DNA from: an uncultured Caldilineales bacterium
GTDB lineage: Bacteria; Chloroflexota; Anaerolineae; J102
Reading direction: 5' to 3'
Length of the DNA: 64,000 nt
NCBI GenBank assembly: GCA_964460135.1
Contig: CAYWPZ010000001.1
Location: 7,469 to 71,468, forward strand
This document shows positions 1 through 64,000 of this stretch, piece after piece. A program made the translations under genes and the position numbers. Below the pieces are notes generated by a model that searched no databases, had not been told where the DNA came from, and saw only the letters and a list, made by a program, of their open reading frames with translations. The stretch's first letter is position 1; each line of letters opens with the position of its first letter.

Positions 1-2026
1 CATCCAGACCGCCTTCATCGACGCCGGCGGCGGCGTATGGTTCGGCGCCAACAATGGCGGCGCCATTCGCGTCGATCCAACCAGTAGACGGATCGACCAC
101 CTGACCAGCGATGACGGTCTCAGCGGCGATAGTGTTTTCGCCATCGCCCAAACGCCCGATGGCGCCATGTGGTTCGGCGTCTATGGCTTTGGCTTGGATC
201 GTTGGGACGGGGAAGATTGGCAGCACTTCAGCCCAGAGGACGGGCTGATCTCCGACAAGGTGCAAGATCTGCTGGCCGATAGCCGCGGCCGGCTTTGGCT
301 CGCAACCGAAGAAGGTGTGTCCATGCTTGAAAACGGGACCTGGCAAAACTTCACCGTCGCGGACGGCCTGGCAGGGCCTGATGTCAACGCCATCTCCGAG
401 GGCCAGGACGGGAGCCTGTGGTTTGCCATCTGGGGCGCAGGCGCCGCCAGGCTGAAGGATGGCGTCTGGACCACCTTCACCCCCCGCGATGGGTTGCTGG
501 CGCCGGGCCTCGACGCTGTTTGGGCCGATCCGAGCAGCGCCCGTGTCTGGTTCGGCACTGTTAGCGGCCTGAGCCAGTTCGATGGCCGCACCTGGCAGAA
601 CTTTAGCGTTGTCAACGGGCTGAACATCGGCCGGGTCAAGGCCTTGCATGCAGATGGCGACCAGGGTCTCTACCTGGGCGTGGCCGAAGGCTTGGCGCAG
701 TTCTCGCCCGACCGCACGCCGCCCGGCATCAGCGTCACCGCCGTCAACGGCGTTGTCCCCGGCGACCAGCGGGCCGAGGCCGCGCCCGGCGACCCCATCC
801 GCATCGACTGGGAAGGCCGCGATCTGCTGACGTCCAGCGAAGAACTCTTCTACCTCTATCGGCTGCTCGGCTACGACGCCGACTGGCAGGCCACGCGACG
901 CCTGCTCGTCACCTATCCGCCTCTGCCCGAGGGCGTCTACACCTTCGAGGTGCAAGCGCGCGACGGTGGGCTGAACTATTCGGCGCCCGCCAGTCTGCAA
1001 CTGATCGTGAAACGCCGCCCGCTGATGATTTGGCTGCCCGTGACCGGTGAGGTGCGAGCAGAAATCGTCTTTGTCATCGTCTCCATCCTCGGCGCCTTGG
1101 CTGCCCTGGGCGCCTATGCCATCTGGAGCACACTGACGCGGCGGGCGATGACACGCCAGGCGGTCGAGCGTCGCTTCAATCCCTATGTCGCCGGCAGCCC
1201 GATCCGCGAAGAGACAATGTTCTACGGCCGCGCCCAAGTCCTGCGCGAAATCGAATCAGCCCTGCACAAGAACAGCGTCATGATCCACGGCGAACGACGC
1301 ATCGGCAAGACATCGTTGCTCTACCAGCTCTTGCAGCGACTGGACGGCAAAGTGGACGGCGGCTACCGCTTCCTGCCCATCTTCGTCGATCTCGAAGGCA
1401 CACCAGAGTCGCAATTCTTCCACCGCCTGATGGAAGCCGCCCTCGATGCCGTGCACCACCAGTTGCCCGAGCTGCCACACAACCAGGACCTCTTCTACTC
1501 GCATCTCGACAGCGGCGAAGCCTACGAAGACCGCTATTTCCGTCGCGATCTGCGCAGCCTCCTCGACCACTTGCGCCAGCATTTCGGCCAACAGCCGCGC
1601 CTCATCCTCCTGCTGGACGAGGCCGACATCATGAACACCTACAACACACTCACCCAACAACAATTCCGCCGCATCCTGCAAGACACGTTTGCCCAAAACG
1701 TGGGCGTCGTCGTGGCCGGCGTCAACATCAGCAAAGCCTGGGATCGGGTCGAGTCGCCGTGGTACAACATGTTCATCGAGATGCAAATGCCCCCCTTCGA
1801 CCGCCCGGAAGCCGAACGCCTGATGCGCGAGCCGGTGGCCAAATTCTACCGCTGGGACAAAGACGCCATCCACTATGTCTTTGCCCAGAGCCAGGGTCGC
1901 CCGCACCGCATCCAACAGATCTGCCTCGAGGCCGTCAACTGCATGCTCGACGAGAAACGTCAGCGCATCCAGATGAGTGATGTCCAACGGGCCTATGAAC
2001 GCATCCTGCAAGCAGAAAAAACCTGA
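1..2026 (+). CDS. 5'-partial sensor protein: two-component-regulator propeller repeats + Y_Y_Y domain, one TM helix, C-terminal AAA+/STAND-type P-loop NTPase
   Basis: Open frame from position 2 with no stop, so the gene starts upstream of the window. The N-terminal part is propeller-like repeats (GxWxGT, DGLxxxxV motifs) ending in a Y_Y_Y-like segment (YLYRLLGYDADWQ). A hydrophobic TM segment (VFVIVSILGALAALGAYAIW) follows, then a Walker A (GERRIGKTSLL) and Walker B (LILLLDEAD). Confidence 0.7.
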   Translation, partial: IQTAFIDAGGGVWFGANNGGAIRVDPTSRRIDHLTSDDGLSGDSVFAIAQTPDGAMWFGVYGFGLDRWDGEDWQHFSPEDGLISDKVQDLLADSRGRLWLATEEGVSMLENGTWQNFTVADGLAGPDVNAISEGQDGSLWFAIWGAGAARLKDGVWTTFTPRDGLLAPGLDAVWADPSSARVWFGTVSGLSQFDGRTWQNFSVVNGLNIGRVKALHADGDQGLYLGVAEGLAQFSPDRTPPGISVTAVNGVVPGDQRAEAAPGDPIRIDWEGRDLLTSSEELFYLYRLLGYDADWQATRRLLVTYPPLPEGVYTFEVQARDGGLNYSAPASLQLIVKRRPLMIWLPVTGEVRAEIVFVIVSILGALAALGAYAIWSTLTRRAMTRQAVERRFNPYVAGSPIREETMFYGRAQVLREIESALHKNSVMIHGERRIGKTSLLYQLLQRLDGKVDGGYRFLPIFVDLEGTPESQFFHRLMEAALDAVHHQLPELPHNQDLFYSHLDSGEAYEDRYFRRDLRSLLDHLRQHFGQQPRLILLLDEADIMNTYNTLTQQQFRRILQDTFAQNVGVVVAGVNISKAWDRVESPWYNMFIEMQMPPFDRPEAERLMREPVAKFYRWDKDAIHYVFAQSQGRPHRIQQICLEAVNCMLDEKRQRIQMSDVQRAYERILQAEKT

Positions 2027-2071
2027 TCCCGCCCTCTCCCCCCCCACCACTCCACACCCCCAGGAGTGCTC

Positions 2072-3397
2072 ATGATGTCTCCTTTCCCCCCTCACAACCC
2101 CTATGTCGTCGGCAGCTGGGTCAATGGCCCCGCCTACTACGGGCACATCGGTCTGCGCTTCAACCTCCTCTACGACCCCAACCGCCAGTTGTGGGTGGTT
2201 GGCACCCGGCGCGTGGGCAAGACCTCGCTACTGCGCCAGCTCATAACCGACGCCGGCCCTGAATTCGTGCCCCTCTACTGGGACATGCAAGCCTGCCAGA
2301 GCGCCGATGACCTGAACAACGAACTGAACTACAGCCTGGAAGAGCGAGCGCCCATCCTGCGCCAAATCGGCGTCGACGTCGACTCGCTGGCCAACCAGGA
2401 CTTCCGCCAGGCGCTCCAGACCGTCTCGCTGGCTGCCGCCGCCCACAACCGCCAGATCCTGCTCCTCATCGACGAACCAGAGGCCCTGCTCACCATTGGC
2501 GACGATCAGGACATGATCCTGCGGCGACTGCGCCTGGTCTTCCAGCGCCAGCCGAACCTGCGCGTGGTGCTCACCTCGACCAAGGTCTTCTCCCGCATCC
2601 AGACGCTCACCCAACACTGGCTCACCTCCTCATTTCTCCAGGACTTCTCCCCCCGCAACCTGTCGAGCATGGAGCCGGTGGAGTCGGAGGCCCTCATCCG
2701 CCAGTCGCAGGGCCAGCGCGTCGATGTCGACGCCAAGACCATCGCCCTCATCCAGCGCCACACCAACCACCACCCCTATCTCGTCCAGTGGCTGTGCCGC
2801 AAGCTCTACCAAGAAAACAACAGCCTGCGCCACCCCGACGAACACGACCTGCAAACCGACGCCACCCTGAACGGCCTGTGGGAGATCACCTACAAACACC
2901 TCTCCCCAAGCGAGCGCTGCATCCTCCTGCACCTGGCGTCCGCTGGCCCCAACCAGACCGAGGACGAAGCCGGATTGGCCGCCGCCCTCCACCTGCGCCC
3001 TTCCGACGCCCATCTCTATCTTTACGCCCTCACTCGCCTGGGGTATACTCGCATCAATGATGGTCAGGTTGGCATTGGCAACACCTTCTTTGCGCAATGG
3101 CTGCAAACCCATGCCGCTTCGCTGCCCATCGACGACGCCGAGATCGCCGATTCGCTGGTCAAAGAAGTAGCTTCGACCGGCCACCAGCAAGAAAAGGCAT
3201 TCTGGCAACAACAATTGCAGATCTTCCGTGTCAATCTGGCCCGGCTTGAGGTCCAGGCCGCCAACTACGGCCTCACCGTCCCGCTCTCCCTCCAAAACGA
3301 GATCGACTTTCACCTGCGCAAGGTCGCCGACTTGGAGGGCCGGCTCGACGGCCTCAACGAAAGCCCCCTCTCCCGTTCGGCTCCGGCGCCCGGATAG
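2072..3397 (+). CDS. AAA+/STAND-type P-loop NTPase with C-terminal coiled coil, paralog of the ATPase domain of the upstream gene
   Basis: ATG at 2072 preceded by AGGAG. Walker A GTRRVGKTSLL, Walker B ILLLIDEPE. The N-terminal motif NPYVVGSWV..YYGHIG parallels NPYVAGSPI..FYGRAQ in the upstream gene. The C-terminus is rich in Q/L heptads. Confidence 0.7.
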   Translation: MMSPFPPHNPYVVGSWVNGPAYYGHIGLRFNLLYDPNRQLWVVGTRRVGKTSLLRQLITDAGPEFVPLYWDMQACQSADDLNNELNYSLEERAPILRQIGVDVDSLANQDFRQALQTVSLAAAAHNRQILLLIDEPEALLTIGDDQDMILRRLRLVFQRQPNLRVVLTSTKVFSRIQTLTQHWLTSSFLQDFSPRNLSSMEPVESEALIRQSQGQRVDVDAKTIALIQRHTNHHPYLVQWLCRKLYQENNSLRHPDEHDLQTDATLNGLWEITYKHLSPSERCILLHLASAGPNQTEDEAGLAAALHLRPSDAHLYLYALTRLGYTRINDGQVGIGNTFFAQWLQTHAASLPIDDAEIADSLVKEVASTGHQQEKAFWQQQLQIFRVNLARLEVQAANYGLTVPLSLQNEIDFHLRKVADLEGRLDGLNESPLSRSAPAPG

Positions 3398-3434
3398 CCG
3401 TCCCCCAAAACGGAATTCAGCGCCCACTCTCTGC

Positions 3435-3470
3435 AAGATGCTGCTCCCCACAGGGCAGCATCTTCATTTG
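3435..3470 (+). terminator. Rho-independent terminator candidate after the NTPase gene
   Basis: 10-bp stem AAGATGCTGC / GCAGCATCTT with a 10-nt loop, followed by CATTT. Confidence 0.5.
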
Positions 3471-3486
3471 CACCACAAGGTTCCTC

Positions 3487-4584
3487 ATGTCCATCCAACT
3501 TGTCGATCTAAAAGCTCAATACGACACCATCCGTCCGGCCATCGACGCCGCCATCACCCGCGTGATCGAAAACACCGCCTTCATCATGGGCAAAGAAGTG
3601 ACAGCTTTCGAACAGGCCTTCGCCGACTATTGCGGCGTCAAACATGCCCTGGGCGTCTCCAGCGGCACCTCGGCCCTGTTCCTCACCCTGGCCGGCTACG
3701 GCATCGGCCCCGGCGACGAAGTCATCACCACTCCCTTCACCTTCTTCGCCACCGGCGAAGCCATCTCGCAGACCGGCGCCCGTCCCGTCTTCGTCGATAT
3801 CGACCCTGTCACCTACAACATCGACCCCGCCCGCATCGAGGCCGCCATTACACCCTACACCAAGGCGATCATGCCCGTGCATCTGTTCGGCCAGCCCGCC
3901 GACATGGATGCCATCGACGCCATCGCCAAACGCCGCCGGCTGTTGCTGATCGAAGACGCCGCCCAGGCCCACGGCAGCCGGTACAAGGGCAAGCGCGCCG
4001 GCAGCCTCAGCGACGCCGCCTGCTTCTCGTTCTACCCCAGCAAGAACCTGGGCTGCTACGGCGATGGCGGCGCCGTCCTCACCGACGACGACCACCTGGC
4101 CGCGCGCGTGCGCTCGCTGCGCGACCATGGCCGCACCACCAAATACGAACACGCCGAACTGGGCTACGGCCACCGACTCGACGGCATTCAGGCCGCCATC
4201 TTGTCGGCCAAACTGCCGCATCTGGACGAGTGGAACGCCGGCCGCCGCCGACTGGCCGCCCGCTATGATGAACTGCTGGCCGATTCGCCGCTTGTCACCC
4301 CCCGCCACCTGAGCGAAACCGAGCCGGTCTATCATTGCTACGTCATCCGCACTGCCCAACGCGACCACTTGCTCAAGACCCTGCACGCCGCCGGGATCGG
4401 CGCCGGCGTCCACTACCCCATCCCCCTCCACCTGCAACCGGCCTACCGCTACCTCGAACTCGAACCCGACAGCTTCCCCATCTCCGAACAGGCCGCCGGC
4501 GAAGTCCTCACCCTCCCGCTCTACGCCGAAATGACCGACGAGCAGCAGGACGAAGTAGTCGCCGCCATCCGGGGCGCAGTCTAG
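3487..4584 (+). CDS. DegT/DnrJ/EryC1/StrS family PLP-dependent sugar aminotransferase
   Basis: Whole-length family resemblance, including the conserved FSFYPSKNLG lysine region and a GDEVITTPFTF block. Confidence 0.88.
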   Translation: MSIQLVDLKAQYDTIRPAIDAAITRVIENTAFIMGKEVTAFEQAFADYCGVKHALGVSSGTSALFLTLAGYGIGPGDEVITTPFTFFATGEAISQTGARPVFVDIDPVTYNIDPARIEAAITPYTKAIMPVHLFGQPADMDAIDAIAKRRRLLLIEDAAQAHGSRYKGKRAGSLSDAACFSFYPSKNLGCYGDGGAVLTDDDHLAARVRSLRDHGRTTKYEHAELGYGHRLDGIQAAILSAKLPHLDEWNAGRRRLAARYDELLADSPLVTPRHLSETEPVYHCYVIRTAQRDHLLKTLHAAGIGAGVHYPIPLHLQPAYRYLELEPDSFPISEQAAGEVLTLPLYAEMTDEQQDEVVAAIRGAV

Positions 4585-4614
4585 AAGTCAAGCACACCGC
4601 GCACGACGCACCCC

Positions 4615-5568
4615 ATGCCCACGCTCTCCGTTCTTATCCCGGCCCACAACGAGGCCGAAAACATCCACGAGCTTGTCGCTCGCACGGCCCAGGCCTTCGC
4701 CGCCCTGGAGGTGGCGGGCGAATTGGTGTTGGTGGACGACGGCAGCACGGACGGGACCGCCGAGCAGGTAGAAACACTTCAAGCCGGTCACCCCTGGTTG
4801 CGGCTGATCCGCCACCGCCGCAACCGGGGTCTCACCGCCGCCCTGCGCTCTGGCTTCCGCGCTGCCCAGGGCGATTACATCCTCTTCCTCCCCGCCGACC
4901 TGGAATCGGACCCGGCCGAGGATGTGCCCAAGCTCTACCACAAACTCCTGGAAGGCTACGACGTGGTTTCGGGCTGGCGACAGGGCCGCGACGATGGCAA
5001 ACAACTGGCTTCCGGCATCTACAACGTTGTCAGCCGGCGTCTGTTCGCGGTGCGCGTCCACGACGCCAACTGGATCAAGGGCTTTCGCCGTGAGGTCATC
5101 GCCGCCCTGCCGCCCTTGCGCTCGGACTGGCACCGCTTCCTGCTTCACATCGCCGCCGACCAGGGCTTTCGGGTGGGAGAGACGCCCACGAACTGGTATC
5201 CGCGCAGGGCCGGGCGCACGCATTTTGGCTTCAGCCGCATCCCCATCTCGCTGCTCGATGTCATCGTCATCCGCTTCTTGCTCACCTTCAGCTCGCGGCC
5301 CATGCGTTTCTTTGGCGGCCTCGGCCTGAGCTCCTTCGCCATCGCCGCTTTCACCACCCTCTTCCTTGCCTACCTCTGGTTCTTCCAGGAACAGACGCAG
5401 AAACGGCCGGTCTTCTGGGCCGCCCTCTTCCTGGCCCTGGCCGGGCTGCTGTTCTTCCTCGTCGGCTTCCTGGCCGAACTCATCGTCGCCCAGGGCGACC
5501 GCCTGAGCGAGTTGGAAGAACGGTTGGCAGAGGTGGATCGGGAGACAGGGGGACGGGGAGACAGGTAG
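4615..5568 (+). CDS. GT2 family polyprenol-phosphate glycosyltransferase (GtrB/ArnC/DPM1-like) with C-terminal TM helices
   Basis: N-terminus LSVLIPAHNEAENI, then a VDDGSTDGT DxD-region, plus two C-terminal hydrophobic helices. Confidence 0.85.
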   Translation: MPTLSVLIPAHNEAENIHELVARTAQAFAALEVAGELVLVDDGSTDGTAEQVETLQAGHPWLRLIRHRRNRGLTAALRSGFRAAQGDYILFLPADLESDPAEDVPKLYHKLLEGYDVVSGWRQGRDDGKQLASGIYNVVSRRLFAVRVHDANWIKGFRREVIAALPPLRSDWHRFLLHIAADQGFRVGETPTNWYPRRAGRTHFGFSRIPISLLDVIVIRFLLTFSSRPMRFFGGLGLSSFAIAAFTTLFLAYLWFFQEQTQKRPVFWAALFLALAGLLFFLVGFLAELIVAQGDRLSELEERLAEVDRETGGRGDR

Positions 5569-5606
5569 ACCGGGAGACCAGTTGCCACTTGCCACCCGCC
5601 ACCCCC

Positions 5607-6824
5607 ATGCGCCTCGGCGTCCTCACCCACAACTACCCGCGCTTCGACGGCGACTTCTCCGGCCATTTCATCCAGCAACTGTGCGAAGAACTGGCCCGGC
5701 AGGGCGACGAGGTGCACGTGCTGGCGCCGTTCGACGCCGCCTACCGGCCCCAAATCCTGGCCGGAGCCAATCCCAAGCTACATCTCTATCGCTATGCCTG
5801 GTCCGATGGCGCCCACAAACTGGGCTATATGCGGACGATGGCGGCCGATATGCAGATGCGGCTGAACACCTACGCCCTCAGCCCGCTGCTCTTCGCCCGC
5901 GGCATCCAGACCACGCTGCGGGTAGCCCGCCAACAGCGGCTGCAATTGCTCCATGCCCACTGGGCTTTGCCCAACGGCTTCATCGCCGCCGTCGTCAGCC
6001 GCCGTCTGCGCCTGCCGTTGGTGGTCAGCATCCCCGGCAGCGATGCCCTGGTGGCGGGGCAGAATCCCCTGTTCCGGCGCATGGCGCGCTTCGCCTTCGC
6101 TCAGGCCGCCCTGATCACCGCCAATGCTGAGGTCTTGGGCGAGGTGGCGGTAGAGGAACTGGGCGCGGACCCGGCCAAATTCGAATTGATCATCTACGGC
6201 GTCGATCCCAACCGGCTGCAGCCTGATCCCACCGGCGTGGCGGCGCTCCGTCAACGCTTGGGCATCCCCGCTGGCGCCTTCGTCTTTCTGGCCGTGGGGC
6301 GCATGGTCTACAAGAAGGGTTTCGACATCCTCTTGCATGCCCTGGCCCAGTTGGGCGAGGCCGGCCAGGGCTGCCATACCATCCTCGTGGGCGAGGGCGA
6401 TCTCTGGCAGGAGTGGCAGGAGCTTGCGCGCACGCTAGGGCTGGCCAACCTGCACTGGGTGGGCAACATCCCCACCGACCAAATGTCCGCCTTCTACAAC
6501 GCCGCCGACGCCCTGGTGATGCCCAATGTGCGCCGGCCGGCCACCGGACTGGGGGTGACGGTGTTGGAGGCCATGGCCTGCGGCAAAGCCATCATCGCCA
6601 GCAACACGGCCGGGAACACCCTGGTGGTAGAGCCGGGCGTCAACGGCCTGATCACCCCCGAAGGCGACGCCCCGGCCCTGGCCGCGGCCATGCTCGATCT
6701 CGCTGGCGACCCTGCCCGCGCCCAACGCCTGGGACAGGCCAGCCGCCATCTGATCGAGACCCGCTTTGGCTGGCCGCACCTCGCCGCCCACTATCGGCAG
6801 CGGTTCCAGGCCATGTTGCCCTGA
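5607..6824 (+). CDS. GT4 (group 1) glycosyltransferase
   Basis: GT-B layout with a C-terminal EX7E-like region (GLGVTVLEAMACGKAIIAS). First in-frame ATG at 5607; the ORF-track start at 5589 is a TTG. Confidence 0.8.
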   Translation: MRLGVLTHNYPRFDGDFSGHFIQQLCEELARQGDEVHVLAPFDAAYRPQILAGANPKLHLYRYAWSDGAHKLGYMRTMAADMQMRLNTYALSPLLFARGIQTTLRVARQQRLQLLHAHWALPNGFIAAVVSRRLRLPLVVSIPGSDALVAGQNPLFRRMARFAFAQAALITANAEVLGEVAVEELGADPAKFELIIYGVDPNRLQPDPTGVAALRQRLGIPAGAFVFLAVGRMVYKKGFDILLHALAQLGEAGQGCHTILVGEGDLWQEWQELARTLGLANLHWVGNIPTDQMSAFYNAADALVMPNVRRPATGLGVTVLEAMACGKAIIASNTAGNTLVVEPGVNGLITPEGDAPALAAAMLDLAGDPARAQRLGQASRHLIETRFGWPHLAAHYRQRFQAMLP

Positions 6825-6959
6825 GTTTGTTCAGCCAGACGCCACCTGCTCCAGGTCGCCAAGGATCACTCTCGCCGGTGGGGGGAACTCATCGATGATG
6901 AAAAGAAGCCGGTCGCGAGACATGCACACGGCGCCGCCAAATCGCTACCGGCAACTTCG

Positions 6960-8537
6960 CTATCTCGCCAGCATCACATCCACCGTCGCCAACAGCGTTG
7001 TGCTGTCGGCGGCCGGATTGAAGCTGTAGATGGCAATGCGGCCGGGGCGAGCTGTGCGGGGTTTGCGCAGGCCGAACTTCACCTGCCACTTGCCCTCGGA
7101 GGCCGCCTCATCCGCACTGACGCGGCTGCGCGCCTGCCCCAGCACCGTCCCCGCCAGATCCTCGACCCGCACCAGGATGGTCTCGTCCTTCATCCCCAGC
7201 GCCGTGCCGCTCACCTGCACCGAGCCTCTGAGCGTCGTCCCCGGCGCCGGCGATGCGACGACGACGACCTTGCCCGCGCTTGGCCCGGCCAGGGCCACAT
7301 TCACCCAGGTCAGCAGGGCCAGGCTGCCGTCGGCCGGATTCTCGCTATAGACGGCCACCCGGCCGGGTGCAGCCGTTGGCGGGTCCTGGAAGGGAAGCTC
7401 GACGGCGAAACCGCCCTTTGCGCCCATTTCGGCGGCGTCGATGACCACTGCCACCGCGCCCATAACCTCCCCGGCCTCGGTCTCGACCCGCACGATCACT
7501 TTGTTCTCGAACGCGCCCTCGGCCTCGCCCGCCACCTGCACCCTGCCGCTCAGGGCGGTGCGGGGCAGTGGGCTGAAGATCGCACCCGTGGGACCAAAAG
7601 CGCCGGTCGGGGATGCGTTGGCGGCAGGCGAAGGGACGACAGGGGCGGGTTGGGCGGAAGGGGTGGCGGCCGGGTCAGACGTCTCCACGGGCGGGGGATC
7701 GAGCAGATCGATGCGGCGGGCCAACAGACGCCGGCCGTTGTAGTCGGGCGCGGCAAAACGCAGCTCGCCCCAGACGCGCACCCGGCCCTGATAGTCGGTC
7801 AGGCTTTGCAGCAAAGTCAACACTTCGGCCCGGTTGCTATCGATGCCGTGTTGGTTGCCTCCCTCGCCGGCAAAGTAGTCATCGAACGGCATCCCCGGCG
7901 GCAACTTGACGATGCGCCCCACCCAGCCATCGGCCTGCTGCGAGCGCGGGCGCGGCAGCCGGGCCGAGACGACGGTGACGACGATGCCCTCATCGCCCAC
8001 TTCGCCCCACCAACGCGCGTCGTTGCCGGCGTTGGCCAGGACGGCAGGGCTGACCAGGCGACCATCGACCAGATAGGGGGCGCCGACAACGATCTGCCAG
8101 GGGGTAGCGGCAAAGCCGGCCGCCGCCTGCACCAGTTCGGCCTCCAGCTCAACGTCGGCAGGGGCAAAAGCGGCATTGGCTGGCAGATCCAGCCGGTAAG
8201 CGCCCCGCACGTAGTCCAGGGCGAGGTCACGCACGGCCGCGGGGGCGAGGATGCTGGTAGGCAGGGCGGGCGGGGACGGCTCGGTGGGCGGGACAGGGGC
8301 CGGCCCGGTGATGGCCTGGCTGGCCGTGATCGCCTCGCCGCTCTGCACCAGGGGCAGCGTCAGGGTCGAAACCTGGGTGGAGGTGATGCCGACAGGCGTC
8401 GCCGGCTCGGCGGCAGGGGGCAGGGCAGGCGTCTCGGCGGTGGGCGCCGGAGATCCTGCCGGCAGCGAGCCGACGCAGGCGCTTAGCGCCGCCGCCAGCA
8501 ACACAGCCATGAGGCCAAGCAAGAAAGTGCGTCGCAT
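6960..8537 (-). CDS. Secreted lipoprotein with GerMN-like region and two Gmad2-type Ig-like repeats
   Basis: Signal peptide with lipobox MRRTFLLGLMAVLLAAALSAC. Start ATG at 8537 behind GGGAGG. Two repeated ~90-aa modules (..RVAVYSENPADGSLALLTWVNV / ..RIAIYSFNPAADSTTLLATVDV). Confidence 0.6.
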   Translation of the reverse strand: MRRTFLLGLMAVLLAAALSACVGSLPAGSPAPTAETPALPPAAEPATPVGITSTQVSTLTLPLVQSGEAITASQAITGPAPVPPTEPSPPALPTSILAPAAVRDLALDYVRGAYRLDLPANAAFAPADVELEAELVQAAAGFAATPWQIVVGAPYLVDGRLVSPAVLANAGNDARWWGEVGDEGIVVTVVSARLPRPRSQQADGWVGRIVKLPPGMPFDDYFAGEGGNQHGIDSNRAEVLTLLQSLTDYQGRVRVWGELRFAAPDYNGRRLLARRIDLLDPPPVETSDPAATPSAQPAPVVPSPAANASPTGAFGPTGAIFSPLPRTALSGRVQVAGEAEGAFENKVIVRVETEAGEVMGAVAVVIDAAEMGAKGGFAVELPFQDPPTAAPGRVAVYSENPADGSLALLTWVNVALAGPSAGKVVVVASPAPGTTLRGSVQVSGTALGMKDETILVRVEDLAGTVLGQARSRVSADEAASEGKWQVKFGLRKPRTARPGRIAIYSFNPAADSTTLLATVDVMLAR

Positions 8538-8566
8538 CGTCCGTCCACCGCCTCCCGGTTGCTCCT

Positions 8567-9715
8567 TCATTTAGGGCTCATCGGCATGATCACATGCACG
8601 TACTCTTCCTCGCCCGCCCCCACCGGCCGGATCACGCCCGGACGCGAGGCCGAGATGACCTCGAAGACGACTTCGGGCGTCTCGACGACCGCCAGGACAT
8701 CGATCATGAACTTGGCGTTGAAGGCCGCCTGCACCGATTCGCCCTCCACCAGGGCATCGACTTCGGCTTCGTTGTCGCCCATCTCGCTGCTGGTGGCCGT
8801 GAGGACGATCTTGCCCGGATCGCCGGGAACGATGCTGAGGCGGACGATGTTGGCGGCGTCGCGGGCAAAGAGATACGACAAGCGCATGGCCTTGAGAAAC
8901 TCGGCCGTGTTGACGACGACACGGGTGTTGTAGGAGGTGGGGACGATCTTGTTGTAGTCGGGGAAATTGGCCTCGATCAATTGGCTGACCAGATCGACGC
9001 CAGGCAGATGGAACATGATCTGGTTGCGCGCTTCGGTGATCGTCACCTGCACGCCATCGTCCTCGCCCAAGTCGACGGCGCCGAGGATGCGCGAAAGCTC
9101 GGTCAAGGCCCGCGCCGGCACGATCACCCCCACGGCCGCCGGCGCTGGTTCTTCCAGAAGGGTGGAGCGCACGGCCAGCCGGAAACCATCGGTGGCCACC
9201 AGCCGCAGTCTTTCACCATCCAGTCGGGTGTAGACGCCGGTCAGGGTGGGGCGGCTTTCGTCGCTGGCGGCGGCAAAGGCCACCTGGTCGATCATGCGCC
9301 GAAACTTGTCCGGCGGCAATTCGGTGGCCGGCAGGCCGGTCTCGCGGCGATGGGTGGGGATGATCGGGAACTCGGAGGCGTCGATACCTTTGATGTTGGC
9401 CTCGTTGCGGGCGCAGCGCAGGTGCAGCGTCTGGGTGCGCACATTCAATTCCATATCGATCCGCTCCTTGGGGAGCGACGCAACGAAATCGCTGAGCAAG
9501 CGCGCCGGCACCGTGATCGCACCCTCCTCCTCGATCATCGCCCCGATCCAGCAGTTGATCCCAATCTCCATGTTCATGGCCGAGAGTTTGAGCTGCGATT
9601 GATCGGTTTCGAGCAGAATGTTGCTCAGGACCGGCAAGGTGCTGCGTGTGGCCACGGCGCGGGCAACGATGGCGAGTCCTTTGGCCAAGTTTTCTTGCAA
9701 AACTGAAATGCGCAC
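8567..9715 (-). CDS. dnaN: DNA polymerase III beta subunit (sliding clamp)
   Basis: Full-length DnaN similarity (N-terminus RISVLQENLAKGL.., three-domain length ~382 aa). GTG start at 9715 with GGAGGT 7 nt upstream. Confidence 0.9.
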   Translation of the reverse strand: MRISVLQENLAKGLAIVARAVATRSTLPVLSNILLETDQSQLKLSAMNMEIGINCWIGAMIEEEGAITVPARLLSDFVASLPKERIDMELNVRTQTLHLRCARNEANIKGIDASEFPIIPTHRRETGLPATELPPDKFRRMIDQVAFAAASDESRPTLTGVYTRLDGERLRLVATDGFRLAVRSTLLEEPAPAAVGVIVPARALTELSRILGAVDLGEDDGVQVTITEARNQIMFHLPGVDLVSQLIEANFPDYNKIVPTSYNTRVVVNTAEFLKAMRLSYLFARDAANIVRLSIVPGDPGKIVLTATSSEMGDNEAEVDALVEGESVQAAFNAKFMIDVLAVVETPEVVFEVISASRPGVIRPVGAGEEEYVHVIMPMSPK

Positions 9716-10424
9716 GGAATGACCTCCGAACAAAAACGATGAAGGGGATAAGGAAGCCCGACAAAAGAGAGAATCAGTATACCAAAGCCACGCACAAACC
9801 GGGAAATGGCCGCTGAACTCTTGCGGTGTCATCGGCGTCAGCCAGCCATCGTTCGCACCTGATCAGGCGATGTTAACATCTCCTAACCCTGACCTTAAAA
9901 CCTATGCTCGTTCATTTCTCCTCCGGCAATGGCCTCGGTCGGGCTATTTTGTGCCAGCGCGCCCCGCAGCCACTAATGCTAGGCCCCGTTTGGACGCCCG
10001 CCTTTCGTGCCTGCCTTGTGCTTGACGATAACAAGGGGTGGCTGAGCCAAAGCCTCACGGTGCGAATCATTGCGCCGGGCCGTCCCCTCTGCTATGATCC
10101 CGCCTACGTCCGGTCAGACAAGTGTCTTCGTTCCCTGGCGAAAGAACCGGCCGGCGCAGGCGCACAACCGCTGCGTGCAGGCGTGTTGGCAGCAGCAAGC
10201 GGCAGGCGCCAGTAACAGGCGCCCCCCTCGATTGAACATAATCTGTGGCTACGGCCGAATCCAAACCGATTCAGGCTGCCAGCCGCCGGTCGCGTGTTGC
10301 CTGATCACGGTCGCCATCCTCCCCCACCTTCTCCCGGCCCCCGCCGGACCCTTTCGCCCCCCCTGGCCCACTCATTTTGGAGCGCATCTTTTCGCCTCTC
10401 CAGGCAACCTCAGGACTTGCCATC

Positions 10425-11786
10425 ATGGATCTCTCTCAACGTCCAGAAACCATTTGGCAAGCCGTGTTAGGCGAACTGCAACTTTCTTTGCAACGACCCG
10501 TTTTCGACAACTGGCTGCGCGATACGCAAGCGATTGCCTATGAAGATGGCTGCTTCATCATCGCCGCCAAGAGCGCGTTTGCCCAGGCATGGCTGGAGCA
10601 ACGCATGAAGGGCATGCTCAAGCAACGTTTGCAGCGTCTGTGTGGGCGTTCGGTCGATCTGCGCGTTGTTGTGCGCGCTGACCCTGCGCCCGCGCCCGAC
10701 CAGAACACCGACGAGCCGCCGCTCTTGCAGCCTCAGACCGATGGGGGTCGCTATCGCAGTCCGGCGCCGGTGTCTGCTTCTTCGCTCAACACCGCCATGA
10801 CCTTCGACAGCTTCATCGTCGGCAGCGGCAATCATTTCGCCTATGCCGCGGCCCAGGCTGTCGGTCAGGAACCCGGCAACCGCTACAACCCTCTTTTTCT
10901 CTATGGCGGCGTCGGCCTGGGCAAGACCCACTTGCTTCACGCCATCGGCAACCATGCCGCCCGCGCGGGCTATGCCTCTCGCTATGTCACGGCCGAGACC
11001 TTCACCAACGATCTGATCGAGGCGATACGCACCAAATCGAATGTTGCCTTTCGGCAACAATACCGTGAAGTCGATATCCTCCTCATCGATGATGTCCAGT
11101 TCATCGAAGGCAAACCAAGCACTCAAACCGAAGTCTTTCATACCTTCAACACCCTTTACGCCACCAACAAACAGTTGGTCATCGCCAGCGACCGACCGCC
11201 GCAATCCTTCCCGCAGTTCGACGATCGCTTGCGCTCTCGTTTTGCCGGCGGTCTGACCGTCGACCTGCAGCCGCCCGACCTTGAGCTGCGCGCTGCCATT
11301 CTGCGCGACAAAGCGTTCGGGATGGGTGTGAGCATTGCCGACGATGTCCTTCGCTTCATTGCCGAGCAGAACCGCAGCAACGTGCGCGAATTGCAGGGCG
11401 CCCTCAACCGCGTCGTCGCCTTTGCCCGCCTGGTGCTGCGGCCCATCGATCTCTCGCTGGCGCAAGAAACGCTCAGCGAAAACGATGTCTGTCTCAACCG
11501 CGATCCGCAGTCGGTCTTGCAGGCGGTGGCGAGTGAGTTTCGCGTGGCCCCGGGCGAGCTAACCGGCCCCCGACGCTCATACAACATCGTCGTGCCTCGC
11601 CAGGCGGCGATGTACCTGATGCGCGAGGTCTGCCAGCTCTCCTTCCCCCAGATCGGCGAATTCCTGGGCGGTCGCGACCACACGACCGCCATGCACGGCT
11701 GCGAAAAGATGGCGCAACGATTGGACGAAGACGCCGAGCTCCGCAGTCGCCTCGAACGGGTGCGGATGCGCCTGCGACAATCGTAA
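10425..11786 (+). CDS. dnaA: Chromosomal replication initiator DnaA
   Basis: AAA+ Walker A GGVGLGKTHLLHAIGN, sensor motifs, and a C-terminal DNA-binding domain (..PQIGEFLGGRDHTTAMHGCEKM). ATG at 10425. Confidence 0.95.
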   Translation: MDLSQRPETIWQAVLGELQLSLQRPVFDNWLRDTQAIAYEDGCFIIAAKSAFAQAWLEQRMKGMLKQRLQRLCGRSVDLRVVVRADPAPAPDQNTDEPPLLQPQTDGGRYRSPAPVSASSLNTAMTFDSFIVGSGNHFAYAAAQAVGQEPGNRYNPLFLYGGVGLGKTHLLHAIGNHAARAGYASRYVTAETFTNDLIEAIRTKSNVAFRQQYREVDILLIDDVQFIEGKPSTQTEVFHTFNTLYATNKQLVIASDRPPQSFPQFDDRLRSRFAGGLTVDLQPPDLELRAAILRDKAFGMGVSIADDVLRFIAEQNRSNVRELQGALNRVVAFARLVLRPIDLSLAQETLSENDVCLNRDPQSVLQAVASEFRVAPGELTGPRRSYNIVVPRQAAMYLMREVCQLSFPQIGEFLGGRDHTTAMHGCEKMAQRLDEDAELRSRLERVRMRLRQS

Positions 11787-11811
11787 GGGCTTTCCACGCC
11801 TGAATACAAAG

Positions 11812-11840
11812 GGACAGGCTTGGCGCCTGTCCCCTTTTCG
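11812..11840 (+). terminator. Rho-independent terminator after dnaA
   Basis: 9-bp stem GGGACAGGC / GCCTGTCCC, loop TTGGC, followed by CTTTTC. Confidence 0.7.
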
Positions 11841-11848
11841 CGTCCGGC

Positions 11849-11901
11849 TGTGGAAAACCCGCCCAAAACTGTGGAAAACCCGGCCCAAAAGTGGAAAACC
11901 G
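11849..11901. promoter_or_regulatory. Cluster of three DnaA-box-like 9-mers (TGTGGAAAA = reverse complement of TTTTCCACA) spaced exactly 21 bp apart; candidate oriC element
   Basis: cTGTGGAAAAcc at 11849, cTGTGGAAAAcc at 11870 and aGTGGAAAAcc at 11891. These match the TTWTNCACA DnaA-box consensus with two-helical-turn phasing. Confidence 0.6.
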
Positions 11902-11909
11902 GCCCCTGT

Positions 11910-12551
11910 TCAGCGCCCGGACGCCGCTTTCCCCTGGCTGTAGTAGGCCATGTGCTGAAGTTGGGCCACCGGGTCCACATACTGCACATGGACATTGGCC
12001 GGCGTCGTCAAGGTGATGGGCGCATAATTCAGGATCGAGGAGATGCCCAACCCAATCAGCGCGCTCGCCACCTCTCTGGCCGCAGCCGGGGGCACGGCAA
12101 TGATGGCGATCTCGACGGCCTGCGAGCGCACGACCTGCTCGAGGTCTTCCATGCCGTGAACCCGGAACGCACCCAGCATCGAGCCGATCTTGGCCGGGTC
12201 GTTGTCGAAAACGCCCACGATCTCAAAACCGTTGTCGGCGAAACGATGATAGTGCACCAGCGCGTGCCCCAGATCGCCGGCGCCGACCAACACCATCCGC
12301 CACTCGCGATCGACATTGAGGATTTCAGCCAGCTGCTCGCGCAGGTAGGCGACGTTGTAACCCGTCCCTTGCTTGCCAAACTCGCCGAAATGGGAGAGGT
12401 CTTTGCGAATTTGCGCCGAGCTGATGCCCAGTCTGTCGCCTAACTCCTGTGACGAGGTGATCTGGCGGCCTTCGGCAATGAGATGGTTCAGAACCCGCAA
12501 GTAGATGGGCAAACGTCCAACGACGATGTCGGGAACAACGGGACGGGGCAT
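11910..12551 (-). CDS. rex: Redox-sensing transcriptional repressor Rex
   Basis: N-terminal winged helix ([13 protein letters not shown]) followed by a Rossmann NADH-binding motif VLVGAGDLG. Start taken at the ATG (MPRPVV..), 9 nt inside the GTG given by the ORF track. Confidence 0.88.
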
Positions 12552-12615
12552 TGCATTCACTCCTGGTCAGCGGCGACGCCCAACAGCGTCTCGCACAAGG
12601 TCGACGCCATCAGCA

Positions 12616-12630
12616 CAAAGCTTGTGCTGA
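12616..12630. promoter_or_regulatory. Perfect 15-bp palindrome GCACAAAGCTTGTGC in the rex/yip1 divergent promoter region
   Basis: Seen directly in the sequence. It has TTGTG/CACAA arms like Rex-family operators but a different spacing from the canonical site. Nearby sequence TTGTGAAATATGG..TAGCACAA. Confidence 0.35.
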
Positions 12631-12747
12631 GATTGTGAAATATGGCATAGTTCATCATAGCACAAATGCCGGCTCAGCCCAAACCCAATCTGGTTGCGCA
12701 AGGCCAATGTTGCGCAACCCTCTTGCTTCTCAAACGTACAACGACTT

Positions 12748-13497
12748 ATGACGAACTTCGCCGCCCCCGACCTGCGTCCGCTCAACCCCTTTCATCTTCT
12801 CATCGACATCATCGCCGCCCCCGGCGAAGCCCTGCGCCGCCTGAGCCAGGTGCAGACGCGCAGTTGGTGGCTGCCGGCGCTCCTCTCGCTGCTTGCCGCC
12901 TTTGCCTACCTGGGCGTGACCCTGGAAGAGACAGCCGCCGAGGCCGCCAAACAAGCCCAGGTGCAGATGGGGACGATGTCGGCGGAACAGGCGGCGGCGG
13001 CAGCGTCGATGATCGAGCGCGTCACCTCACCCGCTTTCATCTTCGGCAGCGGCGCCGTCGCCACGGTCCTGGGCCTGCTGATCGCTTGGGGCCTGGCCAG
13101 CCTGGTGCTGTATCTCGGCGCTTCGCTGGCCGGCGGTCAGGTGAAGATCGGCCGCCTCTGGCCGGCCATCGTCTGGATTTGGCTGCCTTTCGCCCTGCGC
13201 GGCTTTTTGCAGACAGCCTGGAGCGCCGCCAATGGCAGCCTCATCCACTACCCCGGCCTGTCTTTCTGGTTCGCCACCGGCGATACAGCCGTCGATCAGA
13301 CGCGCCCCCTGTTCGCCCTGGCCGCCCAGGTCGATTTGTTCAGCCTCTGGCATGTGGCGCTCGTCTATCTGCTTCTCCGCCTGGTGGGGCGGCTGGGCGG
13401 CGGCGGTGCCTTCGCCATCACCCTGGCCTATGTCGTCATCAATCTGGGGGTGCGGCTGCTCCCGGCCCTGGTTGGCGGCGCCTTCAGCCTCGGATGA
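12748..13497 (+). CDS. Yip1-family multi-pass membrane protein
   Basis: Five hydrophobic helices and Yip1-like organisation. ATG at 12748. Confidence 0.6.
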   Translation: MTNFAAPDLRPLNPFHLLIDIIAAPGEALRRLSQVQTRSWWLPALLSLLAAFAYLGVTLEETAAEAAKQAQVQMGTMSAEQAAAAASMIERVTSPAFIFGSGAVATVLGLLIAWGLASLVLYLGASLAGGQVKIGRLWPAIVWIWLPFALRGFLQTAWSAANGSLIHYPGLSFWFATGDTAVDQTRPLFALAAQVDLFSLWHVALVYLLLRLVGRLGGGGAFAITLAYVVINLGVRLLPALVGGAFSLG

Positions 13498-13545
13498 GGC
13501 CGGCCCCGGCTGCTTTGGCGAGATACCGGAAGCCAGATGACATAT

Positions 13546-13582
13546 TTTTGTACATGTTTTGTCGATAATTAAGTTATATTTT
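13546..13582 (+). promoter_or_regulatory. AT-rich promoter-like tract upstream of the efflux operon
   Basis: Locally AT-rich (ttttgtacatgttttgtcgataattaagttatatttt) within a 68% GC background. Contains TTGTAC/TTGTCG -35-like and TATATT -10-like hexamers, but the spacing is ambiguous. Confidence 0.3.
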
Positions 13583-13649
13583 CCTGCTCAACATCCCTTG
13601 CCCCTTTGCCGGCCGTTGGCCGCGGGGCTGCGCTCGAGGTTTACTGACC

Positions 13650-15092
13650 ATGCGTCGTCTTCTCATTGCTCTCCTCATCCTGGTCGTCGTCGGCGGCGTC
13701 TCTTGGGTCGGCTATCAGGCAACTGCGGCCGAAAAAGAACCGCCGCCGCCCGATTACGAGGTCTACACCGTCGGCCAGGGCGATATTGCCGCCACCGTCA
13801 CCTCCACCGGCTCAGTCGAAGCAGCGGCCGAGGTCAATCTTGTCTTCCGTGGCAGCGGCGCCGTGGCCGAACTGAATGTACAACCGGGCGACCAGGTGAG
13901 CGCCGGTCAGGTGCTCGCCCGGCTCGACAGCCAGGATCTGCTGCTGGCCCAACGGCAGGCGGAGGTAGGGCTGCGATTGGCCAAAGCACGGTTGGCGCAG
14001 GCCCAGAAACCGGTCGAAGCCCTTGATCTGGCCGCAGCCGAGGCCGGGCTGGAATCAGCGCGCGCCGGGCTGGCCGCGGCTCAGGCCGGCTATCAGGGCC
14101 TGCTGGCAGGCGCCACCGCCGCCCAACGAAAATCGACCGAGGCCGGGCGCGAGCAGGCGCGGGTGGCGCTGGAGGCCGCCCAAGCCGCTTATGATCAGAT
14201 TGCCCACCTGCCCAACGCCGGCATGTTGCCGCAAGCAGTACAGCTTCAGCAGGCGACGATCCAATACGAAGTGGCCAAAGCAAATGTCGAAGCGGCCCTG
14301 GCCCCCGCCGCCTCCAGCCAGCGCGCCTCGGCCCTGGCCCAAATCGCGCAGGCGCAGGCCGCCGTCGCCCAGGCGCAGGCCAGCGTCGAGAAGCTCAAGC
14401 GCGGTCTGTCGGCCGAAGACCTGGAAATCTTGCAGGCCCAGGTCGAACAGGCGCAGATTACGGCCGAACAGTCCGCTCTGGCGCTGAAAAACACCCAGAT
14501 CGTCGCCCCCATCGCTGGGGTGGTGGGGGCTGTCAATATCCGCGTCAACGAAATCCCCACCCCCGGCGCCGCCGCCATCGTCCTCACCGACCCCAGCGGC
14601 TATCATATCGACCTCGACGTCGATGAGATCGACATCGGCAAGCTACAACTCGGCCAACCCGCCGACATCACCATCGACGCCCTCGATAATGCCCAGCTGC
14701 GCGGGCGCGTGAGTCGCATTGCCCCGATTGCGGGCAACGGCAATCCTCTCTCCGGCGGCAGCGTCGTCACCTATCTGGTACGCATCGACCTCGATGCGTC
14801 TGATTTGCCCCTTCGCTCAGGCCTAACCGCCACGGTGGCCATCACCACCGAAGAGGCTCGCAATGTGGTGTTGCTACCCAATCGGGTCATGCGCCTGGAC
14901 CGGCAGACGGGCGCAACCTATGTCGAAAGGCTGGTAGACGGCATTCCGCAGCGAACCGATGTCAAGGTCGGCCTGCGCAACGAACAGTTCAGCCAGGTTC
15001 TTTCCGGCGTCGCCGTTGGCGACCAGTTGGCCGTGCGCCGCACCGACACCGGCGAGGCCATCCGCCAGCAGTTCTTCGGTGGAGGCGGCTGA
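13650..15092 (+). CDS. HlyD/MacA-family periplasmic adaptor (membrane fusion protein)
   Basis: N-terminal TM anchor, a long Ala/Gln-rich coiled-coil hairpin, and a C-terminal beta-barrel region (..VVLLPNRVM..). Confidence 0.85.
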
Positions 15093-15096
15093 GACG

Positions 15097-15900
15097 ATGA
15101 GCGCTAGCACAGGCCCGGCCCCCAAGCCGGTAATCGAAATCAAAGAGGTAACGAAAATCTACCAGATGGGCGAAGTGGAGGTGCGCGCCCTCAACGGCGT
15201 CTCACTCAGGGTGCTGCCCGGCGAGATGGTGGCGATCATGGGGCCTTCTGGCTCCGGTAAATCGACGCTGATGAACGTGCTGGGCGCCCTGGATGTGCCG
15301 AGCAGCGGCAACTACTGGCTGGACGGCCAGGATGTGGCCCACATGACCGATGATCAACTGGCCGAGGTGCGTAACCGCAAGATCGGCTTCGTGTTCCAGA
15401 GTTTCAACCTGCTGCCCCGCACCAGCGCCCTGGCCAATGTCGAACTACCGCTCATCTATGCCGGGGCGCGCGACCGTCGCGCCAAGTCGACCGCGGCCCT
15501 GCAACGCGTGGGGCTGGGCGACCGCCTGCACCACCACCCCAACGAGCTTTCGGGCGGACAACAGCAGCGCGTCGCCATCGCCCGCGCCCTCATCAACGCC
15601 CCCAGCATCATTCTGGCCGATGAGCCAACCGGCAACCTTGACTCGAAAACAGGGGCCGAGATCATGCACATCTTCCAGGAGCTAAACGAACAGCAGGGGA
15701 TCACGATCATCTTCGTCACCCACGAACCCGACATCGCCGAACACACGCGGCGCATCGTCCGCCTGCAAGATGGGCTGATCATCAGCGACAACCCCGTGAA
15801 ACACCCGCGACGCGCCGGCGAGACTGCCTACACCCGCCGGGCGCGCGACCTGATCGAAAACGGCGCCGTCGAGGTCGCGGCCGGCCAGGAGCAACCATGA
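15097..15900 (+). CDS. ABC transporter ATP-binding protein, MacB/LolD type
   Basis: Walker [10 protein letters not shown], signature [15 protein letters not shown], Walker [12 protein letters not shown]. The stop overlaps the next gene's start (ATGA). Confidence 0.9.
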
Positions 15901-17153
15901 GTCTGACCGAATCCTTCCGCATCGCCTTGCGGGCGCTGACCGCCAACAAACTGCGTTCGATCCTGACCATGCTGGGCATCATCATCGGCGTGGGCGCGGT
16001 CATCGCCCTGATGAGCGTCGGCCAGGGCGTGCAAAAGCTGGTGACCGAACAACTGCAAAGCGCCGGCTCGAATCTCTTGATCGTCATCCCCGGCAACCTG
16101 GAGGAGGCGCAAGGCCCTGGCAGCCTGCGCCGCAACCGGCCCGACAAACCCCTGACCATCAACGATTGGCGGGCGATCAACGACCCCCTGCAGGTGACCG
16201 ATGTCTTGGCGGCTGTGCCCGAACTGGACGGCGGCGGCGACGTGGTGCGCGGAAAGAACAGCCTGCGCACGACCATCACCGGCACCACCGCCGCTTTCGG
16301 CCCCGTCCGCAACTATGTGGCTGCCCAGGGGCGTTTCATCGACGACGACGACCTGGCCGCCGAAGCCCGCGTCGTCGCTTTGGGCAGCAAAGTGGCCGCG
16401 TCCTTGTTCAGCCAAAATGAAGACCCCATCGGCCAGTCGATCAAGATCAACGGCATCCCCTTCCGCGTGGTGGGGGTGATGGAAGAAAAGGGCGGCGGCG
16501 GCTTTGGCAGCTTCGACAACCAGATCTTCACCCCGCTGACAACCGCCCACAAGCGCCTCTTTCCCAACCTGCGCAGCCAAAGCGGCGAACCCGTGCTCTC
16601 GTTGGTCATGGTCAAAGTCAGCGCCGAGGAGCATCTGGAGGATGTGGCCCGCCAGATCGAGGAACTTCTGCGCTCTCGCCACGAGATCACCTATCTCGAC
16701 GCCGATGACTTCACGGTCATCAACCAGGCCGACATCCTTGACATCTTTGGCAGCATCACCGGCGTGCTCACCACCTTCCTGGGCGGCATCGCCGCCATCA
16801 GCCTGTTGGTGGGCGGGATCGGGATCATGAATATCATGCTCGTCTCCGTCACCGAACGCACGCGTGAGATCGGACTGCGCAAAGCCGTGGGAGCCAAGCG
16901 CCGCCACATCCTCACCCAGTTTCTGGTCGAGGCCATGGTGCTCAGCATCATCGGCGGCGTCATCGGCATGATCCTGGGTTTTGTTGGCGCCCAGGCGCTG
17001 GCCGGCCTGTCCGAGGACCTGGAAGCGGTCGTCACGATGCAGGCCGTGCTCCTGGCCACCGGTTTCAGCGCCCTCGTCGGCCTCTTCTTTGGCATCTACC
17101 CGGCCCTGCGCGCTTCGCAACTGCACCCCATCGACGCCCTGCGCTACGAATGA
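15897..17153 (+). CDS. ABC transporter permease, MacB/FtsX-like
   Basis: N-terminal TM, a large periplasmic domain and a C-terminal FtsX 4-TM bundle (..[16 protein letters not shown]..). Confidence 0.88.
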
Positions 17154-17166
17154 CGTGAGGCGTGAA

Positions 17167-18906
17167 ATGAAGTCGAATCAAAAGCGCAGCATCGTGCTGC
17201 TGGTGTTAGCAGCGGCCATGCTTTTGGCCGGCTGTCGGGGCGAGGCGGGTGATCTGGCGGGATCAGCCTCCGGGCGGGCAACCACGCCGGCCGCCTTCCC
17301 CACTCTGCCGGTTCTGCCCACGCGCGCCCCTGGCCTTGTCCCGGCCACGGTCACACCGGCCCTCGCGCCTGAGCCAGGCCCGCCGCCTACCACACCCACC
17401 CCACCCCCGCCAACCCCGCCGCCCACGCCCGACCCCTCCAACCCTCTGCTGCTGCCCGGCGTCTATGTCACTGCCGCCAGCGTCGCTCTGGCGAGCGCGC
17501 CGGGCGGGCCGGGGATTGCCTCGGCGCCGGCCGGAACCCGGCTGGGTCTGCTGGGGCGCAGCGAGGATGCCGCCTGGGTGCATGTCCTGTATCAGCCTGA
17601 CTCCGCCCAGCCCCCCGTCTCTGGCTGGGTGCGGGCCGCGGCTGTCACCGCCTTCACCGATCTGGCCGACCTGGCCCCAGTCGAGCAAATCGGCGCCCCC
17701 TCTGCCATCGCCATCCCGGCCGCCGCAGGAAGCACAACCGCCGCTGTCCTCGCCAACCGCCTGAATCTGCGGGCGGGGCCAGGCGCCGGCGAACGTGTGC
17801 TGGGCGTGCTCATACAGGGAGAACAAGTGCAGGTGTTGGGTCGCAGCGACGATGGCGTCTGGTGGCAGGTGCAGACGGCTGACGGCGACCGGGGGTGGGC
17901 GGCAGCTCGTTATCTGCAACCCGGCGGCCGGGTCGGGGCGGCGATGGCCGTTCGCCTGCCCAGCACGGCTGGATGGGGTCGCATCGTCGTTCAAGAGCGC
18001 AGCGGCGGCGACATCTACATCAGCGACGGCGATGGCTCTGCCCTCCGTCGCCTGAGCCGCGGCCTCGACCCCGCCCTCAGCCCTGACGGCCGCCAAGTGG
18101 CCTTTGCCCGCTGGGATGAGCCGCGCGGCCTCTGGTTGATCAACAGTGACGGCAGCGGCGAACGGCTTGTGTTTGGGGCCAACCGCGCCCGTTCCCCGGC
18201 CTGGAGCGCCGACGGCGGCAGCATCGTTTTCGAGCAGTCGGCCGGGAGCAAGGTATGCCGCCAGTCGCCCTTTGGCTGCCTGAGCGACGATGAGTTGCGG
18301 CAGGTCTTGGGCGGAGAGTGTCGCGAAACGCCGTTTGGCCGCTTTTGCATCGGCGATTTCCCGCTCAGCAACCTGGAATTTACCACCCTGGTGCGGCTCG
18401 ATCTGGCCACCGGCAGCGCCCGCAATCTGCCTGCGAGTGATTCGGCTCGCGCCCCGACCATGCGCCCCGGCAGCCAGAGCGTTGTTTATGGCGACAAAGA
18501 GGGCCTCGCCGCCACCCAGACGACCGGCGACGCCCCGCCGGTTCGCATCCTGGCCGACGCCCGGCCGCATGGGGCCGTGAGCTTCAGCCCGGATGGCCGC
18601 TATCTCTTTGGCAGCCGGCGCGATGGCGATAGCTGGAACATCTGGCGCTGGACTGCCGATGGCGGACAGGCGACGGCCCTGACACAGCCTCCGGCCCTGC
18701 GCTCTGCCCCCGTCGACAATGTGGCCCCCACCGTCAGCGCCGATGGCCGCACGATCCTCTTCCTCAGCAACCGCCGCGGGCGTTGGGAGCTATGGCAAAT
18801 GGGGCCGGATGGCGAAAACCAACAGCTCTTTGCCCCAAGCGCCCTCTCTGGCCTGAACTTCGAATACGACTTCAACCACGAACGCGTGGCCGATTGGGGC
18901 AGTTAA
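17167..18906 (+). CDS. Lipoprotein with Pro-rich linker, two SH3b-like domains and a TolB-like (PD40) beta-propeller
   Basis: Lipobox LLAGC and a P/T-rich linker. SH3b-like segments (..VQVLGRSDDGVWWQVQTADGDRGWAAARYL..). Repeated SPDGR / SADG PD40 motifs. Confidence 0.65.
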   Translation: MKSNQKRSIVLLVLAAAMLLAGCRGEAGDLAGSASGRATTPAAFPTLPVLPTRAPGLVPATVTPALAPEPGPPPTTPTPPPPTPPPTPDPSNPLLLPGVYVTAASVALASAPGGPGIASAPAGTRLGLLGRSEDAAWVHVLYQPDSAQPPVSGWVRAAAVTAFTDLADLAPVEQIGAPSAIAIPAAAGSTTAAVLANRLNLRAGPGAGERVLGVLIQGEQVQVLGRSDDGVWWQVQTADGDRGWAAARYLQPGGRVGAAMAVRLPSTAGWGRIVVQERSGGDIYISDGDGSALRRLSRGLDPALSPDGRQVAFARWDEPRGLWLINSDGSGERLVFGANRARSPAWSADGGSIVFEQSAGSKVCRQSPFGCLSDDELRQVLGGECRETPFGRFCIGDFPLSNLEFTTLVRLDLATGSARNLPASDSARAPTMRPGSQSVVYGDKEGLAATQTTGDAPPVRILADARPHGAVSFSPDGRYLFGSRRDGDSWNIWRWTADGGQATALTQPPALRSAPVDNVAPTVSADGRTILFLSNRRGRWELWQMGPDGENQQLFAPSALSGLNFEYDFNHERVADWGS

Positions 18907-19030
18907 CCCCTCAAGCCACCCCTTGTAGTAACGACTTTAGTCGTTATCCCGCGTAAGAGCGAATGAATTCTACGTGCAAGAACGAACGAATGAATTCGTT
19001 ACTACGTACTACGGCCCATGAGCAGAGCAT
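18907..19030. repeat. AT-richer convergent intergenic spacer with hairpins and short repeats
   Basis: Hairpin TAACGACT-tt-AGTCGTTA (18929-18946). Palindrome AACGAAT-ga-ATTCGTT (18985-19000). CGAATGAATTC occurs twice, and ACTACGT is repeated. Confidence 0.45.
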
Positions 19031-19816
19031 TCATCGCCTTCGCACCCGCGTCATGGCGGCTGCCGGCAAGGGCGAGAAGGTACGGAAAAGACTGACGCCG
19101 AGGTAGAGTGCGAAATAGCCCGCCGTGAGAAGGATGAGCAGGGTCGGCGTTTGCGGATACACGATCAAGAGCGCTACGGTCGCCAGCCCCCAGCCAGCGG
19201 TGAGGACGAGCATGAGTATTTTGGGGCCGCGCGTGGCGAAGAGATGGTCGGGCCGGGAAAGGTAGGCGTATTTGATCGGAACGAAGACGAGAGCGGCCAG
19301 AACCAGGGTGATGATGGCGTTCACACCCGGCGCAAAACCCCAGATGAAAAGGTAAAAGACGAGGATGTTCCAGTAGCTAGGAAAGCCCTTGAAGAAGTGG
19401 TCTTCGGTCTTGGCGTCAACCTGTGAAAACTGAAACAATGAGGCCAGGACAACCACACCGGCCACAGGCAGGCGCCAGGCTACGGGCAGCAGCGGGCCGA
19501 CCAGCATGAAGAAGGCCGGGGCGACGACGTAGGTGGTGAAATCCACCAGGTTGTCCAACAGTGCCCCATCCAGCCAGTGGCTGAACTCGTGGGTGCGCAG
19601 CCGGCGGGCCAGGGTACCGTCGAAGGAATCGATCGCCACGGCGCCTCCCATCAGCCAGAACGCCATCACAAAATCCTGCCTGTGGATGAAATAGAGCGCA
19701 AAGAGGCCAAATACGCCGCCGCTGGCGGTGATGAGATGAAGCAGCCAGATGCCGAGACGGTGGCGAGGAGTGGCGGAGAAGACGGAATCTGAACCGGCGG
19801 GAAGGGTAGCTGACAT
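19031..19816 (-). CDS. CDP-alcohol phosphatidyltransferase family protein (phosphatidylcholine-synthase-like spacing)
   Basis: Motif DSFDGTLARR-x12-GALLDNLVD (DGx2ARx12Gx3Dx3D) and 7-8 TM helices. ATG at 19816. Confidence 0.6.
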   Translation of the reverse strand: MSATLPAGSDSVFSATPRHRLGIWLLHLITASGGVFGLFALYFIHRQDFVMAFWLMGGAVAIDSFDGTLARRLRTHEFSHWLDGALLDNLVDFTTYVVAPAFFMLVGPLLPVAWRLPVAGVVVLASLFQFSQVDAKTEDHFFKGFPSYWNILVFYLFIWGFAPGVNAIITLVLAALVFVPIKYAYLSRPDHLFATRGPKILMLVLTAGWGLATVALLIVYPQTPTLLILLTAGYFALYLGVSLFRTFSPLPAAAMTRVRRR

Positions 19817-19980
19817 GGCAGGTTGATCGAACGAGCGGGAAGGGGCGCAAAACGATAGGCCGGGAGCATAGCACAGCCGGGCGCAGGGGGCCAAGCGTCC
19901 AGGTGGGTCAGGCAGGCAGGTGCAGCGCACGTTCCGGCCTCGCTTTCGGCTGCGCGGTGTGCGCTGCACCTGACCTGGTC

Positions 19981-21204
19981 TCAGGCGCCGAAGCGCTCCA
20001 GCCGGCCGGCGTAGCCCATGGCCCAGGGGATCATCTCGGTGGCATGGAAGAGGCCCAGCGCGCCTTGCTCGGCAGCTCGTTCGCCGAACGAGGTCACACC
20101 GTCGGGCATCACATCCGCCCCCCAAAAGAGGGTGGGGACCGGATGGTAGGAGTGGCTGCGCAGTTTGGCCGGGGTGCTGTGGTCGCCGGTGACGATGAGG
20201 ACGCCGGGGCCGAGCGCCAGCAGGTCGGGAATGACGGCGTCGACGGCCTCGATCTCGTGCGCTTTGGCCTCGAAATTGCCATCTTCGCCGTAGCTATCGG
20301 TCTTCTTGATGTGGATGAAGAAGAAATCGTAGTCGTTCCAAACGCGGGCCAGGGCGGCGATCTCGTGCTGAGGGCGGTCGCCCTCGAACTCGATCACGTC
20401 CATTCCCACCAGCCTGGCCACGCCCTTGTACATTGGGTAGACGGCGATGGCGGCGGCGCGCAGTTTGTAGAGATCAGGGAAGCGGGGCAGGCCGGGGTCT
20501 TTGGCCAAGCCGCGCAGGTTGAGCGAGTTAGCGCGCGGCTCGGCGGCGAGGACGCCCCGCGCCTGCGCCACCCATTTGTTCAGGAGGGCGGCCGTCCTCG
20601 CTCCCTCGGGCGCGCCGCTGCGGTCCTCCACCGGCAGCGGCGCTTTGCCCGTCACCAGGGGGTCGGTCTCGGTCAGCTTGCCGCCCAGACCAGGCCCGCG
20701 TACGATGAGGGCGAAGCGATGCTCTTTGACCGGTTCGACGAAGACCTGGTAGCCATCGTCGGCCAGGCTGGTGTTGGCCTGCAAGAGGGCGCAGAGCCGG
20801 ATGCATTCATCGCTGCCGATGCGGCCGGCGCGGCGGTCGCTGATGACGCCTTCGCTGGTAGCGGTGGCGAAGTTGCCGCGGGCGGCCAGGTCATCCGGGC
20901 CCAGGTCGAACCCGATCCCCAGCGCCTCCAGGACGCCGCGTCCGATCTCGAAGCGGATGGGGTCGTAGCTAAAGAGGCTGAGGTGGGCGGGGCCAGAGCC
21001 AGGGGTGACGCCCGATCGCACGGGGATGGAACGACCGCTGCTGCCCTCGAGGGCCAGGCGGTCAAGATTGGGGGTGTGGGCGCTTTCCAGTTCGGTCAGG
21101 CCGCCGGCGTGCAGGGGCAGGCCGCCGAGTCCGTCCATCACCAGTTGGACGATTTTGCTGTTGTTCTTCTGCGCCAGTTCGGCGTAAACGGCATGGTCGA
21201 TCAT
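19981..21204 (-). CDS. apgM: 2,3-bisphosphoglycerate-independent phosphoglycerate mutase, archaeal type
   Basis: N-terminus IVQLVMDGLGG, a central phosphopentomutase-like core, and C-terminus ..LIVTGDHSTP. ATG at 21204 behind GGAGAAAAC. Confidence 0.85.
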   Translation of the reverse strand: MIDHAVYAELAQKNNSKIVQLVMDGLGGLPLHAGGLTELESAHTPNLDRLALEGSSGRSIPVRSGVTPGSGPAHLSLFSYDPIRFEIGRGVLEALGIGFDLGPDDLAARGNFATATSEGVISDRRAGRIGSDECIRLCALLQANTSLADDGYQVFVEPVKEHRFALIVRGPGLGGKLTETDPLVTGKAPLPVEDRSGAPEGARTAALLNKWVAQARGVLAAEPRANSLNLRGLAKDPGLPRFPDLYKLRAAAIAVYPMYKGVARLVGMDVIEFEGDRPQHEIAALARVWNDYDFFFIHIKKTDSYGEDGNFEAKAHEIEAVDAVIPDLLALGPGVLIVTGDHSTPAKLRSHSYHPVPTLFWGADVMPDGVTSFGERAAEQGALGLFHATEMIPWAMGYAGRLERFGA

Positions 21205-21268
21205 TTGTTTTCTCCGTTTTTCTGAAAACCCTGCAAGGTAGACAATTACAGTTTCGAAGACCTTCAGG

Positions 21269-21283
21269 GTTTGTGACACAAAC
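21269..21283. promoter_or_regulatory. Perfect palindrome GTTTGTG-A-CACAAAC upstream of apgM
   Basis: Seen directly in the sequence, 65 bp upstream of the apgM start, in the same region as the msiK terminator. Confidence 0.35.
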
Positions 21284-21284
21284 G

Positions 21285-21319
21285 AAAGGGGATGGACGAA
21301 AGCGCCCATCCCCTTTTGC
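21285..21319 (-). terminator. Rho-independent terminator of the MsiK-like gene (hairpin flanked by A/T tracts on both sides)
   Basis: Stem GGGGATGG / CCATCCCC with a 10-nt loop. Flanked by AAA on one side and TTTTGC on the other; on the minus strand it is followed by TTTCGTTTG. Confidence 0.7.
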
Positions 21320-21337
21320 ATCTGGCAGCGAACGATC

Positions 21338-22444
21338 CTAGATGATGGCCACTTCGGTCTTGGGATCGAAGAGGTGCATGTAGTCCATGTTGATGTTCAG
21401 GTCGAGCGTGTCGCCGCTGCGCACACGGGTGCGCGGGTCGACGCGGGCCATGAACTGCTTGTCGCCGGTGAGCAGATAGACGAAGATCTCGTTGCCCATC
21501 AATTCGGTCACGTCCACTTTGGCCTGCATGGGGGCAGCCGTGAAGCCGGGGGGTGTGTATTGGGCGTTGTGCAGGTCTTCGGGGCGGATGCCAAAGATGA
21601 CCTGTTGGCCGCGATATTTGCGCGCGGCATCGGTCTTGTTGGCGGGAACGGCCAGCCGGAAGGAGCCGCCATCGACCACCAACCGGCCGCTGTCGCTTTC
21701 TTCGACCAGGGTGGCGTCGAAGAAGTTCATGCTGGGGCTGCCGATGAAGCCGGCGACGAAGACATTGCCGGGGTGATCGTACAGCGTCTGCGGCGTATCC
21801 ACCTGCTGGAGGATGCCGTCTTTTAGCACGGCGATGCGGCTGGCCATGGTCATGGCCTCTACCTGGTCGTGGGTGACGTAGATGAAGGTGGTGCCCAGCT
21901 GTTGGTGGAGCCGAGAGATATTGGCCCGGGTTTCCACACGTAGCTTGGCGTCCAGGTTGGAGAGCGGCTCGTCGAAGAGGAAGACCTGCGGATGGCGGAC
22001 GATGGCGCGACCAACGGCGACGCGCTGGCGCTGGCCGCCCGAAAGTTGTTTGGGCTTGCGGTCGAGCAGGTGGCTGATGCCCAGAATATCGGCGGCTTCC
22101 TTGACCTTGCGGTTGATCTCCTCTTTGGGCGTCTTGCGCAGTTTGAGGCCAAAGGCCATGTTGTCGAAGACGCTCATATGTGGATAGAGGGCGTAGGACT
22201 GGAAGACCATGGCGATGTCGCGGTCCTTGGGCGGGACGTCGTTCACCACACGGTCGCCGATCTTGATCGTGCCGTCGCTGATTTCTTCCAGGCCCGCCAG
22301 CAGGCGGAGGGTGGTCGATTTTCCGCAGCCCGAGGGGCCGACGTAAACCATGAATTCCTTGTCGGCGATGTCCAACACCAGATCGTTGACGGCGATAACA
22401 TCACCCCAACGCTTGAAAACGTGATCGTAAGTGACACTGGCCAT
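21338..22444 (-). CDS. Sugar ABC transporter ATP-binding protein, MalK/UgpC/MsiK family, encoded without adjacent permeases
   Basis: Walker A GPSGCGKST, signature LSGGQRQRVAVGRA, Walker B FLFDEPLSNLD, and a C-terminal TOBE regulatory domain. ATG at 22444 behind AAGGAG. Confidence 0.9.
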   Translation of the reverse strand: MASVTYDHVFKRWGDVIAVNDLVLDIADKEFMVYVGPSGCGKSTTLRLLAGLEEISDGTIKIGDRVVNDVPPKDRDIAMVFQSYALYPHMSVFDNMAFGLKLRKTPKEEINRKVKEAADILGISHLLDRKPKQLSGGQRQRVAVGRAIVRHPQVFLFDEPLSNLDAKLRVETRANISRLHQQLGTTFIYVTHDQVEAMTMASRIAVLKDGILQQVDTPQTLYDHPGNVFVAGFIGSPSMNFFDATLVEESDSGRLVVDGGSFRLAVPANKTDAARKYRGQQVIFGIRPEDLHNAQYTPPGFTAAPMQAKVDVTELMGNEIFVYLLTGDKQFMARVDPRTRVRSGDTLDLNINMDYMHLFDPKTEVAII

Positions 22445-22773
22445 GAGGTTTGACTCCTTGCGAGTACGAAAATGCAGACTGAAGCAGAACTTTGCGGTCG
22501 CCAAAACGGACCCAGACGCCGGGAGGTCGAGTTACTGGCTCGGCGCCTGCCGTGGCCTTCACGTCCGGTTGCCCCCGTCTGGCGGGCATCTGTGCCAAAA
22601 CCGTCTATCAGACTGCACGAATGGGTCGAAGCATACTGCGCTGTGTGTGGCAAAACGATGGCACGGTGATGAATAGGCGCCTCCCGCGTGAGAGTAGGAT
22701 GGTCGTCGCCTGCCGGCGGCGGCTGCGGGTGTGATGCGTTTTCGCAGCAATGGGGGCATTATAACCGCGCTTC

Positions 22774-22785
22774 TTGTGATCACAA
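22774..22785. promoter_or_regulatory. 12-bp perfect palindrome TTGTGATCACAA in the 520-bp msiK/trxA divergent intergenic region
   Basis: Seen directly in the sequence. It shares TGTGA/TCACA arms with the palindromes at 12616 and 21269. Confidence 0.3.
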
Positions 22786-22966
22786 AATGAAGCTGCCAAC
22801 GGTCACCAAAGCACGGGCAGGGCGCTCTGGGCAAGCAGGCGGGCATCGCGAGACGGGCAAGGTAAGAAGGCGTTGGCATCGCCCATCCATACGTTTGTGC
22901 GTTGCCGCCAGCCTGGCGGCCCGTCCACCGCACTCATTTCAACCCTTCATCGAGGAGCAGCCGCCA

Positions 22967-23293
22967 ATGGCAAAACCCTTCCCCGTCACCGATCAAGATT
23001 TTCAGCAGAAGGTGCTGGATAGTTCTGGCACCGTCCTCACCGATTTCTGGGCCGAGTGGTGCGGCCCCTGCAAGATGATCGCACCCGTGCTCGACCAAAT
23101 TGCGCAGGAATACGATGGCATGCTCAGCGTGGCCAAACTGGATGTTGACGAGAACAACAGCACCGCTATGGCCTACGGTGTGTTCAGCATCCCCACGCTA
23201 ATCGTGTTCAAGGACGGTAAACCCGTCGATCGCATCGTCGGCTACCAACCCAAAGACAGATTGCTGAGCAGGATCAAGCCGCACCTATCCTGA
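22967..23293 (+). CDS. trxA: Thioredoxin
   Basis: WCGPC active site, 108 aa. ATG at 22967 behind GAGGAG. Confidence 0.93.
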
Positions 23294-23310
23294 GACGGCT
23301 CTGCGCTCAG

Positions 23311-23347
23311 GCAAACGCCGCCGGAAAGCGGCGGCGTTTGCTTTTGG
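23311..23347 (+). terminator. Rho-independent terminator of trxA
   Basis: 13-bp stem GCAAACGCCGCCG / CGGCGGCGTTTGC with loop GAAAG, followed by TTTTGG. Confidence 0.8.
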
Positions 23348-23413
23348 CGCTACAGCCGACACCTAACCCAAATCACTTCGAGCAGAACCTTTGTTTTCAA
23401 ACTGACTTCGGTT

Positions 23414-24172
23414 TTAGCTGCGCAGGATGCGGACGGCATGGAAGCAGGCGCCAAAAAAGAGAAACAGGCTGAGATGCACGGCCAGGGCCACCCCCAGCCC
23501 GTAGGCGAATAGCCGGAACACGTTCTGCATCAGCGCCTCCCAACGGGGCGGGAAGGCGGGGACAAAACCAAACAGAAAGAGGATGAACAGGACAAGGGCC
23601 AGGTAGAGCACCATTCGTTGCACCGGGGCGCGGTCGCTGGCGCTGAGAAACATGGCATCGCTAATCGTGAACAAGAGATAGATGAAAAGAGCGGCGTTGG
23701 GCTGTTCCAGTCCTGCAACCAACGCCGCGCCCACATCTTGCCAGCGCCCCGCCTGCCAGCCCGCGCCCAACAACCTGACATCCACCAGGTAGATGGCGAG
23801 CCACAGCGTAAAAAAACTGCCGGCCAACAGGGGGGCGAGGCCGATCAGCGTGTGCTGCCACAAGCCGCCCCCGCGCACATCCACTGCGCCCAACTGGAGC
23901 GTGCGTTGGGCGGTGAACTTGGGCAGGATGCTGAATTGCCCCGTCCTCACCCCCACCAGTTTGGCCATCGCCCAGTGGCTGGCCTCGTGCAGCAGCGTGC
24001 CGGGCAGGATGAGCAGGGCATAGATGCCGACGGCGATGTTCTGGTTGCGCGTCAGGAGGTAGAGCAGCGAAAGCACATAGTAGGTCAGGCGACGACTGAC
24101 CAGCCACAAACCGAACAGCAGGGCCAGGCTCCAGACCAGGGGCGCCCACGAACCGAACATGGCAGTGCTCAT
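23414..24172 (-). CDS. Multi-pass membrane protein with HExxH motif (putative zincin-like membrane metallopeptidase, DUF3267-like)
   Basis: LLHEASHWAMAKL (HEASH) within a ~6-TM protein. ATG at 24172. Confidence 0.5.
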   Translation of the reverse strand: MSTAMFGSWAPLVWSLALLFGLWLVSRRLTYYVLSLLYLLTRNQNIAVGIYALLILPGTLLHEASHWAMAKLVGVRTGQFSILPKFTAQRTLQLGAVDVRGGGLWQHTLIGLAPLLAGSFFTLWLAIYLVDVRLLGAGWQAGRWQDVGAALVAGLEQPNAALFIYLLFTISDAMFLSASDRAPVQRMVLYLALVLFILFLFGFVPAFPPRWEALMQNVFRLFAYGLGVALAVHLSLFLFFGACFHAVRILRS

Positions 24173-24219
24173 GGCAGCTGCGCAGACCGGGGCAAGGCCG
24201 CGGCCTGCGCAGCCATCGT

Positions 24220-24990
24220 TCAGAATCCTCTCGCCCGCGCCGTTTCTTTCACCATCGTGATGAATGAATCGGCGCTCAGGCTGGCCCCACCGACCAGAGC
24301 GCCATCGATTTCAGGCTGGAGCATGAAGTCGTAGATGTTTTTGGCGTTGGCACTGCCGCCGTATTGGATGCGGATGGCCTGCGCCGTGGCTTCGCCATAC
24401 AGGTCAGCCACGACGCCGCGAATGCTGACGCCGATGATGCGGTTGGCGTCGGCTGCGGTTGCGGTCAGGCCGGTGCCGATGGCCCAGATCGGCTCGTAGG
24501 CGATGACCAGTCCCGCCGCCTGTTCGGCGCTCAAACCGGCCAGGGCCGCCCGCATCTGGCTGCCTACAAAGGCGTCGGTCTCGCCGCGTTGGTTCTGTTC
24601 CAGGCTCTCGCCCACGCAGATGATGGGGGTGATGCCGTGCGCCAGCAGCGCCTTGGTTTTCTTGTTCACCCATTCGTCGGTCTCGCCAAAGAGGGCGCGG
24701 CGTTCGGAGTGACCGACGATACCGTAGCTTGCCATCCCGGCCAGCATCCCCGCCGACACCTCGCCGGTGAAAGCGCCTTTCTCTTCGAAGTAGACATCCT
24801 GAGCACCCACGCCCACGTTTGTCCCGGCCAGCGCTTGGGCCGCCGGATAGAGGGCGGGGAAAGGTGGGCAGACGACGATCTCGACGCTGGCGATGTCGCC
24901 GACGCCGGCGCTAATCTCGCGCACCAGGTCGATCGCTTCAGGGATCGCCTTGTTCATCTTCCAGTTGCCAGCAATGATTGGTTTGCGCAT
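24220..24990 (-). CDS. tpiA: Triosephosphate isomerase
   Basis: N-terminus [10 protein letters not shown] and TIM signatures ..[13 protein letters not shown]... ATG at 24990. Confidence 0.93.
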
Positions 24991-25089
24991 AGTTGGTTAT
25001 TGGGTATTGGTAATTAGTTATTGGCAATTGGTAATTGATATTTCGTGTTGAGTATTAGCGATTACGCAAGACGTATTACTCGTCACTCA
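24991..25089. repeat. Heptanucleotide tandem array (~14 units, ATTGGTA-like, decaying toward 25089) that exactly fills the spacer between the small ORF stop and the tpiA start
   Basis: Heptamers TGGTTAT TGGGTAT TGGTAAT TAGTTAT TGGCAAT TGGTAAT TGATATT TCGTGTT GAGTATT AGCGATT ACGCAAG ACGTATT ... Confidence 0.75.
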
Positions 25090-25380
25090 TCACGTTTCAC
25101 GCACCACCTCTCCACCTGCCACTTCTTCATGAACCAGCTTTTTTCGCGCATCGAAGCGCAGATCCAGTTCGATGCGCTGGAAACAGCGATTCTGGCCGCT
25201 GCCGACGATGACTTTGTGGACGCTGTAGCCGCCAGAGTCGTAGTCGATCGAGAGGTCGTTGTCGAGATTGACGCGGACAGGGATGATCTCGCCGCAGCGA
25301 CGACACCGAACCTGTAGGCGATAGCCGCGGTCAGGGGCGGCAGCAGGGGAGGGGGAGAAGAGGCGGCGAAGGAAGTTCAT
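25090..25380 (-). CDS. Small hypothetical protein (96 aa) with CxxC..C zinc-ribbon-like spacing, sitting between pgk and tpiA
   Basis: ATG at 25380 with AGGAGG 10 nt upstream. Placed inside the gap-pgk-tpiA operon, and its codon usage is consistent with the neighbours. Contains RCRRCGE and NRCF. Confidence 0.45.
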   Translation of the reverse strand: MNFLRRLFSPSPAAAPDRGYRLQVRCRRCGEIIPVRVNLDNDLSIDYDSGGYSVHKVIVGSGQNRCFQRIELDLRFDARKKLVHEEVAGGEVVRET

Positions 25381-25388
25381 GGCGCAGT

Positions 25389-26564
25389 TCAGGCCTCCTG
25401 GAGCACGGCCACGCCGGGCAGGATTTTGCCTTCCAGGAATTCGAGCGAGGCCCCGCCGCCGGTGGAAACGTGCGTCATCTTGTTGGCCACACCGGCCTTC
25501 TTGACGGCGCTGGCGCTATCGCCGCCGCCAATGACGGTGGTGGCGTCGAGCGTGGCCAGGAGGCGAGCGATGGCGAAGGTGCCCTCGGCAAATTTCGGCA
25601 TCTCGAACACGCCCATCGGCCCGTTCCAGACGACCAGTTTGGCCGTTTCGAGCACACGGGCGCAGGCGGCGATGCTCTTGGGGCCAATGTCCATGATCCG
25701 CCAACCAGGGGGCACTTTGTCTACATCCACAACCTGGCTGTTGGCTTCGGCTTCGAATTTGTCGGCCACGACGGCATCCACCGGCAGCAGCAGCCGGTCG
25801 CCAGCCTTTGCAAGGATGGCCCTGGCGGTGTCGATGGCGCCAGACTCGACCAGGCTATCTTGCATGGCAAAGCCCTTGGCAGCCAGGAAGGTGTTGGCCA
25901 TGCCGCCGCCGATGATGACGGCGTCGGCCTTGCTCAACAGGTTCTCGACCACGGCGATCTTGTCGCTGATCTTGGCTCCGCCCAGAATGGCCACATAGGG
26001 GCGGGCCGGGTTCTCGGTGGCGCGGCTGAGATAGTCCAGTTCCTGCTCCATCAAAAAGCCACAGACGCCGGGCAGACATTGGGCGATGGCTTCGGTGCTG
26101 GCATGGGCGCGGTGGGCCGAGCCGAAGGCGTCGTTGACGTAAATGTCGCCCAGGACGGCCATTTGCTGGGCCAGGCTGAGGTCGTTCTTCTCCTCGCCTT
26201 TGTGAAAGCGAGTGTTTTCCAGCATGAGGACATCGCCCGGCTTGAGGGCTGCGGCCATCGCTTCCACATCGTCGCCGATGCAGTCGGGGGCCATGAACAC
26301 AGGCCGGCCCAGGAGTCTGGCCAGGGCTTCGGCGGCAGGCTTGAGGCTGAATTCGGCCTCGAAACCGTTGCCTTTGGGCCGGCCGAGGTGGCTGAGAAGG
26401 ATGAGTGATGCGCCCTGGTCGAGTACATGCTGGATCGAGGGCAGGGCGGCGCGGATGCGTTTGTCGTCGGTGACGACGCCGTTCGCCATCGGCACATTGA
26501 AGTCCACGCGCATAAGCACGCGTTTGCCGCGGAGATCGACCTCGCGAATGCTTTTCTTTGCCAT
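25389..26564 (-). CDS. pgk: Phosphoglycerate kinase
   Basis: N-terminal region [12 protein letters not shown] and a conserved C-terminal domain. ATG at 26564. Confidence 0.93.
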
Positions 26565-26581
26565 GTGTTTGCTCCGGGAAT

Positions 26582-26732
26582 GGTAGACAAGTAGACAGGC
26601 AGACGAGTAGAGAAGGGCGGGTCGCAAGCGGCAAGATAGACGGGCAGTGCGCGAACGCACCTTTGCCGCCTTGCTCGATTCAGAGATTTTGCCGCGTTAC
26701 CCTGTCTACCTATTCCTTGTCTACTTGTCTAC
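26582..26732. repeat. gap-pgk intergenic region carrying GTAGACA-type heptamer repeats that form a long-range inverted repeat (arm 26582-26599 vs arm 26701-26732)
   Basis: GGTAGACAAGTAGACAGG is complementary to CCTTGTCTACTTGTCTAC and CCTGTCTACC about 100 nt away. The arms lie right after the gap stop and right before the pgk start. Confidence 0.6.
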
Positions 26733-26739
26733 ACGATTG

Positions 26740-27801
26740 CTAAAGACCTCTATCAGCCATGAACTTGGCCAAGTCGGCGGTGCGGACGCTGTAGCCCCAT
26801 TCGTTGTCGTACCAGGTGACGACTTTGATGAAGTCGCCCTTTTCTTTGCCCAGCACCGAGGTGAAGGGGAGGTCGACCGACGAGCTGTGCGGGTCGCCCT
26901 TGAAGTCGATGCTCACGAGCGGCTCGTCGACAGCGGCCAGGATGCCCTTGAGGGGACCGGCGGCGGCAGCGCGGAAGGCCTGGCGCAGTTCCTCGGTGGT
27001 GCAGGGTTTTTCAATCTGGGCGGTGAAGTCGACCACAGAGACGGTGGAGGTGGGCACACGGAGGGCGTAGCCATCGAACTTACCCTTGAGATCGGGAATG
27101 ACGAGGGCCACGGCTTTGGCGGCGCCGGTGGTGGTGGGGATGATGCTCATGGCGGCGGCGCGGGCGCGGCGCAGGTCGCTATGGGGCAGGTCGAGGATCT
27201 TCTGGTCGTTGGTGTAGGCGTGAATGGTGGTCATCAGGCCGCGCACGATGCGGTAGTTATCGTGGACGACTTTGGCCGCCGGGGCCAGGCAGTTGGTAGT
27301 GCAGGAGGCGTTGGAGACGACGTGGTGCTGGCCCGGGTCGTACATGTCGTTGTTGACACCCATGACGATGGTCAGGTCTTCGCCTTCGGCCGGGGCCGAG
27401 ATGATGACCTTTTTGGCGCCGCCGCGGGCGATATGATTTTCGGCGCCCTGCACGACCTTGCCTTTTTTGTTGACCCCGTCCTTCTTGATCGTGAACAGGC
27501 CGGTGCTTTCGACCACGATCTCCACGCCCAGGTCGCCCCAGGGGATTTTGCCGGGGTCGGTCTCTTTGAAGACCTTGAGCGCTTTGCCATCCACGACCAG
27601 GGTGTCTTCGCCCTCGGCCACGACCGTGCCATCGAAACGGCCGTAGTTCGAGTCATACTTGAGCAGATGGGCCATGGTCTTGAGGTCGCCGATGTCGTTG
27701 AAAGCGACGACTTCGAGGTCGCCGGGATAGAGATCGCGAATGGCTTTGAAGACCTGGCGCCCGATGCGCCCAAAACCGTTGATGCCGATACGGACAGTCA
27801 T
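26740..27801 (-). CDS. gap: Glyceraldehyde-3-phosphate dehydrogenase (type I)
   Basis: N-terminus [11 protein letters not shown] and the active-site region ..[12 protein letters not shown]... ATG at 27801 behind AGGAGAA. Confidence 0.95.
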
Positions 27802-27842
27802 TTTTGTTCTCCTATGAAGATGGGGATTGTGTTCAGAATGTG

Positions 27843-27897
27843 CTGCCTGGCATGTTGCCAGGCAGTAGGATAGTCGGCTTGCCCGGTTCTGGCAAGC
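27843..27897 (-). terminator. Two hairpins downstream of the PBP gene / upstream of gap
   Basis: CTGCCTGGCA-tgt-TGCCAGGCAG (27843-27865) and GCTTGCC-cggttct-GGCAAGC (27877-27897). Confidence 0.4.
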
Positions 27898-28001
27898 TTC
27901 ACAAAGCGGCAGTGTTCAGCTTCGTGTTATTATGACACAACTGGGCGAGGGTGGGTATGATTTTCGTCACATTTTGCACAAAGCCGACTTCGCCCGGCCA
28001 G

Positions 28002-30620
28002 CTATTCCACCCGAAACGACACCACCGGCGAGAGGATTGGCTGCTCGTCGTCGCTGCGGCCCACCGCCTGCACCGTGTGCGACCCCGGCGCCAAATCCCA
28101 CCAAGCCGACCAGGGCCAGGCCCCCACTTCGGCGATGGCGACGCCGTCCACGATGTAGGCAACCCCGATCAGTGGCGCCTCGCCGATGTAGCTGATGGCA
28201 AGTTGCAGGCGCTGGGCCTGGGCCGGCAGGCGCGGGTCGATCAGATAGGTGGCGCTGGCGCCAGGGCTGAGGAGTTGGAGAGTCTGACCTGCCTGCACCG
28301 AGGAAAGCGCGGGCGGTGGGCGACGGAGAGGGGGCAGAGAGTGGAGATCGGCGGGCGCCAGGAGCAGGCCCTCTTGCTGCGCCCAGTCGCGCAGCAGGGG
28401 TGGCGGGTTCCAGGCCACCCGCTGGCCCAGGGCAGCGGCCGGGGTGCCGGCCAAGGCTGGTTGGCCGCTGCGCAGGTCGATGGCGATGCGCTGGTATTGG
28501 TCGTCGGCGCGGGTGGGTTCCGTGCCGGCGATGAAGAGTTCGCGCCGCACTTGGGGGCAGTCGGGCGCGGCCAGGAGGCCGGAGGGGGTGCAGATATCGC
28601 GCTCGACCAGATCATCAGAGCGGAAAAAGGGCCGCACGGGCAGGGTCTTGTGGGCGACGGTCATGAAATCGCGCCAGATGGGGGCGGCGCCGTCGATGCC
28701 GCTGGCCCCGTACATGGGGGTGTTGTCGGCGTTGCCCACCCACACCCCGGCCAGCAGGTCGGGGGTGAAGCCGATAGTCCAGTTGTCGCGCCAGTCGGTG
28801 GTGGTGCCGGTTTTGGCGGCGGCGGGGCGTTCCAGGCGCAGCGGGCTGGAGAAGCCGAAACTGGCGGCGCGGGCGTCATTGTCGGCGAGGATGTCGGTGA
28901 CCAGGTCGGCGGTGTGGGGGTCGAGTACGGCGGGGAAGGCGACGGCGGTAGGCAGGTTCCAACCGGCAGGGTTGTAGACCTGGCGGCCGTACAGGCCGGC
29001 GTCGAACAGCAATTGGCCCTCCCGGTCTTCGATGCGGGCAATGGCGAGGGGCTGCACCGGCTGCCCGGCGTGGGCGAAGGGGGCGTAGGCAGCGGTCAGT
29101 TCCAGCAGATTGACCTCGCCCCCACCCAGGGTCAGGGCCAGGCCATAGCGCTCGGCGGCGCCAAAGGTGGTGATGCCGTGGCGTCGGGCTTGGGTCAGGA
29201 GGGCATCGATGCCGATGGCCTCGAGCGTCCGCACGGCGGGGATGTTGTAGGAATTGGCCAGGGCGGCGCGCACCGAGACGGGGCCATGAAACCGCTGGTC
29301 GTAGTTGAGCGGTCGGTAGGGGTCGCCTTCGCGGGTGATGAAAGTGGCAGGGACGTCGGCCAGGACGGTGGCGGCGGTGAAGGGGTCGCGTCCGGCGGCG
29401 GCGCTGAGGCCGGGGTCAAGGGCGATGGCGTAGGTGAGCGGTTTGAGGGCCGAGCCGGGTTGTCGCCAGGCAAGGGCGGCGTTGAGGGCGCCGGAGATGT
29501 GGGCGGCGAAGTAGTCGGGGCTGCCGACAAAGGCGAGCAGGGCGCCGGTGACAGGGTCGAGGGCGACGAGGGCGGCGTTCTCGGCCCGGCGCTGGATGGG
29601 TAGGTCGGGGCCGGGGCGGTTCATCTCGGCCAGACGGCGGCGGATGGCGGCCTCGGCCGCTTGCGTCAGGGGCAGATCGAGGGTGGTGGTGATGCTCAGG
29701 CCGCCCCTAGCAAGGTGGTCGCGGCCGAGCGCCCGCTCGACCTGACCCTGCACATAGAAGACGAAGTGCGGGGCGCTGATGGGAAAGGGTGTGGCGGCAA
29801 AATGAAGCGGTTCGGCGGCGGTGCGGCGGGCCTCATCCCGGTCGAGATAGCCGGCCTCGACCATGAGGTGGAGCACCTGCTGCTGCCTGGCCCTGGCGGC
29901 GTCGGCGTTTTCGATCGGGTTGTAGGCCACGGGGGCCTGCGGCAGACCGGCCAGGAGTGCGCATTGGGCCAGGTCAAGCTCGGCGGCCGGGCGGCCAAAG
30001 TAGGAACGAGCGGCGGCCTCGATGCCGGTGGCAAAATGGCCGTAGTAGATGTTGTTGAGGTAGAGGGCCAGGATTTCGTCTTTGGCCAGGTGGTGCTCCA
30101 GGCGCCAAGCCAGCAGGGCCTCGCGCAGTTTGCGGCGCAGGCTGCGTTCGTAACGCTCGCTTTCGTCCAACAGCAGCAGCCGGGCGAGCTGCTGGGTGAG
30201 GGTGGAGCCGCCCTGGACGACGGCGCCATGACGCCAGTCGGCCCAGGCCGCACGCAGGATGGCGAGAAGGTCGACGCCGGGGTGTTGGTAGAAGCGTTTG
30301 TCTTCGGTGGCGATGGTGGCCTGACGGCAGGCCAAGGGCATGTCGGCGAGAGAGATGGGCTGGTAGTTGCCACGCGCCGGGTCGGCGATCTCGTAGAGGA
30401 GCAGGCCGTTGCGGTCGAGGATACGGGTGGCGGGGACGGCGGGGGCCGCCATGCGGTCGAGGCCGGGCAGTGGGCCGAAGAGCAGTGGGCCGAAAAAGAG
30501 GAGGGCGAGACCACTCCCCAGCGCCAACAGGATGACGGGCGCCAGCAAGAGCAGCCGGCGGCGGGCGCGATGCCGGCCGGCGGACGGCAGGCGGTTGGCG
30601 GCGTCAGTCGGCGCCGGCAA
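28002..30620 (-). CDS. Penicillin-binding protein 1C-like (PbpC): glycosyltransferase + transpeptidase + PBP1C C-terminal domain
   Basis: TM helix RRRLLLLAPVILLALGSGLALLF. GT51 motifs (..ATEDKRFYQHPGVD.., RKLREALLAWRLE). Transpeptidase SxxK-like region. C-terminal beta-sandwich domain. The start is uncertain: there is no in-frame ATG between the SGNH gene stop and the TM helix, so the start is provisionally placed at the TTG at 30620, overlapping the SGNH gene by 17 nt. Confidence 0.8.
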   Translation of the reverse strand: MPAPTDAANRLPSAGRHRARRRLLLLAPVILLALGSGLALLFFGPLLFGPLPGLDRMAAPAVPATRILDRNGLLLYEIADPARGNYQPISLADMPLACRQATIATEDKRFYQHPGVDLLAILRAAWADWRHGAVVQGGSTLTQQLARLLLLDESERYERSLRRKLREALLAWRLEHHLAKDEILALYLNNIYYGHFATGIEAAARSYFGRPAAELDLAQCALLAGLPQAPVAYNPIENADAARARQQQVLHLMVEAGYLDRDEARRTAAEPLHFAATPFPISAPHFVFYVQGQVERALGRDHLARGGLSITTTLDLPLTQAAEAAIRRRLAEMNRPGPDLPIQRRAENAALVALDPVTGALLAFVGSPDYFAAHISGALNAALAWRQPGSALKPLTYAIALDPGLSAAAGRDPFTAATVLADVPATFITREGDPYRPLNYDQRFHGPVSVRAALANSYNIPAVRTLEAIGIDALLTQARRHGITTFGAAERYGLALTLGGGEVNLLELTAAYAPFAHAGQPVQPLAIARIEDREGQLLFDAGLYGRQVYNPAGWNLPTAVAFPAVLDPHTADLVTDILADNDARAASFGFSSPLRLERPAAAKTGTTTDWRDNWTIGFTPDLLAGVWVGNADNTPMYGASGIDGAAPIWRDFMTVAHKTLPVRPFFRSDDLVERDICTPSGLLAAPDCPQVRRELFIAGTEPTRADDQYQRIAIDLRSGQPALAGTPAAALGQRVAWNPPPLLRDWAQQEGLLLAPADLHSLPPLRRPPPALSSVQAGQTLQLLSPGASATYLIDPRLPAQAQRLQLAISYIGEAPLIGVAYIVDGVAIAEVGAWPWSAWWDLAPGSHTVQAVGRSDDEQPILSPVVSFRVE

Positions 30621-31386
30621 CCCGGCCGGCGTTGCCGCTGGCGAGGCGCGGGAAGTAGGTGAGTCCGTCGCCTGCGTAATGCCAGTAGTAGGCGGACAGG
30701 AAGGCGTCGGCGATGCGCCGGTGGCCGAGGTCATTGGGGTGAAAGCCATCGCCATGAAAATCGGGCGGGAAAGGGTTGGGCTGGTCGGGTGAGGAGAGGC
30801 CGTCGGGCCGATCGACCGTGGCCGCCCAGAGGTCGGCCACAGCCAGGCCGCGCGCTTCGGCTTCCTGTCGGATCCAGCCGTTGTAGATATGCGCCCGCGC
30901 CCGGCGTTCTTCATCCCATCCGACCCAGGGCGTGACGCCAACAACGATCTGGGCCTGAGGTGCGAGCTGGCGGAAACGGTCGAGCATGGCGCCGTAGTGG
31001 GCCTGCCATTCGTCTGCGGGCACTTGTTCGCAAGTCGGGCTGGGCAGGATGTCGTTGACGCCCAGTTCGATGAAAAGGATGGTGGGCGGGGGCAATTGTT
31101 CCAGCCGCTCCCAGCGCGCCTCTAGCCGGCCGAGCGTACACATACCCTCCCAAAAGAGCAGGCGGATCTGGCCGGGGCGCTGGTCTTGAAGGCTGGTGAA
31201 GACATGATGGCGGAACATGGCGGCCTCGCTGCTGGCATAGAGGCCGCGGGTGATGCTGTCGCCGATGATCCAGACGGCATTGAGCGGCGGCGGTTCGTCG
31301 GCCTCGATCTGGCAGGCTTGCAGCCCAGCCATCAGGACGAATAAAACCAGGAGTGCATGGAGCCAAAGACGGCGCCGGCGGGGCAT
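30604..31386 (-). CDS. SGNH/GDSL family hydrolase (secreted)
   Basis: Signal peptide, GDSITRG block I, GVND block III and C-terminal DGFHPNDLGH block V. Confidence 0.85.
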   Translation of the reverse strand: MPRRRRLWLHALLVLFVLMAGLQACQIEADEPPPLNAVWIIGDSITRGLYASSEAAMFRHHVFTSLQDQRPGQIRLLFWEGMCTLGRLEARWERLEQLPPPTILFIELGVNDILPSPTCEQVPADEWQAHYGAMLDRFRQLAPQAQIVVGVTPWVGWDEERRARAHIYNGWIRQEAEARGLAVADLWAATVDRPDGLSSPDQPNPFPPDFHGDGFHPNDLGHRRIADAFLSAYYWHYAGDGLTYFPRLASGNAGRVAGAD

Positions 31387-31392
31387 AGGTTC

Positions 31393-32136
31393 CTATGGTT
31401 GGCGGCCGCCCCGCCGGACGGCGATGATCTCGGCCATGATGCTGACGGCGATCTCGGCGGGCGTCTCGGCGCGGATGGCAAGGCCGATGGGCGCATGGAC
31501 GCGTTCCAGCAGGGTGGGAGCGATGCCCTGTTCGCGTTCCAGCAGGTCGAAAACGGCGCGGATGCGACGCCTGGAGCCGATCATTCCGATATAGGCAAGC
31601 GGCCGGTCGAGGATGGTGGTCAGGCACTCCACGTCCAGGCTGTGCCCGCGCGTGACCAGGACGACATAGGTTTCTGGGTCGGCAGCCAGGGCGCTCACGG
31701 TCTGGCGGATGTCGGCGGCGATGACGTCGGCGGCGCGCGGGAAACGGCTGCGGTTGGCAAACTGCGCCCGGTCATCGATGACGATGACGCTGAAATCGCA
31801 CAGCGCGCCCAGTTCGCACAGCGGGACGGCGATGTGGCCGGCGCCGACGATCAAGAGGCGGGGCGGCCGTTGTTGCACCTCCACAAAGATATCGATCCCT
31901 TGGTCGAGGTAGCGGAGCAGCCGATGGCGGCCTTCGGCCAACGTCTGCACGGCGTCAGCCAGCGCCTGCGCTTCCAGCTCCCCCAAGCCCAGGCTGCCTT
32001 GCGGCGGGCGATCGAGCCAGATGATGGCCCTGGCCCCCACCTGCTCGCGCCGCGGGCTGCGAATGACCCTCGCCAGGGCCACGGGTTCTTTTTGCTGGAG
32101 CGATACGGCCAGGGCCTCGAGCAAGGCAGCGGACAT
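31393..32136 (-). CDS. XdhC/CoxI-family accessory protein
   Basis: N-terminal XdhC_CoxI domain, plus a Rossmann-like domain with LLIVGAGHIAVPL. ATG at 32136 behind GAGGGA. Confidence 0.8.
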   Translation of the reverse strand: MSAALLEALAVSLQQKEPVALARVIRSPRREQVGARAIIWLDRPPQGSLGLGELEAQALADAVQTLAEGRHRLLRYLDQGIDIFVEVQQRPPRLLIVGAGHIAVPLCELGALCDFSVIVIDDRAQFANRSRFPRAADVIAADIRQTVSALAADPETYVVLVTRGHSLDVECLTTILDRPLAYIGMIGSRRRIRAVFDLLEREQGIAPTLLERVHAPIGLAIRAETPAEIAVSIMAEIIAVRRGGRQP

Positions 32137-32141
32137 AGACC

Positions 32142-32774
32142 CTAGTCCCTCAGGTAGGGGTTGCTGCGGCGCTCGCGGCCGACGGCGGTGAAGGGGCCGT
32201 GGCCGGGAAAGAGGGTGTAGTCGTCGGGCAGGGTGAGGATCTGGCTCTGGATGGCGGCGATGAGCTGAGGATAGCTGCAACCGGGGAAGTCGGTGCGACC
32301 GATGCCGCCGGCAAAGACGGTGTCGCCCACCCAGGCGCGACGACCGGCGTGGTCGATGAAGATGACGGAGCCAGGCGAGTGGCCGGGGACATGACGGATC
32401 TCGAAGCTGGTTTCGCCCAGGCGGAGATCATCGCCCGGCGCCAGAAAGCCATCCACCGGCGGCGGCGGCCCCCACTTGCGCCCCAACCAGGCGGCAGTGG
32501 CCTCGGCCGCCCAGCCCAACACGGGCAATTCGTCTTGATGCAGGTGGAAGGTGGCGCCGGTGGCGGCCTGCACCTGCGGCACGGCCAGGACGTGGTCGAA
32601 ATGGGCGTGGGTGTTGATGATGCGGGTCACCCGTGCGGATGCGCGCCTGACCAGATCGAGGATGTCATCGGCCTCGTCGCCGGGGTCGATGAGCAGGGCC
32701 TCGTGGCTGGCCTCGTCCACGAGCAGAAAGCAGTTGACTTCAAGGAGGCCGACGATCAGGTGATGAGTTTGCAT
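32142..32774 (-). CDS. MBL-fold metallo-hydrolase (glyoxalase II-like)
   Basis: Motifs THAHFDH, GHSPG and GDTVF. ATG at 32774. Confidence 0.85.
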   Translation of the reverse strand: MQTHHLIVGLLEVNCFLLVDEASHEALLIDPGDEADDILDLVRRASARVTRIINTHAHFDHVLAVPQVQAATGATFHLHQDELPVLGWAAEATAAWLGRKWGPPPPVDGFLAPGDDLRLGETSFEIRHVPGHSPGSVIFIDHAGRRAWVGDTVFAGGIGRTDFPGCSYPQLIAAIQSQILTLPDDYTLFPGHGPFTAVGRERRSNPYLRD

Positions 32775-32808
32775 GGCTGCGTTCAGAGAAGGTGGTTTCG
32801 CGACGAAG

Positions 32809-32858
32809 TATAGCACAGGCGCGGCTGCCTTTGACGCCGTTACAGCCGCTGTGCTATA
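32809..32858. promoter_or_regulatory. 50-bp near-perfect hairpin/inverted repeat in the divergent MBL / GT-C promoter region
   Basis: TATAGCACAGGCGCGGCTG...CAGCCGCTGTGCTATA: 19-bp arms with one 2-nt bulge and a 15-nt loop. Confidence 0.45.
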
Positions 32859-33003
32859 GATGGCTGGCCACGGCAACGATGGTTGGTTGATCGAGAAACG
32901 CCAGGCGTGAGAGGTCAAGATCGCTGCCACCTTCTCGCGCCTCTCGCCCCAGGCTTCGCGACTGTTCTTGTACCGCCGCAGTAAGGATGCCAGCGCCCGC
33001 ACC

Positions 33004-35256
33004 ATGATTCGAAGTGTCTTCAAGCTGCCGGCCTCAGCGCTCGTTCGACGAGGCTGGGCCCTGGCGGTGTTGGTGGCCTTGCCGGCGCTGGCGCCTTTGC
33101 TGCGGCAGGGTTTCTGGGCCAGCGACGACGGTCGCTTTCACGTCTATCGCCTGGCCGCCCTGGCCGCAGCCTGGGGCCAGGGTGTGCTCCACCCCCGCCT
33201 GTTCCCCCAGTTCGGCTTTGGCTACGGCCAGGCCGTGCTGAATTTCTATTCGCCGGCGGGCTATTGGCCGGGGGCGCTGCTGAGCTGGCTGGGGTTCTCG
33301 CCCGCCGCCGCCGCCGAGATCACGATAGCCATCGGCTTCCTTCTGGCCGCCCTGGCCGTCTTTGGCTGCGCCCAGGCGCTGTGGGGGGCATGGGCAGGGC
33401 TGGCGGCGGCGGCCGTCTATACCTATTTCCCCTACCATCTGGCCGACGCCTATCTCCGCGGCGCCCTGCCCGAACACCTGGCCTTCATCTTCCCGCCGCT
33501 CATCTTCTGGGCCTATGCCGCCGCTTTCGAAAGAGAGACTGCCGGCGCCGACCACCGGCCGGCCGGTCTGGTTCCATCGCCGGCTGCCATCCCCCCGCTT
33601 CTGGCTGCCAGCCTGGCTTTGGCCGCCCTTGCCCTCGTGCACCACCTGAGTTCGCTGCTGCTGGCGCCGGTCGTGCTCGCCTTCGTGCTGGCGCTGGCGG
33701 CCAGCGGCAGGCAATGGCGGTTGCTGGCGGGGGTCGGCGGCTCCCTGGCGCTGGCGGTAGGACTCAGCGCCGGCTATTGGCTGCCGGCGCTGGTCGAACG
33801 GAGCAGCGTGGGGCTGGCAGCAGGAGCCTCGCGCGGGTTCGAGCATCATTTGCTCGAACCGACAGGGCTGGTGCAGCGGTCATGGGCTTACCTCTATCCT
33901 GCCGCCGGCGGCTACATCGTCTATCCTCTGAGCTGGCTGACGGCGACCCTGCCGCTCGTGGTCTTGCTCCTGCTCATCCTGCGCTGGCGAGGGAACGCCC
34001 GACCCGCCCACACACCCCAAATCGTCTTTCATCTCGGCCTTTTTGCCGTCACCGTCTTTCTGATCACTACCGCTTCGCTCTGGCTCTGGTTTCCCCTCAC
34101 GCCCGTCCTGGGCCAACTGCAATACCCCTGGCGCTTTCTGATCCTGACCGCCGTCGCCCTGGCTGTGGTCGCGGCGGCGATCATTCCCCTCCAGTCCCGC
34201 CTGCGGCCGGCACTGGTCGTCGCCGTGGTTGCGGCAGCAGCCCTTGTCGTTGGCATGGGGCGGCTGTCGTTGCCGCCGCTGGAACTGCCGGCCGGCCAGG
34301 TCTGGTCGCCGCAGCGGATGTGGGACGAAGATGCCGCGGCGGGACAGGTGGGCGCCACTTGGACGGGCGAGTTCCTGCCGGCGACGGTGAGCGAGCAGAG
34401 GTGGGCGCTCGGCCGCCGGCGCGAGGGTGCCAGCGACGGTCCCGCCCTGACAGGGCCGCTGCACCTGCGCCTGGTTGCGGAGGGTCTGAACCGCTGGCAA
34501 TTCGAGGTCGAGACGCCAACGCCGCTGTCGTTGCGCCTGCATCAGTTCCACCAACCGGGCTGGAATGCCCGCATCGATGGCCGCCCTGCCGCCGCCTTTG
34601 CCAGCGGCGAACTGGGCCTGGTGACGGTGGACATCCCGCCCGGCCTCCATCAGGTTGCCTTGCGGTTCGGCTCGACGCCCGCTCGGCTTGCCGGCGCTCT
34701 GACTGCCTTCGCATCGACGTTGCTGTGGGCGGGATTGGCCTGGCGCCAGGGCAGAAAGGATCGCGCCCTGCGCTCCGCCGCCGCCCTGCTGCCGATCCTG
34801 GCCCTGGCGCTGGCGCTCAACGGCCTGGGCATCGGCCGCCGAACCCACACCCCGCAGCCCATCCAGGCCCAACTGGCGGATGTCGCCCAGCTGATTGGCT
34901 GGGAGGCGCGCCCCGGGCGCGAGGCCGAGGCGCTTGATGTGACCCTCTATTGGCTGGCCCTGCGCGACGCCGGTGTGGATTACAAAGTGTTCGTCCACCT
35001 GCTGGATGGAAACGGCCAGGTTGTCTCGCAGCACGACGGCGACCCGGTCGGCGGCTACACTCCCACCACCCGCTGGCGTCGCGGCGAGATCATCGCCGAC
35101 AGCCACCGCATCCCGCTGCCGGCAGGCACGGCGGCGGGCGAGTACGGTCTGAAGGCGGGGATGTACGAATTGACAGCGGGCGGGCCGGCCAACCTGCCGG
35201 TCGAGCCATTCACGGTCGATGGCCGGATCGAACTGGGAACGGTGGAGGTGAAATAG
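33004..35256 (+). CDS. GT-C fold membrane glycosyltransferase (ArnT/PMT/GT39-like) with C-terminal extracytoplasmic domain, paralog 1
   Basis: About 13 TM helices. Acidic dyad in the first loop (FWASDDGRFHVYRL). C-terminal ~110-aa module shared with the genes at 35257 and 38345 (..DYKVFVHLLDGNGQVVSQHDGDPVGGYTPTTRWRRGEII..). Confidence 0.7.
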   Translation: MIRSVFKLPASALVRRGWALAVLVALPALAPLLRQGFWASDDGRFHVYRLAALAAAWGQGVLHPRLFPQFGFGYGQAVLNFYSPAGYWPGALLSWLGFSPAAAAEITIAIGFLLAALAVFGCAQALWGAWAGLAAAAVYTYFPYHLADAYLRGALPEHLAFIFPPLIFWAYAAAFERETAGADHRPAGLVPSPAAIPPLLAASLALAALALVHHLSSLLLAPVVLAFVLALAASGRQWRLLAGVGGSLALAVGLSAGYWLPALVERSSVGLAAGASRGFEHHLLEPTGLVQRSWAYLYPAAGGYIVYPLSWLTATLPLVVLLLLILRWRGNARPAHTPQIVFHLGLFAVTVFLITTASLWLWFPLTPVLGQLQYPWRFLILTAVALAVVAAAIIPLQSRLRPALVVAVVAAAALVVGMGRLSLPPLELPAGQVWSPQRMWDEDAAAGQVGATWTGEFLPATVSEQRWALGRRREGASDGPALTGPLHLRLVAEGLNRWQFEVETPTPLSLRLHQFHQPGWNARIDGRPAAAFASGELGLVTVDIPPGLHQVALRFGSTPARLAGALTAFASTLLWAGLAWRQGRKDRALRSAAALLPILALALALNGLGIGRRTHTPQPIQAQLADVAQLIGWEARPGREAEALDVTLYWLALRDAGVDYKVFVHLLDGNGQVVSQHDGDPVGGYTPTTRWRRGEIIADSHRIPLPAGTAAGEYGLKAGMYELTAGGPANLPVEPFTVDGRIELGTVEVK

Positions 35257-36996
35257 ATGGGCGGTCGGCGATCCTTCCTCCTCATCCTGGCCCTCTACCT
35301 GGCCCTGGCAACGGCCTATTCGTTGTCATTGCCTTTGGGCGAGGCCCCTGACGAAGCCGACCACTTTGCCTACGCCCGCCATCTGGCGCTAAACCGCAGC
35401 CTGCCGCAAGGCGCCGCCATCACCCAGGGCAAGCATCCGCCACTCTACCATGCCGCCGTCGCCGCCGTGGGCGCTTGGACGGGCATGGATTTCGACTGGC
35501 TGCGTTCCAATCCCGACGCCTTCCCCCTCGGCCCGGCGGCTCCGCCCAACTTCTTCGTCCACACCAATCTGGAGGCATGGCCCTGGCAGGGGGGGCCGCT
35601 GGCGATGCGGCTGGGCAGGCTGCTTTCGGTGCTGTTGGGTGCAATCACGGTCTGGGCTGCATGGCGTCTTGGTCGTGATTGCTTTGCGGGCGCGATGGAG
35701 GCCGGTCTGCTTGCGGGCGTCTTTCTAGCCACCCTGCCCGGCTTCCTGTTCATCAGCGGAGCCGTGAACAACGACAATGCCGCCGGCGCTTGCGGCGGCC
35801 TGGCCCTGGTGATCATGGCGGCCATAATCGGGCGAGGCCTGAGTCTCGGTCGCAGCATCGGGCTGGGCCTGGTTCTGGGGCTGGGGTTGCTGTCGAAGGT
35901 GGGGACGCTGGCCCTATGGCCGCTGGCAGCCCTGGCGATGGTGGGTGGGCTGTGGCCCGAACGACGGCAGGCGCGGGCCTGGTTGCGGGGGCTGGGGCAC
36001 CTGGTCGTCGGCCTGGGGGTGGGGACGCTGGTCGCCTCGCCCTGGCTGCTGCGCAATTGGCGGCTCTATGGCGACCCTCTGGGCTGGGAATTGGTGCGGG
36101 CCACAGTCGACCAGCGCGCCTCGCCGCTTGGTTTTGCCGATCTTGTCTGGCTGGCGAAAGGGTTGTTTGGCTACTTTTGGGGGCGCTTTGGCGCCGTCGG
36201 CCAGGTGCGTTTGCCCGCCTGGGCCTATCTCGTGGCCCTTGTCTTGAGCCTTTTCCTGCTGGCCGGCGCCGTCATCTTTTGGCGCCGCCGCCTGTCCGAC
36301 TATGGCGCCCGCTTCTCGGTTGCGCTCCTCGCCCTGGCGCCCCTGCTGACCCTGGCCTCGATCGTGCAGTACTCGACCATCGCTCTGGGTACCGACCAGG
36401 CGCGGCTTATGTGGCCGGCGGCGGCTGCCCTGGGCGCCTGGGCGGGGGCAGGGCTGGCCGGTTGGGCCGAGGCGCTGCGCTCGCGCCGTTTGCTGCCGAT
36501 CGCGAGTGCGGTGGTGATGATGACCTACGCGCTGGCCGCCCTCTTGCTGGCGCTGCGCCCGGCCTTTGCGCCGCCGCCGGCCGTCGCTTCACTGGCCGCT
36601 GCCGAAAACCTGGCCTCATTCGGCGATGATTTCGACCTCGTTGCCGTCCAACTGCCCGATCGCCCCCTGGCTGTTGGCGAAACAGCCGCCATCACCCTGT
36701 TTTGGCGGGCGCGACGGCCGCTGGGGGCAGATCTGCGCCCGGTGGTGCGTCTTGTCCATCAGGATGGCTGGCTGGCGGCCGAGCGAGATCATAGCCCGGC
36801 CCAGGGTCGCCTCAGCACCGACCGCTGGCCGGCGGGGGAGGTCATCGCCGACACGTTGACGCTGGCGCCCAACCCGGCCGGCGGCGGTGAATTTGCCCTG
36901 TGGCTGGGGGTGAGACCGTTCCGGGGGGAGTGGTTGGTCGCTCGGCCGGCCGCCGATGGTGTGTTCGTGCGGCTGGGCAGCCTCCACTTCGAATGA
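35257..36996 (+). CDS. GT-C fold membrane glycosyltransferase, paralog 2
   Basis: ATG at 35257 behind GGAGG. First-loop GEAPDEADHFAYARH. 11-12 TM helices. The C-terminal module is related to paralog 1. Confidence 0.7.
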   Translation: MGGRRSFLLILALYLALATAYSLSLPLGEAPDEADHFAYARHLALNRSLPQGAAITQGKHPPLYHAAVAAVGAWTGMDFDWLRSNPDAFPLGPAAPPNFFVHTNLEAWPWQGGPLAMRLGRLLSVLLGAITVWAAWRLGRDCFAGAMEAGLLAGVFLATLPGFLFISGAVNNDNAAGACGGLALVIMAAIIGRGLSLGRSIGLGLVLGLGLLSKVGTLALWPLAALAMVGGLWPERRQARAWLRGLGHLVVGLGVGTLVASPWLLRNWRLYGDPLGWELVRATVDQRASPLGFADLVWLAKGLFGYFWGRFGAVGQVRLPAWAYLVALVLSLFLLAGAVIFWRRRLSDYGARFSVALLALAPLLTLASIVQYSTIALGTDQARLMWPAAAALGAWAGAGLAGWAEALRSRRLLPIASAVVMMTYALAALLLALRPAFAPPPAVASLAAAENLASFGDDFDLVAVQLPDRPLAVGETAAITLFWRARRPLGADLRPVVRLVHQDGWLAAERDHSPAQGRLSTDRWPAGEVIADTLTLAPNPAGGGEFALWLGVRPFRGEWLVARPAADGVFVRLGSLHFE

Positions 36997-37029
36997 GATG
37001 GCGCCGCTTGCAGGCGCGGTCTTGCCGGC

Positions 37030-38313
37030 CTACTGCCCCTGGGCCAGGAGTCCCTGCTCGTACAGGAAGCCGGCCAGCGTTTCGGCGGCAAGGCGGTGGC
37101 CGGCCTCGTTCCAATGGCCGTTGATGGGGAAGTGCAGGCGGGCGCCATCGGCAGCCAGGAAGACGGGAACCAGATCGAGGGTGGGGATGCCGGCCCCAAC
37201 AAGGATGCGCAGCGCCTCGCGCCGGGGCTGCTCGACCGACCAGTCCTTTCCTTGCATGCGCGGGTAGCGGGCCTCGATGCGTTGCCATTCGCCGGCGTAG
37301 ATCTCCTCTTGCGAGTTGGCCAGGACGACAGCGAACCCGGCGCCCATGCCTCGCGCCTCTGCCTGTATCTCCATCAGCAGGGCGGCGGTGAGGTCGAAGG
37401 CGGACTGCCAGGCCGGCGCGACCGGCGCCTGGTAGACGCCGAAGACGAGGGGAACGTAGTCCGGGCCTTGTGCGATGAGGGTGGTCTCTTTGCCGGGGCG
37501 GATGATGCCGGTGCGGGCAAGACGGGCGGCCAGACGGGGCGCAGCAAGGCGCAGGCGGGGATTGGCCCAGCGGTAGAAGGCAGAATGGCGATGGAGCCAG
37601 TCGCCCAGACCGGTGAGCCGACCGGGGGGGATGGGCGCCGAACGTTCGGCGGAGACGACGGTGTTTTCGGATGGCGGCGGCGGCGCCTGGGCCGGGTCGA
37701 AGGGGAAGTCTTCGAGGACGAGCCGGCCATCCTGGAGGTGAAAGAAGGGTTTCAGGTTGGCGCCCATGTTGGCCGCTTCGAGCGGGCGGAAGTTGTTCAT
37801 GAAGTCGTTGCGGGGGTAGAAGGCCAACACGACCAGATCCGGCCGATAGCGGCGGCCTTGTTCTCGCAGCCACAACAGTTCTTGATCAGTGCCCCAGCCC
37901 TGCACCCCGGCGGCGATGACCTCGGCCCGAAGCCCCCTCTGGTTCAGGATCTGCCCCAACTGCTGGTGAAAGGCGTCCTGCATCTCCACCTGCATGGCCT
38001 CGACGAAAGAATCGCCGAGGACGAGGATGCGGTAGACGCCCGCGGGTTTGTCGTAGCCGATGGCAGCCGGGCTGCGCAGCCCCAGGCTGTTGATCTCCAC
38101 CCGGCTATCGTACTCGTAGTTCTCGTCGTAGCTGCGACCGCTGGCGCCAGGCTGGAGCGACCAGCCGGTGATGGGGTCGGGCGTTTTCCAGAACCAGCCG
38201 GCCGGCTCGACCGGTGTGGGCGCAGCCAGCCGGAAGATGATCTCGATGGCGACGAGGACGACGATAATGTTGACGAGGACAAAGAGGCCGAGTTTGAGCG
38301 CTTTGCGGGGCAT
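37030..38313 (-). CDS. Membrane-anchored SGNH-like hydrolase (AlgX/AlgJ-type fold), candidate glycan O-acyl esterase/transferase
   Basis: N-terminal TM, then a block-I-like VLGDSFVEA and a late HWNEAGH block. ATG at 38313. Confidence 0.55.
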   Translation of the reverse strand: MPRKALKLGLFVLVNIIVVLVAIEIIFRLAAPTPVEPAGWFWKTPDPITGWSLQPGASGRSYDENYEYDSRVEINSLGLRSPAAIGYDKPAGVYRILVLGDSFVEAMQVEMQDAFHQQLGQILNQRGLRAEVIAAGVQGWGTDQELLWLREQGRRYRPDLVVLAFYPRNDFMNNFRPLEAANMGANLKPFFHLQDGRLVLEDFPFDPAQAPPPPSENTVVSAERSAPIPPGRLTGLGDWLHRHSAFYRWANPRLRLAAPRLAARLARTGIIRPGKETTLIAQGPDYVPLVFGVYQAPVAPAWQSAFDLTAALLMEIQAEARGMGAGFAVVLANSQEEIYAGEWQRIEARYPRMQGKDWSVEQPRREALRILVGAGIPTLDLVPVFLAADGARLHFPINGHWNEAGHRLAAETLAGFLYEQGLLAQGQ

Positions 38314-38344
38314 GGAGCGGGTCTGGGGGGTGAAGGGTTCGCAG

Positions 38345-40783
38345 TCAATACCGCAGCGCCGGCTGCAGGCGGATGACTTGACCAAACGGTTGGCCGGAGG
38401 GGGCGATGAGCTGGATGCCGAGAGTGTGGTTGCGGCCGCTGGCCAAGTCGGGCGGGAGGGGGAGGCTGATCTCGCCGCGCCAGGGCTGGCCGGGTTGCCA
38501 CAAGCCGGTGGGAAAGGTCGGGCCGGCGAGCGGGAAGCGGCCGAGAGCGCGGCCATCGAGCAGCAATTCGAAGTTGTAGTCGCCGCCGGGCGGTTGGTCG
38601 GCGCGCCACCAGGTGCTCAGGTGCAGCGAGTCGCCCGCCGCCAGCGGCGTCTCGGGGGCATGGTCGAAGCCCTGTTTGAAGCGGTCGTGGCCGAGGAAGG
38701 TGAAGGGGCCAAGCGGGACGGCGACGCGATGGGCGATGGGCAGGATGGCGACCGGCGGCGCCGCTGCCGGGGGGTCGATGCGAAGCGCCCCAAGCTCCAG
38801 GTGATCGCCGACGCCAGCCTCTGTCGGGATGGGGAGACGGTCGCCGGTGGCGGCGTCGTAGACGGCCAGGATGAGGCGATGGCTGCCGGGTGGGGTGGCG
38901 AGGGGGATGGCGAGGCCGTAAGGGTCGGTGATTTCGTCGCCGGGGCGCCAGCCGCTGGTGGGGCGAGCGCCGCCAACCGGCTCGGAATCCACCTGAGCCG
39001 CCACCTGGCCCACGGCATCGAGCAGTTGCAGGGTGATTTTGTAGTTGGCGCCGGTTTCGGCCAGGCTGCGCCAGTTGAGGAGGACGCGGGCAATGTCGCC
39101 GGGCTGCACCGGGCCAGGACTGACGCCGATCCCGGTCAGGGCAAAGGCCGGGCCAACGGGGACGGGCGCGGAAAATAGCCGGAGATCGGGCGGGGATTCG
39201 GCGCTGTAGGCCACGAAGCGCAGGTTGCCCACCCAGACGTCCCAGGCCTGGAAGGCGTGCGCGGCCAGATAACGCTCGATCAGCCGCTCGGGATCGGCCT
39301 GTTCGCTGGCCCAGTAGATGGCGAAGACCCGGTCGGCGGCGGCGAGGATGCGGTCGATCTCGGCCAGGGTGGCGGCGGCGTCGAGGGGGCGGGCGCGCGG
39401 CAGGGGATAGACGGGGGCCGGGCCGTGGTCGTACTGGCCGAAGGCGTCGGCCTGCCCCGGCGCCAAGAGGATGACGGCGTCTTCTGCGCCGGCCAGCGCC
39501 CGCAGATAGGCGGCCAGGCCGCGGTAGTCGTCGCGGGCGATGGTGGGGTCGTGGTAGTAGCGAGCGAGGGCAGGAACGGCGGGGAGGACGAGGAGGAGGA
39601 GCAGGGGCAGGTGGAGGAGGGAGCGCGACCAGGTCGCACCAGGCAGGCAGAGGCGAGCCGCGATCAGGCGAACGATTCGAGCGTTGCCGAGCGCCAGCAG
39701 GAGCAGGTAGGCGGGGGCGGCGAGGAGGAGGAATTTGAAGAAGACGGGGCTGAAGATGCGAAACACGAGCATGGCCGCCAGCGGCGCCAGCAGCCAAAGC
39801 AGGGGCAGGGCAGCGGCGGAGCGGCGATGAGGGAGGCGGGCAGGGGGCAGGACGGCGGCGATCAGCAACCCACTCGCGATCAACGCCGAGACGGCTAGCA
39901 GGATGAGCGGCCCCGAACAGAGGGTAGGCCCGCAACTAAAGAGGCGGAAGGTTTCTGCCAGGGCCTGGCCGGGGCCGAGTGAGACGGCAGGCGAGGGCCA
40001 GGTGCGCAATTGGCGCAGGGCGATGGGCAGCCACGGCGCATAGAGCAGGGCCGGGATGGCCTGCAAGACAAACCAGCCGAGCCTGGTTGCGCCGGGCGTT
40101 TGCTGACGGCGACGAGCCTGCCACAGCCAGAGGAGGAAGACGCAGTTGAGGGCGAGGAGGTGAATGGGAAAGGCGTAGTGGGTGTAGAGGCCGAGAGTGG
40201 CAAAGGCGATGTAGAGGACGGCCGCCGGCAGACGGGGGCGCTGGGGTTGGGCCAACAGGGCCAGGGCCAGGCCAGTGAAGGCGGCGCACGCGGTCAGGAG
40301 CTCGTACATGCGCGCTTCCTGGCTGTAGTAGATCAGGAAGGGATTGACCGCCGACAGGAAGGCGGCAGCCAGGCCCAGGCCCACCCCGCGCAGATGCAGG
40401 CCGAGGACGAACATGACGGCCACCACAACCACACCCAGGACGGCCGATAGGCCCCGCGCCCCCGTCTCGCCCAGGCCGAAGACGCGACCCCAGCCCGCCA
40501 GTAGCAGGTAGTAGGCAGGGGGGTGGATGTCGGCGGCAGCGGCGGCGAGGATGGCGGTGGGTTCTCGTCCGGCCAGGACGACCGAATTGCCCTCGTCGGC
40601 CCAAAAGCTCTGCCCGGCCAGCAGGTAGAAGCGAAGGACGGCGGCGAGGATGAGGATGAGGAGCAGGAGGAGGAGGGCGGGGCGCGAGATTGGCTCCGTC
40701 GCTGGCCGCCGGGTCTGTGGCAGAGGCGACGGCGAGGGAGGGGATGGTCTGGCGGGCGCAGCGGGCGATGGCAGAGGGGACAT
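38345..40783 (-). CDS. GT-C fold membrane glycosyltransferase, paralog 3, with two tandem copies of the shared C-terminal module
   Basis: Pro-rich N-terminus. FWADEGNSV first-loop motif. About 13 TM helices. Two C-terminal modules (..NYKITLQLLDAVGQVAAQVDSEPVGGARPTSGWRPGDEI..). Confidence 0.65.
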   Translation of the reverse strand: MSPLPSPAAPARPSPPSPSPLPQTRRPATEPISRPALLLLLLILILAAVLRFYLLAGQSFWADEGNSVVLAGREPTAILAAAAADIHPPAYYLLLAGWGRVFGLGETGARGLSAVLGVVVVAVMFVLGLHLRGVGLGLAAAFLSAVNPFLIYYSQEARMYELLTACAAFTGLALALLAQPQRPRLPAAVLYIAFATLGLYTHYAFPIHLLALNCVFLLWLWQARRRQQTPGATRLGWFVLQAIPALLYAPWLPIALRQLRTWPSPAVSLGPGQALAETFRLFSCGPTLCSGPLILLAVSALIASGLLIAAVLPPARLPHRRSAAALPLLWLLAPLAAMLVFRIFSPVFFKFLLLAAPAYLLLLALGNARIVRLIAARLCLPGATWSRSLLHLPLLLLLVLPAVPALARYYHDPTIARDDYRGLAAYLRALAGAEDAVILLAPGQADAFGQYDHGPAPVYPLPRARPLDAAATLAEIDRILAAADRVFAIYWASEQADPERLIERYLAAHAFQAWDVWVGNLRFVAYSAESPPDLRLFSAPVPVGPAFALTGIGVSPGPVQPGDIARVLLNWRSLAETGANYKITLQLLDAVGQVAAQVDSEPVGGARPTSGWRPGDEITDPYGLAIPLATPPGSHRLILAVYDAATGDRLPIPTEAGVGDHLELGALRIDPPAAAPPVAILPIAHRVAVPLGPFTFLGHDRFKQGFDHAPETPLAAGDSLHLSTWWRADQPPGGDYNFELLLDGRALGRFPLAGPTFPTGLWQPGQPWRGEISLPLPPDLASGRNHTLGIQLIAPSGQPFGQVIRLQPALRY

Positions 40784-40970
40784 CAGGCGGCGGGATGATG
40801 CGGGGGGCGGGGGCCGCCCGCCCGTGGAACGGAGCGGGCTAGGGGTGGAAGGCCCTACGGGCCTGAGCGCGCAGCCGCAACATTGTACCTGTGTTGTCCC
40901 AGTTTTCGAGAGTTGGTCATGTTGGCAAGTCGTCGTGGATGATTCAAGATGGCGCCCGTCCAAAAGGCCA

Positions 40971-40999
40971 TTGACCCCCCCGCCGCCTTGTGTTATCCT
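40971..40999 (+). promoter_or_regulatory. Sigma70-like promoter for alaX
   Basis: TTGACC - 17 bp - TATCCT. Confidence 0.5.
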
Positions 41000-41025
41000 G
41001 GTCTCATCCTGTATACTCCTTCGCT

Positions 41026-41058
41026 AGAGCCGGGTCGCCAGACCCGGTCTCTTTTGTT
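41026..41058 (+). terminator. Terminator-like hairpin plus U-tract inside the alaX leader (attenuator candidate)
   Basis: CCGGGTC-gcca-GACCCGG followed by TCTCTTTTGTTGCC, immediately before the ATG at 41062. Confidence 0.4.
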
Positions 41059-41061
41059 GCC

Positions 41062-42303
41062 ATGAACTCATCCGTCCCTCCGACCCACAAGCTATATTGG
41101 AGCGATCCCCATCGCCGACGCTTCCAGGCCCGGGTGTTGGCCCGCCAGGAAGGGGAACGCCCGGCCCTCATCCTCAACCGCACGCTGTTCTATCCCACCG
41201 GCGGCGGGCAGCCTTGTGACGAAGGCAGGCTGGGGGGGGCCACGGTGGTTGGAGTCGAACAGGAGGACGGCCTCATCCACCATTTCGTCGATCACCTGCC
41301 CGACCCTGCCGACGAAATCGCCGGCGAGATCGACTGGCCCCGCCGCTGGGACCACATGCAGCAGCATAGCGGCCAGCATTTGCTCTCGGCCGCCTTCATC
41401 GTCCGGCTCGACCGCCCTACCCTCAGCTTTCACCTCAGCCCGGATACCGTCACCATCGACCTGCCCGGCCCGCCGCCCGCCGCCGCTGCCATCGACGATG
41501 TGCTGGCCCACGCCAACGCCATCATCGCCGCCGATCGACCCATCCACAGCTATGTCGTCGCCCCCGCCGAAGCCGCCCGCCTGCCGCTGCGCAAAGCGCC
41601 GGCGGTGGAGGGGCCGGTGCGGGTGGTCGAGATCGAGGGCGTAGATTGGTCGGCCTGCGGCGGCACCCACGTCCGCAGCACCGCCGCCATCGGCCACCTG
41701 GCCATCATCCGGCTAGAGCGCCGCGGCGACGCCACCCGCGTTTACTTTGCGGCCGGCGGCCGCGCCCAATCGGACCACCTGCGTCGGCTAAACATCACCC
41801 AGGCGCTGGCCGAGCAGTTCAGCGCCGGGATCGATGACTTGCCGGCCCTGGTGGGACGGCTCCGCCATGAACTCGACCAGGCGCAGAAAGCGCTCAGGCA
41901 GGCCCAGAACCAGCTGGTGGCGGCCGAGGCTGCGCGACTGTGGGTGCAGGCTCCGGTTCAGAACGGCGCCCGTCTCATCCACTGCCAGCTCGGACCTGAT
42001 TCGGGCCTGGACATGCGCCGTCTGTTGGCCGCAGCCCTGGCCCTGGGCGGTTGCCTGGGCGTGATCGGCCAGACAGAAGCAGGCTCGGCGCGCTGGGCGG
42101 CAGGCCGCGCGGCCGAGTACGACCTGGACCTGCGCCGCCTGCTGCCCCTGCTCTCATCGCTGCCCGGTGTACGGGGCGGAGGCAGCCCCGACTTCATCCA
42201 GGGCAGCGTCGATCCGACCGTCCTGCCCCTCTTGCTCGACACGCTTGCCCACTCACTTGCCGCCGCCATGACCGGCCAGACCGATGTACGAACTAGCCCC
42301 TAA
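41062..42303 (+). CDS. alaX: Alanyl-tRNA editing protein AlaX (trans-editing domain homolog of AlaRS)
   Basis: tRNA_SAD N-terminal region, zinc motifs HMQQHSGQH and CGGTH. Confidence 0.8.
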   Translation: MNSSVPPTHKLYWSDPHRRRFQARVLARQEGERPALILNRTLFYPTGGGQPCDEGRLGGATVVGVEQEDGLIHHFVDHLPDPADEIAGEIDWPRRWDHMQQHSGQHLLSAAFIVRLDRPTLSFHLSPDTVTIDLPGPPPAAAAIDDVLAHANAIIAADRPIHSYVVAPAEAARLPLRKAPAVEGPVRVVEIEGVDWSACGGTHVRSTAAIGHLAIIRLERRGDATRVYFAAGGRAQSDHLRRLNITQALAEQFSAGIDDLPALVGRLRHELDQAQKALRQAQNQLVAAEAARLWVQAPVQNGARLIHCQLGPDSGLDMRRLLAAALALGGCLGVIGQTEAGSARWAAGRAAEYDLDLRRLLPLLSSLPGVRGGGSPDFIQGSVDPTVLPLLLDTLAHSLAAAMTGQTDVRTSP

Positions 42304-43183
42304 CATCTTTGCCGAGACGACCTACCATCACAGCAACCCCGGTTTCGTGGTCACAGCCGACGGCGTCATCTGCATCGACAGCCCGCTGATCCCGGTGGAG
42401 GCGCGGGCCTGGCGTCAGGTGATCGCCGAAACCAGCCACGACCTGCCCATCCTCTATGTCATCGTCACCGACCACCACCGCGGCCACTGTCTGGGCAGCC
42501 AATGGCTGAGCGAGACTGTCATCGCCCACGAGCAAGCCTGGCGCCACATGCGCAACTACGGCGAGAATTTCAAGCAGCGGGTGCGCGACAGCTTCAAGCG
42601 CAAACCCGATATTCGCGCCCAATTCGACGACTTGCGCATCGTCGTCCCCACCATCACCTTCATCGATAACATGACCCTGGTTCGGGGCGGGCCGGGGCGG
42701 CCAGGAGCGGCCGGCGAGGAGGGGGCGGAGCGAGATAAGATCATCCGCATTCTGCATGTGGGCGGACACACGCCCGCCACCTGTCTGGTATGGCTGCCGG
42801 TTGACCGTGTGCTGTTTGCCGGCGACATCGTCTGGATCGATCAGCACCCGTTCATGACCCAGGCCAATTCGAGCGAATGGCTGCTGGCGCTGGAGTACAT
42901 CCGCCGCCTGCAACCGACTTATATCGTCCCCGGCCACGGCCCCATCTGCGACTTGTCTGCTCTTGATCGCCTGAGCGAGTACCTGAGCTTCCTGCGACAA
43001 CGAGCGCTCGATCTTTTCCTGGCCGGCCGCACCAAGCAGGAGACGGCCAGCCTGCTCATCCCCGAACTCAAGCCCTGGTTCCCTATCCCGCCCGAACGCT
43101 CGCCCAAGATCGAATCGCAGATCCGCTCCGGCATCGGCCGGGTGTACGACGAGCACCGCCGCCAGCACCTGGCCAGAGCCTGA
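42284..43183 (+). CDS. MBL-fold metallo-hydrolase
   Basis: Motifs VTDHHRGHCLG and GHGP. It overlaps the alaX 3' end by 20 nt. Confidence 0.75.
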   Translation: MYELAPNIFAETTYHHSNPGFVVTADGVICIDSPLIPVEARAWRQVIAETSHDLPILYVIVTDHHRGHCLGSQWLSETVIAHEQAWRHMRNYGENFKQRVRDSFKRKPDIRAQFDDLRIVVPTITFIDNMTLVRGGPGRPGAAGEEGAERDKIIRILHVGGHTPATCLVWLPVDRVLFAGDIVWIDQHPFMTQANSSEWLLALEYIRRLQPTYIVPGHGPICDLSALDRLSEYLSFLRQRALDLFLAGRTKQETASLLIPELKPWFPIPPERSPKIESQIRSGIGRVYDEHRRQHLARA

Positions 43184-43225
43184 GGCGCTCGAACGGCCCA
43201 TCCCCCCGGCTCCGTCTCACCAGCC

Positions 43226-44191
43226 ATGGCCCGCGCTGTCACCGTCCCAACTCGCACGCCCGCCGACGAGTTACGTTCCCTGCTCGATCAGAGCGAGAGA
43301 CTGGCCGTCGGTATGGCCGGGGCCTCGCCCGACCAGGCCCGGCAATTGTTGACCGCGCTCGATCGCATTGTCATTCTCTTTCCCGAATTGGAGGCGGCCG
43401 GGGTTGATCTACAGCCAGAGCGAGGCCGCTGGCAGGGCGTGCAGGGGGCGGTGCGACGACATCGCCGTAGCCTGCAGGCAGCCCTGAAGCCCGCCGGCGG
43501 CTTGGCGACCGCCCGCGCCCAACAGCCCACCCCCCCGCCTACCGCCAATTGGTGGTGGCAGACCGACCTCATCCTGGCTGCAGAGACGCGACGGAAAACC
43601 CTCACCTGGATGGCGGTCACAGGCGGCCTGATTCTCGCCCTCGCCCTCGGCTACTGGCTCTTCAACCGCCTCTTCCCGGTCGATCCGCTCGTCGCCGAGC
43701 TCTATCGCCTCCGCAACGAAGCGCAGCAGGCTCTGATCGAGGGCGAGCTGGCGCCGGCGTTGGCCGCCTACGAGACCGCCGCCGCCCTCAGCCCGGACGA
43801 CCCCGAAACCCTGGCCTGGCTGTCGGCCCTGTACGACGCCGCCGGGCGAGACGCCGACGCTGAGGCTGCACAGGCGCAGCTACGCCCCCTACGGCCCGCT
43901 TTCGAGGTCGATTCGCTACTGGCGTCGGCCTACCTCGGCCTGCGATGGCCGGACGAGGCCAAAATCTACATCGACCAGGCCCTTGCCGCCAACCCCAGCC
44001 ACGTCATTTCCCTCATCACCGCCGCCGACATCAGCCAAGCGCGCGGCGAGATTCAAGAAGCCATGACCTATCTCGAACGGGCCGACGAGGCTGCCGGCGC
44101 CCAAAGCCTCTTCCGTGAGCAGGCCGTCATCCGCGTCCGCCTTGCCCAATTACTCCAACAGCCGCTGTTGCCCACGCCGGCGGGGGAGTAA
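43226..44191 (+). CDS. TPR-repeat membrane-anchored protein
   Basis: One TM helix (LTWMAVTGGLILALALGYWLF) and TPR-like Ala-rich repeats. Confidence 0.55.
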   Translation: MARAVTVPTRTPADELRSLLDQSERLAVGMAGASPDQARQLLTALDRIVILFPELEAAGVDLQPERGRWQGVQGAVRRHRRSLQAALKPAGGLATARAQQPTPPPTANWWWQTDLILAAETRRKTLTWMAVTGGLILALALGYWLFNRLFPVDPLVAELYRLRNEAQQALIEGELAPALAAYETAAALSPDDPETLAWLSALYDAAGRDADAEAAQAQLRPLRPAFEVDSLLASAYLGLRWPDEAKIYIDQALAANPSHVISLITAADISQARGEIQEAMTYLERADEAAGAQSLFREQAVIRVRLAQLLQQPLLPTPAGE

Positions 44192-44274
44192 TTGGAGATT
44201 GGTTATTGGTTATTGGAGATTGTGTTTTCCCCATCTGTGTCGTTCATTTCGCAATCCGCAATCCGAAACTCGCA
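44191..44274. repeat. 12 consecutive heptamers (ATTGGAG ATTGGTT ATTGGTT ATTGGAG ... CGCAATC-type) spanning exactly from stop codon to start codon
   Basis: 84 nt = 12 x 7. The start codon at 44275 is in phase with the heptamer array. Confidence 0.75.
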
Positions 44275-44844
44275 ATGCCTCATCCAGACCTCCTCACCCC
44301 CTACCCTGTCCATCTGGCCGGTGTGACGCGCTATCTGCCACGCGTCGAGATCGCCCCCGGCGTCGTCATCGCCATCCTCAACATCCTCGGCGACACCGAA
44401 CTGACCGAAGCTGTGGCCGCGGCACTGGTGCAGCGCCTCCCCACCGGGGCCGAGTTCCTGGTCACGCCCGAGGCCAAGAGCATCCCGCTCTGCTACGCTA
44501 TGTCGGTCAAGAGCGGCCTGCCCTACGCCGTCCTGCGCAAGAGCTTCAAGCCCTACATGCTCGGCTCCATCAGCGAAGAAGTGCTGAGCATCACCACCGG
44601 CGCGCCGCAGAAGCTGTGGTTGGATGGCAAAGACATCGCGCGGGTGCGAGGCAAGCGCGTGGTCATCGTCGATGACGTGATCTCCACCGGCGGCACCCTG
44701 CGCGGGGCCAGAAGCCTGTTGGAGCAAGCCGAGGCCGACGTGATCGCCAGCGTCGCCATCCTGACCGAAGGCGATGAATCGGCCTGGCGAGATGTGATCA
44801 CCCTCGGCAACCTGCCGGTTTGGTTCGACCGCCCAGCATCGTAA
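44275..44844 (+). CDS. Phosphoribosyltransferase family protein
   Basis: PRPP-binding motif VVIVDDVISTGGT. Confidence 0.75.
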   Translation: MPHPDLLTPYPVHLAGVTRYLPRVEIAPGVVIAILNILGDTELTEAVAAALVQRLPTGAEFLVTPEAKSIPLCYAMSVKSGLPYAVLRKSFKPYMLGSISEEVLSITTGAPQKLWLDGKDIARVRGKRVVIVDDVISTGGTLRGARSLLEQAEADVIASVAILTEGDESAWRDVITLGNLPVWFDRPAS

Positions 44845-44852
44845 ATCCTGAG

Positions 44853-44893
44853 GCGTGAAGACCGGACGCTCCGGCTCACGCTTCACGTTTCAC
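44853..44893 (+). terminator. Hairpin after the PRTase gene (7-bp periodic TTCACGN repeats)
   Basis: Outer stem CGTGAAG / CTTCACG, inner stem CCGGA-cgc-TCCGG, followed by TTTCAC. Confidence 0.4.
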
Positions 44894-44906
44894 ACCTCGC
44901 GCTCCC

Positions 44907-45974
44907 ATGTTCGACAAACTCGACCAGATCGAAGCCAGCTACGACGCCCTCGAAGCCCGGATGGGCGACCCGGCCATTGCCGCCGATTATCAGGAAGCGG
45001 CGAAGTTGGCGCGCGAGCAGGCTGAGCTGCGGGACATCGTCGCCAGCTATCGCCAGCTGAAGCGGGTCATGCAGGAATTGGCCGACGCCCGCCAGCTGTT
45101 GGAGGCCGAGGAGGATGCTGATTTCCGGGCGCTGGCCGAAGCCGAAGTAGGCGCCCTGGAAGCCGAACAGGGGCGCGTCGAGCAGGAGCTGCGGGCTTTG
45201 CTGCTGCCGCGCGACCCGCGCGATGCCAGAAATGTGATCGTCGAAATCCGGGCCGGGACGGGCGGCGACGAAGCCGGGCTGTTTGCAGCCGACCTCTATC
45301 GCATGGTCAACCGCTATGCCGAGAAGCGAAACTGGAAGGCGGCGCTGCTTTCGAGCAGCGAAAGCGGCATTGGCGGCTTCAAGGAAGTGATCTTCGAGGT
45401 GCGCGGGGAGGGCGCCTACAGCCGGTTGAAGTACGAATCGGGGGTTCATCGCGTGCAGCGTGTGCCCGAAACCGAGTCGCAAGGCCGCATCCACACCTCC
45501 ACCGCCACCATGGCCGTGCTGCCCGAGGCCGACGAGGTGGAGGTGAACATCGCCCCTGAAGAGATTCGCATCGATGTTTTTCGCGCTACCGGCCCCGGCG
45601 GCCAGAGTGTGAACACGACCGACAGCGCTGTGCGCATCACCCATCTGCCCACCGGCCTGGTGGTGCAATGTCAGGACGAAAAAAGCCAGCTCCAAAACCG
45701 CCAGCGCGCCCTGACCATCCTGCGCGCCCGGCTGTACGATGCCGAAATGCAGCGCCAGCACGAGGCCATCAGCGCCGACCGGCGGGCGCAGGTCGGCTCG
45801 GCCGAGCGCAGCGAGAAAATCCGCACCTACAACTTCCCCCAAAACCGCGTCACCGACCACCGCGTGGGCGTGAGCATCTACAATCTGCCGGCGGTGTTGG
45901 ATGGCGATCTCGACGTCTTCATCGACGAGTTGGCCGCCGCCGATCAGTCGGCGCGGCTGCAGGTGGGGGAGTAG
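44907..45974 (+). CDS. prfA: Peptide chain release factor 1
   Basis: GGQ motif (GPGGQSVNTT) and RF1-type P-x-T region (RVQRVPETESQGRIHTS). Confidence 0.93.
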   Translation: MFDKLDQIEASYDALEARMGDPAIAADYQEAAKLAREQAELRDIVASYRQLKRVMQELADARQLLEAEEDADFRALAEAEVGALEAEQGRVEQELRALLLPRDPRDARNVIVEIRAGTGGDEAGLFAADLYRMVNRYAEKRNWKAALLSSSESGIGGFKEVIFEVRGEGAYSRLKYESGVHRVQRVPETESQGRIHTSTATMAVLPEADEVEVNIAPEEIRIDVFRATGPGGQSVNTTDSAVRITHLPTGLVVQCQDEKSQLQNRQRALTILRARLYDAEMQRQHEAISADRRAQVGSAERSEKIRTYNFPQNRVTDHRVGVSIYNLPAVLDGDLDVFIDELAAADQSARLQVGE

Positions 45975-46015
45975 GAAGTAGGGAGTATGGAGTATGGAGT
46001 AGGGAGTAGCAGGGA
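45968..46015. repeat. KGGAGTA heptamer x6 spanning the prfA stop and prmC start
   Basis: ggagta ggaagta gggagta tggagta tggagta gggagta, an array of SD-like GGAG units. Confidence 0.7.
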
Positions 46016-46880
46016 GGTTAGGACTGAGCTGGCGGCGGCGACAAAGGTTTTGGCCGGAGCCGGGATCGATGGCGCCCGGCTCGATGCTGAAGTGTTGCTG
46101 GCTCATGTCTTGCGGGTGGAACGCTCCTTCCTCCTCAGCCACCCCACCCTGCCGCTCAGCCTCGCCCAGGCCGCCCTCTATGCTGGCCTGATCCGCCGTC
46201 GCGCCGCTCGCGAGCCGCTGGCCTATCTAAGCGGACGCCGCTGGTTCTACGGCCTGGAGTTTCTGGTCACATCGGCCGTGCTCATCCCTCGGCCCGAGAC
46301 CGAACTGCTGGTCGAGATGGCGCTGGCCTGGCTTGCAGGGCGGCCGGAGGGGGCGACGGTGGTCGATGTCGGGACGGGCAGCGGGGCCATTGCCGTCGCC
46401 CTGGCCGTCCACACACCATCCCGGGTGCGCATTCTTGCCAGCGATAGCTCGGCGGCGGCGCTGGCGGTGGCGCAGGAAAACGCCCGCCAGCATTGCCCCG
46501 GCCGCATCACCTTTCTCTCCGGCGATCTGCTGACCCCGCTCAGCGAGCCGGTCGATCTGATCGTGGCCAATCTGCCGTATGTCGCCGAAGCCAAACGCGA
46601 CGATCTCATGCCCGAAGTGCGCGACCACGAGCCGGCCGCGGCGCTGTTTGGCGGCGAGGATGGCCTGGCCGTGATCGAACGGCTACTTTTGCAGGCCCCT
46701 GCCCATCTGCGGCCCGGCGGCGGCGTCATGTTGGAGATTGGCGCTGGCCAGGGCGAGGCGGCCCGCCTGCTGGCCGGCCGCCTGCTGGCGGGCCGCCATT
46801 TCCCCGCCGCCCGCATCGCCATCCATCCCGACCTCGCCGGCCTCGACCGGGTATTGGTCATCACCCCACCCGCCCCCTGA
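45987..46880 (+). CDS. prmC: Release factor glutamine N5-methyltransferase
   Basis: NLPY (NPPY-type) motif, GxGxG SAM-binding motif (VVDVGTGSGAIAV), and the prfA-prmC arrangement. Confidence 0.88.
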   Translation: MEYGVGSSREVRTELAAATKVLAGAGIDGARLDAEVLLAHVLRVERSFLLSHPTLPLSLAQAALYAGLIRRRAAREPLAYLSGRRWFYGLEFLVTSAVLIPRPETELLVEMALAWLAGRPEGATVVDVGTGSGAIAVALAVHTPSRVRILASDSSAAALAVAQENARQHCPGRITFLSGDLLTPLSEPVDLIVANLPYVAEAKRDDLMPEVRDHEPAAALFGGEDGLAVIERLLLQAPAHLRPGGGVMLEIGAGQGEAARLLAGRLLAGRHFPAARIAIHPDLAGLDRVLVITPPAP

Positions 46881-46884
46881 ACCC

Positions 46885-47697
46885 ATGCCCATCCGCCTCC
46901 TCGCCTGCGATCTCGACGGCACCCTGGCCGACCATCACGGCCATATCAGCGACGAAGCCGTGGCCGCACTCGACCGCGCCCGCGCCGAGGGCATCCTCCT
47001 CGTCGTTGCCACCGGCCGCCTGCCCTTTGTCATCGGCCCGTTTCTTGACCGGCTGGACGTGAGCGCCGAGCCGTTCATCACCGCTCAGGGCGCCCTCATC
47101 GGCCACCGCGATGGCCGCATCCTCCGCCGACTGACGCTCGACGCCGCCATTGCCCGCGAGGCCGCCGCCATCGCCCGGGCTTGGGGCGCAGGCATGGCCT
47201 TTTTCCACGAAGATCAGATCATCGTCGATGGCTACGCCTTTCCGCCGGCGCAGTACGAGGCCTGGTTTGGGCAGCACGGCCGGCTGGAGGCGGCGGCGGC
47301 GGCGCATCTGGATGGCGACCTGATCAAGTTCATGGCCATCCATCCCGATGTCGAGGCCGTCCCGGCGCTGGTCGATGGCTTACGGGCGGCGCTCGGCCCC
47401 CGCGCCGAGATCACCCGCTCGTGGCATCATTTCGTCGAGGGCACCACGCCCGGCGCCGACAAAGGCGCGGCCCTGGCCTGGCTGTGCGCCCGGCTTGGGG
47501 TTGCCAGAGATGAAGTTCTGGCCTTGGGCGACGGCGGCAACGATGTGACCATGCTGCGCTGGGCCGGGCAGTCGGCTGCCCCGGCCAATGGCGACCCGGC
47601 CGCCCTTGCCGTCGCCGGCTGGGTGGCGCCGCCGCTGCTGCCGGGAACATCCCCCCATCCAGCGGCGGCCAGCCTGGCGCATTTCTTGGCCTGGTAG
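46885..47697 (+). CDS. Cof-type HAD-IIB phosphatase
   Basis: DLDGTL motif I and GDGGNDVTM motif IV. Confidence 0.82.
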   Translation: MPIRLLACDLDGTLADHHGHISDEAVAALDRARAEGILLVVATGRLPFVIGPFLDRLDVSAEPFITAQGALIGHRDGRILRRLTLDAAIAREAAAIARAWGAGMAFFHEDQIIVDGYAFPPAQYEAWFGQHGRLEAAAAAHLDGDLIKFMAIHPDVEAVPALVDGLRAALGPRAEITRSWHHFVEGTTPGADKGAALAWLCARLGVARDEVLALGDGGNDVTMLRWAGQSAAPANGDPAALAVAGWVAPPLLPGTSPHPAAASLAHFLAW

Positions 47698-47707
47698 GAG
47701 GCTGCAA

Positions 47708-48043
47708 ATGACCTGGCAAACCTGGCTACTCTTGTTGGGCGCTATCATCACCGAGGTGATCGGTACGGCGGCGCTCCGTTTCACCACTGGCTTTACGAAA
47801 TGGCTGCCGCTGGCCGTGGTCGTCGCCGGCTACGCCGCTTCGTTCTACCTGCTGGCGCTGGTGCTCAAACACGATGTGCCCATCGGCATCATCTATGCCA
47901 TCTGGTCGGGGATCGGCACGGTGGGGATCACGCTGGTGGGGGTGATCTTGTGGCGCGAGCACCTGAGTCTGGGGGCGGTGATCGGCGTCGCCCTGGTGAT
48001 CGGCGGGGTGGCGCTGATCAATTTGAGCAGCCAGTCGCACTGA
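47708..48043 (+). CDS. SMR-family small multidrug resistance transporter (EmrE/QacE-like)
   Basis: 111 aa with 4 TM helices and the conserved TM1 glutamate (IITEVIGTAALRF). ATG behind GGAGG. Confidence 0.85.
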   Translation: MTWQTWLLLLGAIITEVIGTAALRFTTGFTKWLPLAVVVAGYAASFYLLALVLKHDVPIGIIYAIWSGIGTVGITLVGVILWREHLSLGAVIGVALVIGGVALINLSSQSH

Positions 48044-48190
48044 CGAATGCTCATGCACACGCCAGAAACGAGCGATAGTGTTGGACGGCGTGCAGTGCGG
48101 GGGCCTGATCATAGGCTTCGGGGCTGAACTCATCCCGCACTTCGCCGGCATCGAAGTCCGACCACCAGTACATGGCCTTGCGGCGGGGCC

Positions 48191-48224
48191 AGTAACAGTC
48201 AACAATCAACAGTCAACAATCACC
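48191..48224. repeat. RTCAACA heptamer x5 directly abutting the lipoprotein start codon
   Basis: AGTAACA GTCAACA ATCAACA GTCAACA ATCACC|ATG. Confidence 0.7.
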
Positions 48225-48902
48225 ATGCCCACCCGCACACCACGCCCACTCATCGTCCTTTGTGAGGCGGCTGTCTTCGTCGCCCTGCTGGCGCTGGCCG
48301 CCTGCGCACCGGGCGGATGGCTGCCCGTTCCGCCGGCGCCGCTCGCCCCAACGACGGCGCCCCCTGCGGCCACGGCCACACCGGCTGCAGCCACATCATC
48401 ACCAACCATGACGCCTGCCACGACCGACCGCTGGTGCGAAATCAACTTGTGGACGCCCTATCCCTTCACCACGCCGCTGCCTCCCTTTACAGCCACGCCC
48501 ATCGACGGCCTCTATGCCTATTTCGACACGGTGCATGCGGCCAGCCGCACCCCCTGCCGTCGTTGCCCGCCCTATCCGCCCCTGGCCGGCGTCTGGATGC
48601 TGAAGCTGGACAAAGGCATCTTCCGCGTCTTCCATCCCAACACCGGCTGGCGCACGCTCGGCTCGTTCGCGGTCGATGGCGAGCGCGTGACCTTCTTCAA
48701 TGACCCCAACTGCCATCTGGCGGTGGGCGTCTTTGGCTGGCAGGCGGTCGAGGGCGGCCTGAGCATGCAATTGGTGCAGGATGACTGCGAGCTGGGCACC
48801 CGCGCCACGCTGTTCACGGGCGGCCTCTGGCAGAGTTGTCAGCCCCCCAACCAGGAGGCGGCCGTCAGCGGGCACTGGCCGACGCCGCCCGGCTGCGAAT
48901 GA
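48225..48902 (+). CDS. Hypothetical lipoprotein with Pro/Thr-rich linker and Cys-rich domain
   Basis: Lipobox LALAACAPG. The stop overlaps the next gene's start (ATGA). Confidence 0.55.
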   Translation: MPTRTPRPLIVLCEAAVFVALLALAACAPGGWLPVPPAPLAPTTAPPAATATPAAATSSPTMTPATTDRWCEINLWTPYPFTTPLPPFTATPIDGLYAYFDTVHAASRTPCRRCPPYPPLAGVWMLKLDKGIFRVFHPNTGWRTLGSFAVDGERVTFFNDPNCHLAVGVFGWQAVEGGLSMQLVQDDCELGTRATLFTGGLWQSCQPPNQEAAVSGHWPTPPGCE

Positions 48903-51793
48903 AGCCCTCGACCGAGCGCCTCGACGCCCTGGCCGCCGACCTGCGCAAACACAGCAGCGTCAGGCTCCATCGCGACCTGTCCACGCGTCTGCTCTATAGC
49001 ACCGACGCCTCCAACTACCAGATCATGCCGCTGGCCGTCGTCCTGCCCAAGCACGATGACGACGTCCTGGCCACGGTCGAAGCCGGCATCGGCCTCGATC
49101 TGCCCATCCTCGCCCGCGGGGGCGGCTCCAGCCTGGCGGGGCAGGCCGTGGGCGAGGCGGTCATCATCGACTTCAGCCGCTGGCTCAACGACCTGGTGCG
49201 GGTGGATGGCGGCCGGCGTCGCGCCCTCGTCCAGCCGGGCATCACCCTGGATGCGCTCAACCGCCGCCTGGCCGCCTACGGCCTCATGGTCGGCCCCGAC
49301 CCGGCCAGCGCCGACCGCGCCACCCTGGGCGGCGTCATCGCCAACAACAGCACCGGCGCCCACTCCATCCTCTACGGCATGATGTCCGATCATGTCGTCA
49401 GCCTGCGGGCGGTGCTGGCCGATGGCCGCGAGACCCGACTGGCGCCGATCCCCTGGCCCCAGGCCCGCACCCTGGCCGCCGGCCAAGACTTCGAGGCCGG
49501 CCTCTATCGCCGCCTCATCGACCTGGTGCAGATCAACGCCGGGCTGATCGACGCCCACTTCCCGCCCTACTGGCGGCGCTCCGGCGGCTACAACCTCAAT
49601 CTGTTGCGCCGCCAGCTCGACGCCAACGAACTCAACCTGGCCCCGATGCTGGTGGGGAGCGAGGGAACGCTCGGCGTCATCCTGGAGGCGGAGATCAACC
49701 TCGTCCCCGCCCCCCGCCACAAAGCCCTTGCCATCCTCCACTACCCCAGCGCCGCCGCCGCCTTTGGCGCTGTCCCCGGCCTGCTGGAGTTGCATCCTGC
49801 CGCCATCGAACTGCTCGACGGGGTGCTCATCGGCCTGACCCGCGCCAGCCCGGCCTGGAGCAAGCGCCTGACTTTCATCGAAGGCAACCCGGCCGCCGTC
49901 TACATCGTCGAATTCGCCGCCAACGACGAGCGCCTGCTGGACGCGCAACTGGCGGCGCTCGAACGCTACTGGCGTCGACATGGCAGCGGGCAACCGCTGG
50001 TCCCCATCCGCGAGCGGGCGGGCCAGGCCAACGTCTGGCAAGTGCGCAAGGCTGGGCTGGGTCTGCTGGCCTCGATGCGCGGTGACGCCAAACCCACACC
50101 CGGCATCGAGGACGCCGCCGTGCCGGTCGAGCAGCTAGCCGGTTACATGGCCGAGCTTGGCCTCCTGTTGGATGGCCGCGGCGTCGCCTCGGCCATGTAT
50201 GCCCATGCCTCGGCCGGCTGCCTGCACGTGCGCCCCATCCTCAACCTGAAGACCGCAGCGGGCGTGCAAACGCTGGTGGAACTGACAAGCGAGGTCGCAG
50301 CCCTGGCCAAACGTTTTGGCGGCGTCCCCAGCAGCGAGCACGGCGACGGCCTCGCCCGCTCCTATCTCAACCCCGCCTTCTTCGGCCCGGACATCTACGC
50401 CCTCCTCCGCCAGATCAAGGCCATCTTCGACCCGCACAACCTCTTCAACCCCGGCAAGATCATCGCCGGTCCCCCGCCCGACCACAACCTGCGCTTTGGC
50501 CCGAACTATCAGACCATTGCCCTGCAACCAAGCTGGGACTGGAGCGCGGATGGCGGCTTCGACCGGGCGGTAGAGATGTGCAATGGCGCCGCCATCTGCC
50601 GCAAACTCGATGCCGGAACCATGTGCCCCTCGTTCATGGCCCTGCGCGACGAGAGGCACAGCACCCGCGGCCGGGCCAACCTGCTGCGCGCGGCCCTCAG
50701 CGGCCGTCTCCCCGGCGGCCTGGCCGACCCGGCCCTGGTCGAGGCCCTGGACGCCTGCCTGGGCTGCAAAGCCTGCAAGAGCGAATGCCCCTCCAGCGTC
50801 GATATGACCCGCCTGAAGGCCGAGGTCTACGCCCAGAACTACGAACAGAAAGGGATGCGACCGCCCCTGGCGGCTCTGGTTTTTGGCCACATCGACCGCC
50901 TGAGCGCCGCCGCCGGCTTTTTCCCGCCCCTTGCCAACTTCACCCTTGCCTTTCCGCCCACCCGCTGGCTGCTCCGCCGCAGCCTCGGCCTCCACCCTTC
51001 CCGCTCGCTGCCTCGCTTCCACCGCCCCTTTTCGCAGCGGCCCGAAGCCAGAGAACAGGCCAGGCGCCCGGTTTCCCACCCCGTCGCCTTTTTCGCCGAT
51101 ACCTTCACCGAATTCAACGAGCCAGAGCAAGGACTGGCCGCATTGCGCCTCCTGAAGAGCGCCGGTTTCGCCGTGCAGGTGGCGAGGCGACGTTGTTGTG
51201 GCCGGCCGCTGCTCAGCCAGGGGTTGGTGGAGCAAGCCAAAGGCCGGGCGCGGGCCGTGGTGGCGTCCCTCTTGCCCTTCGCCCGCGCCGGCGTCCCCAT
51301 CGTCGGCCTGGAACCGAGCTGCATCCTCACCATCCGCGACGACTATCCCGGCCTCATCCCCGGCCCCGAAACCGCAGCCGTGGCGGCGGGCGTCTGGCTT
51401 CTGGACGAATTTCTGGCCCAGGAACTGGTTGCAGGCAGATTGCAGTGGTCGCCCAAACCCCGACGCCAGCGTTTTCTCGTCCACGGCCACTGCCACCAGA
51501 AGGCGCTGGCCGGCATCGAACCCACCCTGGCTGTGCTCAACGCCATCCCCGGCGCCCAGGCCGAAGCGATCGAGGCAGGGTGCTGTGGCATGGCCGGGGC
51601 CTTCGGCTATACTGCCAACCATTACGACCTCAGCCTGACCATCGCCAACGACCGCCTGCTCCCGGCCCTGCGCGCCAACCCAGGCGCCGTACTGGTGGCC
51701 AACGGCTTCTCCTGCCGCCATCAGATCCACGACCTCACTGCCCGCCCCGCCTTCCACCTCGCCCGCATTTTGGGCGCGGATGAACACGGATGA
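48899..51793 (+). CDS. YdiJ-like FAD-linked oxidoreductase with C-terminal 4Fe-4S and two CCG domains (964 aa)
   Basis: FAD_binding_4 region (PLAVVLPKHDDDV..GGGSSLAGQ), ferredoxin motif CLGCKACKSECP, and CCG domains (CCGRP.., CCGMAG..). Confidence 0.85.
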   Translation: MKPSTERLDALAADLRKHSSVRLHRDLSTRLLYSTDASNYQIMPLAVVLPKHDDDVLATVEAGIGLDLPILARGGGSSLAGQAVGEAVIIDFSRWLNDLVRVDGGRRRALVQPGITLDALNRRLAAYGLMVGPDPASADRATLGGVIANNSTGAHSILYGMMSDHVVSLRAVLADGRETRLAPIPWPQARTLAAGQDFEAGLYRRLIDLVQINAGLIDAHFPPYWRRSGGYNLNLLRRQLDANELNLAPMLVGSEGTLGVILEAEINLVPAPRHKALAILHYPSAAAAFGAVPGLLELHPAAIELLDGVLIGLTRASPAWSKRLTFIEGNPAAVYIVEFAANDERLLDAQLAALERYWRRHGSGQPLVPIRERAGQANVWQVRKAGLGLLASMRGDAKPTPGIEDAAVPVEQLAGYMAELGLLLDGRGVASAMYAHASAGCLHVRPILNLKTAAGVQTLVELTSEVAALAKRFGGVPSSEHGDGLARSYLNPAFFGPDIYALLRQIKAIFDPHNLFNPGKIIAGPPPDHNLRFGPNYQTIALQPSWDWSADGGFDRAVEMCNGAAICRKLDAGTMCPSFMALRDERHSTRGRANLLRAALSGRLPGGLADPALVEALDACLGCKACKSECPSSVDMTRLKAEVYAQNYEQKGMRPPLAALVFGHIDRLSAAAGFFPPLANFTLAFPPTRWLLRRSLGLHPSRSLPRFHRPFSQRPEAREQARRPVSHPVAFFADTFTEFNEPEQGLAALRLLKSAGFAVQVARRRCCGRPLLSQGLVEQAKGRARAVVASLLPFARAGVPIVGLEPSCILTIRDDYPGLIPGPETAAVAAGVWLLDEFLAQELVAGRLQWSPKPRRQRFLVHGHCHQKALAGIEPTLAVLNAIPGAQAEAIEAGCCGMAGAFGYTANHYDLSLTIANDRLLPALRANPGAVLVANGFSCRHQIHDLTARPAFHLARILGADEHG

Positions 51794-51816
51794 CACGGAT
51801 TTATGTGACATGATTG

Positions 51817-51858
51817 GTGGCAAGTGGCAGGTGGCAAGTGCCAGGTGTCAAGTAACAC
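51817..51858. repeat. RGTGGCA heptamer x6 immediately after the ydiJ stop
   Basis: GGTGGCA AGTGGCA GGTGGCA AGTGCCA GGTGTCA AGTAACA. The last units form the hairpin CAGGTG..CACCTG. Same family as the array at 62808 and, in reverse complement, 5581-5606. Confidence 0.7.
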
Positions 51859-51927
51859 CTGCCGCCTGCGACCCGCCCCCGCTCCTTGTCTACCGGTTTC
51901 CTTGCCTACTCATCTACATCCACCCCG

Positions 51928-52381
51928 ATGAATGCCATCGAAGTCCAGGCCCTGCGCTGCGTCTACCAGGCCAAGACGGGCATCCTCCGCCGCGCGGCCA
52001 AGGAAGTCGTGGCGGTGGAGGGCGTCAGTTTTGCCGTCGCGCAGGGCGAGTTGCTTGGCTTGCTCGGTCCCAACGGCGCCGGCAAAACGACCACGATCAA
52101 GATGCTGACCACGTTGCTGATCCCGACCAGCGGCGCCGCAACCATCCTCGGCTTTGATCTGGTCAAGCAGGCCGAGAAGGTGCGCCCGCTATCTCCTGGC
52201 CCCCTACTGGGCTGCCCGCGCCCTCCACGCCACCTCCAGCGGCCAGACTTCGCTGGCCGACGCCGATCTCAGTTGGGCCATCCTCAGCGCCCTCAGCCTG
52301 ATCTACCTCGCGCTTTCGCGCTGGCTATTCCTCCGGATGCTTCATAAAGCCCGCGTCGAGGCGACGTTGGGGGCGATGTGA
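51928..52381 (+). pseudogene. Remnant of an ABC transporter: ATPase N-terminal ~87 aa (Walker A) joined out of frame to a permease-like C-terminal TM tail
   Basis: GPNGAGKTT ... ILGFDLVKQAEKVR, then the frame is lost near 52186. The second frame (52154-52381) encodes ..LSWAILSALSLIYLALSRWLF..., typical of a last TM helix. No Q-loop, signature or Walker B is present. Confidence 0.6.
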
Positions 52382-52458
52382 GCGAGATCGAGGTGTGATT
52401 CGTACAACTGTTCGATTTCGAGTATACTTGGGTACATCTTACTTGGGGTCAGAATTCT

Positions 52459-53457
52459 ATGTCTCAAGAGAGCGACCTGCCGTTCGGGAGCGAGTTCTCT
52501 CCCAGCCAAATCGACTTATCCGAAATCCTGGAAATTGTCGAAACGTACTCGGGGGATGTGCAGGCGTTGCAGGACGCGATCCAGGCTCGCTATTTCAGCG
52601 CACACGGCGGTGGAAGCGCCCGCAATCAGAAGACCCTGGCGATGAACTGCCGGCTGGGGATGAAGGCATACGGCATCATCGACGAGACAGCCACGATCAC
52701 AGCCTTTGGACGCAGGCTCTATCGAATCAGAGAGAATGGGCCGGCCTTGTACACCCTTCTGGCCAGACACATCCTGCTGCACTTGAAGGGCATGACGTTG
52801 GTGCAATGCATTCAAGATATGACGGCGGCCGGCGAGGAAGTCAATTTGACGACGCTGCGCCAGGCTTTGGCCGAGCGCGGCATCCACTATCCGGCGGGTG
52901 GCAAACATCCCAGTATGATGCGTTTGTGGCTTGTCAAAGCAGGCGTGTTTGTGGGCGCTCGTTGGCAGGTGGACAACCTGAGATTGAAAGAAGTGCTGGG
53001 CATCAACCCAGCCGACTTCGACACCCTTGCCCCTCTGACAGCCGCACAACGTTGTTTCTTGCTGGCGCTGGCCAATACAGGCCTCAGCACGCCGCAGCCG
53101 GCGAATGAGATTGCCCGGCTCGCTGCGGCAACTTATGGCGTTCGCTTCCCCGAGAAGAGCTTGCCCAAACTCGTGCTCAACGCCCTGGTCGAGGCTGGAT
53201 ACATTACCGCCACGAAGACGACCGAAGGTCGCGGGGCGAAACCCTTCCTGGTGTCACCCACCGAAAAACTGGTCCACGATGTGGTCGAGCCGCTGCTAGA
53301 ACAGATGAAGTCGCAGACGGATATGAAGCTGGTTCAGTTGATGCGCAAACCGCTTGCCGACGTCCTCGCCGAGCTTGACGCCCAAGACCGGTATATCGCT
53401 GGATTGGCGCTCGAAGCTCCTCCATCGTCATGGTCGATCGACGCGACCTCGATCTGA
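52459..53457 (+). CDS. Hypothetical 332-aa protein on the low-GC island; candidate restriction endonuclease or specificity partner of the adjacent methyltransferase
   Basis: ATG at 52459. Local GC is about 55% against a 68% background. It lies directly upstream of, and co-oriented with, the beta-class MTase. No family motif is recognisable by eye. Confidence 0.45.
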   Translation: MSQESDLPFGSEFSPSQIDLSEILEIVETYSGDVQALQDAIQARYFSAHGGGSARNQKTLAMNCRLGMKAYGIIDETATITAFGRRLYRIRENGPALYTLLARHILLHLKGMTLVQCIQDMTAAGEEVNLTTLRQALAERGIHYPAGGKHPSMMRLWLVKAGVFVGARWQVDNLRLKEVLGINPADFDTLAPLTAAQRCFLLALANTGLSTPQPANEIARLAAATYGVRFPEKSLPKLVLNALVEAGYITATKTTEGRGAKPFLVSPTEKLVHDVVEPLLEQMKSQTDMKLVQLMRKPLADVLAELDAQDRYIAGLALEAPPSSWSIDATSI

Positions 53458-53550
53458 TCCGAAACAAGCCAGTGCACATCGTCGACGCGTTCAACCGCGA
53501 AGCAAGTCATGCGATGACTCTCAAGAAGCTGGAAATTTAGCGAGGAAGTC

Positions 53551-54688
53551 ATGAGCGCCGAACACACGTCTACAGCTACCCTTTTCCTCGAAACCAGCCT
53601 CGGAAAAATCTATCAGGGCGATTCACTCCGCTTTCTCGCTGATCTGGAACCTGCCAATGCCGATCTGATCATAACCAGCCCTCCCTTCGGTTTGGTCAGG
53701 AAGAAAGAATATGGCAATGTCGAAGCCAACCAGTATCTAGACTGGTTCAAACCCTTTGCTGCACAATTTCACCGTGTGCTGAAGGAAACGGGCAGTCTTG
53801 TGATCGACATCGGCGGGGCCTGGAATCCGGGAACGCCGACGCGCAGCCTCTATCACTTCAAGCTGCTGATCATGCTTTGTGAGGAATTCGGCTTTCATCT
53901 CGCCCAGGATTTCTACTGGTGGAATCCTTCCAGGCTGCCCACGCCCGCCGAATGGGTGACAGTACGCCACATTCGCGTCAAAGACGCCATTGATACCGTT
54001 TGGTGGCTTTCCAAGACCCCCCTGGCCCAAGGCGAGCAATCGGCGTGTGCTGCAACCCTACAGCAACAGTATGCAAGAACTGCTCAAAAAGGGCTATCGA
54101 GCCAAAAAACGCCCCTCCGGCCACGACATCAGCGATAAATTCGCGGTGGACAACGGCGCTGCTATCCCTCCCAACCTGATCGCCATTCCAAATACCGAGA
54201 GCAACAGCCACTACCTCCGCTATTGTCAGGAACGAGCCATCACACCTCACCCCGCCCGCTACCCTGCCGCCCTGCCCGAATACTTCATTCGTATGCTGAC
54301 CGATAAAGGCGACCTGGTGTTCGATCCATTTGCCGGCAGCTGCGTCACCGGCGAAGTCGGCGAACGGCTTCAGCGACGCTGGTTGTGCGTTGAACTGGTC
54401 GAAGAGTACTTGCTCGGCGCCCGCGGTCGATTCGAACAAACTGGCATTCCCGAACCGGAGATCAAAACCGCAAGCGATGGGGATGACAACTATTATCGCA
54501 TGCCGCACCCTGGCATCCTCTGGAACGGCGCCACGGAGACGCCATTGGCTGCCGATGGCGGCAAGGCGCGGCATTTTTCCGGCGATCCGGCCAGAAGCGG
54601 CAGCCGGACGACGCCAGCACATGCTCCTCCAAGTCGCTCCTCCGCTCCCCTTCTCGACCTGCTTCGAGAGCAAACGTCTGATGCCTGA
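53551..54688 (+). pseudogene. Beta-class N4-cytosine/N6-adenine DNA methyltransferase (SPPF motif IV before FxGxG motif I), interrupted by a +1 frameshift in a C6 homopolymer (54017-54022)
   Basis: Frame 1 (53551-54138) carries IITSPPFG. Frame 2 (53990-54688) carries VFDPFAGSCVTG. Removing one C from gaCCCCCCtgg gives a continuous ..[20 protein letters not shown].. product. ATG is preceded by GAGGAAG. Confidence 0.7.
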
Positions 54689-54718
54689 TCAGTTCACTCA
54701 TCATCTCATCTTGCCCCG

Positions 54719-54768
54719 CCTCTCCGCCTCCCTCCGCATCTTCTTCTCCGGCGCCTGGCTCTCCCACA
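54719..54768. repeat. 50-bp direct repeat, left copy
   Basis: cctctccgccTccctccgcatcttcttctccggcgcctggctctccCaca, 48/50 identical to the copy at 55472-55521. Confidence 0.85.
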
Positions 54769-54798
54769 GACGCGGGTGAGAACGGCAGCGGCGGAGCC

Positions 54799-55116
54799 TC
54801 ATGCTGCCGCAGTGAGCGGCCGAATGCGGAACAATTCATCACTATGGCGCTGTTTGGATTCCCACAGGTCTCTTGCATGTTGCGCATTCAACCAGAATTC
54901 GGGAGAATTTCCGAAGAGGCGCGACAAACGTAGCGCCATCAACGGCGTCATGGAGCGCTCCTCTCTCAACAGTTCGTGAATCGTCTGCCGCGACACGCCC
55001 AGTTCCGCTGCCAGCGCACTGGCCGATAGCCCGTAGTCCGGCATGAAATCCTCGCGCAGCATCGCGCCAGGATGTGTTGGTGGAATTTGACGAGGCTCGT
55101 TATTTGCGAATGACAT
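54799..55116 (-). CDS. higA: HigA-family antitoxin (XRE-type HTH)
   Basis: Sequence ..LSASALAAELGVSRQTIHELLREERSMTPLMALRLSRLFGNSPEFWLNAQ.. ATG at 55116 behind GAGGAGAAAG, 10 nt after the higB stop. Confidence 0.85.
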   Translation of the reverse strand: MSFANNEPRQIPPTHPGAMLREDFMPDYGLSASALAAELGVSRQTIHELLREERSMTPLMALRLSRLFGNSPEFWLNAQHARDLWESKQRHSDELFRIRPLTAAA

Positions 55117-55126
55117 GGCTTTCTCC

Positions 55127-55408
55127 TCAATGATAATCGGTGACTTCGACATCGAAAGCGTCGCCGTCCACGAAACGAAAGCAAATGCGCCACTGATCAT
55201 TGATGGCGATCGACCACTGGCCTTCTCGGTCTCCCTTCAAGGCGTGCAAGCGGTTGCTCGGCGGTACTTTGAGATCATTCAAGTTCTGTGCCAGATCGAT
55301 GTACTCCAGCCTTCGCAGCGCCAGCTTCGCCAAATCTGGCGGCAGCCGCTTTGACTTGCCGCTGACATACAGCCGCTGCGTTTCTCTGTCAGCGAACGTC
55401 TGAATCAT
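55127..55408 (-). CDS. higB: HigB toxin (RelE/ParE superfamily)
   Basis: 93 aa, [14 protein letters not shown]...[21 protein letters not shown]. Toxin-first order as in HigB-HigA. Confidence 0.85.
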
Positions 55409-55471
55409 AGCCGAATGGTAATCCGTCACGTGACACCTGTCAATCCCCTCGCCCACCCTTTCCATGCCCAA

Positions 55472-55521
55472 CCTCTCCGCCCCCCTCCGCATCTTCTTCT
55501 CCGGCGCCTGGCTCTCCTACA
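55472..55521. repeat. 50-bp direct repeat, right copy
   Basis: cctctccgccCccctccgcatcttcttctccggcgcctggctctccTaca, about 100 bp upstream of rtcB. Confidence 0.85.
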
Positions 55522-55621
55522 TCAGCCTGTTTCGCAGGGCGCGGCCGGCTTCGGGCTGTTCAGCTGGTTCGAGACCATCGCCAAGCGAGTGACTTCAGCC
55601 AAGCCAAAAATCGATCAAACT

Positions 55622-57073
55622 ATGGTCGCCCGCAAAGACCTGCGCCAAATCAACCCCTACCTGTACGAGATTGCCTGTGAATTTCGCCAGGATATGCGCG
55701 TCCCCGCCCGCATCTACGCCGACGAAGCCATCTTGCAGGCGGCCCTGCGCGACCAATCCATCGACCAATTGGTCAACACCGCCACCCTGCCCGGCATCGT
55801 CCAATATGCCCTGGCCATGCCCGACATCCACCAGGGCTACGGTTTCTCCATCGGCGGCGTGGTGGCCACCCGCGCCGATGACGGCGTCATCTCGCCCGGC
55901 GGGGTGGGTTATGACATCAATTGCGGCGTCCGGCTGCTGGCCTCGGACATGGAGGAGGGCGAAGTGCGGCCTTACATGGAAGATCTGGCCACCGCCCTCT
56001 CCCAAAAAATCCCCAGCGGCGTCGGCGTCGGGGGCTTCATCCGCCTCAGCGACCAGGAGATGGAGCAAGTGCTGGAAACCGGGGCGCGCTGGACGCTGAA
56101 GCGAGGCATGGCGCGCAAAGAGGACCTCATCCACACCGAAGAAGAAGGCTCGATGCCCGGCGCTCGCGCCGACAAAGTCAGCCGCGAGGCCAAGAAACGC
56201 GGCCGGGATCAACTCGGCACCCTGGGCGCAGGCAATCACTTTGCCGAGATCGATGTCGTCGATGAGATTTTCGACCAGGAACTGGCCCGCGCCTTTGGCC
56301 TCTTCCCCGGCCAGGTCGTGCTGCAAATCCATTGTGGCTCGCGCGGGCTGGGACACCAGGTCTGTACCGATTATGTCAACACCTTCCAGGCCGTCGTCAA
56401 ACACTACGGCATCGTCCTGCCCGACCGCCAGCTGGTGTGCGCGCCGGTGAAATCGGCCGAAGGGCAAGATTACATCGCCGCCATGGCTGCCGCCGCCAAC
56501 TTTGCCTGGGCCAATCGCCAGGCCCTCAGCCACCAGGCCCGGCAGGCATTCGCCGATGTGTTGGCCGGCAAAGTACGCGGCTACGACCTGCGCCTGGTCT
56601 ACGACATCGCCCACAACATGGCCAAGCTGGAGACGCACGAGGTGGAGGGCCGCAACCTGCGGGTCTGCGTCCATCGCAAGGGCGCCACCCGCGCCTTTGG
56701 CCCTGGCAGCCCTGTCCTCCCGCCCGACTATCGCCAGGCCGGGCAGCCGGTGTTTGCGCCGGGCAGCATGGGCACGGCCAGCTATGTGCTGGCTGGCACC
56801 GAAGGCTCGATGCGCCAGACCTTTGGCTCCACCTGCCACGGCGCCGGCCGCCAGATGAGCCGCGCCGCCGCCAAGAAACAGGTGCAGGGCGGCAGGCTGA
56901 AGCACGAACTGGAAGAGGGCGGGGTGGTGGTGCGCGCCGGCAGCCTGGCCGGGCTGGCCGAAGAGGCCCCCATCGCCTACAAGGACGTGAGCCGGGTGGT
57001 GGATGTCGTTCACAACGCCGGCATCGCCCGCAAAGTGGCCCGGCTGCGGCCGATCGGCGTCGTCAAAGGCTGA
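55622..57073 (+). CDS. rtcB: RNA-splicing ligase RtcB
   Basis: N-terminus aligns with archaeal and bacterial RtcB (..[38 protein letters not shown]..). The C-terminus ..[20 protein letters not shown] aligns as well. Confidence 0.92.
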
Positions 57074-57079
57074 ACGAGC

Positions 57080-58747
57080 GTGTTAGCAGCGCTGGCCCTG
57101 GCCCTGCTGCTCCTGTCCGGGCCGGGTGAAACGGCCGGGAGCATAGTTGCACCTGTGATTCCGGGCCAGGTGCTGGTGGCTGTCGCTCCGGCCGAGGTGA
57201 CGGCAGCGCCGTCTCTGGCCCTCAGAGCCTCGCCCATCGATGGCGTCTTTGTCGTCGCCGTCCCTTTGGGCCACGAGAGGGCCTGGGCCGAACGATTGGC
57301 CGGGCAGCCGGGTGTGCGCTGGGCCGAGCCGAACTATCGGGTGCAGGCGTTGGGCCAGCCAAATGACCCGCTCTGGCCGCAGCAGTGGTGGCAGGCCGCC
57401 ATCGCGACGGCGGTCGCCTGGCAGATTTCCCACGGCGACCCGGCGACGGTGGTGGCTGTGGCCGATACCGGCGTCGATCTCGACCACCCTGACCTCGGCC
57501 GGCTGTGGATCAACCCCGGCGAAATCGCCGCCAACGGCCTGGACGACGATGGCAACGGCAAAATCGATGACCTTCATGGCTGGCACTGGTTTGTGGCCGG
57601 GGATGGCTCGCTACATGAGGATGCCGACATCCAAATCCCGACCGAGAACGACCCCGTTCCCACCACCACCGCCTTTCATGGCATGCATGTGGCCGGGATC
57701 ATCAATGCCGCCGCCGACAATGGCCGCGGGGTGGCAGGCGTGGCCCGCGGCCCACAGATCATGCCGCTGCGTGTGTTGGATCAATTCGGCCTGGGCAGCA
57801 TGGCGCAGGTGGCTGCGGCCGTGCGCTATGCCGCCGACAACGGCGCCACGGTCATCAACCTCAGCCTGGGCGGGCCGGCGAATTCGCAAGTGTTGGCCGA
57901 GGCGGTGGCCGCAGCCACGGCAGCCGGGGTCAGCATCGTTGCCGCGACCGGAAACGCGGCCGGCCCGGTCTACTATCCTGCCGCCCTGCCCCAGGTCATT
58001 GCCGTGGGCGGCGTGGCCGCGGATGACAGCCTCTACACCCGCTCGAATCGCGGCCCAGAGGTCGATCTCGTCGCCCCGGCCGTAAACATCCTCAGCACCT
58101 GGGCCTCGTCCAAGCGGGGGGGCTATCACACCCTGACCGGGACCTCGATGGCCGCGCCCCAGGCAGCCGCGGCCCTGACCCTGCTGATGGGCCTGCGCCC
58201 GGCCGCCTCGACCGAACAACTGCGCCGGTGGCTCTATGAGACCGCGTTCGACCTGGGCCAGCCGGGACGCGATGAGCAGTTCGGCTGGGGTCGCTTGCGG
58301 CTGGATCAGGCCGTGAATGCGGCCGCTTTCGGGCTGGCGCTCTCGGTGCGCGCCAATGCACCCGCGGCAGCGCCCGGCGCGATGGTGGGGCTGCGGGCCG
58401 AGGTGCGGGACGAGGCCGGGGCATTGGTGGGCGGTGGAGTGCCGATCACCCTCACCTGGCCGGGCGAATCCCGGCTGGTTCTGAGCGATGGCGGCGTGGC
58501 GCAGGCCGAGGCGCGGCTGCCGTCCGAGCTGCAAGCCGGCGAGACCATCACCCTCACCGCCGCCTGGAACGGGCAGGTGGCTACGGCCGCCGTTCGCATC
58601 GACCCGCCCCCCACCCGGACCCCCACACCTTCGCCCGACCCCACGCCTACGCCCACCCCCGCGCCTGGTTTCCGGTTCTATTTGCCGCTGCTGTCAATCG
58701 GCGATCACGCCCCGGTTTTCACTTCTGGGCCGGCTGCGGACAGATGA
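57080..58747 (+). CDS. S8-family (subtilisin-like) secreted serine peptidase with C-terminal Pro/Thr-rich tail
   Basis: Catalytic Asp block (VAVADTGVD), His block (HGMHVAG) and Ser block (GTSMAAPQAAAA). GTG start with a signal-peptide-like N-terminus. Confidence 0.85.
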   Translation: MLAALALALLLLSGPGETAGSIVAPVIPGQVLVAVAPAEVTAAPSLALRASPIDGVFVVAVPLGHERAWAERLAGQPGVRWAEPNYRVQALGQPNDPLWPQQWWQAAIATAVAWQISHGDPATVVAVADTGVDLDHPDLGRLWINPGEIAANGLDDDGNGKIDDLHGWHWFVAGDGSLHEDADIQIPTENDPVPTTTAFHGMHVAGIINAAADNGRGVAGVARGPQIMPLRVLDQFGLGSMAQVAAAVRYAADNGATVINLSLGGPANSQVLAEAVAAATAAGVSIVAATGNAAGPVYYPAALPQVIAVGGVAADDSLYTRSNRGPEVDLVAPAVNILSTWASSKRGGYHTLTGTSMAAPQAAAALTLLMGLRPAASTEQLRRWLYETAFDLGQPGRDEQFGWGRLRLDQAVNAAAFGLALSVRANAPAAAPGAMVGLRAEVRDEAGALVGGGVPITLTWPGESRLVLSDGGVAQAEARLPSELQAGETITLTAAWNGQVATAAVRIDPPPTRTPTPSPDPTPTPTPAPGFRFYLPLLSIGDHAPVFTSGPAADR

Positions 58748-59191
58748 CGCCGCCGCCGCGCTCGCTCATGTGTACTTCGTAGATCTGGCCGCCCGCCTCT
58801 ACCACGGCCAGATAGCCGGGCGTTGGTACGGGGCGACGGCTGCTGCTCGGCCCACAGCCCAGGCTGGCATCTGGCCAGACGACGGCCTTGACGCCGCGCA
58901 CGCTGACTTCAGTCCGTGCGATTTTGAGGAAGCGAGCGGCGATGCGTTGGGCGGCGCTTTTCGCTCGTTGCAGCTCGGCTTCAGAGGTGGCCGGGGCCAC
59001 CGGCTGGCCGATGGTTTCGGGCTGAGGTTCGGCGGGGGTAGGATCGTCGCGCGGGGGGATGGCCGCGCCGACGGGCGAGGGGATGGCCGCCGGAGTTGGC
59101 AAGAGGGTGGGGGTCACAACCTCCACTGCCGCCGGGATGGGCTGGCAACCTGCCAGCACACCCAGAATCAGGGCAAGGGTCGCTAGTCGCA
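58719..59191 (-). CDS. Hypothetical lipoprotein (start uncertain, GTG at 59191 proposed)
   Basis: Signal peptide with lipobox (M)RLATLALILGVLAGC. Its 5' end overlaps the 3' end of the zinc-ribbon gene in another frame, and its 3' end overlaps the S8 peptidase gene by 29 nt. Confidence 0.4.
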
Positions 59192-59878
59192 CAGTAGCCG
59201 CCCACAGATGGGGCACGGGGTCAGGGCGTCGCCGTGGGCCTGCTGGCGAACGGCGGTGGGCAGGCTGGCGCCGCAGCCGCCGCAATTGCCGGCCTGCACC
59301 CTGGCCACGGCCAGCCCACTGTGTTTCTGGCGCAAATCCTCGTAGCGTCTGAGCTGGTCGGGGGACAGTTTGCCGGCGGTGGCCTCGCGCTGGCTCTTGG
59401 TCTGGCGGGCGTTGGCAATCAGCGCCGCCCGCTCGCTCTGGAGCTCCCTTTCTTGCTGTTGCCAGGCGGCCGCTTGCAAGCGCAGCGTCTCTTCCGCCCG
59501 TTGCAGATTGTTCTCGGCCTGCTCCAATTCGAGAATGGCCTCGAACGCCCCCTCTTCCATGCGCGCCAACTGTCGCTTGAGCATGTCTACATTCTGTTGC
59601 AGCGCCACCTGTTCCCGCGCATCCCTCCCCTTGCCGCCGTACAGCTGCTTCTCTTGCGCCTTGATGCGCGCTTGCTGATCGACCACGGCGCTTTCCCGCT
59701 GCCGGCGCTCCCGTCGCCAATGCTCGGCGTTGGTTACGGCCTGATCTCTTGCTGCTCGTCCTGCCCGCAATGCTTCTGGCTCCTGTAAGGCCGTCTGAAG
59801 CTCGGCATAGCGATGCCGGTCGGCGTCGAGGGTGGTGTCGATGGTCTGGAGGGCGGCTAACTGGTCGATCGGACGCAT
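59183..59878 (-). CDS. Coiled-coil protein with C-terminal C4 zinc ribbon (COG1579-like)
   Basis: Long heptad-rich region, then CGGCGASLP...CPICGRLL. ATG at 59878 behind AGGGAG. Confidence 0.7.
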   Translation of the reverse strand: MRPIDQLAALQTIDTTLDADRHRYAELQTALQEPEALRAGRAARDQAVTNAEHWRRERRQRESAVVDQQARIKAQEKQLYGGKGRDAREQVALQQNVDMLKRQLARMEEGAFEAILELEQAENNLQRAEETLRLQAAAWQQQERELQSERAALIANARQTKSQREATAGKLSPDQLRRYEDLRQKHSGLAVARVQAGNCGGCGASLPTAVRQQAHGDALTPCPICGRLLCD

Positions 59879-60058
59879 CCTGGCGCTCCCTGAGTCAGAT
59901 AAAAAGTCCCACGCGAAGACGATGAGCATTGTAGCATGGTCATCGTCGCCTGCCTAGCGGTCGGGGTCGTGCATCTCAGTGGGCTGAGAGTGCCCTTGGG
60001 GTTGAACATCCAGACGGCTCGAGAGTGTGATCACTCCCCTTCGCAAGCCAGATCACGT

Positions 60059-60087
60059 TTGACGCCACTATCACTGTATGCTATCAT
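60059..60087 (+). promoter_or_regulatory. Sigma70-like promoter upstream of the sugar ABC transporter operon
   Basis: TTGACG - 17 bp - TATCAT, about 70 nt upstream of the ATG at 60156. Confidence 0.5.
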
Positions 60088-60155
60088 CCCTGTTATCGTT
60101 CACGGAAAGGCAATCATTCCGGGAATGAGACCCGAAGCATCCGCAAGGAGTTGCC

Positions 60156-61658
60156 ATGAACGGAAACAACACCCGGTTTTCCCTGCGAGTCGAGCATGTC
60201 TCCAAGGCCTTCCCCGGCGTGCAGGCGTTGGCGAATGTCAGCCTGGAGGTGAACGGCGGGGAAGTGTTGGGGCTGGTAGGAGAGAACGGCGCCGGCAAAT
60301 CGACGCTGATCCAGATTCTGTCGGGCGCGCTCATACCCGATAACGGCAGGGTGCTGATCGACGGCAAGGAAATGACTTTCCGGCACCCGCGCGAGGCTGA
60401 GGCGGCAGGGGTCAGCCCGGTGTATCAGGAGCTGAGCCTGGTGAACAACCTGAGCGTGGCCGAGAATATCTTCGCCGGGCGACAACCCACCGGTGCGGCG
60501 GGGTTGATCGATGTGGGGGCCATGAATCAGGCGGCGCAGGAGCTGCTGTCGCAATTTCAGGTTGATTTCAGCCCCGCGACCAAAGTGAGCAATCTGTCCT
60601 TGGGTAATCAGCAACTGGTCGAGATCGTCAAGGCCATGTCCCGCAATGCCCATCTGCTCATCCTCGATGAGCCGACCTCGTCGCTTTCGTTGCAGGAGGC
60701 GGGGCTGTTGTTCGAGCGGCTGCGGCAGCTCAAGCAGCAGGGGCTGGCGATCATCTTCGTCTCGCACCACCTGGAAGAGGTGTTCGAGGTCTGCGATTGC
60801 ATCAGTGTGTTGCGCGATGGCAAGTATGTGGGCACGGTCAAGGCGGCAGAGTCGAGCGAGCACGAGATCGTGAGCATGATGGTGGGCCGCGATATCGGCG
60901 AGTTGCAGCGCCAGGACGAGACGGCGGGGGCAGTGGCGCTGGAAGTAGCCGGCCTGACCCGCAAGGGCGTATTCGAGGATGTCAGCTTTGCCGTGCATGC
61001 GGGCGAGGTGCTGACTTTCTTCGGGCTGGTGGGGGCGGGACGCAGCGAGGTGGCGCGGGCCATCGTGGGCATGGATGTCGCCACCGGCGGCGCAATCAGG
61101 GTCAAAGGCAGACAGACACGGCCCGCCCACCCTTCCGACGCCATCAACCTGGGGCTGGCCTATCTTTCGGAGGACCGCAAGCGCGAGGGGTTGTATCTGG
61201 ACAAGACGATCAAAGAAAACTTCCTGGTCACCAACCTGCGGCGGGTGTCGCCGGGCGGCTGGCTGAGGTGGCGGGCGCTGCACGAACTGGCTGCAAAGTA
61301 CGCTCGGCTGCTGGATGTGCGCACGCCCAGTCTCGATCAACGGCTGCGGAATCTGTCGGGCGGCAACCAGCAGAAGGTGATGCTGGGGATGTGGCTGGCT
61401 ACCGAGCCGGATGTGCTGATCGTGGACGAACCGACGCGCGGCATCGATGTGGGTACCAAGCAGGAGATTCACCGCCAATTGCGCCAATTGGCCGCCGCGG
61501 GCAAGGCAGTCATGGCGATTTCGTCCGATTTGCCTGAGACGCTGATCATCAGCGACCGCATCGCCGTCATGCGCAAGGGCCGGCTGGTGGGCATCATTCC
61601 CCAGGCCGAGGCCAGCGAAGAGCGGATCATGCAGATGGCGGCCGGTGTGGGGACGTGA
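60156..61658 (+). CDS. Sugar ABC transporter ATP-binding protein with duplicated ABC domains (CUT2; RbsA/MglA/XylG-like)
   Basis: Two Walker A sites (GENGAGKST; GLVGAGRSEV) and two signature motifs (LSLGNQQLVEI; LSGGNQQKV). RBS AAGGAG. Confidence 0.9.
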   Translation: MNGNNTRFSLRVEHVSKAFPGVQALANVSLEVNGGEVLGLVGENGAGKSTLIQILSGALIPDNGRVLIDGKEMTFRHPREAEAAGVSPVYQELSLVNNLSVAENIFAGRQPTGAAGLIDVGAMNQAAQELLSQFQVDFSPATKVSNLSLGNQQLVEIVKAMSRNAHLLILDEPTSSLSLQEAGLLFERLRQLKQQGLAIIFVSHHLEEVFEVCDCISVLRDGKYVGTVKAAESSEHEIVSMMVGRDIGELQRQDETAGAVALEVAGLTRKGVFEDVSFAVHAGEVLTFFGLVGAGRSEVARAIVGMDVATGGAIRVKGRQTRPAHPSDAINLGLAYLSEDRKREGLYLDKTIKENFLVTNLRRVSPGGWLRWRALHELAAKYARLLDVRTPSLDQRLRNLSGGNQQKVMLGMWLATEPDVLIVDEPTRGIDVGTKQEIHRQLRQLAAAGKAVMAISSDLPETLIISDRIAVMRKGRLVGIIPQAEASEERIMQMAAGVGT

Positions 61659-61715
61659 TGTCGGATGGAGTGAGGTTGTAGCGATTGATGATCTTGGTTG
61701 ATTGTGGACGGAATG

Positions 61716-61756
61716 ATCACGAATGGCACGAATGGACGAATGACACGAATTCTCGA
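61716..61756. repeat. CACGAATGG 8/9-mer tandem repeat x4 in the ATPase-permease intergenic region
   Basis: cacgaatgg cacgaatgg acgaatga cacgaattc. It shares a CGAATGAATTC-like core with the 18959-18997 element. Confidence 0.6.
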
Positions 61757-61820
61757 TACGCAATACAGAATAGACCCCTAAACGAACAATTCCCTTCCGA
61801 AAAAACACGGAGAGCAAAAC

Positions 61821-62807
61821 ATGACGACTTCAGAAACCACCATGCAGGTATCGACAAAACCATCGCTCGGTCGGCGCCTGGTCGAGCAGCGCGAGATCAG
61901 CATTTTTTTGGTCGTACTTTTCGGGGCGATCCTGCTGTCGTTGCTCTCGAAGAATTTTCTGAATCCGGCCAACCTCAGGACACTCGTGCTGGGGCTGTCG
62001 TTCGACGCCATCGTAGCTGTGGGCATGACGGTGCTGATGGTGTCGGGGGGCTTCGATCTCTCGGTCGGTTCGGTGCTGGCCTTGGCCGGCGCGGTGGCGG
62101 GCTATGGCATCGTGTTGCTCAAGCTGCCCGTGCCGGTGGGCATCGCCGCTGGTCTGCTCACGGGTGTGTTGGTAGGGCTGATCAACGGTCTACTCGTCTC
62201 CAAAGTGCGGGTGAACCCCCTCATCGCCACGCTGGGCATGATGCAGATCGCCCGTGGGGCGGTGTTCTTGCTGACGTCCGGCCTCGGCATCCCCAACTTG
62301 CCCGATTCGTTCAACCAGATGGCGCAGGGCAAGGCGCTGGGCTTCCAGTATCCGGTCTATTTCATGCTGGTCATTGTCATCGTCGGCGACCTGTTGCTGC
62401 GGCGCTCGCGTTTCTTCCGCCAGAGCTATTTCGTGGGCGGGAACGAGCGCAGCGCCCGGCTTTCGGGCATTCGCGTCGGCCAGGTTCAGATCAGCAACTA
62501 CATCATCACCGGCTTGATGGCGGCGGTGGCGGGCTTGCTGCTGACGGCGCGCATGGGCACAGCTTCGGTGTCGGCGGGCCTGGGCGTCGAGCTGCGGGTG
62601 GTGTCGGCGGTCGTCATCGGCGGGGCCAGCCTGGCCGGCGGCGAAGGCACGGTGCTCGGTTCCATCTTTGGCGTAGCCCTGATGGCTTTGATCAACAATG
62701 GTCTCAATCTGCTGGGCGTCAACCCGTATTGGCAAAACATCGTCATCGGCGCCGTGCTGGTGATCGCTGTCGCCGCCGATGCGCTCAGCCGTCGCAATCG
62801 GGCATGA
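61821..62807 (+). CDS. Sugar ABC transporter permease (RbsC/BPD_transp_2 family)
   Basis: About 9 TM helices and the conserved region ..TGLMAAVAGLLLTARMGTA... Confidence 0.88.
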   Translation: MTTSETTMQVSTKPSLGRRLVEQREISIFLVVLFGAILLSLLSKNFLNPANLRTLVLGLSFDAIVAVGMTVLMVSGGFDLSVGSVLALAGAVAGYGIVLLKLPVPVGIAAGLLTGVLVGLINGLLVSKVRVNPLIATLGMMQIARGAVFLLTSGLGIPNLPDSFNQMAQGKALGFQYPVYFMLVIVIVGDLLLRRSRFFRQSYFVGGNERSARLSGIRVGQVQISNYIITGLMAAVAGLLLTARMGTASVSAGLGVELRVVSAVVIGGASLAGGEGTVLGSIFGVALMALINNGLNLLGVNPYWQNIVIGAVLVIAVAADALSRRNRA

Positions 62808-62856
62808 AGTCGCAAGTGGCAGGTCGCAAGTGGCAGGTCGCAGGTGGCAGGTCGCA
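62808..62856. repeat. RGTSGCA heptamer x7 immediately after the permease stop
   Basis: AGTCGCA AGTGGCA GGTCGCA AGTGGCA GGTCGCA GGTGGCA GGTCGCA, followed by a CTTTTCGTT stretch and a distal complementary CCACCTGCCACCC at 62927. Confidence 0.7.
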
Positions 62857-62979
62857 AGCTTGTCCTTTTCGTTGCCCGCAAGTCAGGCTCTGAGTGAAAC
62901 GGAGGATCGCCGATCAAAAACAACTTTCCACCTGCCACCCTTTTCTCTCTCACCCGTTCCCTTGAAGGAGGAACAAAAA

Positions 62980-64000
62980 ATGTCAAAACGAACGCTTTTT
63001 TCGATGCTGTTGATCGGTCTGCTCGTGGTCGTGTTGGCCGCTTGCGCCGCCCAGCAGCCGGCCCCGGCCGAGCAACCAACCCAAGCCCCAGCCAAGGAAG
63101 CCACCCAGTCCCCGGCTGAAGACGCGACGGCCGCCCCAGCCGCCGAAGAACCATCCGGCGAAAAGCAAACTTACTACGAGGTCAACGCCCTGATCAACCT
63201 GCCGTACTTCATCGACCATCAGGTGGGCCTCTACTATGCCGGCAAGGTCTTCGATGTCAACGCGCCGCACGTTGGCCCGGTGGACTATGACATGACGGCC
63301 ATGGTCAACACCATGGAGCAGGCCATCGCCACCAATCCGCAGGGTATCAACATCGTCGGCTTCGACCCAGCCCTCAAGCCCTCGATCGACGCCGCTGTGG
63401 ATGCCGGCATCCCCGTCGTCACCCTCGACGCCGAGGTTTATGGCTCCAAGCGCCTGACCTTCTTGGGCACCGGCAACTACAACGCCGGTCGCGTGGGCGG
63501 CAAGCTGCTGGCCGAGGCCATCGGCGGCAAAGGTAAGGTGGCGCTGCTGACCAAAGTCGGACAGAGCAATCTGGAGGAGCGCATCCAGGGCTACAAGGAT
63601 GAATTCGCTGAGAACTACCCCGATATCGAATTGGTGCAGATCATCGATGACCAGTCCAATTCGGCCATTGCTGCTGACGGCCTCAAGGCGGTGCTGCAGC
63701 GCGAGCCGGACCTGGCGGGCGTGGGCTGCGTGGAAGCGGCGGGCGGAGTCGGCGCAGCTACGGCTGCTAACGAGCTGGGTTTGAAAGGCAAGCTGGTCAT
63801 CGTCTCGATGGATCGCGACGACGGCACCCTCCAATTCATCGAAGATGGCACCATCTACGCCTCGGTGGCGCAACAGAGCGCGCTGATGACCTTCGTCGGC
63901 ACCATGCTCATGCACGGCTTGCACAACAACCCCGTGCCCATCGTGGCCGACAACAAGACTGCCGGCGTCGTGCCCATGCCCGAAAGTGTGGACACCGGCG
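62980..64000 (+). CDS. Sugar ABC transporter substrate-binding lipoprotein (periplasmic binding protein type I, RbsB-like); 3'-partial
   Basis: ATG at 62980 behind GAAGGAGG. Lipobox LVVVVLAACA. PBP-like alternating beta/alpha pattern. The frame stays open to the window end. Not in the ORF track because no stop falls inside the window. Confidence 0.8.
   Translation, partial: MSKRTLFSMLLIGLLVVVLAACAAQQPAPAEQPTQAPAKEATQSPAEDATAAPAAEEPSGEKQTYYEVNALINLPYFIDHQVGLYYAGKVFDVNAPHVGPVDYDMTAMVNTMEQAIATNPQGINIVGFDPALKPSIDAAVDAGIPVVTLDAEVYGSKRLTFLGTGNYNAGRVGGKLLAEAIGGKGKVALLTKVGQSNLEERIQGYKDEFAENYPDIELVQIIDDQSNSAIAADGLKAVLQREPDLAGVGCVEAAGGVGAATAANELGLKGKLVIVSMDRDDGTLQFIEDGTIYASVAQQSALMTFVGTMLMHGLHNNPVPIVADNKTAGVVPMPESVDTG

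Follow-up and report, generated by a model that had tools for sequence, protein, structure and literature searches.

A candidate two-protein transmembrane signalling module built on a pair of paralogous ATPases in Caldilineales and other bacteria

Introduction

The hybrid two-component system (HTCS) sensors of Bacteroides (BT4663, 4A2L/4A2M; 3V9F; 3OTT) place a Reg_prop double propeller and a Y_Y_Y domain outside the membrane, followed by a transmembrane (TM) helix. PMC8534201, citing Lowe et al. (2012), reports a scissor-like movement as the way in which the ectodomain of BT4663 signals. Classical STAND proteins (MalT, AfsR/SARP-LAL, Avs, NLR/NB-ARC, CED-4/Apaf-1) are built differently, as one soluble polypeptide that combines an effector, a NOD and sensor repeats. 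The PAB2304/SSO1545, NB-ARC, CED-4 and ORC/Cdc6 families function via nucleotide-dependent oligomerisation. Among sensor/helper NLRs, a NAIP/NLRC4 hetero-complex has been documented (PMC9975940).

Here we analyse two adjacent genes at the start of a 64,000-nucleotide stretch of Caldilineales DNA (the window). The first encodes an HTCS-like ectodomain joined through the membrane to an ATPase, and the second encodes a soluble paralogue of that ATPase. We found no published description of this sensor–ATPase pair in the literature.

Results

Gene 1 (2..2026, + strand) is an open frame that runs off the start of the window and ends at a stop codon at 2024-2026, leaving 674 of its 1058 codons, plus the stop, within view. 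The initial annotation had asked for the upstream sequence, and an identical metagenome contig (L001, JGI Ga0394875_0005558) supplies the first 384 codons and thus the whole 1058-residue product, P0001. A hydropathy scan finds a hydrophobic signal-like segment at residues 5-25 of P0001, followed by AQAQ, and about 700 residues of propeller and Y_Y_Y precede the TM helix. The second half of the ectodomain lies in the window: an extracytoplasmic beta-propeller region of Reg_prop repeats (2..832, +; Pfam E 4.7e-14 on the 674-residue fragment and 2.3e-31 on full-length P0001) and an Ig-like, membrane-proximal Y_Y_Y domain (833..1012, +; fragment residues 278-337; E 1.7e-11 on the fragment and 1.8e-11 on P0001). 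Its similarity to the periplasmic structures of Bacteroides thetaiotaomicron HTCS extends from 4A2L/BT4663 (phmmer E 2e-35) through 3V9F and 3OTT, with values ranging to 4e-18. A single TM helix, AEIVFVIVSILGALAALGAYAIW, and a basic juxtamembrane helix follow (1058..1126, +; hydropathy scan and AlphaFold), with the basic stretch TLTRRAMTRQAVERR directly after the hydrophobic segment; AlphaFold predicts one continuous helix across this region (residues 15-52 of the modelled fragment). Pfam, hydropathy, AlphaFold and homology to HTCS thus bear out the earlier description of a propeller/Y_Y_Y sensor with a single TM helix, and every element that the initial annotation had listed was found where it had been placed.

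On the cytoplasmic side, gene 1 encodes an AAA+/STAND-like ATPase consisting of a nucleotide-binding domain and a helical lid (1178..2023, +). It opens with NPYVAGSP (1178-1201, +), the first part of an NPYVAGSP...MFYGR motif that spans 1178-1231, and continues with Walker A (GERRIGKTS, 1289-1315, +), Walker B (LILLLDEAD, 1601-1627, +), SPWYNMF (1754-1774, +) and GRPHRIQQ (1895-1918, +). The Walker A G-K-T and Walker B D-E residues are invariant in 45 gene 1 homologues (alignment A3). Pfam matches the fragment to AAA_16 (35.2 bits, cut-off 32.6) and AAA_22 (34.4 bits, cut-off 27); nSTAND1 is borderline (27.3 bits for the fragment, 26.2 for full-length P0001, cut-off 27.1), and NACHT falls below its cut-off (14.8 versus 26.7 bits). 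The AlphaFold model and structure comparison assign this domain to the AAA+ fold, and Pfam gives no match to HisKA, HATPase_c, receiver or AraC-type HTH domains in gene 1 even at E 0.1. The proposal that a P-loop NTPase of STAND/AAA type replaces the histidine-kinase output of an HTCS-type sensor therefore stands, and the conventional sensor-kinase ATP-binding domain that would have contradicted it was not found at the C-terminus in domain searches. In the model, the chain stops after the lid and has no winged-helix domain; since STAND oligomers use that domain, the geometry of any assembly may differ from that of NLR-type rings.

Gene 2 (2072..3397, +), the putative partner, encodes a soluble protein of 441 residues whose start is called identically on three independent metagenome contigs, and AlphaFold models it with a pLDDT of 92.9. 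The family alignment (A1) and the model delimit a nucleotide-binding plus helical domain (2072..2857, +). Its motifs are NPYVVGSW (2096-2119, +), with YYGH further on; Walker A (GTRRVGKTS, 2201-2227, +); Walker B (ILLLIDEPE, 2456-2482, +); TSSFLQDF (2624-2647, +); and HHPYLVQW (2768-2791, +). Walker A G-K-T and Walker B D-E are again invariant, here in 39 homologues (alignment A1). A winged-helix domain (WHD; residues 264-350; 2861..3121, +), predicted by AlphaFold, completes an NBD–helical–WHD core. In structure comparison this core lies nearest to PAB2304/SSO1545, then to NB-ARC, CED-4 and ORC/Cdc6, aligning over 310 residues to 2qen and about 270 to NB-ARC/CED-4. Pfam nSTAND1, NACHT and NB-ARC profiles find no match in gene 2. 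Both genes have a P-loop nucleotide-binding domain with Walker A and B motifs, but the full core typical of STAND proteins is present in gene 2 only.

After the core comes a C-terminal helical hairpin or coiled coil (residues 360-429; 3149..3358, +; AlphaFold and family alignment), in which the model places a pair of long helices (residues 360-398 and 405-429) with pLDDT >90, in agreement with the Q/L-rich coiled coil noted earlier. In relatives, the corresponding position is taken by kinase, TIR, cyclase, CHAT, sigma or HTH domains; neither Pfam nor AlphaFold reveals a recognisable enzymatic or DNA-binding output domain in gene 2 of the window.

Sequence comparison shows that gene 2 and the ATPase of gene 1 are true paralogues. 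BLASTP aligns the two with 22% identity over about 260 residues (E 1e-8), hhalign aligns their profiles over 247 columns (99.9% probability, E 7e-31), and both carry the NPYVxGS...YG signature on which the initial annotation had based its claim of paralogy. By profile score, the two ATPase modules fall into two cleanly separate types. On the gene 1 profile, gene 1-type proteins reach 318-433 bits and gene 2-type proteins 26-90; on the gene 2 profile, the former reach 59-114 bits and the latter about 190-560. The gene 2-type ranges are those of proteins covering most of the module, and truncated ORFs give lower scores.

The two types keep company. Gene 1 lies upstream of gene 2 on the same strand in 69 of the 80 gene 2-bearing Chloroflexota loci, within 300 nt in 56. 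When 80 metagenome loci were collected by the gene 1-type ATPase alone, 46 had a gene 2-type gene directly downstream and 16 had one divergently upstream; most of the 18 partnerless loci have a flank shortened by a contig end. Pairing of the same two types recurs in Abditibacteriota, Isosphaerales and Acidobacteriota-type loci, and the stop and start codons of the pair often overlap (e.g. L085 11279-11282, L168 5760-5763). These gene neighbourhoods uphold the earlier view of the two genes as a module, and they clearly contradict the possibility, raised at the same time, that the pair is not conserved together elsewhere. Strict operon linkage is not obligatory, as shown by one Chloroflexota clade (L014-L024), in which gene 2 remains beside degT and the gene 1 homologue lies elsewhere (L166/L167), and by Ca. 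Amarolinea, in which an opposite-strand gene intervenes. Some gene 2-type relatives are solo, such as P0224, which carries DUF8371 and lies beside an OLD-family nuclease.

Around this conserved ATPase pair, the sequences show that both sensor and output domains are exchangeable. In gene 1-type proteins, the sensor is either Reg_prop/Y_Y_Y or, in place of the propeller, a periplasmic TPR domain flanked by a signal/TM segment and the TM helix. The gene 2-type partners beside them bear guanylate cyclase plus TIR (L084), CHAT (L085), a Ser/Thr kinase, OmpR-type Trans_reg_C, a kinase plus ECF sigma, or ECF sigma (L168), and a LuxR/GerE domain is found on a partner that follows a Reg_prop sensor (L170/L171). 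Among 71 long gene 2 relatives we counted Pkinase (17), Trans_reg_C (9), TIR_2 (8), sigma r4 (5), Trypsin_2 (4), FHA (3), SIR2_2 (3), bDLD1 (3) and CHAT (2); PNP_UDP_1 occurs on 2 gene 2 relatives. Defence-type effectors (TIR, CHAT, SIR2) are found on some distant relatives.

The gene 2-type partner module forms >500 clusters at 50% identity. Current annotation gives these modules, and sensor genes numbering many hundreds, no more than the labels "AAA family ATPase", "tetratricopeptide repeat protein" or "two-component regulator propeller domain-containing protein".

The locus lies near dnaA/dnaN, and synteny with degT, a GT2 gene and dnaN/dnaA is kept across many Caldilineales genomes. Between gene 2 and degT lies an RNA hairpin followed by a short T-run (3432..3472, +; fold -20.7 kcal/mol, z -3.7). 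Its stem is kept in loci L004-L007, L010, L011 and L018; L012 and L018 show compensatory or G-U changes in it. The hairpin is probably the terminator of the gene 1–gene 2 transcription unit.

Discussion

On balance, we favour the reading that gene 1 and gene 2 form a modular two-protein transmembrane signalling module. Its pairing recurs across several phyla with many outputs and therefore looks like an undescribed route by which signals cross the membrane. The sequences and models establish domain composition, topology, paralogy, conservation of the pair and the exchangeability of its sensor and output domains; beyond these, we infer a physical interaction, a direction of signalling, a ligand and a target, as follows. 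Gene 1 would be the receptor: its signal peptide would export the double-propeller and Y_Y_Y ectodomain, which is of the oligosaccharide-binding kind found in Bacteroides HTCS, and the TM helix and long juxtamembrane helix would couple that ectodomain to an ATPase whose Walker A and B motifs are both intact. Gene 2 would be the cytoplasmic partner, in which the paralogous ATPase and winged helix are followed by an output element, here the conserved helical hairpin. Ligand binding outside would alter the spacing or oligomeric state of the receptor ATPase domains, which would then nucleate, or release, an ATP-dependent assembly with gene 2 protomers. The scissor-like movement of BT4663 reportedly draws the membrane-proximal ends together, and such a movement would suit proximity-driven ATPase assembly. 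Assembly would gather the partners' output domains and so activate them, as in NAIP–NLRC4 but across a membrane. At the Caldilineales locus, the input would most likely be an extracellular glycan; the output, the least certain step, might be protein recruitment by the coiled coil or control of the neighbouring envelope-sugar genes.

The initial annotation had left the choice between signalling and defence open. An anti-phage or conflict (abortive-infection) system of STAND/Avs type, in which the receptor would detect a cue related to an invader and the partner would trigger death or dormancy, seems to us unlikely. It would account for the conflict effectors tallied above (TIR_2, SIR2_2, bDLD1, CHAT, Trypsin_2 and PNP_UDP_1), including the cyclase–TIR and CHAT partners directly after gene 1-type sensors in L084 and L085. 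The hosts are filamentous Chloroflexota, and Kaur et al. (2020, PMC7159879) report an enrichment of NTP-dependent conflict systems among multicellular bacteria. PADLOC gives weak matches to PDC-S27 and PDC-S01, but these cover only 40-50 residues around the P-loop (E 1.6e-5 or weaker), and neither gene matches a defence-system protein model of PADLOC-DB v2 over its full length. About half of the family's fused outputs belong to ordinary regulation (kinase, OmpR-type or LuxR HTH, sigma factor, FHA), and gene 2 of the window has only its hairpin and no effector domain. The gene 1 sensor is directed out of the cell, but the cues of characterised Avs/STAND sensors are phage proteins inside it (PMC13581612). 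The synteny with degT, GT2 and dnaN/dnaA across many Caldilineales points to vertical inheritance rather than a variable defence island; together with the lack of a toxic effector, the conserved position next to dnaN/dnaA and sugar-modification genes is more in keeping with housekeeping signalling, possibly of glycans, than with phage defence. Of the two earlier options, signalling is thus favoured at this locus and defence less so.

We would likewise not bet on an ATPase for envelope assembly or quality control that is linked to the sugar genes nearby, comparable to ExeA/GspA, in which the propeller would bind the cell's own surface glycan and the ATPases would scaffold or energise glycan synthesis or export with no signal relay. 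Of the 69 testable Chloroflexota loci, 45 do have a DegT aminotransferase gene no more than 700 nt downstream of gene 2, and the GT2 gene usually comes next. DegT aligns with PseC/ArnB, and GT2 aligns end to end with the polyprenyl-phosphate sugar transferases PgfS and ArnC, all below equivalog cut-offs; in clade L014-L024, gene 2 keeps degT even though gene 1 has moved. However, the conserved terminator-like hairpin parts gene 2 from degT, many Caldilineaceae loci have the pair without degT, and outside Chloroflexota the pair is not beside sugar genes and its partners bear signalling outputs. In NCBIfam, gene 1 weakly matches the XrtA/PEP-CTERM-associated ATPase (E 0.0037); this match might be taken to support an envelope role, but at 16.7 bits it is far under the cut-off of 324.5.

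We give little credence to an old tandem duplication with independent products, in which adjacency would reflect history and not partnership. The paralogy, the unlinking in some lineages and the solo gene 2-type proteins are what it would predict; yet the two types, at about 22% identity, have stayed neighbours in at least four phylum-level groups despite the swapping of the sensors and outputs around them, their stop and start codons frequently overlap, and they are complementary, gene 1 being a sensor without an output and gene 2 an output without a sensor. Finally, the HTCS-type ectodomain might suggest that gene 1 is a conventional sensor kinase with a divergent HATPase_c-type domain, but the AAA+ fold and the lack of any kinase or receiver match refute this.

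We tentatively raise a broader possibility than the signalling module itself: that the pair represents a widespread, unrecognised class of bacterial transmembrane signalling, apart from histidine kinases, Ser/Thr kinases, chemoreceptors and anti-sigma cascades, in which an extracytoplasmic sensor would drive its own AAA+ domain into ATP-dependent co-assembly with a paralogous STAND-like partner. Members would combine a propeller/Y_Y_Y or TPR sensor with a partner whose output is a kinase, sigma factor, HTH, cyclase/TIR or CHAT domain. Such a class would in effect be the bacterial, membrane-spanning equivalent of sensor/helper NLR pairs, serving both regulation and cell-death responses. If the signalling model is right, modular bacterial receptors would send information across the membrane by nucleotide-dependent assembly of two paralogous ATPases instead of phosphotransfer, and the pair would offer a prokaryotic, genetically simple model of a sensor NTPase activating a helper NTPase. 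It would also join classical signal transduction (a Bacteroides glycan-sensor domain; kinase, sigma and HTH outputs) with STAND/NLR-type immunity, the latter through the common ATPase fold and the TIR, CHAT and SIR2 outputs, and it would give a functional context to the >500 partner clusters and many hundreds of sensor genes.

Of the described systems, the HTCS sensors of Bacteroidota resemble gene 1 of the Chloroflexota pair in having a homologous double propeller and Y_Y_Y domain followed by a TM helix. By comparison with these sensors (PMC8534201), gene 1 is presumably glycan-binding and dimeric and would pass a conformational change through the membrane. Unlike them, it lacks HisKA, HATPase_c, receiver and AraC domains; an AAA+/STAND-like ATPase takes their place, and the output is on a second protein.

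In fold, the window ATPases come closest to PAB2304 (2QEN) and SSO1545 (2FNA) of the Pfam ATPase_2/Arch_ATPase family, although their own scores on ATPase_2 (PF01637; 25.9 bits for gene 1 and 24.3 for gene 2) lie under the threshold of 33.2. These archaeal proteins, unlike the window pair, are soluble and stand-alone, and they have no known function. ExeA/GspA resembles gene 1 in being a single-pass membrane protein with an AAA_22-type ATPase in the cytoplasm and a polymer-binding domain outside it. In ExeA, however, the polarity is opposite, with the ATPase at the N-terminus, and the outer domain binds peptidoglycan instead of being a propeller or TPR; ExeB, the partner of ExeA, is no paralogous ATPase, and the role of ExeA is in secretin assembly, not signalling.

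With classical STANDs the pair shares a Walker A and Walker B nucleotide-binding domain in both genes, the nSTAND1 profile being only borderline for gene 1. It differs in that the sensor is extracytoplasmic and belongs to a separate membrane protein with its own WHD-less NTPase, the output position being on gene 2. The proposed logic is most like that of sensor/helper NLRs (NAIP–NLRC4, plant sensor NLR–NRC helper), in which one paralogue senses without an executing domain and activates the other, which bears the output. This is an analogy only, with no close sequence relationship, and the bacterial sensor is a transmembrane receptor.

A sensor ATPase in the membrane and a paralogous partner

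The sensor gene (gene 1), a plus-strand ORF at 2-2026, runs off the start of the window, which holds only its 3′ two-thirds. Its 5′ end was taken from an identical metagenome contig, L001 (JGI Ga0394875_0005558), which supplies the upstream sequence missing from the initial annotation and completes a product of 1058 aa (P0001). Gene 2, also on the plus strand (2072-3397), is complete at 441 codons and starts 45 nt past the gene 1 stop; its nearest genomic relatives, at 62-64% identity, are found in Caldilineales/Chloroflexota MAGs. The pair is present in single copy, with no second pair anywhere in the 64-kb window.

Pfam assigns Reg_prop and Y_Y_Y to gene 1, followed by AAA_16, AAA_22 and a borderline nSTAND1, and the ectodomain is homologous to solved periplasmic domains of hybrid two-component system (HTCS) sensors from B. 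thetaiotaomicron (4A2L, E 2e-35; 3V9F; 3OTT). Hydropathy analysis of P0001 gives two hydrophobic segments: a signal-like one at the N-terminus (residues 5-25, then AQAQ) and the sole TM helix at residues about 738-761 (window 1058-1126), which is followed by a run of arginines. From these three features we predict that the propellers are extracellular and the ATPase intracellular, the secreted ectodomain comprising P0001 residues 30-735 and the cytoplasmic domain residues about 760-1058. The initial annotation had described a propeller plus Y_Y_Y sensor joined through a single TM helix to a P-loop NTPase rather than a histidine kinase, and both points hold: the Pfam search shows no histidine-kinase part, and topology prediction gives one TM helix beyond the signal-like segment. 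A conventional sensor kinase is ruled out for gene 1, as the fold is AAA+ and matches to HisKA, HATPase_c and receiver domains are all lacking. In NCBIfam, gene 1 falls below every family cut-off and gene 2 has no match.

The two ATPases are paralogues, in agreement with the earlier recognition of a second NTPase with an NPYVxGS...YG-type motif. Both contain an NPYxxG...F/YG(R/H) lead-in, an RRxGKTS P-loop and an hhhhDE Walker B, as well as equivalent SPW/SPF and (R/H)PxxxQ motifs, and the catalytic motifs of both are intact. Gene 1 combines an outside sensor with an inside ATPase and has no output; gene 2 has no sensor and carries the paralogous ATPase, a winged-helix domain (WHD) and an output position, occupied in the window only by a conserved helical hairpin. 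Even relatives that bear explicit DNA-binding domains keep the WHD, so it probably belongs to the NTPase core and not to the output.

Conservation of the pair in Chloroflexota

Our pair counts come from pattern-based scans and refer to the matches listed, 80 per scan, which form a sample and not a census. Among the 80 gene 2-homologue loci listed, all from Chloroflexota, tblastn placed a same-strand homologue of gene 1, with both propeller and ATPase, upstream in 69, and in 56 of these it lies within 300 nt. This neighbourhood, together with the pairs found in other phyla, supports the initial proposal that the two genes form a module. A PLP-enzyme gene on the opposite strand has been inserted between the two in some cases, among them Ca. 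Amarolinea. Going by MAG labels, carriers of the pair also include Litorilinea aerophila (L052) and Caldilinea species (L044, L051, L059, L070). One of the 11 loci without an upstream gene 1 has no upstream sequence, and the other ten belong to a single clade (L014-L024) in which gene 2 still adjoins degT; the correspondingly diverged homologue of gene 1 is at separate loci (L166/L167), next to a gene for an Rce1-like CPBP protease. In this clade of marine Chloroflexota, unrelated secreted proteins precede gene 2 (e.g., L020, 3928-11272).

Sugar genes and a conserved hairpin follow gene 2

Three plus-strand genes lie downstream: degT (3487-4584), for a PseC/ArnB-like aminotransferase of the DegT family; a gene for a GT2 glycosyltransferase (4615-5568) whose C-terminus bears TM helices; and one for a GT4 glycosyltransferase (5589-6824). 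Of the 69 testable Chloroflexota loci listed, 45 have DegT-GT2(-GT4) genes after gene 2. All three products of the window cluster (3487-6824, plus strand) score under the NCBIfam equivalog cut-offs; the GT2 can be aligned over its full length to PgfS/ArnC polyprenyl-phosphate sugar transferases, and DegT and GT2 resemble the ArnB/PseC and ArnC/PgfS-type enzymes of polyprenyl-phosphate amino sugar synthesis. This likeness and the glycan-type sensor make a link between the pair and an envelope glycan plausible.

Between gene 2 and degT lies a hairpin with a T-run (3432-3472, plus strand; -20.7 kcal/mol, z -3.7), GC-rich and 10-12 bp long (AAGATGCTGC...GCAGCATCTT, then CATTTG). Its stem, GATGCTGC/GCAGCATC, is found at the same place in seven related loci (L004-L007, L010, L011 and L018), and the stems of L012 and L018 show compensatory or G-U changes, from which we read the hairpin as probably an intrinsic terminator. 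Its sequence is more conserved than is usual for terminators, so that it may also have an operator or attenuator role. A scan for consensus promoters and terminators gave one promoter-like and two terminator-like sites, and shuffled sequences gave at least as many. The conserved hairpin and T-run after gene 2 weaken the idea of a single operon comprising the pair and degT, GT2 and GT4. Because the hairpin separates gene 2 from degT, which is moreover absent from many loci, the sugar genes are better considered a candidate target of the pair, outside the module itself.

Beyond the sugar genes, the minus strand encodes a 535-aa protein (6960-8570) that has no match in NCBIfam; its N-terminus is signal/lipoprotein-like, and it contains a linker rich in Pro and Ala as well as two Ig-like domains of the Gmad2 type. 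Next on that strand is dnaN (8567-9832). On the plus strand dnaA, mapped from L001 11646-13007, occupies about 10425-11786. The usual arrangement of dnaA and dnaN is co-directional, unlike the divergent order here, in which some 600-700 nt separate the two genes; this spacer is a candidate origin of replication.

Sensors and outputs are exchanged in other phyla

Two distant homologues of gene 1, both Reg_prop-TM-ATPase sensors, are directly followed by a fused partner. In L084 (8001-13638; Abditibacteriota genome AP024152), the partner begins 1 nt past the sensor stop and joins the gene 2 module to guanylate-cyclase and TIR domains. In L085 (8001-13525), from an Isosphaerales MAG, the partner gene overlaps the sensor stop and its product fuses the gene 2 module to CHAT. 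Judged from their domains, both partners appear to couple an extracellular sensor to an output of the cell-death type.

A metagenome search was seeded with aligned ATPase domains of the gene 1 type alone, and all ORFs of the resulting loci were scored with separate profiles for each ATPase type. The types separate cleanly, gene 1-type proteins scoring 318-433 bits with their own profile versus 59-114 with that of gene 2, and gene 2-type proteins the reverse. Among the 80 metagenome loci listed, a gene 2-type gene lies immediately downstream in 46, often overlapping, and a divergent one lies upstream in 16; the remaining 18 have no gene 2-type partner, and in most of these a contig end shortens a flank. 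In the majority of these sensors, what lies between the N-terminal hydrophobic segment and the TM helix is a TPR domain instead of a propeller; such sensors come from Acidobacteriota/Holophagae MAGs, annotated as plain "tetratricopeptide repeat protein". On the partner side, the gene 2 module comes with a Ser/Thr kinase at the C-terminus, a kinase and an ECF sigma factor, an OmpR-type Trans_reg_C domain at the N-terminus (in many cases together with C-terminal TM helices) or nothing but TM helices. In L168 an ECF-sigma partner gene overlaps that of the TPR sensor, and in L170/L171 a LuxR/GerE partner directly follows a Reg_prop sensor. The adjacency of the two ATPase types thus persists while sensor and output both change.

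Some arrangements are more elaborate. In four loci (L106, L115, L120 and L162) two gene 2-type genes follow the sensor, making three ATPases, and the second bears an N-terminal Trans_reg_C DNA-binding domain. Eight loci (L090, L092, L093, L101, L126, L131, L155 and L165) have divergent minus-strand partners upstream of the sensor, composed of Trans_reg_C, the gene 2 module and 2-3 predicted C-terminal TM helices; these look like membrane-anchored STAND-like regulators of transcription, with ToxR/CadC-like logic. A 1135-aa ORF in L138 (809-4213) joins N-terminal DEAD/Helicase_C domains, TPRs, a TM helix and a gene 1-type ATPase. Metagenome ORFs were called mechanically, and some start positions may be wrong; this one may be a genuine fusion, or the ORF caller may have run two genes together.

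Signalling or defence

Searching with a profile built on the gene 2 module gave 519 clusters (50% identity) at E < 1e-30. The domains fused to it, tallied in the 71 longest of the best 150 relatives, were Pkinase (17), Trans_reg_C (9), TIR_2 (8), sigma r4 (5), Trypsin_2 (4), FHA (3), SIR2_2 (3), bDLD1 (3), CHAT (2) and PNP_UDP_1 (2). One gene 2-type protein fused to DUF8371 (P0224; L172, 5001-10163) stands solo, with no sensor gene; its neighbours are a DUF2779 gene and one for an OLD-family (AAA_15/AAA_21 + TOPRIM) nuclease, a context that appears defence-island-like.

PADLOC assigns the window pair to no known defence system, with matches at the P-loop level only. That the pair serves anti-phage or conflict defence in some other form would fit the TIR, CHAT, SIR2, bDLD1 or trypsin outputs of some branches, but we consider this improbable: the window locus has no toxic effector, the position beside dnaN/dnaA and degT is kept across many genomes, the gene 1 sensor faces outward, and ordinary regulatory domains make up about half of the outputs in the family. 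The initial annotation had left signalling and defence side by side; the lack of an effector, the conserved place and the outward sensor favour signalling at this locus and speak against defence.

A proposed mechanism

The best fold matches are ORC/Cdc6, NB-ARC and MalT, all of which act via nucleotide-dependent oligomerisation. Lowe et al. are said to have found in 2012 that a scissor-like movement brings the membrane-proximal ends of BT4663 together. The BT4663 ectodomain is homologous to that of gene 1, and PMC8534201 describes its signalling as a scissor-like movement. In the signalling scheme that we infer as the most likely from architecture and gene context, which also underlie our proposals for signal direction, ligand and target, the two ATPase modules would interact, a ligand-induced rearrangement of the receptor would control ATP-dependent assembly with the partner, and assembly would switch on the output by induced proximity. 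In the sigma and HTH variants, sequestration and release could provide an alternative route to activation. For the window, the simplest guess is that the gene 2 hairpin recruits another protein.

Comparison with known systems

We found no account of the pair in the non-subscription literature covered, which included Kaur et al. (2020, 2021) and the 2026 Nature STAND survey; the nearest mention is a passing one of "transmembrane STAND ATPases" as protease-fused sensors (bioRxiv 10.1101/2025.11.14.688446). It matches none of the PADLOC systems. The two-gene membrane system that Kaur 2020 calls "System 4" (EACC1 plus caspase) is unlike this one. Lacking the kinase, the receiver and the AraC part, the pair is not an HTCS either. 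We place it among the STAND/AAA+ signalling NTPases, whose sensors and effectors are modular, and Pfam ATPase_2 is the nearest fold, yet the window proteins score under its cut-off. The pair is not a canonical STAND, because sensor and effector are split over two polypeptides, the sensor is extracellular and gene 1 lacks a WHD. We consider the chance that it merits recognition as a separate transmembrane signalling class to be considerable, if somewhat below even. The closest functional analogy is with sensor/helper NLR pairs such as NAIP-NLRC4 (PMC9975940).

Follow-up and report, generated by a model that had tools for sequence, protein, structure and literature searches.

The closest described system to the locus analyzed here is the origin of Bacillus subtilis, where the distal DnaA boxes of incC work by looping from 132–462 bp away whichever way they face, show helical phasing, and raise local DnaA at the unwinding site (PMC6669920). 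Unwinding itself requires a basal system, formed in B. subtilis by boxes 6/7, DnaA-trios and AT-rich DNA, and defined as a DnaA box adjoining at least three DnaA-trios within 16 bp (Pelliciari et al., 2021; PMC8287927). The trio is 3'-GAT-5', i.e., CTA on the TTATCCACA strand, and the box is usually a tandem pair. In the bipartite oriC of Helicobacter pylori (oriC1 upstream and oriC2 downstream of dnaA, with DnaA boxes in both), one side of dnaA has a high-affinity box cluster that does not itself unwind, and the unwinding element is on the other (PMC3479198). B. subtilis also has six DnaA-box clusters outside oriC, the deletion of which leads to early initiation (PMC3245932).

We have analyzed a window of 64 kb (64,000 nucleotides) from an uncultured Caldilineales bacterium of the Chloroflexota, and its features around dnaA are collected in Table 1. 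As the initial annotation had noted, dnaN lies upstream of dnaA on the minus strand and is divergent from it, with a spacer of exactly 709 bp (9716–10424), unlike B. subtilis, in which dnaN is downstream. The N-terminal, central and C-terminal DNA_pol3_beta domains of Pfam all matched dnaN in a profile search. Its start was set at the GTG at 9715, with GGAGG just upstream, and an ORF reaching 9832 was discarded as an over-extension; the gene call in an identical metagenome contig (L012) is also 382 aa long. Domain IV of DnaA, aligned to those of Escherichia coli (1J1V) and B. subtilis (8BTG), is canonical and keeps the box-reading motifs PRQ and GGRDHTT..H. The next gene, rex, is convergent with dnaA, and the 123-bp gap between them (11787–11909) holds a hairpin and the DnaA boxes. 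The hairpin, ACAAA-GGGACAGGC-TTGGC-GCCTGTCCC-CTTTT, has its stem at 11811–11819/11825–11833 and a T-run at 11835–11838, and is probably a bidirectional terminator serving dnaA and rex; its stem sequence, GGGACAGG/CCTGTCCC, is itself conserved in four relatives (L014, L015, L017, and L018). An Rfam scan of 9600–12000 gave a sub-threshold AsdA match inside dnaA (30 bits, with a gathering score of 52), which we put down to the conserved coding sequence of dnaA. Along the window the GC skew switches sign many times (e.g., near 7, 9, 18, 33, 41, and 57 kb), 64 kb being too short to call an origin by this means.

Table 1. Features of the dnaA region, with positions counted from the first nucleotide of the window.
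Feature	Position	Strand	Details
dnaN (DNA polymerase III beta clamp)	8567–9715	-	382 aa; three Pfam beta-clamp domains
Probable dnaN promoter, extended -10-like TGGTATACT	9776–9784	-	Alignment A1
Four conserved non-coding blocks without DnaA boxes	9892–10032	+	Alignment A1
Block A, ACCTTAAAA	9892–9900	+	Within the AT-richest part of the spacer
Block B, GCTATTTTGT	9943–9952	+	Alignment A1
Block C, CCACTAATGCTAGG	9970–9983	+	Partly palindromic, CTA/TAG-rich
Block D, CTTGTGCTTGACGATAAC	10015–10032	+	Alignment A1
Probable dnaA promoter	10070–10098	+	TTGCGC, 17 nt, TATGAT preceded by TGC (extended -10)
dnaA	10425–11786	+	453 aa; Pfam DnaA_N, Bac_DnaA, Bac_DnaA_C; ATG start at 10425
Hairpin terminator	11806–11838	either	A-run and T-run flanks; RNA folds of both strands
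DnaA box 1, TGTGGAAAA (TTTTCCACA on the other strand)	11849–11857	+	Position-weight matrix 20.5–21.0 bits
DnaA box 2, TGTGGAAAA	11870–11878	+	21 bp after box 1
DnaA box 3, AGTGGAAAA	11890–11898	+	20 bp after box 2; position-weight matrix 13.7–14.4 bits
rex (redox-sensing repressor)	11910–12560	-	Pfam Put_DNA-bind_N and CoA_binding; synteny in L014–L019

The boxes do follow the dnaA terminator, as first described, and they match the DnaA-box consensus TTWTNCACA (TTTTCCACA twice and TTTTCCACT once, all on one strand and within 50 bp). The initial annotation took them for three identical 9-mers starting at 11849, 11870, and 11891 with an exact 21-bp spacing. Identity and starts hold for the first two; the third differs, sharing the GTGGAAAA core, and it is this core that begins at 11891, the box itself starting one nucleotide earlier, with a start-to-start spacing of 21 and then 20 bp. 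Spacing by two helical turns is nonetheless a real design feature, since in a metagenome-wide scan (see below) with 25 spacing combinations allowed, 44 of the 90 matches listed are 21/21 or 21/20. The three boxes are co-oriented, with gaps of 12 and 11 bp, and Tandem Repeats Finder reports them as a repeat of period 21 with 2.8 copies (11848–11905). Box 2 is preceded by an A-run (AAAAC). Box 3 scores lowest of the three, and its end lies 11 bp short of the rex stop codon. Neither consensus nor position-weight matrix gave any other strong DnaA box in the 64 kb. A candidate second cluster near 21.9–22.7 kb was rejected; it consists of three one-mismatch matches in or beside long ORFs, scoring at most 10 bits.

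It is hardly credible that these repeats are something other than DnaA sites, whether they arose by chance, serve as a Rex operator or belong to an RNA element of the rex 3' UTR. Chance is opposed by 3000 composition-preserving shuffles, which gave a mean of 1.46 GTGGAWAA per window (the real one has four, three of them in the triplet); two copies fell within 60 bp in three shuffles, and three copies in none. Rex half-sites (TTGTGAA) do resemble TGTGGAA loosely, and a rex transcript would contain the boxes at its end, but the repeats are direct and not inverted, whereas a Rex operator is TTGTGAA-N-TTCACAA and stands near a Rex-regulated promoter. The triplet is at the 3' end of rex, and palindromes of the Rex operator type are found instead in the rex–Yip1 spacer (~12615–12665), which has no boxes and was dismissed as a candidate origin. 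A fold of the minus strand shows only the terminator (z = -1.7), and the same triplet is present without rex in L009, L020, L142, L143, and many metagenome loci. Overall, the evidence supports the 9-mers as true DnaA boxes that are under selection and connected with origin architecture.

The triplet is part of a module kept in 11 of the 12 relatives examined, with DnaA identities from 89% down to 49%. It comprises the dnaA stop codon, usually a terminator hairpin, and then TGTGGAWAA, TGKGGAWAA, and TGKGGAWAA at 21 and 20 bp, always on the dnaA coding strand and 6–160 bp past the stop codon. Spacing is 21/20 bp in the window and in L014, L015, L016, L017, L019, L020, L142, and L009, and varies to 22/20 in L018 and 22/21 in L143, the latter with two good boxes and a degenerate third. 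In many relatives one of boxes 2 and 3 is weaker, often TGGGGAWAA, and in one of the 12 (L021) no box of the triplet was found after dnaA. The intergenic flanks are otherwise unalignable among relatives and the following gene varies, being rex or an LTD/PLD gene on the minus strand, a phasin gene on the plus strand, or a minus-strand ORF (L009). As the module is present whatever gene follows, it is under selection.

A pattern scan of metagenome contigs retrieved at least 120 stretches carrying the triplet and shows it to be widespread. Among the matches listed, spacings peak at 21/21 and 21/20, and the 43 distinct 21/20 modules give the consensus C-TGTGGATAA-CT..WWWWC-TGTGGATAA-N11-TGKGGATAA-CT, in which an A/T run recurs just 5' of box 2. 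Neither this run nor the exact 21/20 spacing, both present here, can be attributed to B. subtilis. A canonical unwinding module was observed on the 3' side of the triplet in 14 of the 30 listed modules with at least 450 bp to their right, on the same strand, in one fixed orientation and, among the matches listed, 179–380 bp away. It is built of tandem TTWTCCMCA boxes, then a GC spacer, then CTA trios; in the examples inspected, AT-rich DNA comes next. The controls, again among the matches listed, gave no such unit on the opposite strand, 1/26 on the left side and a background of 0.006 per 600 bp. Of the 25 listed modules with room to the left, eight follow the 3' end of dnaA, their DnaA being 44–50% identical to that of the window and 50–60% to that of named Anaerolineae genomes. 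From the one fixed orientation of the unwinding module in those 14 of 30 listed loci we infer an oriC in which the triplet forms the distal array of DnaA boxes. This resembles incC, as in B. subtilis a box array (boxes 1–3) also begins right after dnaA, and in the Anaerolineae-like loci among the matches listed the box-trio-AT unit comes ~180–380 bp later in a fixed orientation.

The window differs in that this unit is missing and rex stands where related origins carry it. The initial annotation read the triplet as the oriC core itself, left at an old dnaA–dnaN spacer by a local inversion that flipped dnaN. This would agree with the common bacterial layout, in which oriC lies between dnaA and dnaN, and with loci of the dnaA-oriC-dnaN type that do carry triplets (L078, L080, L087, and L029). 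However, the 123-bp gap contains only the hairpin and the boxes and no AT-rich stretch, its least stable 41-mer ranking 6075th of 63,960, and the triplet is flanked by the terminator on its 5' side and rex coding sequence on its 3' side. There are no trios 5' of TGTGGAAAA, the side on which they are required, and no box with at least three trios within 16 bp flanks the triplet. Although the boxes have the same consensus as those of basal unwinding systems, beside which triplets are found in other genomes, box-trio adjacency is absent here and throughout the window. Scanned with strict and with relaxed settings, neither strand of the 64 kb gave an unwinding module; the same scan found units in many control loci. 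A similar picture was obtained from relatives: no other DnaA box, trio run or canonical module was found by automatic scan within ~5–6 kb of dnaA in the Caldilineales-clade loci L014–L021, strict and relaxed scans of L001–L021 gave nothing credible, and for L142 and L143 the check was confined to position-weight matrix and visual inspection. As there is no unwinding module within 64 kb, the triplet is not the oriC core.

Two other sites were considered and rejected. The sole trio-like run of the window, at 30691 on the minus strand, has no box beside it and falls in GC-rich, coding-like DNA. The most AT-rich site (13542–13582), in the spacer between Yip1 and yknX, is not conserved in relatives, where this spacer ranges from 39 to 443 bp and is unrelated in sequence; it contains TGTCGATAA and is probably a promoter.

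Synteny speaks against the inversion as well. The divergent arrangement of dnaN and dnaA, with a spacer of 590–970 bp, is shared by eight relatives (L014, L015, L016, L018, L019, L021, L142, and L143), with DnaA identities to that of the window from 89% down to 60%, and is therefore ancestral to the clade; the initial annotation had itself named the same orientation in relatives as refuting an inversion. In more distant Anaerolineae no dnaN was found within 6 kb of dnaA. This points to an old orientation of dnaN and not to a recent inversion in this genome, although an ancient rearrangement may lie behind it. Contradicted already by both synteny and the missing unwinding elements, an oriC core left behind by an inversion of dnaN is in our opinion very unlikely.

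The 709-bp spacer, in which the initial annotation saw no strong boxes, indeed has none by position-weight matrix (at 11 bits or more) or as TGTGGAWAA with up to one mismatch. There is hence no equivalent of the incA/incB boxes that B. subtilis has upstream of dnaA. Relative to H. pylori the sides of dnaA would be swapped, and box clusters were not found on both sides by consensus or position-weight matrix; from the sequence alone, the spacer lacks the boxes that both H. pylori sub-origins have. What it contains are blocks A to D, the columns of which are invariant or nearly so across alignment A1 (nine spacers, including those of L017 and L020, which have no dnaN upstream), and an AT-richest segment at 9869–9909, the least stable 41-mer of the spacer ranking 136th of 63,960 in the window; no recognizable box-trio unit accompanies them. 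The element listed as the dnaN promoter is represented by AGTATACCA or AGTATAACA in 7/7 relatives with dnaN upstream in alignment A1, suggesting probable promoter function for dnaN. The candidate dnaA promoter, ~330 nt upstream of the start codon, is conserved in the same alignment as TTGCA/G-17-TGCTATNAT and matches an Anaerolineae element, TTGCA-17-TGCTAGAAT or TGTAAAAT. A generic promoter and terminator scan listed neither this conserved promoter nor the dnaA hairpin, and for that reason the promoter is given here as putative. Distant Anaerolineae likewise have ACCTTAAAA and a TAGCC..GTAGG element upstream of dnaA, and blocks A and C are found there, together with the promoter, in Anaerolineae without the triplet; their role may be no more than regulation of the dnaA promoter. 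Blocks B, C, and D were not convincing as sigma-70 promoters, nor as degenerate DnaA boxes, since TTATCGTCA matches 7/9 positions and the essential CACA core is not conserved. As the box of a box-trio unit TTATCGTCA was likewise rejected, lying 30–40 bp from the CTA-rich block, beyond the 16-bp limit.

The explanation we favor, slightly better than even at a probability of about 0.55, is that the triplet is a high-affinity DnaA array, the distal part of oriC, which would loop DnaA to an unwinding site elsewhere. Three DnaA molecules, each using domain IV, would occupy the same face of the helix at intervals of two turns (21 and 20 bp), and the array would concentrate DnaA and hand it by DNA looping to the unwinding site, by analogy with incC, while not unwinding DNA itself. 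The triplet would be the one with which, in related Anaerolineae and a wide range of other bacteria, oriC begins directly behind dnaA; in the Caldilineales lineage the canonical module expected 180–380 bp downstream is absent, and rex stands in its place. As the module is missing from its usual place, a partner site should exist elsewhere. The preferred candidate would be the conserved, box-free 709-bp spacer, 1.4–2.1 kb away across dnaA, giving a split origin; H. pylori offers a precedent for box cluster and unwinding element on opposite sides of dnaA. With no box, trio or module in the spacer, the case for it is made by the conserved blocks and a modest AT-richness. We consider it doubtful that Caldilineales have uncoupled the halves of the origin to this extent, with the triplet fixed at the 3' end of dnaA and unwinding at the box-free, trio-free blocks of the spacer. 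Read on the minus strand, these run in the order TTATCGTCA-like block, CTA/TAG-rich block, AT-rich DNA and dnaN, which, were the halves uncoupled, would mimic a decayed box-trio-AT unit. DnaA would then be delivered wholly by looping across its own gene, and the duplex would open independently of any box adjoining the opened DNA.

A possible alternative, to which we give clearly less weight than to a distal origin array, is that the triplet is an orphan regulatory cluster, with oriC elsewhere, acting in DnaA titration or sequestration, like the B. subtilis clusters or E. coli datA, or as a roadblock between the convergent dnaA and rex. The 10 kb on its left and the 52 kb on its right gave no unwinding module, the spacer upstream of dnaA is free of boxes, and the triplet stands directly after the probably bidirectional terminator. 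Moreover, 16 of the 30 listed metagenome triplets have no detectable unwinding module nearby and several are not beside dnaA, so that orphan triplets may be common, with another role. The six B. subtilis clusters mentioned above, datA and DARS1/2 of E. coli are, like the triplet, small groups of consensus boxes outside the unwinding region. These known clusters modulate DnaA availability; in DARS cores the boxes are packed closely and face opposite ways, and datA requires an IHF site and a particular set of boxes. The triplet, in contrast, has three co-oriented boxes two turns apart and stays with the dnaA 3' end irrespective of which gene follows and in which direction (the phasin gene of L142 is co-directional). 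Elsewhere the same 21/20 module is the distal edge of oriC, at a fixed distance from an unwinding unit, and in relatives the locus lies among replication genes, with gyrB in both L016 and L019 and, in L021, dnaB together with an SMC_N/AAA_23-domain protein.

As a distal origin array, the triplet is an element of a known kind, an accessory piece of the origin, and of modest interest in itself. Our literature searches found no experimentally mapped origin in Chloroflexota, and nothing specific on Chloroflexi origins or 21-bp-phased DnaA boxes. The triplet makes a cheap and reliable landmark for the origin neighborhood in metagenome-assembled genomes of Anaerolineae and Caldilineales. Among the matches listed, the survey describes a highly specific and widespread module at a fixed distance and orientation from a box-trio unwinding unit, in keeping with the idea, based on the genetics of B. 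subtilis, that the basal unwinding system regularly has distal boxes as an accessory. In Caldilineales the accessory is kept but the unwinding unit no longer stands where it usually does, which makes this lineage a natural experiment on how separable the two parts are.

The dnaN reading frame of the window (G+C content about 65%) extends to 9832, an over-extension, the GTG at 9715 with its GGAGG being the real start; the gene call in L012, an identical metagenome contig, has 382 amino acids. The dnaN–dnaA spacer therefore spans 9716–10424, and the 709 bp given for it in the initial annotation are exact. The closest named DnaA proteins come from Caldilineales metagenome-assembled genomes (63–65% identity). 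The divergent dnaN–spacer–dnaA layout, with spacers of 590–970 bp, was found in eight relatives with DnaA identities of 89% (L014), 76% (L015), 71% (L016), 66% (L018), 65% (L019), 61% (L021 and L142), and 60% (L143); it is absent from L017 (66%) and L020 (63%), which have other genes upstream of dnaA. Being common to genomes from L014 down to L143, the arrangement is ancestral to a broad clade, and the local inversion proposed for this genome was contradicted by the outcome that its own proposal had named as refuting, the same dnaN orientation in relatives. In eleven more distant Anaerolineae genomes (46–49% DnaA identity) dnaN and rex are both absent within 6 kb of dnaA, and most have upstream of dnaA an opposite-strand gene whose N-terminus is, by eye only, dnaK-like. 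A palindrome, CCCCATATATAGGGG (with variants), stands between dnaA and this divergent gene in L001–L011 and could be an operator of the heat-shock or another type, unrelated to DnaA boxes. Near the L017 locus there is an IS200/IS605 pair (Y1 transposase and TnpB, 1–641), and its Yip1–yknX spacer (9400–9460) holds CGTCATAATGTCGTGCTAA in three tandem copies.

Genes and sequence elements around dnaA in the window
Feature	Position	Strand or orientation	Sequence	Basis and remarks
Gmad2-domain protein	6960–8570	minus		Pfam
dnaN	GTG start at 9715	minus		Pfam; GGAGG precedes start
Probable dnaN promoter	9776–9784	minus	TGGTATACT	alignment of nine spacers
Conserved block	9892		ACCTTAAAA	alignment of nine spacers; AT-richest part of spacer
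Conserved block	9943		GCTATTTTGT, also given as GCTATYTTGT	alignment of nine spacers
Conserved block	9970		CTACTA..CTAG	alignment of nine spacers; CTA/TAG-rich partial palindrome
Conserved block	10015		CTTGTGCTTGACGATAAC, also given as TTGTGCTTGACGATAAG	alignment of nine spacers
Probable dnaA promoter	10070–10098		TTGCGC-17-TGCTATGAT	alignment of nine spacers; ~330 nt ahead of start codon
dnaA	10425–11786	plus		Pfam
DnaA box 1	11849	co-oriented with boxes 2 and 3	TGTGGAAAA	
DnaA box 2	11870	co-oriented with boxes 1 and 3	TGTGGAAAA	
DnaA box 3	11890	co-oriented with boxes 1 and 2	AGTGGAAAA	
rex	11910–12560	minus		Pfam
Yip1-family gene	12694–13497	plus		Pfam

The four conserved spacer blocks are also present in L017 and L020, where dnaN is absent upstream, and ACCTTAAAA, the TAGCC..GTAGG element and the dnaA promoter (in its conserved form TTGCA-17-TGCTATNAT) recur upstream of dnaA across the class Anaerolineae (L001–L011). 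None of the conserved blocks upstream of dnaA is a DnaA box, either in the window, in the nine aligned spacers or in L001–L011, and a position-weight matrix built from orthologous boxes gave no strong match in the 709 bp, which confirms the earlier reading of this spacer as devoid of such boxes. The blocks may be promoter-regulatory DNA. The untranslated leader of dnaA (~330 nt) contains, immediately ahead of the ribosome-binding site, a long C-rich polypyrimidine tract (10313–10375), found at the same position in L015, L016, L019, and L020 with its composition conserved and its sequence not; it might sequester the Shine-Dalgarno or have a role at the DNA level. AsdA is a Salmonella antisense RNA of the dnaA mRNA, and a sub-threshold Rfam match to it (30.3 bits vs. 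a gathering score of 52) on the minus strand at 10902–10968, opposite the part of dnaA that encodes Walker A, most likely reflects conservation of the coding sequence. Elsewhere in the window are short tandem arrays of 4–7 copies each (TTGGTAA, GGGAGTA, AACAATC, GTGGCAA, GTCGCAG, and CGGGAGAC, with units of 7 nt and one of 8 nt; 24993–25037, 45967–46009, 48194–48222, 51817–51853, 62809–62858, and 5539–5579), reminiscent of cyanobacterial heptamer repeats.

The dnaA stop codon is followed by a hairpin (GGGACAGGC-TTGGC-GCCTGTCCC, with an A-run ahead and a T-run behind), which by RNA folding forms on both strands of the dnaA–rex gap, and by three DnaA boxes, hereafter the triplet. The third box ends 11 bp from the rex stop codon, so the entire array is contained in the 123-bp gap between the convergent dnaA and rex. 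It had been described as three TGTGGAAAA at an exact 21-bp spacing, which stands for the first two boxes and the first interval; the third box is AGTGGAAAA, and the second interval is 20 bp. The GTGGAWAA core occurs four times in the 64 kb, three of them in the triplet; composition-preserving shuffles (n = 3000) gave a mean of 1.46 and three within 60 bp in none of the 3000. Outside the triplet, the only strong box that the matrix detects in the window is an isolated 14-bit match at 44223. Domain IV of DnaA is canonical (in alignments with 1J1V, the E. coli domain IV–DNA complex, and with 8BTG of B. subtilis it retains PRQ and GGRDHTT..H), so ordinary boxes should be readable by this protein. 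Very probably the triplet functions as an array of sites that DnaA binds; an explanation unrelated to DnaA is extremely improbable. Four bases past the dnaA stop there is also an inverted partial box, CTTTCCACG (11790–11798, 7/9 vs. TTTTCCACA), of opposite orientation to the triplet and not conserved among the relatives compared.

Downstream of dnaA, almost nothing is alignable among relatives except the hairpin (its stem GGGACAGG/CCTGTCCC kept as sequence in several of them), some ten bases and the three boxes, which read TGTGGAWAA, TGKGGAWAA, and TGKGGAWAA on the dnaA coding strand. Start-to-start spacing is 21/20 bp in the window, L014–L017, L019, L020, L142, and the distant L009, 22/20 in L018, and 22/21 in L143; L021 is the only relative compared that lacks the module. 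Because the gene that comes after it varies (rex or an LTD/PLD gene on the minus strand, a phasin gene on the plus strand, a minus-strand ORF in L009), the module belongs to the dnaA 3′ end and not to rex. This independence, together with repeats that are direct instead of inverted and the location of Rex-type palindromes in the rex–Yip1 spacer, excludes a Rex operator. Those palindromes (TTGTGC..GCACAA and TTGTGAAAT..TTCATCA, ~12615–12665, between divergent genes) are conserved in L015, L016, L018, and L019 and suggest Rex autoregulation; the same spacer of L015 has a CCCTACT-type run similar to the short tandem arrays of the window.

Scanning metagenomes with the pattern TGTGGAWAA-N10-14-TGKGGAWAA-N9-13-WGKGGAWAA retrieved at least 120 stretches. 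Spacings of 21/21 or 21/20, among 25 permitted combinations, made up 44 of the 90 matches in the first 80 loci, matches that are not phylogenetically independent, and two helical turns are on this basis a real preference. Among the matches listed, the consensus of 43 distinct 21/20 modules is C-TGTGGATAA-CT..WWWWC-TGTGGATAA-N11-TGKGGATAA-CT, with an A/T run directly before box 2 (AAAAC in the window). Most lineages represented by these 43 modules have an A/T run plus C (AAAAC or TTTTC) at the end of the gap that separates box 1 from box 2. The gap from box 2 to box 3 shows nothing comparable, and one or other of these two boxes is frequently the weaker TGGGGAWAA. This asymmetry suggests bending of the DNA or a site of low affinity. 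On the 3′ side of 14 of the 30 listed 21/20 modules with at least 450 bp there, invariably on the same strand and 179–380 bp away, we found tandem TTWTCCMCA boxes, a short GC spacer and a CTA triplet run, then AT-rich DNA in the examples inspected, which by definition make up the basal unwinding system (PMC8287927). As controls, the opposite strand gave none and the 5′ side 1/26, with a background rate of 0.006 per 600 bp; the detector, being strict, overlooks units that are degenerate and GC-rich, and two more units were seen by eye near triplets (L070 and L073). A dnaA 3′ end precedes 8 of the 25 listed modules with room 5′, and the DnaA proteins of these eight loci are the most Anaerolineae-like, taxonomy being inferred here solely from DnaA similarity; triplets also appear in classical dnaA–origin–dnaN loci (L078, L080, L087, and L029). 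Triplets or longer arrays of 21-bp period were seen without dnaA nearby in L043, L083, L055, and others of L022–L101. The six boxes of L043 are within or beside ORFs whose translations look phage-like by eye only, and regularly spaced DnaA boxes may be carried by mobile elements too.

Where it was found elsewhere, the unwinding unit keeps a fixed side, strand and distance from triplets, and we therefore read the triplet of the window as an origin's distal box array, the one next to dnaA. B. subtilis incC offers a parallel: its boxes adjoining dnaA work via a DNA loop, with variable distance and helical phasing, so that more DnaA is concentrated at boxes 6/7 and the DnaA-trios (PMC6669920). As to the initial annotation's candidate oriC core, the triplet itself does not appear to be one, because the expected place of the unwinding unit (~12,080–12,280) is rex coding sequence, the GC-rich terminator hairpin occupies the sequence 5′ of TGTGGAAAA, in which a core would need its trios, and no unit emerged from the 64 kb in scans able to detect it in control loci; a core left by local inversion is thus quite improbable. 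The same scans detected no unit within ~5–6 kb of dnaA in the Caldilineales-clade loci L014–L021 (L142 and L143 were checked by matrix and eye only). On the minus strand, the order of the upstream spacer (a TTATCGTCA-like block, the CTA-rich block, AT-rich DNA, and dnaN) resembles a decayed unit; it differs, however, in an unconserved CACA core and a gap of 30–40 bp vs. the limit of 16 bp, and so falls outside the definition, a decayed unit being speculative. Of all 41-mers in the 64 kb, the least stable (13542–13582, ATATTTTTGTACATGTTTTGTCGATAATTAAGTTATATTTT, in a genome of 65% G+C) contains a one-mismatch box, TGTCGATAA, precedes the yknX–ABC–FtsX operon, is not conserved in the relatives compared and is probably a promoter.

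The main rival, which we regard as possible but less probable, is that the triplet is an orphan cluster with a titrating or regulatory role and that oriC lies at another place in the chromosome; it is supported by the complete absence of the unwinding unit from the 64 kb and by the many metagenome triplets, among the matches listed, that lack one. The best explanation, to which we assign a probability of roughly 0.55 with DnaA binding included, is that the triplet would act as the accessory DnaA-recruiting arm of an origin, the unwinding site being elsewhere near dnaA.

What the first reader, a model, noticed from the sequence alone, without database searches (positions are those of the whole stretch)
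24991..25089. Pervasive heptanucleotide tandem-repeat arrays in 5'UTRs and stop-to-start spacers
At least nine junctions carry runs of 4-14 units of a 7-nt repeat:
- 24991-25089, ATTGGTA-type x14, upstream of tpiA.
- 44191-44274, twelve heptamers filling exactly the 84 nt from stop to start, with the ATG in phase.
- 45968-46015, GGAGTA-type x6, at the prfA/prmC junction.
- 48191-48224, GTCAACA x5, abutting an ATG.
- 51817-51858 and 62808-62856, RGTGGCA x6-7, just after stop codons.
- 5581-5606, the reverse complement of the same family, abutting the GT4 ATG.
- 26582-26732, GTAGACA-type.
- 61716-61756, a 9-mer.

This resembles the STRR heptamer repeats of heterocystous cyanobacteria but occurs here in a 68% GC genome. 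The frequent in-phase abutment to start codons hints at a role in translation initiation or in slippage-based variation.
Basis: seen in the sequence. Interest (0 to 1): 0.7.

Follow-up and report, generated by a model that had tools for sequence, protein, structure and literature searches.

The report
Heptamer repeat arrays between operon genes
The short spacers between genes in this uncultured Chloroflexota bacterium are largely built from tandem 7- or 8-base repeats, a real but already known kind of bacterial simple-sequence repeat, and their strand orientation suggests they act on the messenger RNA rather than as genetic switches.

Summary
A local autocorrelation scan finds 9 period-7 and 7 period-14 segments, against about 1.1 and 0.6 in shuffles. 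Other periods that are not multiples of 3 sit at background. Eight of the nine period-7 segments lie in spacers between co-directional genes (gap|pgk, orf96|tpiA, prfA|prmC, an ABC-transporter operon and others).

Corrections: two arrays have 8-nt units, some unit counts are overstated, and the window GC is 65%, not 68%.

This is the known class of intergenic heptanucleotide repeats (STRR/LSSR). It is already described in Nostoc, in Xanthomonas (named there as a genus over-represented in heptameric intergenic repeats; its high GC is from memory), in Beggiatoaceae and in Chloroflexus. I rate it a new member of a known kind.

New detail from relatives:
- Stop-proximal arrays are G-rich on the sense strand (14/14). 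Start-proximal arrays are C-rich and G-poor (16/17) and usually replace the Shine-Dalgarno site.
- Many arrays are inverted pairs that form hairpins.
- The gap|pgk hairpin is kept in six lineages, although the repeat unit changes three times.
- Near-identical strains carry identical arrays, and the flanking genes are housekeeping genes, so nothing points to phase variation.

Best reading: slippage-born arrays shaped by mRNA-level constraints into intercistronic hairpins and SD-free leaders. The function is inferred, not shown.

The parts
5540..5579 (+). 8-nt array CGGGAGAC x5. It is G-rich on the sense strand and spans the stop codon (5566-5568) of the GT2 glycosyltransferase gene.
   Evidence: TRF: period 8, 5.1 copies. 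Pfam. Composition G=21, C=5.
5581..5606 (+). Heptamers GTTGCCA CTTGCCA CCCGCCA CCCCC that abut the ATG (5607) of the GT4 gene. There is no SD. The units are the reverse complement of the GTGGCAA family.
   Evidence: Composition G=4, C=15.
24991..25037 (-). Sense-strand array AATTACC/AATAACC, about 6.5 units, abutting the tpiA ATG (24990). It is G-free, predicted unpaired, and there is no SD.
   Evidence: TRF. Fold. Accessibility 0.82. The ortholog in L162 is a perfect AACCAAT x5.
25038..25089 (-). Decayed stop-proximal array downstream of orf96. It is the ortholog of GTGAAAC x10 in the 94% relative L162.
   Evidence: Period-7 segment 24993-25101. Spacer comparison.
26575..26733 (-). Hairpin in the gap|pgk intercistronic spacer. 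Its arms are inverted 8-mer arrays. On the sense strand the 5' arm is GTAGACAA (26716-26732) and the 3' arm is TTGTCTAC (26583-26615). A free GGAG SD and the pgk ATG (26564) follow.
   Evidence: dG -66.7 kcal/mol, z -4.4 to -5.1, 0 of 200 shuffles as stable. The structure is conserved in 6 lineages with 3 different arm units.
44191..44222 (+). Array ATTGGAG/ATTGGTT x4.6 that starts in the stop codon of the TPR gene. It is G-rich and contains no C.
   Evidence: TRF.. Absent in relative L082.
44245..44277 (+). Array CGCAATC-type x4. Its last unit (CGCAATG) contains the ATG (44275) of the phosphoribosyltransferase gene. It is C-rich and there is no SD.
   Evidence: A positional and unit ortholog (CGCAACY x4 ... 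CGCCATG) is present in L082.
45967..46009 (+). Purine-rich array GGGAGTA x6. It contains the prfA stop codon (45972-45974), SD-like GGAG motifs, the prmC ATG (45987), a second out-of-frame ATG (45994), and the first 7 prmC codons.
   Evidence: TRF: 88% matches. Pfam PrmC_N starts at residue 15. The array is absent at this junction in L082, L168 and L169.
48194..48224 (+). Array GTCAACA/ATCAACA, about 4.3 units, abutting the ATG (48225) of a hypothetical gene. It lies at the 3' end of a 181-nt spacer after an SMR gene and is predicted unpaired.
   Evidence: TRF. Fold. Accessibility 0.73. Pfam SMR.
51817..51876 (+). Array GTGGCAA/GTGGCAG x5.3 (51817-51853) plus an inverted C-rich partner CTGCCGCCTGCGAC (51858-51876). 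Together they form a hairpin starting 24 nt after the stop codon of the FAD-oxidase/Fe-S gene.
   Evidence: TRF. Fold dG -44.6 kcal/mol, z -2.8.
61718..61750 (+). 9-nt array CACGAATGG x3.8 in the spacer between the ABC ATPase and permease genes.
   Evidence: TRF. Pfam.
62808..62856 (+). Array GTCGCAA/GTGGCAG x6.9 that begins directly after the permease stop codon. A short inverted partner CCACCTGCCACCC lies at 62929-62941. A pyrimidine-rich tract, a strong SD and the ATG (62980) of the binding-protein gene follow.
   Evidence: TRF. Sequence and translation. The predicted 10-bp pairing is not significant for the spacer as a whole (z +0.35).

Best explanation
The arrays are simple-sequence repeats with 7-nt units, some with 8 nt, that arise in place by replication slippage (inferred). 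They persist only outside reading frames, because a 7- or 8-nt unit would break a frame. In this Anaerolineae-like lineage they make up much of the intercistronic spacer DNA.

They are not free-running junk. Their orientation and arrangement follow the direction of transcription, so what is retained is filtered at the mRNA level (inferred). Three arrangements recur:

1. A solitary C/A-rich, G-poor array runs up to the AUG and replaces the Shine-Dalgarno site (tpiA, and the gene at 48225). This gives a largely unpaired leader of the same composition as the roughly two thirds of genes in this clade that lack an SD. Initiation there is presumably SD-independent, through capture of single-stranded, pyrimidine/A-rich RNA by the 30S subunit or protein S1.

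2. A G-rich array starts at the upstream stop codon and pairs with a C-rich array that ends at the downstream start codon (GT2|GT4, TPR|PRTase). This hairpin bridges stop to start. It could couple translation of the two cistrons, because the terminating ribosome would melt the 5' arm.

3. An array hairpin is followed by a free SD (gap|pgk, permease|binding protein). It probably acts as an intercistronic stem-loop that stabilises or insulates mRNA segments and sets expression ratios within the operon.

Shown: the repeat excess, the positions, the strand polarity, the predicted hairpins, and their conservation in relatives.
Inferred: generation by slippage, and all effects on translation or mRNA stability.
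For: - Period-7 and period-14 excess that is confined to spacers.
- All window arrays lie between co-directional genes of apparent operons.
- Sense-strand polarity in the window and five relatives: 14/14 stop-proximal arrays have G>C (p=1.2e-4) and 16/17 start-proximal arrays have C>G (p=2.7e-4). The polarity follows gene direction on both DNA strands.
- Leaders in the clade: only about one third of 112 genes have GGAG/GAGG. Leaders not overlapped by an array (SD and non-SD together) average G 7.1 and C 10.6 per 30 nt, and many non-SD ones are visibly C-rich. Array leaders average G 4.9 and C 10.4.
- The arrays in the tpiA and 48225 leaders are unpaired in the MFE fold.
- The gap|pgk hairpin is retained in lineages with 100, 94, 90, 86, 82 and 82% PGK identity (z = -5.1, -3.5, -6.3, -6.1, -1.6, -4.0). 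It uses three unrelated arm units: GTAGACAA/TTGTCTAC, CAGGGAT/AGCCCCT and GGTAACTT/CCAATCYA. The structure is kept while the sequence is replaced.
- Positional and unit conservation of the AACCAAT array (L162) and the CGCAAYC array (L082).
- The 86% relative has no heptamers before tpiA but keeps a hairpin plus a G-free leader.
- Published parallels: TAACTGA arrays that replace SD sites (PMC4679880); inverted heptamer pairs and conserved positions in Xanthomonas (PMC4692102); heptamer deletions that change reporter expression in Nostoc (10.1101/2022.06.06.494920).
Against: - There are no expression data, so every functional step is inferred.
- The higher predicted accessibility of array-led start regions is only a trend (median 0.63 against 0.48; p about 0.1, n=12). 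Four array leaders are predicted to be paired.
- Sense strands do not fold better than antisense strands, so there is no G-U signature of RNA-level selection.
- Several spacer folds are no better than shuffles (TPR|PRTase z +0.9, GT2|GT4 z 0.0, permease|SBP z +0.35).
- Arrays turn over fast. They are absent at prfA|prmC and TPR|PRTase in relatives where those genes overlap or lie adjacent without an array. That fits dispensability.
- The arms of one hairpin are not independent observations, so the polarity p-values overstate the number of independent events. There are about 17 spacers, one of them an exception.
Confidence: 0.55

Rival explanations
1. Neutral by-product. Replication slippage with a preference for 7-nt units creates arrays wherever selection allows, that is, outside reading frames. 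The arrays have no function, and their positions and shapes reflect only what is tolerated.
For: - Unit sequence, copy number and purity differ between relatives, and arrays appear and disappear.
- Many arrays are decayed.
- There is no folding advantage of sense over antisense.
- The literature attributes heptamer excess to polymerase slippage (Mrazek 2007, as summarised in PMC4679880 and PMC4692102).
Against: - A DNA-level neutral process should place arrays in either orientation. Instead 30 of 31 arrays follow a transcription-linked polarity, with opposite skews at the two ends of the same spacer.
- Complementarity of the gap|pgk arms is kept through three unit replacements.
- Tolerance filtering alone could still produce the polarity, so this rival overlaps with the best explanation.
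Confidence: 0.25
2. Binding sites for a protein that reads heptad-spaced motifs on RNA or DNA, such as a global post-transcriptional regulator, a Csp- or S1-like protein, or a nucleoid protein. This has been proposed for the TAACTGA and Nostoc heptamers.
For: - The 7-nt period is strict, and each unit has a conserved 4-5-nt core with 2-3 variable positions.
- A limited vocabulary of unit families recurs at unrelated loci in the clade: ATTGGAG/CTCCAAT, GTGAAAC/GTTTCAC, GTGGCAR/YTGCCAC.
- The same proposals appear in PMC4679880 and 10.1101/2022.06.06.494920.
Against: - At least six unrelated unit families occur in 64 kb, and both orientations occur, so no single sequence-specific binder fits.
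- 8- and 9-nt units behave in the same way.
- The unit at gap|pgk is replaced between lineages while the architecture stays.
- No candidate protein was identified.
Confidence: 0.1
3. Contingency (phase-variation) loci. Changes in unit number switch or tune expression of the adjacent genes at high frequency.
For: - The prfA|prmC array contains the prmC start codon and 7 codons, so a gain or loss of one unit downstream of the ATG would shift the frame.
- Two ATG-bearing units lie 7 nt apart.
- SSRs are the classic substrate for phase variation (PMC4679880, introduction).
Against: - The flanking genes are housekeeping genes (gap, pgk, tpiA, prfA, prmC, transporters), not surface or virulence genes.
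- Arrays are identical in the independent assemblies of the window's own strain (W, L166, L167) and in those of its 94% relative (L162, L163, L164). In the same comparison a 27-nt repeat does vary.
- Most arrays lie outside ORFs and outside promoter spacers.
- The sample is small, and the strains compared differ by at most 1 SNP per 13 kb.
Confidence: 0.05
4. Dispersed mobile palindromic elements (REP/BIME- or MITE-like) that inserted into the spacers.
For: - Inverted arms that form hairpins in intergenic transcribed regions.
- A weak Y1-transposase ORF lies near the locus in L163.
- A 46-nt element is embedded in heptamer arrays in L162.
Against: - There is no shared consensus or shared flanks between loci.
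- Arms are tandem arrays whose unit differs from locus to locus.
- Arrays sit at orthologous positions and grow or shrink in place.
- The 46-nt element is absent from the window.
Confidence: 0.05

Closest known systems
Long simple sequence repeats with 5-11-nt units, heptanucleotides above all (Mrazek et al. 2007), including cyanobacterial STRR heptamers (Mazel et al. 1990, from memory)
   Same: - Tandem 7-nt units.
- Strong statistical excess.
- Intergenic location.
- Many loci per genome.
- Sporadic phylogenetic distribution: in my control of 160 loci from many phyla, only about 15 carry 2 or more arrays.
- Similar unit sequences, for example CAACAGT and TTGGT-type.
   Different: - The host is an uncultured Chloroflexota (Anaerolineae-like) bacterium with 65% GC.
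- Arrays are short (4-7 units) and heterogeneous.
- 8-nt units are mixed in.
- The sense-strand polarity and the stop-to-start architecture were not found described for this class in the papers I read.
GGGAATC heptamer arrays of Xanthomonas campestris and X. axonopodis (Rehm et al. 2015, PMC4692102)
   Same: - High-GC genome (from memory).
- About 4 units per array.
- Intergenic location.
- 70-75 inverted pairs able to form stem-loops.
- Arrays lie between the same genes in related species, but with extensive variation in length and sequence. I see the same at gap|pgk and orf96|tpiA.
   Different: - Xanthomonas has one dominant G-rich, G-quadruplex-capable unit.
- Here there are at least six unit families, and only 5540-5579 is G4-capable.
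TAACTGA direct repeats of marine Beggiatoaceae, cyanobacteria and Bacteroidetes (MacGregor 2015, PMC4679880)
   Same: - Heptamer arrays of 2-6 units lie immediately upstream of start codons.
- They overlap the expected ribosome-binding site.
- Housekeeping genes are included.
- A translational role has been proposed.
   Different: - That case has a single heptamer in one orientation.
- Here there are many units, and there is a second, stop-proximal G-rich class and hairpin pairs.
- One control locus (Poribacteria, L037) does carry TAACTGA-type units.
Heptamer-derived satellites of Chloroflexus aurantiacus, (GATAGRA)n (Subirana and Messeguer 2019, PMC6749651)
   Same: - Same phylum.
- Heptamer-based tandem repeats at many loci.
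   Different: - Different class (Chloroflexia) and a single unit family.
- They are described only as satellites, without gene-context analysis.
Intercistronic stem-loops and REP/BIME elements that stabilise upstream mRNA segments (E. coli malEFG, Zymomonas gap-pgk; from memory)
   Same: - A hairpin in the spacer of a polycistronic operon.
- The gap|pgk junction is a classic site of segmental mRNA stability control.
   Different: - The arms here are tandem 7/8-mers with locus-specific units.
- There is no dispersed consensus.
- No stability data exist.

Membership tests
Heptanucleotide LSSR / STRR-type intergenic simple sequence repeats | Head-to-tail tandem copies of a 7-nt unit | tested here: met
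   TRF period 7 at 24993, 44191, 44250, 45967, 48194, 51817 and 62809, and 5578-5604 in my own scan. Two further arrays have 8-nt units and one has 9-nt units.
Heptanucleotide LSSR / STRR-type intergenic simple sequence repeats | Longer or more frequent than expected from composition | tested here: met
   9 period-7 segments against 1.1 in shuffles, and 7 period-14 segments against 0.63. Other periods that are not multiples of 3 are at background.
Heptanucleotide LSSR / STRR-type intergenic simple sequence repeats | Predominantly non-coding location, at many loci per genome | tested here: met
   8 of 9 segments are intergenic in 64 kb. Relatives L162, L165, L168-L171 also carry 2-9 arrays per 9-21 kb. 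The whole genome was not available.
STRR sensu stricto (heterocystous cyanobacteria) | Cyanobacterial host and the specific units CCCCAGT / TTGGTCA / CAACAGT (recalled from memory) | tested here: not met
   The host is Chloroflexota-like. The best PrfA and PGK relatives are Anaerolineae/Caldilineales MAGs. Only 48194-48224 contains an exact CAACAGT; the other units differ.
Phase-variable contingency SSR | The repeat lies inside an ORF or a promoter spacer, so that unit number switches expression | tested here: not met
   Arrays lie in intercistronic spacers and leaders. Only 45967-46009 includes a start codon and codons.
Phase-variable contingency SSR | Unit-number polymorphism between closely related strains | tested here: inconclusive
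   Arrays are identical in W/L166/L167 and in L162/L163/L164. These assemblies are nearly clonal, and no read-level data were available.
REP/BIME-like dispersed palindromes | A shared consensus sequence repeated at many loci | tested here: not met
   Arm units differ between loci, and the unit at the gap|pgk site differs between lineages.
REP/BIME-like dispersed palindromes | Stem-loop in transcribed intergenic regions of operons | tested here: met
   gap|pgk hairpin z -4.4 to -6.3 in five of six lineages. 51794-51900 has z -2.8. Transcription itself was not tested.
TAACTGA-type start-proximal heptamers | Arrays lie within a few nucleotides upstream of start codons and overlap the RBS, with no canonical SD | tested here: met
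   The arrays at 5607, 24990, 44275 and 48225 abut the ATG, and there is no GGAG/GAGG in positions -22 to -4.
TAACTGA-type start-proximal heptamers | The specific unit TAACTGA in forward orientation | tested here: not met
   None of the window arrays has this unit.

The most novel reading that the evidence does not exclude
The arrays form a modular, slippage-tunable grammar of intercistronic mRNA elements. It has three components:
- A G-rich array anchored at the stop codon.
- A complementary C-rich array.
- A G-poor leader that reaches the AUG.

Together these would set translational coupling, SD-independent initiation and segmental mRNA stability across operons in SD-poor lineages. The same polarity rule appears to hold for heptamer arrays in unrelated phyla: Acidobacteriota loci L014 and L080, and the 'Deltaproteobacteria' locus L076. 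If so, it would give the first general functional rule for the STRR/LSSR heptamers, which have lacked an explanation since about 1990.
Probability: 0.2. Interest if true: 0.65.

Novelty: new member of a known kind. Interest (0 to 1): 0.38.

Why it matters
Intergenic heptamer repeats have been known since about 1990 (STRR). In 2007 they were shown to be the most over-represented class of long bacterial simple repeats. Their function is still unresolved.

This window adds an uncultured Chloroflexota lineage to the list. With its relatives it gives two concrete, testable regularities:
- A transcription-linked polarity: G-rich after stop codons, C-rich and G-poor before start codons.
- Conservation of an array-built hairpin at gap|pgk while the repeat unit itself is replaced.

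If these regularities hold genome-wide and in other phyla, they argue that the repeats are filtered or used at the mRNA level, in translation initiation, coupling or stability, rather than being DNA-level junk or phase switches.

There is also a practical point. Such arrays confuse start-codon calling. In L165, tpiA was called 25 codons too long, and prmC starts inside an array.

Tried and rejected
- Rfam at gathering thresholds on the whole window gave 0 hits, and ARAGORN found 0 tRNAs. The spacers are not known riboswitches, leaders or sRNAs.
- Sense-versus-antisense folding, as a test for G-U-tolerant RNA-level selection, showed no consistent direction.
- Accessibility of start regions (partition function over -100..+50, 113 genes): array-led starts have a higher median, but the difference is not significant (p about 0.1).
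- Cryptic heptamer periodicity in the rest of the non-coding DNA: none after masking the arrays.
- Strain-level copy-number polymorphism. The apparent 97-nt length difference between L162 and L163 is a scaffold gap (Ns). The real differences are confined to a 27-nt repeat plus one SNP.
- The mobile-element idea. The 46-nt element embedded in L162 heptamers occurs only in L162/L163 and not in the window.
- Promoter and terminator consensus scan of 43-53 kb: terminator-like sites are at shuffle level, and none lies at the arrays.
- The genome-contig scan with PrfA found no close relative (best 62% identity). Close relatives came instead from protein searches plus exact-match contig look-ups.
- The Mrazek 2007 paper is not in the library. 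It is cited through PMC4679880 and PMC4692102.

Full report
**Source and context**

The window has 65.3% GC. It comes from an uncultured Chloroflexota bacterium. Its TpiA and PGK occur with identical sequence on JGI metagenome contigs, samples 3300037501 and 3300043177, and those contigs match the window 100% over 6.8-9 kb. The nearest proteins belong to MAGs labelled Anaerolineae, Caldilineae or Chloroflexi. No Rfam family and no tRNA gene is present.

**Check of the observation**

Tandem Repeats Finder reports period-7 arrays at 24993-25037, 44191-44222, 44250-44276, 45967-46009, 48194-48222, 51817-51853 and 62809-62856. It reports period-8 arrays at 5539-5579 and at 26583-26615 / 26716-26732, and a period-9 array at 61718-61750.

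My own local autocorrelation scan gives 9 period-7 and 7 period-14 segments. Block-wise dinucleotide shuffles give means of 1.1 and 0.63. Periods 4, 5, 8, 10, 11, 13, 16, 17, 19 and 20 stay at 0-2 segments, which is background. Multiples of 3 are raised by coding periodicity. Eight of the nine period-7 segments are intergenic. Once the arrays are masked, the rest of the non-coding DNA shows no period-7 signal.

The corrections are minor:
- Two 'heptamer' sites have 8-nt units.
- The tpiA array has about 6.5 clear units plus a decayed neighbour.
- The 44192-44274 spacer is 83 nt and holds two arrays of 4-5 units.
- GC is 65%, not 68%.

**Gene context**

Pfam places every window array between co-directional genes of apparent operons:
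- GT2 | GT4.
- gap | pgk - orf96 | tpiA (minus strand).
- TPR | phosphoribosyltransferase - prfA | prmC - HAD - SMR | hypothetical - FAD-oxidase | truncated ABC ATPase.
- ABC ATPase | permease | lipoprotein binding protein.

Five arrays run up to or into the start codon (5607, 24990, 44275, 45987, 48225). Most stop-proximal arrays begin 0-7 nt from the upstream stop codon or overlap it; the array at 51817 starts 24 nt after it. The prfA|prmC array (GGGAGTA x6) contains the prfA stop, SD-like GGAG motifs, the prmC ATG and its first seven codons. The conserved PrmC_N domain starts only at residue 15.

**Anatomy**

Folding separates two kinds of array.

The first kind is compositionally biased and cannot pair with itself:
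- The tpiA leader, AAUUACC-type, with no G.
- 48194-48224, GUCAACA.
- The purine-only prfA|prmC array.
These are unpaired in the MFE structure.

The second kind is an inverted pair of arrays that forms a long imperfect hairpin:
- The gap|pgk spacer: dG -66.7 kcal/mol, z -4.4 to -5.1, 0 of 200 shuffles as stable.
- 51794-51900: z -2.8.
- Weaker, non-significant pairings in GT2|GT4, TPR|PRTase and permease|SBP.

**Relatives**

Protein searches followed by exact-match contig look-ups gave a graded series. Ranked by PGK identity: L162-L164 (94%), L172 (90%), L165 (86%), L170 and L171 (82%). Ranked by PrfA identity: L082 (90%), L168 (81%), L169 (78%). All of them carry period-7/8 arrays in their spacers.

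- *gap|pgk.* The spacer is a hairpin with tandem-repeat arms in all six lineages (z -5.1, -3.5, -6.3, -6.1, -1.6, -4.0). The arm unit is GTAGACAA/TTGTCTAC in four lineages, CAGGGAT/AGCCCCT in L170 and GGTAACTT/CCAATCYA in L171. The length varies from 82 to 262 nt, and a free GGAG SD always follows. The structure is kept while the repeat unit is replaced.
- *orf96|tpiA.* The 94% relative has a perfect AACCAAT x5 abutting the ATG plus GTGAAAC x10 upstream. The window has decayed versions of both. The 90% relative has a 34-nt remnant. The 86% relative has no heptamers, but it has a 14-bp hairpin and a G-free leader.
- *TPR|PRTase.* The CGCAAYC x4 array, whose last unit carries the ATG, is shared with L082. 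The ATTGGNN array is not.
- *prfA|prmC and TPR|PRTase in more distant relatives.* The genes overlap or lie adjacent without an array in L168 and L169, so those arrays are lineage-specific insertions.
- *Near-identical assemblies.* These carry identical arrays, while a 27-nt repeat elsewhere does vary.

**Polarity**

I took the sense strand of the flanking genes and counted orthologous sites once. All 14 stop-proximal (5') arrays have G>C. Of the 17 start-proximal (3') arrays, 16 have C>G. The one exception is the SD-bearing prfA|prmC array (binomial p = 1.2e-4 and 2.7e-4).

The rule holds for operons on both DNA strands, and the two ends of one spacer have opposite skews. Replication bias or transcription-coupled mutation bias therefore cannot explain it. 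The arms of one hairpin are not independent, so the effective sample is about 17 spacers.

Start-proximal arrays match the general leader composition of the clade. Only about one third of 112 genes have GGAG/GAGG upstream, and many leaders without an SD are visibly C-rich and G-poor. Predicted accessibility of array-led start regions is higher (median 0.63 against 0.48) but not significantly so. Sense strands do not fold better than antisense strands.

**Distribution**

Among 160 loci from many phyla fetched around prfA or prmC (2.1 Mb), most have no period-7 array. About 15 have two or more. These include Anaerolineae L049 (8 arrays in 8.7 kb), Caldilineaceae L013, Acidobacteriota L014 and L080, Poribacteria L037 (TAACTGA-type units), Nitrospirota L045 and a 'Deltaproteobacteria' MAG, L076. 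Several of these show the same layout: a G/T-rich array, then a C/A-rich array that abuts the prfA ATG.

**Comparison with what is known**

Heptanucleotides are the most over-represented long simple repeats in many bacteria, which has been attributed to polymerase slippage (Mrazek 2007, as summarised in PMC4679880 and PMC4692102).

- Xanthomonas has about 185 GGGAATC arrays per genome, mostly of about 4 units, with 70-75 inverted pairs. Positions are conserved between species, but length and sequence vary (PMC4692102).
- Chloroflexus aurantiacus has 22 satellites derived from (GATAGRA)n (PMC6749651).
- TAACTGA arrays sit on the ribosome-binding site in Beggiatoaceae (PMC4679880).
- In Nostoc, deleting heptamer arrays changes reporter output, but the mechanism is unresolved (10.1101/2022.06.06.494920).

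The window is therefore a new member of a known kind. High GC is not a distinguishing feature. It is not STRR in the strict sense, because the host is not a cyanobacterium. It is not REP/BIME, because there is no dispersed consensus. It does not meet the criteria for contingency loci.

**Verdict**

The arrays are real, abundant and non-random. The most likely account has two parts. Slippage generates the arrays. mRNA-level constraints then keep them in three arrangements: SD-free G-poor leaders, stop-to-start bridging hairpins, and hairpins followed by a free SD. The likely roles are SD-independent initiation, translational coupling, and segmental mRNA stability or insulation. These roles are inferred, and a purely 'tolerated junk' reading is not excluded.

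Interest is moderate. The class is known, but the polarity rule and the unit-swapping hairpin make its function testable.

Noticed in passing
window 11787-11909: This convergent spacer holds a terminator-like GC hairpin (GGGACAGGC...GCCTGTCCC followed by CTTTTC). Three copies of a 21-nt unit, CTGTGGAAAACCCGCCCAAAA (11848-11905), follow it.
   Followed up: no
window 51886-55400: GC drops to 0.58-0.60 in this stretch. It holds a truncated ABC ATPase ORF (51886-52347, only the first 52 of 137 profile positions) and a short N6_N4 DNA methylase ORF (53551-54138). It may be an island or a set of decayed genes.
   Followed up: partly
window 25090-25380 (-): A small ORF (96 aa) without any Pfam hit lies between pgk and tpiA. 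It is present at the same place in all relatives examined (96-132 aa).
   Followed up: no
L162 2345-2621: A divergent spacer of the 94% relative holds three higher-order repeats of about 85 nt. Each consists of GTGTTCC-type heptamers plus an embedded 46-nt element (GCGGTGCGCTTAGCGGAGTGAGCAC...). The orthologous window spacer (about 32870-33000) has none, and the element is absent from the window.
   Followed up: partly
L162 7521-7944; L163 8099-8515: A 27-nt tandem repeat is the only region that differs between the near-identical assemblies L162, L163 and L164. L163 also has a weak Y1-transposase ORF just downstream of it.
   Followed up: partly
window 62980-63120: The binding-protein gene starts at ATG 62980, with a strong SD (GAAGGAGG) and a lipoprotein signal peptide (MSKRTLFSMLLIGLLVVVLAAC). 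A 24-nt coding repeat (63061-63116) that encodes a Pro/Ala/Gln-rich linker follows.
   Followed up: partly
L014 9405-9999; L080 9964-9994; L076 9898-10000: Acidobacteriota and 'Deltaproteobacteria' MAG loci show heptamer arrays abutting the prfA ATG. In L014 a G/T-rich upstream array (GTCGTTN) is matched by a C/A-rich start-proximal array (NAACGAC). This is the same polarity as in the window's clade.
   Followed up: partly
It has a GGCGTGAAG/CTTCACGCT hairpin and decayed CACGYTT heptamers that run to the prfA ATG. It follows the same architecture, built from the GTGAAAC unit family.
   Followed up: partly
window 45987-45996: Two ATG-bearing units of the GGGAGTA array lie 7 nt apart. The first ATG is in frame with prmC. 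The second is out of frame (ATG GAG TAG). Loss of one downstream unit would bring the second ATG into frame. This may be a buffer against slippage, or it may be coincidence.
   Followed up: no
L165 11503-12348: The database gene call for tpiA in this relative is 25 codons too long (281 aa against 256 aa), because the G-poor leader is read as coding. Array-like and C-rich leaders can mislead start-codon prediction.
   Followed up: partly
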